Positions 1-16,327 of a stretch of DNA of 16,327 bases are shown here, one piece after another. Below the pieces are notes generated by a model. That model saw only the letters and a program-made list of their open reading frames with translations. It was not told the DNA's origin and searched no databases. The DNA is taken from UHGV virus genome UHGV-1634740; one strand, written 5' to 3'. The DNA comes from a virus. The translations under genes and the position numbers were made by a program. Within the stretch, counting starts at the first letter, position 1. Every line of letters begins with the position of its first letter.

Positions 1-499
1 TACGTCCCGGAAAAACAGCGCCATCCGTTTCAGTCGGCGTGGACAGTACAAAAGAGGCACTGACCGCGCTCAGTTCGCTGCACTGCTCAATGCGCCAGCG
101 GCTGATCACCTCCTGCTCCGGATCGGCGTAACTGTTTCCGTTGACGAAGTTCACCGCATCCAGAAAACGGGCGTAAACCTTACGCCGGACCACCGTTCCG
201 CCGACCAGACTCTGCATATCTTCCGCCATCCCGGTGACCATACCGTACAGGTTAGAAACCGTCAGCGTGGGGCGCGTACTGGTGCCTTTGCCATTCAGTT
301 CAAAACCGCTCCCCTGAATGGGATACGGCTGATACTGTCGCCCCTGCCAGGTGACCGGCTCACCTTTTTCGTTCTGCTCATTACAGAAAAAATAACGTTC
401 TCCACCGACCTCTGTCAGGTCGATTTCCCAGAGCACCACGCTGGCCGACTGCTCCGCACGGGTGCATTCATTCAGTGTTTCCTGCCGGATATCCTGCAT
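1..499 (-). CDS. L: minor tail protein L (N-terminal about 166 codons; 3' end lies beyond window start)
   Basis: My translation of the minus strand from ATG at 499-497 reads MQDIRQETLNECTRAEQSASVVLWEIDLTEVGGERYFFCNEQNEKGEPVTWQGRQYQPYPIQGSGFELNGKG..., matching lambda gpL from memory. Frame is open to the window edge. ATGA overlap with the M stop. Confidence 0.9.
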   Translation of the reverse strand, partial: MQDIRQETLNECTRAEQSASVVLWEIDLTEVGGERYFFCNEQNEKGEPVTWQGRQYQPYPIQGSGFELNGKGTSTRPTLTVSNLYGMVTGMAEDMQSLVGGTVVRRKVYARFLDAVNFVNGNSYADPEQEVISRWRIEQCSELSAVSASFVLSTPTETDGAVFPGR

Positions 500-828
500 C
501 AGTTCACCACCTGTTCAAACTCTGCGCTGAACTCAACACGCAACATACTGACCCGCGACGACCATTTTGCGCAGGTCACCTTTATCTGCCGCCACTCATA
601 AGGCGGCGTCCACAGAAAGGATTTCCAGCCCCCGTGCTCTTCCAGAAACGACTCCAGTACCGTGGCCTCCTCACGGGGGACAGAAAGCGTCACGCTGTAC
701 GTTTTCAGGTTGGCATTCAGCCCGGCAGGCGCTCGCTGAGAATAGCCATCACCAAAGCGCACCTTTCTTACAGAAGGGACCGAAGCCACATCCATACCGG
801 GTTTCACTTTCCAGCGGAAGGTCTTCAT
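499..828 (-). CDS. M: minor tail protein M, intact
   Basis: ORF track 109 aa MKTFRWKVKPGMDVASVPSVRKVRFGDGYSQRAPAGLNANLKTYSV... is full-length gpM. Start ATG 828-826 overlaps the reconstructed H stop. Confidence 0.93.
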   Translation of the reverse strand: MKTFRWKVKPGMDVASVPSVRKVRFGDGYSQRAPAGLNANLKTYSVTLSVPREEATVLESFLEEHGGWKSFLWTPPYEWRQIKVTCAKWSSRVSMLRVEFSAEFEQVVN

Positions 829-3380
829 CGTCCACCTCCGGAGAACAGGCCACCATCACGCATCTGTGTCTGAATTTCATCACGGGCACCTTGCGGGCCA
901 TGTCATACACCGCCTTCAGAGCAGCCGGACTATCTGCGTTCGTGCCGTCGTTGTTAATCACCACATGGTTATTCTGCTCAAACGTCCCGGACGCTGCGAC
1001 CGGCTGTCTGCCATGCTGCCCGGTGTACCGACATAACCGCCGGTGGCATAGCCGCGCATCAGCCGGTAAAGATTCCCCACGCCAATCCGGCTGGTTGCCT
1101 CCTTCGTGAAGACAAATTCACCACGGTGAACAATCCCCGCTGGCTCATATTTGCCGCCGGTTCCCGTAAATCCTCCGGTTGCAAAATGGAATTTCGCCGC
1201 AGCGGCCTGAATGCTGTACCGCCTGACGCGGATGCGCCGCCACCAACAGCCCCGCCAATGGCGCTGCCGATACTCCCGACAATCCCCACCATTGCCTGCT
1301 TAAGCAGAATTTCTGTCATCATGGACAGCACGGAACGGGTGAAGCTGCGCCAGTTCTGCTCACTGCCGGTCAGCATCGCCGCCATATTCTGTGCAATACC
1401 ATCAAAGGTCTGCGTGGCTGCACTTTTTACCTGCGACATACTGTCCGTGGCGCTCTCTTCCCACTCACTCCAGCCGGACTTCAGGCCTGCCATCCAGTTC
1501 CCGCGAAGCTGGTCTTCAGCCGCCCAGGTCTTTTTCTGCTCTGACATGACGTTATTCAGCGCCAGCGGATTATCGCCATACTGTTCCTTCAGGCGCTGTT
1601 CCGTGGCTTCCCGTTCTGCCTGCCGGTCAGTCAGCCCCCGGCTTTTCGCATCAATGGCGGCCCGTTTTGCCCGTTGCTGCTGTGCGAATTTATCCGCCTG
1701 CTGCGCCAGCGCGTTCAGGCGCTCCTGATACGTAACCTTGTCGCCAAGTGCAGCCAGCTGGCGTTTGTACTCCAGCGTCTCATCTTTATGCGCCAGCAGG
1801 GATTTCTCCTGTGCAGACAGCTGGCGACGTTGCGCCGCCTCCTCCAGTACCGCGAACTGACTCTCCGCCTTCCACAAATCCCGGCGCTGCTGGCTGATTT
1901 TCTCATTTGCTCCGGCATGCTTCTCCAGCGTCCGGAGTTCTGCCTGAAGCGTCAGCAGGGCAGCATGAGCACTGTCTTCCTGACGATCGCCCGCAGACAC
2001 CTTCACGCTGGACTGTTTCGGCTTTTTCAGCGTCGCTTCATAATCCTTTTTCGCCGCCGCCATCAGCGTGTTGTAATCCGCCTGCAGGATTTTCCCGTCT
2101 TTCAGTGCCTTGTTCAGTTCTTCCTGACGGGCGGTATATTTCTCCAGCGGCGTCTGCAGCCGTTCGTAAGCCTTCTGCGCCTCTTCGGTATATTTCAGCC
2201 GTGACGCTTCGGTATCGCTCTGCTGCTGCGCATTTTTGTCCTGTTGAGTCTGCTGCTCAGCCTTCTTTCGGGCGGCTTCAAGCGCAAGACGGGCCTTTTC
2301 ACGATCATCCCAGTAACGCGCCCGCGCTTCATCGTTAACAAAATAATCATCCTTGCGCAGATTCCAGATGTCGTCTGCTTTCTTAAACGCAGCCTCTGCC
2401 TTAATCAGCATCTCCTGCGCGGTATCAGGACGACCAATATCCAGCACCGCATCCCACATGGATTTGAATGCCCGCGCAGTCCTGTCTGCCCAGGTCTCCA
2501 GCGTGCCCATGTTCTCTTTCAGGCGGCGGGTCTGGTCATCAAACCCTTTCGTTGCGGCCTCGTTCGCCGCCTGCAATGCCCCGGCTTCATCGCCGGAACG
2601 CTGCAACTGAGCAACATACGCAATCTGCTCCGCCGACACGTTATGGAACTGGCGAGCCATCGCCGTCAGCCCCGACGTCGGGTCTGTGGTCAGCTTCCCG
2701 AAGGCTTCAGCGACCTTGTCCACCTCCACGCCGGATGCAGAGGAGAAACGCGCCACACTCTGGCTGATGGACGCAATCTGAGCCTCACCGCTTACCCCCG
2801 CCTTAACCAGTGCGCTGAGTGACTCGCTGGTCTGGTTAAACGTCAGCCCTGCCGCCTGCCCGGCTCTGGACAGGACCAGCATACGATCTGCCGTCAGTCC
2901 CGCCTGATTGCCGGAAAGGACCAGCGTTTTGTTGAAATCGGACAGGGTTGAGTTGCCCTGATACCAGGCATACGCCAGCGCACCGGTCGCCACCGCCAGC
3001 GAGGTGGCCCCGACCATCGGCAGGGTGATCGCACCGGCAAGCCCCCTGAACATGGGGATCATCCCGCCGAAGGAGTCCTTAACCTGACCACCCTGTTGCA
3101 GCAGGATCAGCCACGGACTTTGCCCGCCTGCAAGCTGCGTGGCCACGTCGGTGAACTGTGCAGGCAGCATACGCATGGCGGCTTTATACTGTCCGACGGA
3201 AATCCCCGCTTTCTGTGCAGCCAGCGCCTGCCGGTTCATTGACTGTTCAACGACTGCCGCTGTTTTTTTCGCATCACTTTCCGTACCGGAAAAATGACGC
3301 CTGACTCTGGCCATCTGCTCGTCAAATCTGGCCGCATCCAGACTTAAATCAACGACCAGATCGCCTACCGGTTCAGCCAT
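825..3380 (-). CDS. H: tail tape measure protein H; frame broken several times in the last ~350 nt as sequenced
   Basis: ORF 1059..3380 (773 aa) matches gpH over its length, including the coiled-coil Q/A/K/E-rich centre and the glycine-rich IGGAVGGGASASGGTA segment. The expected C-terminus continues in other frames: fragment 749..964 carries VINNDGTN...AALKAVYDMARK. Reconstructed stop TGA at 827-825 overlaps the M ATG. Span of 2556 nt versus about 2562 expected. Confidence 0.88.
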
Positions 3381-3783
3381 ACCTGACTCCTCCTGCGATC
3401 CCTTCTGATACTGTCATCAGCATTACGTCATCCTCCGTCATGTCCGCCACATCCGGGGAAGCGGGGATAACTTCATTCCCGTCCGGGCCAAAGCGGACAC
3501 CTCCGGCAAGCCCTGCCGCTTTCTGCATCAGCACATCATCTTCAGGCTCTTCGTCAGCCTCGCGCCGGTTCAGCAGACTGAAATCCAGCGGATGCATATC
3601 CGGATCGCTGAAAAACAGGCTGAGTACGGTGTACGTCAGCCCGGAAAAGTGCATATCCAGCAGAACATCATGAAAATAATGGGTACTGTAAAAGCGGTGC
3701 CAGTCGGCATACTCCGTGGATGACATCCCGGCAAGCATGGCGCGCCAGTCGGGTCGCCCCATCTCACGCGCAGTTTCAGGCAA
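3373..3783 (-). CDS. T: tail assembly chaperone T region (expressed in lambda as a G-T fusion by -1 frameshift); join to slippery site broken as sequenced
   Basis: ORF contains AREMGRPDWRAMLAGMSSTEYADWHRFYSTHYFHDVLLDMHFSG..., matching the gpT part of gpGT. Between the slippery site (3805-3811) and 3783 the T frame hits a stop; two single-base losses are inferred near 3771 and 3779. Confidence 0.8.
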   Translation of the reverse strand: MPETAREMGRPDWRAMLAGMSSTEYADWHRFYSTHYFHDVLLDMHFSGLTYTVLSLFFSDPDMHPLDFSLLNRREADEEPEDDVLMQKAAGLAGGVRFGPDGNEVIPASPDVADMTEDDVMLMTVSEGIAGGVRYG

Positions 3784-3786
3784 AAC

Positions 3787-4208
3787 TCAGCTCACCGTCG
3801 AACACTTTCCCGCAGAAACAGGCTCTGCTGGCCCGGCGTCATCTGCCTGTTCAGGTGCATCATTCACAACAAACTCAGACATACCGGACAGACGCATTAC
3901 CACATTTTCAGCCTGAGCAATTGCCTCTGTGGGCCAGGTGGTAAGCACTTCCTGCTCAATCTGTTTAACGGCTTCATTCATGGACGGCATCTGCGTCTTC
4001 TGCGGATGGTTATGCCACAGGGACATCGCCACCAGAAACGCGCCGGTTCTGATGGCGTCTTCCACAGTAAACTTCCGGTTGCTGTCTGACTCCGCCTGTT
4101 CTGCCTGCCGTTTCATCAGGGCGAGATGCTCAATGCGCTGCAGGCTGACAGTTCAGAAAGCGTGACGGTCACACCGTTATGTTCAAATGATTCGGTTTTC
4201 AGGAACAT
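3787..4208 (-). CDS. G: tail assembly chaperone G; one frame break near 4143 as sequenced
   Basis: ATG at 4208-4206 followed by MFLKTESFEHNGVTVTLSELS, then a frame change. ORF 3787..4116 continues MKRQAEQAESDSNRKFTVEDAIRTGAFLVAMSLWHNHPQKTQ...SAGKCSTVS. The break fits loss of one base in a G/C run at about 4143. Confidence 0.85.
3805..3811 (-). other. G-T programmed -1 ribosomal frameshift slippery heptamer GGGAAAG
   Basis: Plus strand has ctttccc at 3805-3811, which is GGGAAAG on the coding strand, positioned so that the zero frame gives ...SAGKCSTVS stop (end of G). Confidence 0.75.
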
Positions 4209-4223
4209 CGCTGACTCTCCGGA

Positions 4224-4951
4224 TTAACTGGCGGTGACGGTAATTTCTGCAACCGCAGCAAACTCACCATTACCGGATACAACCGGAATGTTGACCTTGC
4301 CTGCAGCAACGCCGTTCACGGTGATGGTCATACCACTGACCGACACGGTGGCTTTTGTTTTATCCGCAGACACCGCACGGAAGCTCTTGTCGGTTGCGCC
4401 TTCCGGCTGGAATGCCACGGTCAGCGTCGTGCTCTTCCCTTTCACCACCGAGGTGCTGGCAGGCGTCACGGTCATGCCGTTGCCGCTGTTACCGTGCTGC
4501 GATCTTCTGCCATCGACGGACGTCCCACATTGGTGACTTTCACCGTGCGGGTGATCACTTCCTTCGCCGTCACCGCCTTACCGATACTGCTGACCCAGCC
4601 GCGGAACACATCGATCGTGCCGTTCGGGAAGCGGATTTTATAGGCACGGGTATCACCTTCATTAAACCACGCCAGCAGCGCCTGCTGCCCCTGCTCTCCG
4701 GGCATCCACGCCAGCGTGAAGCTGGTATCTCCGGCAGATTTCTGCCCCTGTCCGGTCGCGGTCCAGTCCGCATCTTCATCATCGAGATAACTGTCGTCAT
4801 AGGACTCAGCGGTCAGTTCGCCGGGCGTCAGGTCTTTAACCTTTGCCAGACGCGACCAGTCATTGTCTGAAAGCGGGTTTGCATAAGGTCGCCGCTCCCG
4901 TTATAAACCACAGTGTGGTCCCGGCCCCTTTCACCGGTGCCAGAGGATTTG
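4224..4951 (-). CDS. V: major tail protein V; multiple frame breaks as sequenced
   Basis: ATG at 4951-4949 gives [18 protein letters not shown], then the frame is lost. Pieces 4472..4705 ([37 protein letters not shown]...) and 4224..4475 (C-terminal Ig-like part ...[16 protein letters not shown]) match gpV in order. Span of 728 nt versus about 741 expected. Confidence 0.87.
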
Positions 4952-4968
4952 GTGTTGGCATATCGTCC

Positions 4969-5364
4969 TCACATTTCATAGGTAATGACATAAGTCAGAT
5001 CGGCTGAACTCCACAGGCCCGCATCATCGTCGCGCCGGTAGTCATAGCCACTGGCCACCATACTGGTGATCAAATCTGACAGTGCCGGGATATCGCTCAT
5101 CACCGGATAAATCCGGGACTCCATCCACGCATCCAGCTCTGAATCCGGCACCTGAGCAGGCAGGAAAACTTCAATATGCAGCTCCGCCTGCCAGGTATCG
5201 CTGTCCAGCTCTTCGCCCGTGTATTCAGCGCCGGTGAGATAAACGGCAATTGCCGGAAAATCTTCCTCATCAAAAACAGCGGGGCGACCATCAAAAAGCG
5301 TCGCCCCGGTGTCATGCTTCTCCAGTGCATCCAGTACGGCTGCACGGAGTTCAGTATGTTTCAT
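4969..5364 (-). CDS. U: tail tube terminator protein U, intact
   Basis: 131 aa ORF MKHTELRAAVLDALEKHDTGATLFDGRPAVFDEEDFPAIAVYLTGAEYTGEELD... is full-length gpU. ATGA overlap with the Z stop. Confidence 0.93.
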   Translation of the reverse strand: MKHTELRAAVLDALEKHDTGATLFDGRPAVFDEEDFPAIAVYLTGAEYTGEELDSDTWQAELHIEVFLPAQVPDSELDAWMESRIYPVMSDIPALSDLITSMVASGYDYRRDDDAGLWSSADLTYVITYEM

Positions 5365-5938
5365 CGCTTTATTACCATCCTCAGTTGATGCTGCAGCGCA
5401 TAGCCCAGCTCTTTCGGAAGACGTTCACGCCGTATCCGCTCAATATTTTGTTTAAACGCCGTGGTCAGCGGCACCGCCATCGGGATTTTCACCACATCAA
5501 TGGGGTAACGGTTTTTCCCGGCCACACGCTGCATGACATGCCACCGGCCATTTTTCAGTTGCTGAATAAACGCGCCGGGAATACGACGGTTACCCACCAC
5601 AAGCACGCTGCCGCCACCTTTCAGGATGAACGCTGCCCCTTTTTACGACGCCTGCGGCGCGAAAGGACAACCCGCGCATTACCCAGCTTGATTACGGGCA
5701 AATCCCCCCGGTTAACTTTGATTCTGGCCTGCGGATTTTTGACCGTGGCCCTTTTCAGCCTGGCCCTTTCCTTTACCAGTTTCCGGCGTACCTTTGTCTC
5801 ACGGGCAACCTGTGACGCCGACTGCGATATCGCGGATGAAGCAACGCGGTTAATGGCCATTGCGGCGGCACCAGGCACCGCCGTTTTGCTGATACGGCTG
5901 AGGTTTTCAACGGCCTGCTCAAGACCTTTTATGGCCAT
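5361..5938 (-). CDS. Z: tail completion protein Z; one frame break near 5607-5640 as sequenced
   Basis: N-terminal piece 5621..5938 (MAIKGLEQAVENLSRISKTAVPGAAAMAINRVASS...) and C-terminal piece 5361..5606 (...LVVGNRRIPGAFIQQLKNGRWHVMQRVAGKNRYPIDVV...) are colinear with gpZ. Span of 578 nt versus 579 expected. Confidence 0.87.
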
Positions 5939-6301
5939 ACATCCCCCTTTCAGCGGCGACGGTTAACGCAGGCGGTACGCCCCGCCCAAGCCAGAGATGA
6001 CAGCTTCCGCCATCATCCGGCGAAATCCGGTCTATCCAGAAGTTTTCCTCACCGATGGTCAGCGTGTCGCCGCGCCGCAGCTGCCGCACCTCATCAGTCC
6101 GGACAAACAGGGACGGGCTGGAGCCTTCAACGCGCACGCCCTGTCCGGCATAGCTGATATTTTCAGGGTCATCAAAAACACCACGTATCACAGCACCGGA
6201 CTGCTCACCGGATGTCATGGTGGCTGACGTTCCCATGTACCGCGTATCGTTTCATCGGCGCAGGCAATGGCAGCATCGAACAGGTTATCGAAATCAGCCA
6301 C
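5935..6301 (-). CDS. FII: head-tail connector protein FII; frame breaks near both ends as sequenced (boundaries approximate)
   Basis: ORF 5919..6236 contains MGTSATMTSGEQSGAVIRGVFDDPENISYAGQGVRVEGSSPSLFVRTDEVRQLRRGDTLTIGEENFW. Upstream in another frame, GGAGG then GTG at 6301-6299 gives VADFDNLFDAAIA..., the expected FII N-terminus. Confidence 0.78.
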
Positions 6302-6312
6302 AGCGCCTCCCG

Positions 6313-6711
6313 TTATTGCATTCTGGCCAGGCCGCGCTCTGTCATTTCGGCTGCCACACCGGCAGAGACACGAAACGCCGTTCCCGGCAGCACAAATGCC
6401 ACAGGTTCATCCCGCGTGGCGTGAAGTGCATCAGTATGCAGCTTCACCAGTGCCACGACCGTGACCAGTTCAGACGTATCCAGAATCACGGTATCCGGCT
6501 GCGCTGATCCCACCTCATTTTCATGTCCGGTCAGCACATTTTCCCGGCTGAGAGGGGTGTCCTGACCGGCAGTTTCATCCGTGTCATCAAGCTCCTCTTC
6601 CAGCTCTGCCACACGGAGCGCCAGTTCTTCTTTCGTCCCCGTCAGGCTGACATCACGGTTCAGTTGTTCACCCAGCGAGCGGAGACGGGCAATCAGTTCA
6701 TCTTTCGTCAT
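6313..6711 (-). CDS. FI: DNA packaging protein FI, intact
   Basis: Start at the internal Met of track ORF 6313..6750: MTKDELIARLRSLGEQLNRDVSLTGTKEELALRVAELEEELDDTDETAGQDTPLSRENVLTGHENE... is full-length gpFI. Confidence 0.9.
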   Translation of the reverse strand: MTKDELIARLRSLGEQLNRDVSLTGTKEELALRVAELEEELDDTDETAGQDTPLSRENVLTGHENEVGSAQPDTVILDTSELVTVVALVKLHTDALHATRDEPVAFVLPGTAFRVSAGVAAEMTERGLARMQ

Positions 6712-6752
6712 GGACTCCTCCACAGAGAAACAATGGCCCCGAAGGGCCATGA

Positions 6753-7778
6753 TTACGCCAGTTGTACGGACACGAACTCATCAGGGTCAGCCAGCAGCAT
6801 CAGCGGTGCTGACTGAATCATGGTGAACTCACGCGCCGGATCGCCGGTGGTCACCCAGTTTTTCGGGTAACGGGCAGAGGCGTTAATGCCTTCGCGCTGT
6901 GCGTCCGCATCCTGAATGCAGCCATAGGTGCGCAGACCGCGTGCCTGAGTGTTCCCCAGCACCATCGTGTTGTCCGGCAGGAAGTTCTTTTTGACGCCGT
7001 TTTCCACGTACTGTCCGGAATACACGACGATGGCCACATCGCCATACATCCCCTTATAGGACACCGCTTTACCCAGGTCTTTCACCGCTGTCTCCAGCTC
7101 GGAATTAGAGCCACGACGGGTATCCAGCTTCTCCTTGACGGCTTTGAAGGAACGGAACAGCGCCCAGCCTTTCGGATCGAACACGATGATATTCACCACA
7201 CCGCTGGCGTTCAGCGCGTAGGCTTCGATATCGTCGGTCGGGTCATACGTGGACTTGTCACGCTTGCTCCACTCCGTGCCGCCGGACTGCGTGATGTTAT
7301 TCGCCGCACTGCGGCCCATATCCACCTCAACCGGATCGAAGGCTTCACCGGTCATGGTGTATTTGCCCTTAAGCACGGCAGAAACTGCCTGCATCTCTTC
7401 GACCTGAGCAATAGCCAGCTCTTCGTCACGCATGTTCTGCATGATGATGCGACGGCGGCGGTAAGCCGGGTCCGCCAGATTCTGCGGATCTTCATCCGGC
7501 AGGCGACGCAGGGTCATCTGCGGATTCACTTCATGCTTCGGCTTGACATATCCCGGCGTAAATTCAGAGGTGGAGCCGCCACGGGAACGGATAACCTCAC
7601 CGGAAACAATCGGCGAAACGTACAGCGCCATGTTTACCAGTCCCGGAATTTGTGAGAGATAGACTTTTTCCGTGGTGAAAGGATAGGTTTCACGGAAAAA
7701 CAGGCGCAGAAACAGCGGATCGAACTTAAAGTGATGCTGGGTCGATGCCAGTAATTCTGCAGTTGTATATACAGACAT
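6753..7778 (-). CDS. E: major capsid protein E, intact
   Basis: 341 aa ORF matches gpE end to end. Only the N-terminus shows substitutions relative to my memory of lambda (MSVYTTAELLASTQHHFKFDPLFLRLFFRE...). Confidence 0.95.
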   Translation of the reverse strand: MSVYTTAELLASTQHHFKFDPLFLRLFFRETYPFTTEKVYLSQIPGLVNMALYVSPIVSGEVIRSRGGSTSEFTPGYVKPKHEVNPQMTLRRLPDEDPQNLADPAYRRRRIIMQNMRDEELAIAQVEEMQAVSAVLKGKYTMTGEAFDPVEVDMGRSAANNITQSGGTEWSKRDKSTYDPTDDIEAYALNASGVVNIIVFDPKGWALFRSFKAVKEKLDTRRGSNSELETAVKDLGKAVSYKGMYGDVAIVVYSGQYVENGVKKNFLPDNTMVLGNTQARGLRTYGCIQDADAQREGINASARYPKNWVTTGDPAREFTMIQSAPLMLLADPDEFVSVQLA

Positions 7779-7791
7779 AAATTATTTCCAT

Positions 7792-7813
7792 AAAAAAAAG
7801 CCGCACAGGCGGC
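7792..7813 (-). terminator. D-E intergenic GC hairpin followed by an 8-nt U run (intrinsic terminator or attenuator-like)
   Basis: Minus strand reads GCCGC-CUGU-GCGGC then UUUUUUUU (plus strand aaaaaaaa at 7792-7799, stem 7800-7813). It sits between the D stop (7837-7835) and the E start (7778). Confidence 0.4.
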
Positions 7814-7834
7814 CTTTGTTGATGAAGGGGAAGA

Positions 7835-8165
7835 TTAAACGATGCTGATTGCCGTTCCGGCAACGCGGTCCGTTTTTAGTCTCGTCGCTGGCAGCCTCCG
7901 GCCAGAGCACATCCTCATAACGGAACGAGCCGGACTTGTAGAACGTCAGTGTGGTGCTGGTCTGGTCAGCAGCAACCGCCAGAATGCCAACGGCTGCACC
8001 GTCGGTGGTGCCATCCCACACAACCAGCTTACGGGTAGTGCCATCCAGCATCAGCGGGGTCATTGCAGGCGTTTTCGCACTCAATCCGCCAGGCGCAATT
8101 GCTGTATGAGCCGGATCACTGTTACCCAGCGGCTGGTAATGGTTAAACTCTTCTTTTGTCGCCAT
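7835..8165 (-). CDS. D: head decoration protein D; frame break near the 3' end as sequenced
   Basis: ORF 7782..8165 begins [79 protein letters not shown]..., matching gpD. After ...EAASDETK the frame departs and reads through. The expected ending AISIV-stop is present in another frame (gcaatcagcatcgtttaa, stop at 7837-7835). Confidence 0.87.
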
Positions 8166-8174
8166 AACTGCCTC

Positions 8175-9484
8175 TTATACCGGTAAAGCTTCAGGTGTAT
8201 TAAGTAATTCTTTATTGGTATCAGATGCCAGGTTACCTGCAGCCAGCGGTGCCGGTGCACCCTGCATCAGACGATCCAGCGCAGTGTCACTGCGCGCCTG
8301 TGCACTCTGTGGTGCTGCAGCCAGAATGCGGCGGGCCGTTTTCACGGTCATACCGGGGGTTTCTGCCAGCACGCGTGCCTGTTCTTCGCGTCCGTGAGCC
8401 TCCTCACAGTTGAGGATCCCCATAATGCGGCTGTTTTCTGCCGCAACCGCTGCGGTGATCTGCGCGTTCACGTCCGGCTGCGCCGCGCTGGCGTTTTCGC
8501 CCTCCGTCGCTGGCACCACGTCAGTAACGTCAGCCTGCGAAGCAGTGGCTGAAACAGTTGTTGATTGAGTCTCTTTGGTCATTCGCCCTCCTGAGAGACG
8601 GGATTTACGCGCATCCAGTGCATCACGCATGACGGTGATCGCATCGGTGCTGTTAACAAGTTCATCAGCCAGTCCGGCATCAATGGCCTCCTGACCGCTG
8701 TACACTGCAGCCTCGGTATCCAGCACAGCCTGCACAGACAGGCCGGTATATGCCGACACCTTCTGCGCAAACATCTGGCGGGTTGCGTCCATCCGGGACT
8801 GCAGTGTCTCCCGGACGTCATCCGGAAGATGGCTGTAGGGATTGCCATCCACCTTATGGCTGCCGCTGTAAATCAGCGTGATTTCCACACCCTGTTTCTC
8901 CAGGGCAGCACCGTAATTACTGTGAGCCATCATGACGCCGATGGAGCCTGTCCGGGCGGTCTGCGTGACCAGACGCCGGGAGGCGGCACTGGCAAGCAAC
9001 TGACCTGCACTGCAGTTCATGTCGTTGGCCAGCGCCCATACCGGTTTTATGTCACGCACACGGGCGATGATGTCAGCGCAGTCAAATGCCCCCGCCACCA
9101 TCCGCCGGGCGTGTCCATATCGAGCAGAATGCCGTCCACCATCGGATCGCTGGCAGCCTGTTGCAGACGGGCGATAATGCCGTTGTAACCGGTCATCCCC
9201 GAGTACGGCTGCAGCGCCCGCGTCCGGCTGACCAGCGTGCCGGACACCGGCAGCACGGCGATGCCGTTCATGACCTGATAACTGCGGGCCTGTCGTGTCC
9301 GTCATCATCACCGGATAATGCCAGCGTCGCGAGTGCCTCCTGGGCAGTCAGGCTGTCGCCGGACACCGCATCCGTCAGGCGGCTGATCCCAAGCTGGCCT
9401 GCAAGCGCACAAAAGAAAACCCGCGCATAGGCGGGTTCAAGCATCAGCGGCTCATTAAAGGCCATGCTGGCAATATGCGGGAGA

Positions 9485-9504
<20 letters not shown>
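8175..9504 (-). CDS. C: capsid assembly protease/scaffold C with nested in-frame Nu3 scaffold region; multiple frame breaks as sequenced
   Basis: Pieces are colinear with gpC: 9268..9618 (...TAELRNLPHIASMAFNEPLMLEPAYARVFFCALAGQLGIS...), 9047..9271 (MNGIAVLPVSGTLVSRTRALQPYSGMTGYNGIIARLQQAASDPMVDGILLDMDTPGG) and 8175..9311 from MVAGAFDCADIIARVRDIKPVWALANDMNCSAGQLL... to the C-terminus. The 20-nt overlap with the B 3' end matches lambda. Apparent start codon is GTG at 9504-9502. Confidence 0.85.
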
Positions 9505-13178
<3,674 letters not shown>

Positions 13179-13204
<26 letters not shown>

Positions 13205-13722
13205 TCAGCAACCCCGGTATCAGTTCATCCAGCGCGGCTGCTTTGTTCATGGCTTTGATGATATCCCGTTTCAGGAAATCAACATGTCGGTTTTCCAGTT
13301 CCGGAACGCCGCTGCACCGACAGGGGGATCCCGTCGAGAATACTGGCAATTTCACCTGCGATCCGCGACAACACGAAAGTACAGAATGCGGTTTCCACCA
13401 CTTCAGCGGAGTCTCTGGCATTCTTCAGTTCCTGTGCGTCGGCCTGCGCACGCGTAAGTCGATGGCGTTCGTACTCAATAGTTCCTGGCTGGAGATCTGC
13501 CTCGCTGGCCTGCCGCAGTTCTTCAACCTCCCGGCGCAGCTTTTCGTTCTCAATTTCAGCATCCCTTTCGGCATACCATTTTATGACGGCGGCAGAATCA
13601 TAAAGCACCTCATTACCCTTCCCACCACCCCGCAGAACGGGCATTCCCTGCTCCTGCCAGTTCTGAATGGTACGGATACTCGCACCGAAAATGTCAGCCA
13701 GCTGCTTTTTGTTGACTTCCAT
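13179..13722 (-). CDS. nu1: terminase small subunit Nu1; one frame break near 13300-13320 as sequenced
   Basis: ORF 13279..13722 reads MEVNKKQLADIFGASIRTIQNWQEQGMPVLRGGGKGNEVLYDSAAVIKWYAERDAEIENEKLRREVEELRQ... (HTH and ATPase N-terminus of Nu1). The C-terminus ...FPELENRHVDFLKRDIIKAMNKAAALDELIPGLLSEYIEQSG is in ORF 13179..13421. The 26-nt overlap with A matches lambda. Confidence 0.88.
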
Positions 13723-13898
13723 TGTTCATTCCACGGCCAAAAACAGAGAAAGGAAACGACAAAGGCCCAAAAGCCCGTTTTCAGCACCTGTCGTTTCCTT
13801 TCTTTTCAGGGGGTATTTTAAATAAAACATTAAGTTACGACGAAGAAGAACGGAAACGCCTTAAACCGGAAAATTTTCATAAATAGCGAAAACCCGAG
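13723..13898. other. cosB region (terminase small-subunit and IHF binding segment between cosN and Nu1)
   Basis: Reverse complement of 13730-13910 reads gggcggcgacctctcgggttttcgctatttatgaaaattttccggtttaaggcgtttccgttcttcttcgtcgtaacttaatgtttt...gaaaggaaacgacaggtgctgaaa...tgtcgtttcctttctctg, close to the lambda left end as I recall it, with a few substitutions. Confidence 0.75.
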
Positions 13899-13910
13899 AG
13901 GTCGCCGCCC
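13899..13910. other. cosN, 12-nt cohesive-end sequence GGGCGGCGACCT (minus-strand reading)
   Basis: Plus strand aggtcgccgccc at 13899-13910 is the exact reverse complement of the lambda cohesive end. Flanked on the other side by cgtaacctgtcgg, which is the lambda right-end ...CCGACAGGTTACG. Confidence 0.85.
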
Positions 13911-14109
13911 CGTAACCTGTCGGATCGCCGGAAAGGACCCGCAAAATGATAATAATTATCATCTGCATGTCACAACGTGCATCTACGCCATCAAACCACG
14001 TCAAATAATCAATTATGACGCAGGTATCGTATTAATTGATCTGCATCAACTTAACGTAAAAACAACTTCAGACAATACAAATCAGTGACACTGAATACAG
14101 GGCAACCTC

Positions 14110-14343
14110 ATGTCAACGAAGAACAGAACCCGCAGAACAACAACCCGCAACATCCGCTTTCCTAACCAAATGATTGAACAAATTAACATCGCTCTTGATC
14201 AAAAAGGGTCCGGGAATTTCTCAGCCTGGGTCATTGAAGCCTGCCGCCGAAGACTGTGCTCAGAAAAAAGAGTTTCGCCTGAAGCAAACAAAGAAAAGAG
14301 TGACATTACTGAATTGCTCAGAAAGCAGGTCAGACCAGATTGA
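14110..14343 (+). CDS. small basic protein, possibly a ribbon-helix-helix-like DNA-binding protein (tentatively YlcI/YnfO, DUF3950-like prophage protein)
   Basis: 77 aa ORF in an AT-rich segment on the strand opposite the phage late genes. Basic N-terminus (KNRTRRTTTRNIRF) followed by ...QINIALDQKGSGNFSAWVIEACRRRL, resembling Arc/CopG-type motifs. Family assignment is from memory and not verified. Confidence 0.5.
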   Translation: MSTKNRTRRTTTRNIRFPNQMIEQINIALDQKGSGNFSAWVIEACRRRLCSEKRVSPEANKEKSDITELLRKQVRPD

Positions 14344-14371
14344 AGCAATTTAGATAATCGTGCAGACTAGG

Positions 14372-14397
14372 TACCTTCATATCACATGGAAGGTACT
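14372..14397 (+). promoter_or_regulatory. stem-loop overlapping the ribosome binding site of the downstream ORF
   Basis: gtaccttc (14371-14378), 10-nt loop, gaaggtac (14389-14396): a perfect 8-bp inverted repeat. The right arm contains the GGAAGG Shine-Dalgarno-like motif 7 nt upstream of ATG 14401; the first ATG (14386) lies in the loop. Confidence 0.4.
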
Positions 14398-14400
14398 ACA

Positions 14401-14811
14401 ATGGCTCAGGTTGCCATTTTTAAACAAATATTCGATAAAGTGCGAAATAATTTAAACTATCACTGGTTTTATTCTGAACTAAAACGTCACAATGTCTCAC
14501 ATTACATTTACTATTTAGCCACAGAGAATATTCATCTTGTTCTTGAAAACGATAATACGGTTTTAATAAAAGGACAGAGTAAGGTTGTAAATGTAAGATT
14601 TTCAAAAAATAAATGCCTTATAGAAGCCACCTTAAAAGGATTCAAATCAGGAGAGTTATCATTTTACGAATACAGGAAAAATCTTGCTACAGCAGGGGTT
14701 TTCAGATGGATTACAAATATCCACGAAAACAAAAGGTATTACTATACCTTTGATAATTCATTACTCTTTACTGAGAACATTCAGAACACCACACAAATAT
14801 TTCCGCACTAA
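14401..14811 (+). CDS. hypothetical prophage accessory protein (tentatively DUF1398/YbcV-like); start 14386 or 14401
   Basis: Strongly AT-rich ORF with no overlap with phage structural genes: [59 protein letters not shown].... Its position between the lysis cassette and cos is typical for lambdoid accessory genes. Confidence 0.5.
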
Positions 14812-14856
14812 ATCATAACGTCCGGTTTCTTCCGTGCCAGAACCGGACTCGCTGGC

Positions 14857-15051
14857 ATGATGAAATATGTGTACCCGGTAACCCCGGTGTGCATCGTTTT
14901 TGATTATTCCCGCACACTCGCGCAGAAGGAGTTCCCCGTCGGGCTACGGTCTCTGTTAATACGGGAATACGGCGACGATACAGCGCATGATGTGTCAGGC
15001 TTGAATACCTTTATCCTTCAAAAGGGATATCAGTTAAGTTATCCCGTGTAG
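14857..15051 (+). CDS. hypothetical small protein (weak call)
   Basis: 64-codon ORF immediately followed by a plus-strand terminator hairpin. No recognisable motif. Confidence 0.3.
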   Translation: MMKYVYPVTPVCIVFDYSRTLAQKEFPVGLRSLLIREYGDDTAHDVSGLNTFILQKGYQLSYPV

Positions 15052-15066
15052 GGTATAAGCATTATC

Positions 15067-15093
15067 AAAGCCACTCTGTAGGAAGTGGCTTTT
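15067..15093 (+). terminator. intrinsic terminator-like hairpin ending the plus-strand accessory gene unit
   Basis: aaagccact (15067-15075), 8-nt loop, agtggcttt (15084-15092): a perfect 9-bp stem whose 3' arm ends in a UUU(U) run. Confidence 0.5.
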
Positions 15094-15103
15094 GTAATGG
15101 CAA

Positions 15104-15127
15104 TAAAAAGCCCCGCGAATGCGAGGC
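15104..15127 (-). terminator. intrinsic terminator-like hairpin on the minus strand, about 175 nt downstream of Rz
   Basis: Minus strand reads GCCUCGC-AUUC-GCGGGGC (7-bp stem with one G-U pair) followed by UUUUUAUU (plus strand 15105-15109 aaaaa). Convergent with the plus-strand terminator 10-15 nt away. Confidence 0.5.
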
Positions 15128-15301
15128 TAAATCCTGGTATTTGTAATGACTGGCTCTTATCTCAACGCAGCCCCTTACCGCGCGCAAAATGCTCAATATC
15201 AAGCATCAGCAATGAGATGTTTAATCTGGATTCACTCCAGAAGTGAGCACCACCCTGTCTACAGAGCCAGATGTGAAGGATGATGAGTAAAATTATCGCT
15301 A

Positions 15302-15768
15302 TCATCGAAGGCATTGCGTCCTGATGTATTCCTGAAGCGTTCTCAATGCTGTTTGGTCGCGGATAATTCCGTCCCGGATACCGAGAACGTTTCGTCCAGC
15401 AACTGGAGAGAGTTCGACGGTGGCATCATTGCCCATGCCGGAGGCGCTGGAGGTTTCGGCTGAGGATGGCACAGGCATTTTCCTTTGACGAGCACCCGAC
15501 CACCATTATCAAGCTTGCGCCGAAGAGCATCATTTTCAGCTTTCGCATCAGCTAACTCCTTCGTGTATTTATCATCGAGTGCATCAGCATCACGCTGGCG
15601 CTGCTGCATGTCAGTAATGGTGGCGTTCGCCTTCTCCAGTTCACTGGCCTTGTTATCGCGCTGTTCTTTGTAGGCGATTGCATTATCACGGTAATGATTA
15701 ACAGCCCATGACAGGCAGACGATGATGCAGATAACCAGAGCGGAGATAATCGCGGTTACTCTGCTCAT
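15302..15768 (-). CDS. Rz: i-spanin Rz; single frame break near 15480-15500 as sequenced
   Basis: N-terminus [83 protein letters not shown] has the Rz transmembrane anchor and coiled coil. After the break the Rz-like C-terminus (...[50 protein letters not shown] stop) continues in another frame and ends at 15302. Confidence 0.8.
15343..15547 (-). CDS. Rz1: o-spanin Rz1 embedded in Rz (+1 frame); broken by the same indel as Rz
   Basis: Embedded frame gives [22 protein letters not shown]... (signal peptide plus lipobox VVGC). The proline-rich part ...[18 protein letters not shown]...SATKQH stop is found in the frame that track ORF 15343..15768 ends in. Confidence 0.65.
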
Positions 15769-16239
15769 ACCTCAATCTCTCTGACCGTTCCGCCAGCTTC
15801 TTTGAATTTTGCAATCAGACTGTCAGCCTTATGCTCGAACTGACCATAACCAGCGCCCGGCAGTGAAGCCATATATTGCTGCAACGGTCGATAGCCTGAC
15901 GGATATCACCGCGATCAATCATCGGCAAAGCGCCACGCTCTTTAATCTGCTGCAGCGCTACAGCATCCTGACTTCTGGAGAAAAATCTTTCAGGCCAAGT
16001 TGCTTGCGGTAGGCATCCCACCAGCGTGAAAGAAGCTGGTAACGTCCAGCGGCTGTTGATTTGAGTTTCGGATTTAGCGTGACAAGTTTGCGGGGGTGAT
16101 CGGAGTAATCAGTGAACAGTTCGCCACCGACAATAACATCATAACCGTGATTTCTGGTTTTCTGCCGTCCGTTATCTGTTCCTTCTGACCATGCCACCAT
16201 ATCAAGGAAAGCTTTACGCTGGGAATTAAGTGTCTGCAT
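15765..16239 (-). CDS. R: endolysin R (lambda R-type transglycosylase); at least two frame breaks as sequenced
   Basis: ORF 15958..16239 reads [91 protein letters not shown] 15815..16021 continues ...[35 protein letters not shown]. Reconstructed stop overlaps the Rz ATG (ATGA at 15768-15765). Confidence 0.88.
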
Positions 16240-16242
16240 TAA

Positions 16243-16327
16243 TTACTCCTTATGGGCACCGAACTTGTTACCGATGACCCTCATTGCCGCACCACGAATA
16301 GCATCAACACCAATCAGCCACCCACCA
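16243..16327 (-). CDS. 3' end of a probable holin gene (S-like); 5' part lies beyond window end
   Basis: Open frame to the window edge ending ...GGWLIGVDAIRGAAMRVIGNKFGAHKE stop (TAA 16245-16243), immediately upstream of the R start, with AAGGAG as the R ribosome binding site. Only weak resemblance to the lambda S C-terminus; called from position. Confidence 0.45.
   Translation of the reverse strand, partial: GGWLIGVDAIRGAAMRVIGNKFGAHKE

What the first reader, a model, noticed from the sequence alone, without database searches (positions are those of the whole stretch)
13930..15140. AT-rich accessory island between cos and the lysis cassette, without bor
The segment between the lysis genes and cos is on the opposite strand to all phage late genes and is clearly more AT-rich than the flanks. 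It carries three small ORFs (a basic putative ribbon-helix-helix-like protein, an approximately 137-aa hypothetical and a 64-codon ORF), and its boundary with the lysis cassette is marked by convergent terminators. I find no bor-like lipoprotein ORF where lambda would have one. This is the part of the window most likely to hold cargo of unknown function, though the ORFs resemble known prophage accessory families (tentatively YlcI/YnfO-like and DUF1398/YbcV-like) rather than anything clearly new.
Basis: partly seen in the sequence, partly recalled or inferred. Interest (0 to 1): 0.45.

Follow-up and report, generated by a model that had tools for sequence, protein, structure and literature searches.

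The report
Lambda-type prophage accessory genes ynfO and ydfO
This AT-rich stretch between the phage DNA-packaging site and the lysis genes is the well-known, dispensable accessory region of lambda-like prophages (a YnfO gene and a YdfO/YbcV-family gene of unknown function), present almost unchanged in about a fifth of complete E. coli genomes, so it is ordinary.

Summary
Window 13930-15140 is 40% G+C against 57% for the late genes. It lies on the strand opposite the late operon, starts just past cosN (13899-13910) and ends at two face-to-face terminator hairpins. No bor homologue exists in any frame.

ORF1 (14110-14343) is YnfO: 97% identical to E. coli K-12 YnfO and a clear Pfam DUF3950 and NCBIfam YlcI/YnfO match. 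ORF2 (true start 14401, 136 aa) is a DUF1398 protein, 76-78% identical to YdfO, YbcV and the lambda homologue, with the fold of PDB 2HH8. ORF3 (14857-15051) is not a gene: all 77 related loci have a stop at codon 55 or earlier, and lambda/DLP12 carry frame-breaking indels.

The locus is 99.5% identical to prophages in many E. coli genomes; 1001 of 5426 complete genomes carry at least 80% of it. It is the Qin-type allele of lambda's right-end accessory region. Bor is missing because a different Rz-end/50-aa-ORF/terminator module sits in its place.

The two genes look like independent units. DUF1398 genes occur without DUF3950 elsewhere and share a conserved upstream block: a PdhR-box-like palindrome, weak promoter-like hexamers and a hairpin over the ribosome-binding site. 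A ribbon-helix-helix fold for YnfO is plausible but unproven. Biochemical function remains unknown. Already known; low interest.

The parts
13899..13910 (-). cosN cohesive-end sequence GGGCGGCGACCT; marks the packaging site that bounds the region on the left
   Evidence: Single exact match, 0 expected by chance. The surrounding DNA averages 96% column identity with lambda, Qin and DLP12.
13930..14109 (+). Non-coding stretch upstream of ynfO. It is nearly invariant between the window, lambda, Qin and DLP12, and contains an inverted repeat ATCAATTATGACG / CGTATTAATTGAT at 14008-14040. Candidate ynfO promoter/operator (inferred).
   Evidence: Four-way alignment: invariant from about 13990 to the ATG except for two window-specific changes. 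Inverted repeat I1. ATCAATTA occurs only at these two places in the window. No consensus sigma-70 promoter was found on the + strand here.
14110..14343 (+). ynfO: 77-aa YlcI/YnfO family protein (DUF3950). It has a basic N-terminal arm, a conserved core to about residue 50 and a variable tail.
   Evidence: Pfam PF13132 E 5e-21; NCBIfam NF041551 E 7e-9. 97% identical to K-12 YnfO and 94.5% to YlcI/lambda over residues 1-55. The exact sequence is on at least 1000 contigs. Variants among 80 loci: 12 synonymous, 6 non-synonymous, 13 of 18 at third codon positions. AlphaFold model has helices at 19-32 and 37-53.
14328..14336 (+). GGTCAGACC palindrome (PdhR-box-like) inside the last codons of ynfO and directly upstream of the DUF1398 promoter-like hexamers
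   Evidence: Conserved, with single-base variants in some paralogues, within a conserved block upstream of the compared DUF1398 paralogues. A gSELEX PdhR site is reported at the homologous K-12 position between ynfO and ydfO and upstream of ybcV; ybcV mRNA is 10-fold lower in a pdhR mutant (PMC7660256).
14339..14367 (+). Putative weak promoter of the DUF1398 gene: -35-like TTGAAG (14339-14344), 17-nt spacer, -10-like CAGACT (14362-14367). Inferred, not mapped.
   Evidence: Conserved block ACCAGATTGAA ... TGCAnACTA (one or two changes in single paralogues) in loci whose proteins are only 44-100% identical. Below the threshold of the promoter scan.
14370..14398 (+). Leader hairpin GGTACCTTC/GAAGGTACT that pairs the ribosome-binding site GAAGG of the DUF1398 gene
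   Evidence: 9-bp stem in the minimum-energy fold; dG -13.4 kcal/mol. Inverted repeat I5. Paralogues keep an anti-SD (CCCTC/CCTC) opposite GAAGG/GAGG, with weaker pairing.
14401..14811 (+). DUF1398 gene (136 aa), of the ydfO/ybcV family, homologous to lambda's 'putative envelope protein'
14812..15066 (+). Non-coding 3' region of the DUF1398 unit. It contains the spurious ORF3 (14857-15051) and the decayed homologue of the promoter that phage HK629 annotates upstream of bor (about 14947-14973).
   Evidence: ORF3 has no Pfam, NCBIfam, PHROG or PADLOC hit. RefSeq does not annotate it in a 99.5% identical genome. All 77 related loci have a stop at or before codon 55, some have further stops, and lambda/DLP12 have 1-bp indels. 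Variants 8 synonymous, 9 non-synonymous, 2 stop. HK629 promoter TGGACA-15-TACAAT aligns to CGGTCT-15-TACGGC here. 14812-14987 is homologous to lambda; 14988 onwards is not.
15067..15098 (+). Intrinsic terminator of the + strand (accessory) unit: stem AAAGCCACU.../...AGUGGCUUU then UUUUGUAAU
   Evidence: dG -18.1 kcal/mol, z -4.15 against shuffles. Similarity to 40 of 77 related loci and to phage PhiR49_1 ends at about 15101, just after it.
15101..15128 (-). Intrinsic terminator of the - strand (end of the lysis module): AGCCTCGC-ATTC-GCGGGGCT then TTTTTATT
   Evidence: Terminator scan hit, 8 pairs with 6 G-C; fold dG -15.2. It travels with the 50-aa ORF and the Rz end in HK620, mEp460 and other phages.
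15162..15314 (-). 50-aa hydrophobic ORF on the late strand, occupying the place where lambda has bor. It belongs to the lysis module, not to the accessory unit.
   Evidence: PHROG 11822 E 1.8e-36 over 50 of 50 residues, function unknown. RefSeq hypothetical protein WP_001139678.1. Cluster of 187 sequences. 14988-15520 has no similarity to lambda.

Best explanation
This is the Qin-type allele of the standard accessory region found between the lysis cassette and cos in lambda-family prophages. It holds two real genes, read against the late operon.

(1) ynfO encodes a small basic protein whose conserved 50-residue core probably forms a ribbon-helix-helix-like DNA-binding dimer. It most likely regulates its own nearly invariant upstream region, which carries a 13-nt inverted repeat.

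(2) The DUF1398 gene (ydfO/ybcV family, homologous to lambda's 'putative envelope protein') behaves as an autonomous unit. It has a weak promoter abutting a PdhR-box-like palindrome, a leader hairpin that masks its ribosome-binding site, about 250 nt of non-coding tail and an intrinsic terminator.

The lambda DUF1398 homologue (p78) is not needed for lytic growth; dispensability of ynfO is assumed from its position, not shown. Both are carried as lysogen-expressed cargo under host control, and they alter host stress physiology through a protein of an orphan fold that more likely binds a partner than catalyses a reaction. Bor is absent because this phage lineage carries a different lysis-module end (another Rz/Rz1 C-terminal half, a 50-aa ORF and a terminator) in the slot where lambda has the Rz end plus bor.

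Shown: gene identities, the orphan fold, purifying selection, mosaic boundaries, terminators, absence of bor, and ORF3 not coding. Inferred: the ribbon-helix-helix fold and autoregulation, promoter positions, PdhR control in this allele, translational masking, and the physiological role. The confidence given (0.8) is for the identity and anatomy; the mechanistic part alone is perhaps 0.4.
For: Identity: Pfam and NCBIfam hits above curated cut-offs. 97% identity to YnfO and 76-78% to YdfO, YbcV and the lambda homologue. The same gene order and sizes as Qin nohA-ynfO-ydfO. 99.5% DNA identity to annotated E. coli prophages, with 1001 of 5426 genomes holding at least 80% of 13700-15400.

Real genes: synonymous changes outnumber non-synonymous ones and concentrate at third codon positions in both genes.

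Independent units: DUF1398 lies without any DUF3950 gene within 6 kb in 31 enterobacterial loci, with unrelated neighbours. In lambda and DLP12 an opposite-strand gene (ybcW) separates the two. A conserved promoter-like block and PdhR-like palindrome lie upstream of all compared paralogues.

Host control and expression: PdhR gSELEX sites and a 10-fold drop of ybcV mRNA in a pdhR mutant (PMC7660256). ydfO is induced up to 116-fold by an ionic liquid, and YdfO overexpression is reported to raise oxidative-stress resistance (PMC4077768).

Dispensable: lambda p78 scores non-essential by CRISPRi (PMC10695390).

Mosaic and bor: 14988-15520 is unrelated to lambda. Breakpoints fall between the two terminators. 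None of 80 YnfO-type viral loci has Bor within 4 kb.
Against: No biochemical function is known for either family, so the physiological role rests on overexpression and expression studies of K-12 paralogues, not of this allele.

The proposed promoter hexamers are weak (about 7 of 12 matches) and below the scan threshold. No transcription start data were available. The leader hairpin is strong only in this allele and is much weaker in lambda and Qin.
Confidence: 0.8

Rival explanations
1. YnfO and the DUF1398 protein form a toxin-antitoxin-like or abortive-infection pair. A ribbon-helix-helix antitoxin with a partner-specific C-terminal tail is followed 57 bp downstream by its toxin or effector.
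Confidence: 0.07
2. The region is kept for cis-acting DNA rather than for its proteins. In this view the conserved sequence next to cosN and cosQ serves packaging termination, and the ORFs merely ride along.
For: The 180 bp between cos and ynfO are nearly invariant among lambda, Qin, DLP12 and the window. They are more conserved than the DUF1398 coding sequence, which is 82% identical to lambda.
Against: Both ORFs show a coding pattern of substitution. The protein families are conserved far from any cos site, for example ycgX-type and Kluyvera loci. From my own knowledge, the known cosQ element lies within about 30 bp of cosN, not 100-200 bp away.
Confidence: 0.08
3. The genes are decaying remnants with no present function, carried passively in defective prophages.
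For: In the window the flanking late genes (terminase, portal, Nu1, Rz, R) are broken into fragments. Homologues sit in the cryptic prophages Qin and DLP12.
Against: The breaks are about 30 one-base deletions in homopolymer runs relative to a 98% identical intact prophage. That pattern points to sequencing error, and none lies in 13824-15058. The same module is present in isolated phages such as Kati, PhiR70_1 and PhiR49_1. Both ORFs are intact and under purifying selection across 64-80 loci.
Confidence: 0.05
4. ORF3 (14857-15051) encodes a real small protein, making a three-gene island.
For: An open 64-codon frame with an ATG start exists in the window. A 54-codon version is open in most relatives and has been called 'hypothetical protein' by some pipelines.
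Against: The 64-aa form is unique to this contig. Different alleles carry stops at codons 9, 33 or 55. Lambda and DLP12 have frame-breaking indels and DLP12 has no start codon. Substitutions are spread over codon positions 8/3/8, with 9 non-synonymous and 2 stop against 8 synonymous. No family matches in four libraries. RefSeq does not annotate it.
Confidence: 0.03

Closest known systems
E. coli K-12 Qin cryptic prophage segment nohA-ynfO-ydfO
   Same: Same gene order, orientation and gene lengths (234 and 411 nt). YnfO is 97% identical and the DNA is 90% identical over 13600-14849. The GGTCAGACC palindrome lies at the same position at the end of ynfO.
   Different: The DUF1398 protein is only 76% identical to YdfO. 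Downstream, Qin has gnsB, ynfN and cspI, whereas the window has about 250 nt of non-coding DNA and a terminator, then a different lysis-module end. Similarity to Qin stops at 14849.
Phage lambda right end (Rz, bor, DUF1398 'putative envelope protein', ybcW homologue, ylcI homologue, cos) and K-12 DLP12 (borD-ybcV-ybcW-ylcI-nohD)
   Same: Same position between the lysis genes and cos, on the same strand opposite the late operon, with the same two protein families. DNA is 95% identical from Nu1 through ylcI codon 55 and 82% identical across the DUF1398 gene plus 175 nt downstream.
   Different: Lambda and DLP12 have an extra late-strand gene (the ybcW homologue) between the two genes, a 64-aa YlcI with a different tail, and bor downstream with its own promoter. 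The window lacks ybcW and bor, and the homologue of the promoter upstream of bor is degenerate. The Rz C-terminal half differs.
YdfO solution structure, PDB 2HH8
Ribbon-helix-helix antitoxins and repressors (RelB, ParD, DinJ, CopG, Arc)
   Different: No significant sequence, profile or structure score links YnfO to them. Dimerisation and DNA binding are untested.

Membership tests
YlcI/YnfO family (Pfam DUF3950, NCBIfam NF041551) | Match to the family profile above the curated cut-off | tested here: met
   PF13132 at 74.6 bits (cut-off 25) and NF041551 at 35.7 bits (cut-off 30). 97% identical to K-12 YnfO over 77 of 77 residues.
DUF1398 (Pfam PF07166; YdfO/YbcV/YcgX) | Full-length match to the family profile above the curated cut-off | tested here: met
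   146 bits (cut-off 22), profile positions 1-119 of 119. 76-78% identical to YdfO, YbcV and the lambda homologue.
DUF1398 (Pfam PF07166; YdfO/YbcV/YcgX) | YdfO fold (PDB 2HH8) | tested here: met
Bor lipoprotein (lambda Bor / BorD) | An ORF homologous to Bor anywhere in the window | tested here: not met
   tblastn of lambda Bor and BorD gave a best E of 3.4, with no hit in this region. No Bor family hit for seven local ORFs. The DNA where lambda has bor (14988-15520) is unrelated to lambda.
Ribbon-helix-helix (CopG/Arc/MetJ) DNA-binding proteins | Strand-helix-helix core recognisable by sequence profile or structure comparison | tested here: inconclusive
Ribbon-helix-helix (CopG/Arc/MetJ) DNA-binding proteins | Dimer with a two-stranded antiparallel sheet that binds repeated operator half-sites | not testable with these tools
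   Only monomer prediction was available. A candidate operator (the inverted repeat at 14008-14040) was found but binding cannot be tested.
Type II toxin-antitoxin pair | The two genes are consistently linked and co-transcribed | tested here: not met
   DUF1398 lies without DUF3950 in 31 loci. ybcW intervenes on the other strand in lambda and DLP12. A separate conserved promoter-like block precedes DUF1398.
Type II toxin-antitoxin pair | Toxicity of the downstream protein, neutralised by the upstream one | not testable with these tools
   The only indirect evidence is literature: YdfO overexpression is reported to be protective (PMC4077768).
Phage 'moron' (independent accessory transcription unit in a late region) | Composition unlike the neighbours, and its own terminator | tested here: met
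   31-45% G+C against 55-58% in the late genes. The + strand terminator is at 15067-15098. The module boundary coincides with it.
Phage 'moron' (independent accessory transcription unit in a late region) | Its own promoter, active in the lysogen | tested here: inconclusive
   Only weak promoter-like hexamers were found, though they are conserved across paralogues. Expression evidence comes from K-12 paralogues in the literature.

The most novel reading that the evidence does not exclude
YnfO and the DUF1398 protein together form an unrecognised prophage-borne toxin-antitoxin-like or anti-phage module: a ribbon-helix-helix antitoxin/repressor plus an orphan-fold effector. The stand-alone DUF1398 paralogues would then be orphaned or domesticated effectors switched on through a shared PdhR-controlled promoter.
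Probability: 0.06. Interest if true: 0.5.

Novelty: already known. Interest (0 to 1): 0.1.

Why it matters
It matters little as a discovery. The module sits in lambda itself, in two K-12 cryptic prophages and in roughly a fifth of complete E. coli genomes. Both protein families are catalogued and one has a solved structure.

The residual value is that two very widespread lysogen-carried genes still have no known biochemical function. The conserved PdhR-like box, weak promoter and masked ribosome-binding site upstream of every DUF1398 paralogue compared give a concrete, testable handle on when they are expressed.

Tried and rejected
- Foldseek of the YnfO model against the PDB gave no match.
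- A profile search of PDB sequences with the YnfO alignment gave no match at E up to 10.
- Pfam at E up to 10 on the YnfO core returned only DUF3950.
- PADLOC defence models gave nothing for any ORF.
- Rfam at E up to 1 over 13600-15500 gave only two chance-level hits. I therefore rejected the idea of a known small RNA in the 3' non-coding region.
- I considered a short transcript from the homologue of the promoter upstream of bor running to the + strand terminator. I rejected it because both hexamers are degenerate here.
- The AFDB50 fold library was not available.
- The Casjens and Hendrix lambda review was not held under the PMC id I tried, which was recalled from memory.
- The single-sequence search of 1.84 billion representatives found only 188 relatives, many of them fragments or error-laden lambda control DNA. 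Many 'genome' hits in unrelated taxa are lambda contamination on 3.5-kb or 48-kb contigs.
- Neighbours of stand-alone DUF1398 genes (cold-shock domain, MASE4, SopE, SMR transporter, hydrolases) showed no recurrent partner.
- The viral-contig scan for distant DUF3950 relatives returned only 97-100% identical copies. It could not test whether DUF3950 occurs without DUF1398.
Full report
**Context**

The window is a lambda-like prophage with its late genes on the - strand. Positions 1-15768 align at 98% identity with an intact, annotated prophage of E. coli CFSAN061771, running from tail genes through portal, terminase and Nu1/nohD to Rz.

The lambda cohesive-end sequence GGGCGGCGACCT occurs once, at 13899-13910 on the - strand. 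The finding therefore covers the DNA between cos and the lysis cassette.

The exact 64-aa ORF3 product is on record for a single 16,327-bp ENA contig, which is evidently this window.

**Checking the observation**

- **Composition.** 13930-15140 is 40.0% G+C, against 56.9% for 1-13722 and 49.7% for 15141-16327. The DUF1398 gene is the AT-rich core (31.4% G+C, GC3 31%). ynfO is 45%.
- **ORFs.** Three + strand ORFs are present, at 14110-14343, 14386/14401-14811 and 14857-15051.
- **Terminators.** A - strand terminator (15128-15109 plus a T run) and a + strand hairpin (core 15067-15092, then UUUUGUAAU; dG -18.1, z -4.15) face each other.
- **bor.** tblastn with lambda Bor and K-12 BorD finds nothing in any frame (best E 3.4, elsewhere in the window).

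The description is accurate.

**What the ORFs are**

ORF1 is YnfO.
- Pfam DUF3950 matches at E 5e-21 and NCBIfam YlcI/YnfO is above its cut-off.
- It is 97% identical to K-12 YnfO over all 77 residues, and 94.5% identical to YlcI and its lambda counterpart over residues 1-55.
- The exact sequence is seen on at least 1000 contigs.

ORF2 is a DUF1398 protein.
- Pfam matches at E 6.5e-43 over the full profile.
- It is 76-78% identical to YdfO, YbcV and lambda's 'putative envelope protein'.
- Its likely start is the ATG at 14401, which is preceded by GAAGG and is the start RefSeq uses.

ORF3 has no match in Pfam, NCBIfam, PHROGs or PADLOC, and RefSeq does not annotate it in a 99.5% identical genome.

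**ORF3 is not a gene**

- In all 77 related viral loci the frame has a stop at codon 55 or earlier. The window alone has CAA at codon 55, through the single mismatch at 15019.
- Other alleles carry extra in-frame stops at about codon 9 or 33.
- The homologous DNA of lambda and DLP12 has 1-bp indels, and DLP12 has no start codon.
- Site variants are 8 synonymous, 9 non-synonymous and 2 stop, spread 8/3/8 over codon positions. By contrast ynfO shows 12/6/0 and DUF1398 shows 10/5/0, both concentrated at third positions.

The 14812-15066 stretch is thus a non-coding tail of the DUF1398 unit. Part of it (to 14987) is homologous to the lambda spacer between the DUF1398 gene and bor. The promoter that phage HK629 annotates upstream of bor (TGGACA-15-TACAAT) aligns here to CGGTCT-15-TACGGC, which is a decayed version.

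**Comparison across lambdoid phages**

- The segment 13700-15400 is 99.5% identical to prophages in many E. coli genomes. 4844 of 5426 complete genomes have some match, and 1001 have at least 80% of it in one place.
- It is 98% identical to the isolated phage Kati.
- The layout (Nu1/noh, cos, ynfO of 234 nt, DUF1398 of 411 nt) is that of K-12 Qin (nohA-ynfO-ydfO), with 90% DNA identity to 14849.
- Against lambda, 13600-14272 is 95% identical, 14323-14987 is 82% identical, 14988-15520 is unrelated, and 15521-15800 (the Rz N-terminal half) is 89% identical.
- Lambda and DLP12 additionally carry a late-strand ybcW homologue between the two genes, and bor downstream.
- The unrelated block 14988-15520 holds the + and - strand terminators, a 50-aa hydrophobic ORF on the late strand (PHROG 11822; RefSeq hypothetical) and a different Rz/Rz1 C-terminal half.
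- The - strand terminator and the 50-aa ORF travel with the Rz end in other phages, including HK620 and mEp460.
- 40 of 77 YnfO-type loci, and phage PhiR49_1, lose similarity at about 15101/15102, exactly between the two terminators.
- None of 80 YnfO-type viral loci has Bor within 4 kb.

Absence of bor is therefore the norm for this allele. It reflects a module swap, not a deletion peculiar to this window.

**One island or two units?**

- DUF3950 genes were found next to DUF1398 only in lambda- and Qin-type loci.
- 31 more divergent DUF1398 loci have no DUF3950 within 6 kb. These include the E. coli ycgX type, Citrobacter, Kluyvera, Pseudocitrobacter and Salmonella diarizonae. Their neighbours are unrelated to one another.
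- An alignment of the 100 nt upstream of eight DUF1398 genes, whose proteins are 44-100% identical, shows a conserved block: GGTC(A/T)GA(C/T)CAGATTGAA, then 17 nt, then CA(N)ACT.
- In the window this block comprises the palindrome GGTCAGACC (14328-14336), a -35-like TTGAAG (14339-14344) and a -10-like CAGACT (14362-14367).
- The palindrome is the site reported as a PdhR gSELEX target between ynfO and ydfO and upstream of ybcV. ybcV mRNA fell 10-fold in a pdhR mutant (PMC7660256).
- Its centre lies about 42 nt upstream of the inferred start, which would suit an activator. This last point is my inference.
- The leader then forms a 9-bp hairpin (14370-14398) that pairs the GAAGG ribosome-binding site. 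Paralogues keep an anti-SD/SD pair with weaker stems.
- The last codons of ynfO are read out of this promoter region, and YnfO/YlcI tails beyond about residue 52 differ between alleles. This explains the variable tail without invoking partner specificity.

**Structures**

The YnfO model (pLDDT 66.6) has an extended basic arm, then helices 19-32 and 37-53 joined by a GSGN turn, then a poorly defined tail. Evidence on a ribbon-helix-helix fold is mixed:
- Foldseek, a PDB profile search and Pfam find no ribbon-helix-helix link.
- hhalign against Arc (sequence from memory) aligns the expected register at only 2% probability.
- A weak PHROG HicB-like hit exists.

I rate a ribbon-helix-helix fold as plausible but unproven.

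A 13-nt inverted repeat (14008-14040) lies in the nearly invariant stretch upstream of ynfO and is a candidate operator.

**Function**

Literature on close paralogues gives the following:
- Lambda p78 is non-essential in CRISPRi knock-down (PMC10695390).
- ydfO is strongly but transiently induced by an ionic liquid.
- YdfO overexpression is said to raise oxidative-stress resistance (PMC4077768).
- ydfO is among four Qin genes changed on DicC induction (PMC11430063).

No paper found assigns a biochemical activity.

My best account is lysogen-expressed cargo under host metabolic control. YnfO would be a small autoregulatory DNA-binding protein, and the DUF1398 protein a binding-type effector. 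The identity part of this account is near certain; the mechanistic part is perhaps 40% likely.

**Rivals**

- **Toxin-antitoxin or defence pair.** This is not excluded, but the genes are independent in other loci, DUF1398 has its own promoter block, and there are no PADLOC hits.
- **Pure cis-acting packaging role.** This conflicts with the coding pattern of substitution.
- **Decay.** The fragmented late genes differ from the intact relative by about 30 one-base deletions in homopolymer runs, none of them within 13824-15058. That points to sequencing error.

**Verdict**

The feature is already known and ordinary. Interest is low.

Noticed in passing
window 1-16327, e.g. 3771, 4142, 10827, 12343, 12708, 13304, 15473: Relative to a 98% identical intact E. 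coli prophage, the window has about 30 one-base (one two-base) deletions in homopolymer runs. These break terminase, portal, Nu1, Rz and other late genes into fragments. The one-directional homopolymer pattern suggests sequencing or assembly error rather than real pseudogenes.
   Followed up: partly
window 14328-14398; loci L003, L005, L006, L039, L040, L045, L051: All DUF1398 paralogues compared share a conserved upstream block: a PdhR-box-like palindrome, -35-like TTGAA and -10-like CAnACT, followed by an anti-SD/SD pair. This holds even when the proteins are only 44% identical.
   Followed up: partly
window 15162-15314 (- strand): A 50-aa hydrophobic ORF overlaps the end of Rz (PHROG 11822, RefSeq hypothetical). 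It sits where lambda has bor but on the late strand, and it travels with the Rz end and the - strand terminator in HK620, mEp460 and other phages. Its function is unknown; it may be a lysis accessory.
   Followed up: partly
window 14341-14400; proteins P0014, P0013: ynfO and the DUF1398 gene are in the same reading frame. In Qin only one TGA separates them, and database ORF calls exist that read through it as W (233-aa 'fusion'). The window has a second stop (TAG). I did not determine whether the fusions are real alleles or products of alternative-code gene calling.
   Followed up: no
window 15768-16327: Similarity to the CFSAN061771 prophage ends at the Rz start. By my recollection of the lambda R sequence, the window's endolysin is lambda R-like, whereas the relative has an rrrD-type lysozyme. 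This would be another mosaic joint. The R frame is also split in the window.
   Followed up: no
window 880-1030: A short patch in the tail-gene region, about 150 nt, has clustered mismatches and many small indels relative to the otherwise 98% identical prophage. It looks like a divergent mosaic patch.
   Followed up: no
loci L016-L036, L047-L050 (genome-contig scan): Many 'genomes' of unrelated taxa (Pseudomonas, Brevibacillus, Flavobacterium, Kitasatospora and others) contain lambda's right end on 3.5-kb or roughly 48-kb contigs. This is almost certainly lambda control-DNA contamination of assemblies.
   Followed up: no
window 13861-14004 (- strand): A 47-aa ORF spanning cosN matches PHROG 11159 (E 9e-12). 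It probably reflects repeated spurious ORF calls across cos in phage annotations.
   Followed up: no

Follow-up and report, generated by a model that had tools for sequence, protein, structure and literature searches.

An interrupted Rz/Rz1 spanin pair in a low-coverage lambdoid phage contig is an HK620-type allele, almost certainly broken by a homopolymer undercall

The window analysed here (the whole stretch of DNA, 16,327 nucleotides) carries late-region genes of a lambda-like phage or prophage, in which an embedded Rz/Rz1 spanin pair is interrupted by the loss of one base. Judged from the assembled sequence, this frameshift is almost certainly a single-base undercall in a CCC homopolymer of a metagenome contig covered about twofold. 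We read it as a sequencing or assembly error because the k-mer coverage of the contig is approximately 2.2 and because some 30 homopolymer deletions are distributed along it. It is highly probable that the locus is a normal HK620-type, lambda-family two-component spanin with embedded genes, and that the apparent break is not a mutation of the phage. The pair itself is an already catalogued HK620-type allele in which nothing is novel.

The embedded spanin genes and the frameshift site

Both spanin genes lie on the minus strand (Table 1). The Rz-like frame begins at 15768 and the Rz1-like frame 220 nt further downstream, at 15548; since (15768-15548) mod 3 = 1, Rz1 is read in the +1 frame relative to Rz, as in lambda and as a sequence-only reading of the window had proposed. 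Rz1 is contained wholly within Rz, which is the layout of an embedded o-spanin and i-spanin, and the start codon of Rz overlaps the stop codon of the endolysin gene in the sequence ATGA (15768-15765). The two frames are not both intact in the record as given, where one base is missing at 15474-15475; as this break is attributed to a sequencing error, the claim of an embedded pair is lowered for the sequence record but not for the phage.

The position of the break was defined by aligning 601 nt of the window (15200-15800) with the sequences of E. coli TL-14, phage Kati and HK620, and exactly one indel was found. On the coding strand the window reads TGCCTG at this place, whereas TL-14, Kati and HK620 all read TGCCCTG. 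The missing base is the only difference between the window and TL-14 over the 601 nt, and the Rz DNA is otherwise 100% identical to intact alleles. The alignment bears out the proposal that a single indel shifts Rz and Rz1 together, although the place first suggested for it, 15480-15500, was about 5-25 nt off. The accompanying description of both genes as broken is correct for the contig as assembled but, considering its coverage and its many homopolymer deletions, not for the phage.

Three open reading frames result from the missing base. The longest, of 141 aa, had been described from the letters alone as a chimera of the Rz N-terminus and the Rz1 C-terminus, and this proved accurate: it shares a prefix of 98 aa with repaired Rz and a suffix of 43 aa with repaired Rz1, and Pfam places it in two families, PF03245 at profile positions 1-69 of 126 and PF06085 at 8-41 of 41. 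The 40-aa frame retains the signal peptide of Rz1 with its lipobox and, before running out of frame, 6 residues of the mature protein, and the 58-aa frame begins at a fortuitous ATG lying across the deletion site.

Table 1. Features of the lysis region and example deletion sites (window coordinates; a dot marks a feature without strand)
Feature	Position	Strand	Remarks
Holin, C-terminal 27 residues	16243..16326	-	Cut by the contig end; matches EP91B WP_001120490.1
R endolysin (lambda R-type transglycosylase)	15765..16239	-	Three-frame translation gives three fragments covering the whole of lambda R
Rz, i-spanin (inner-membrane spanin subunit)	15302..15768	-	155 aa with the missing base restored
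Rz1, o-spanin (outer-membrane lipoprotein spanin subunit)	15343..15548	-	68 aa when repaired
141-aa called ORF, artefactual chimera	15343..15768	-	Rz residues 1-98 plus Rz1 residues 26-68 (the last 43)
Rz1 N-terminal fragment ORF, 40 aa	15426..15548	-	First 25 aa are those of repaired Rz1
Rz C-terminal fragment ORF, 58 aa	15302..15478	-	Contains repaired Rz from residue 99 to its end (155)
Frameshift site	15474..15475	.	GG in the window, GGG in relatives; Rz codon 99, Rz1 codon 26
50-aa conserved ORF	15162..15314	-	51/51 identical (stop counted) to WP_001139678.1; overlaps Rz by 13 nt
DUF1398 (YbcV-like) gene	14401-14811	+	Without indel
YlcI/YnfO-family gene	14110-14343	+	Without indel
Example one-base deletion sites (1)	3771, 3779, 4143, 4479, 4887, 4908, 5624, 5968, 6240		
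Example one-base deletion sites (2)	7862, 7873, 9101, 9297, 10163, 10448, 10828, 11088, 12344		
Example one-base deletion sites (3)	12485, 12709, 13305, 13824, 15060, 15869, 15977		

The repaired proteins and their allele

Once the missing base is restored, both proteins match their spanin families from end to end. Repaired Rz covers profile positions 1-125 of 126 in PF03245 (E 3.8e-29; 101.9 bits against a cut-off of 25.4) and falls into phrog_13, 'Rz-like spanin', in PHROGs (E 1.2e-74); it is identical to WP_000092273.1 of strain CFSAN061771 at 156/156 positions, the stop being counted. Its transmembrane segment occupies residues 4-22 (the best 19-aa window, with a mean Kyte-Doolittle value of 2.63), and Cys98 and Cys153 are predicted to be periplasmic. 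Repaired Rz1 covers profile positions 1-41 of 41 in PF06085 (E 3.8e-21; 75 bits against a cut-off of 27.9) and matches phrog_3198, also annotated 'Rz-like spanin'. In NCBIfam, no model matched Rz, Rz1 or the 50-aa ORF that follows them.

That Rz1 is a lipoprotein, with a VVGC lipobox followed by a PPAPPAW segment, had been noticed at the outset, and the lipobox passes a careful pattern check on the repaired protein. Three of the first seven residues are K or R, a hydrophobic core follows, and the lipobox cysteine, Cys19, conforms to the consensus [LVI][ASTVI][GAS]C with a Ser, and not an Asp, at the +2 position, so that the PROSITE PS51257-type pattern is matched. Mature Rz1 has 8 Pro per 50 residues, including the segment PKPPAPPAW, and a further cysteine, Cys27. 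In 81 phage records, among them ST104 (gene 15/orf44), SPN9CC and mEp460, Rz1 reads through as one open frame, and the repaired protein is 97% identical to ST104 orf44.

The features of the lambda pair that are genetically important comprise the transmembrane segment, two coiled-coil regions, Rz C99 and C152, Rz1 C29 and the proline-rich region, and the periplasmic cysteines named form homodimer disulfides (PMC5295617). Cys98 and Cys153 of Rz and Cys27 of Rz1 align with these lambda cysteines. By homology to lambda, we infer that the lysis mechanism, the formation of the complex and the outer membrane's disruption would be the same here. Rz would be a type II inner-membrane protein whose transmembrane segment is N-terminal and whose periplasmic domain is helical, and Rz1, translated from the +1 frame within Rz, a short, proline-rich outer-membrane lipoprotein. 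As suggested by lambda Rz/Rz1 genetics, the two would be joined via their C-termini and so bridge the periplasm; after the removal of peptidoglycan by holin and endolysin, the complex could then fuse the inner and outer membranes and complete lysis.

The pair has its closest known counterpart in HK620, whose Rz and Rz1 are identical to the repaired proteins at 143/155 and 66/68 positions, have the same lengths (155 and 68 aa) and the same embedded +1 layout, and directly follow the endolysin gene, as they do here. Architecture and structure are alike, and the differences amount to a handful of substitutions and the one base absent at 15474-15475. The HK620-type allele is also present in ST104/SE1, SPN9CC and mEp460, and in many E. 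coli prophages, where it is annotated as WP_000092273.1.

Lambda, the experimentally characterized prototype, shares the gene architecture, the Pfam families and the operon position. Its Rz is identical at 71/83 positions (86%) over residues 1-83, up to the motif ENDALR, but at only 25/73 (34%) over the remainder, the C-terminal 72 residues of Rz here, giving 96/156 overall; its Rz1 is identical at 28/70 positions, Rz1 here being 8 residues longer. The transmembrane segment, the lipobox and the periplasmic cysteines are kept, and so is the proline-rich motif, which reads PPAPP here and PPPPP in lambda. This distribution upholds the earlier impression of a Rz C-terminal half that is unlike lambda, within a mosaic lysis module. 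From the sequences compared, that half appears to be a different allele of the subunit-interaction region, an instance of catalogued lambdoid mosaicism.

A P22 gp15-type Rz C-terminus had been expected at first. The P22 gp15/Rz1 genes likewise encode a two-component spanin of the embedded kind within the late operon of a lambdoid phage, but only 80/156 positions of Rz and 20/72 of Rz1 are identical, which ruled out the P22 type; the pair is of the HK620/ST104 type instead. The allele is thus not that of P22, although numerous P22-like phages, ST104 and HK620 among them, carry it.

These assignments agree with the published classification of spanins, in which family membership requires an identity of 40% or more that extends over 40% or more of the periplasmic domain (Kongari et al., 2018; PMC6139136). 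In that study, the Rz proteins of HK620, ST104, SPN9CC and mEp460 belong to an 83-member 'Lambda' i-spanin family, the Rz1 partners of this family are divided over three o-spanin families (HK97, lambda and HK620), HK620 Rz1 is the representative of the 'HK620' o-spanin family, and P22 Rz1 belongs to the HK97 o-spanin family. Taken on full-length identities, the repaired pair reaches the threshold for the HK620 o-spanin family (Rz1, 66/68 to HK620) and for the Lambda i-spanin family (Rz, 96/156 to lambda and 143/155 to HK620). The spanin pair adds nothing new to lysis biology.

Origin of the frameshift

The window is a complete SPAdes contig deposited in ENA (ERZ504595, NODE_765_length_16327_cov_2.185802), and it is the only contig on record that encodes the exact 141-aa protein. 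A literature search on the accession ERZ504595, in which the sequencing platform was sought, returned no match.

Indels were counted along the window against two independent intact prophages, those of TL-14 and CFSAN061771. The comparison with TL-14 gave 29 one-base deletions and that with CFSAN061771 gave 27, with only 2 one-base insertions; because most of the deletions are common to both comparisons, they are specific to the window. Homopolymers of at least 2 contain 27/29 of the deletions (93%, against a background of 45% of bases; binomial P = 5e-8), and 16/29 lie in runs of at least 3 (background 16% of bases; P = 2e-6). Homopolymer deletions occur at about 1 per 500 nt across the contig (1-16327) and affect intergenic sites too (examples in Table 1). 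When the reference annotation was projected onto the window, 13/20 projected genes were frameshifted, including those for the terminase, portal, protease, tail tube and tape measure, and so was R. The genes fragmented by one-base deletions are A, B, C, D, W, FII, Z, V, G, T, H, Nu1 and R.

The substitutions present a different picture. After gap filling, no internal stop codon was found in the projected genes, and the substitutions remaining after repair give a pN/pS of 0.12. It follows that the sequence evolved as working genes and that the indels obey rules unlike those of the substitutions. In three sister metagenome contigs, of the same phage type and diverged to a similar extent, 7-13 kb contain 0-2 frame-breaking indels, whereas the window has 33. 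Two in-frame indels, in contrast to the one-base deletions, look like natural polymorphisms: an additional 3 nt (CAG) at 6481 in FI, relative to both references, and an additional 12 nt at 8180, at the 3' end of C, relative to TL-14 only.

Some local features of these comparisons were recorded separately. The 3' end of H, the tape-measure gene, shows a dense cluster of 5-7 small indels relative to both references within 140 nt (891-1030), which may reflect either a stretch of poor reads or a mosaic segment that diverges locally. At position 12660, the window and CFSAN061771 both have one G more than TL-14. TL-14 (NZ_CP109601.1) is the closest complete-genome relative, and its own terminase large subunit (L004, 11589-13513) is annotated as 'frameshifted'.

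The deleted allele was not found outside the window in any collection searched. With a 71-nt query across the site, none of the 1,215 complete E. coli genomes bearing the segment matched at 99% identity or above, and among the matches listed the top E. coli ones were all 98.6% identical over 72 nt, which is the value that one gap produces. A 34-nt query containing the deleted junction had no exact match in IMG/VR and none among 241 million metagenome records, where the intact junction was found at least 120 times and 68 times, respectively.

An undercall has to be weighed against the view that the one-base deletion is real and that the window derives from a decaying, defective lambdoid prophage, in which the spanin, endolysin, terminase, portal and tail genes would be true pseudogenes. 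Cryptic lambdoid prophages are common in E. coli, the relatives of the window bear DLP12-style gene names (nohD, rrrD, essD), frameshifts affect many genes across the contig, and the annotation of the TL-14 terminase fits such decay as well. It also counts against an artefact that homopolymer deletions at such a rate are unusual for Illumina data, that homopolymer contraction is a natural mutational bias too, and that defective prophages with frameshifted lysis genes exist. However, decay would be expected to leave nonsense substitutions, insertions, larger deletions, insertion-sequence elements and a relaxed pN/pS, whereas no stops were seen and selection on the substitutions is as given above. 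The ratio of deletions to insertions is 29:2 with the strong bias to homopolymers already described, the Rz DNA is otherwise the same as that of intact alleles, the deletion is common to no other genome or contig searched, the contig coverage is merely about 2.2 and the sister contigs are without such an indel excess. Prophage decay was rejected as the main explanation on the absence of nonsense codons after repair, the pN/pS of 0.12 and the nearly exclusive occurrence of the indels as homopolymer deletions, and we consider it improbable.

A genuine 141-aa frame, arising either from a natural Rz-Rz1 fusion or from programmed frameshifting and yielding a single-chain spanin-like protein, is less probable still, to the point of being barely credible. 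The chimeric frame does remain open for 141 aa and keeps the Rz transmembrane segment, the first helical region and the Rz1 proline-rich region. But the fusion lacks conservation: the exact protein is encoded on a single contig, and no relative among the E. coli genomes, IMG/VR and the metagenomes carries the fused frame, so that a natural conserved fusion was rejected on a junction count of 0 in each collection against 1,215, at least 120 and 68 for the intact form. The chimera is also missing the C-terminal helical region of Rz, which in lambda is thought to contact Rz1; in lambda Rz, even the deletion of residues 151-152 abolishes lysis (PMC5295617). Because the Rz1 part starts at residue 26, past the lipobox, the lipoprotein signal is lost and the fusion would have no outer-membrane anchor. 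In the unimolecular spanins known so far, the lipobox is N-terminal and the transmembrane segment C-terminal (PMC6139136), a topology opposite to that of the chimera, which has the N-terminal Rz transmembrane segment and no in-frame lipobox and was thus not accepted as a unimolecular spanin of the T1 gp11 type. Similar one-base deletions, moreover, affect 13 other genes in which no such rationale applies. There is likewise only a very slight chance that the deletion was real in the sampled population, that is, that a lambdoid phage or prophage had Rz and Rz1 inactivated together and expressed the 141-aa protein. If true, this would be an experiment of nature in which lysis without spanins, or a tethered fusion motif, is put to the test.

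With an undercall as the preferred reading, the break in Rz/Rz1 matters only as a quality flag on the contig and probably on the rest of the ERZ504595 assembly. Gene calls made from the contig, such as a 141-aa protein with both Phage_lysis and Rz1 Pfam domains, are then artefactual chimeras and not pseudogenes or new domain fusions, and every 'pseudogene' on it should be held suspect.

Neighbouring genes

On the minus strand, the holin fragment is followed by R and then by Rz/Rz1, which places the spanin genes in the position typical of a late lysis cassette, and the 50-aa ORF comes next. Beyond it are two plus-strand genes, of the DUF1398 and YlcI/YnfO families, and then Nu1, A, W, B, C, D, E and FI, followed by FII, Z, U, V, G, T, H and M.

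The termini of the endolysin and the holin had been thought to differ from those of lambda, and they do. The endolysin begins with MQTLNSQ, where lambda has MVEINNQ, and its C-terminal REIEV also differs; its gene is split by two one-base deletions, at 15869/15870 (CCC to CC) and at 15976/15977, relative to TL-14, EP91B and lambda alike. The holin fragment, which ends in LIGVDAIRGAAMRVIGNKFGAHKE before its stop codon, corresponds to the C-terminal end of WP_001120490.1, a 'phage holin, lambda family' protein from a prophage of E. coli strain EP91B, and matches neither the lambda S sequence nor the TL-14 holin; it belongs to a divergent 'lambda family' holin. Like the Rz C-terminal half, these endolysin and holin differences are ordinary lambdoid mosaicism. 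Its frame is further disturbed by a 2-nt insertion at 16319-16320, near the contig end.

The 50-aa ORF lies directly downstream of Rz, and in relatives it belongs to this same late-operon module. It matches phrog_11822 (E 1.8e-36), a family with no assigned function. Its N-terminus is hydrophobic, and the product may be a small membrane protein connected with the lysis cassette. The YlcI/YnfO and DUF1398 genes, located on the opposite strand between Rz and Nu1, form an arrangement that resembles the DLP12 prophage; in lambda, this place is taken by bor.
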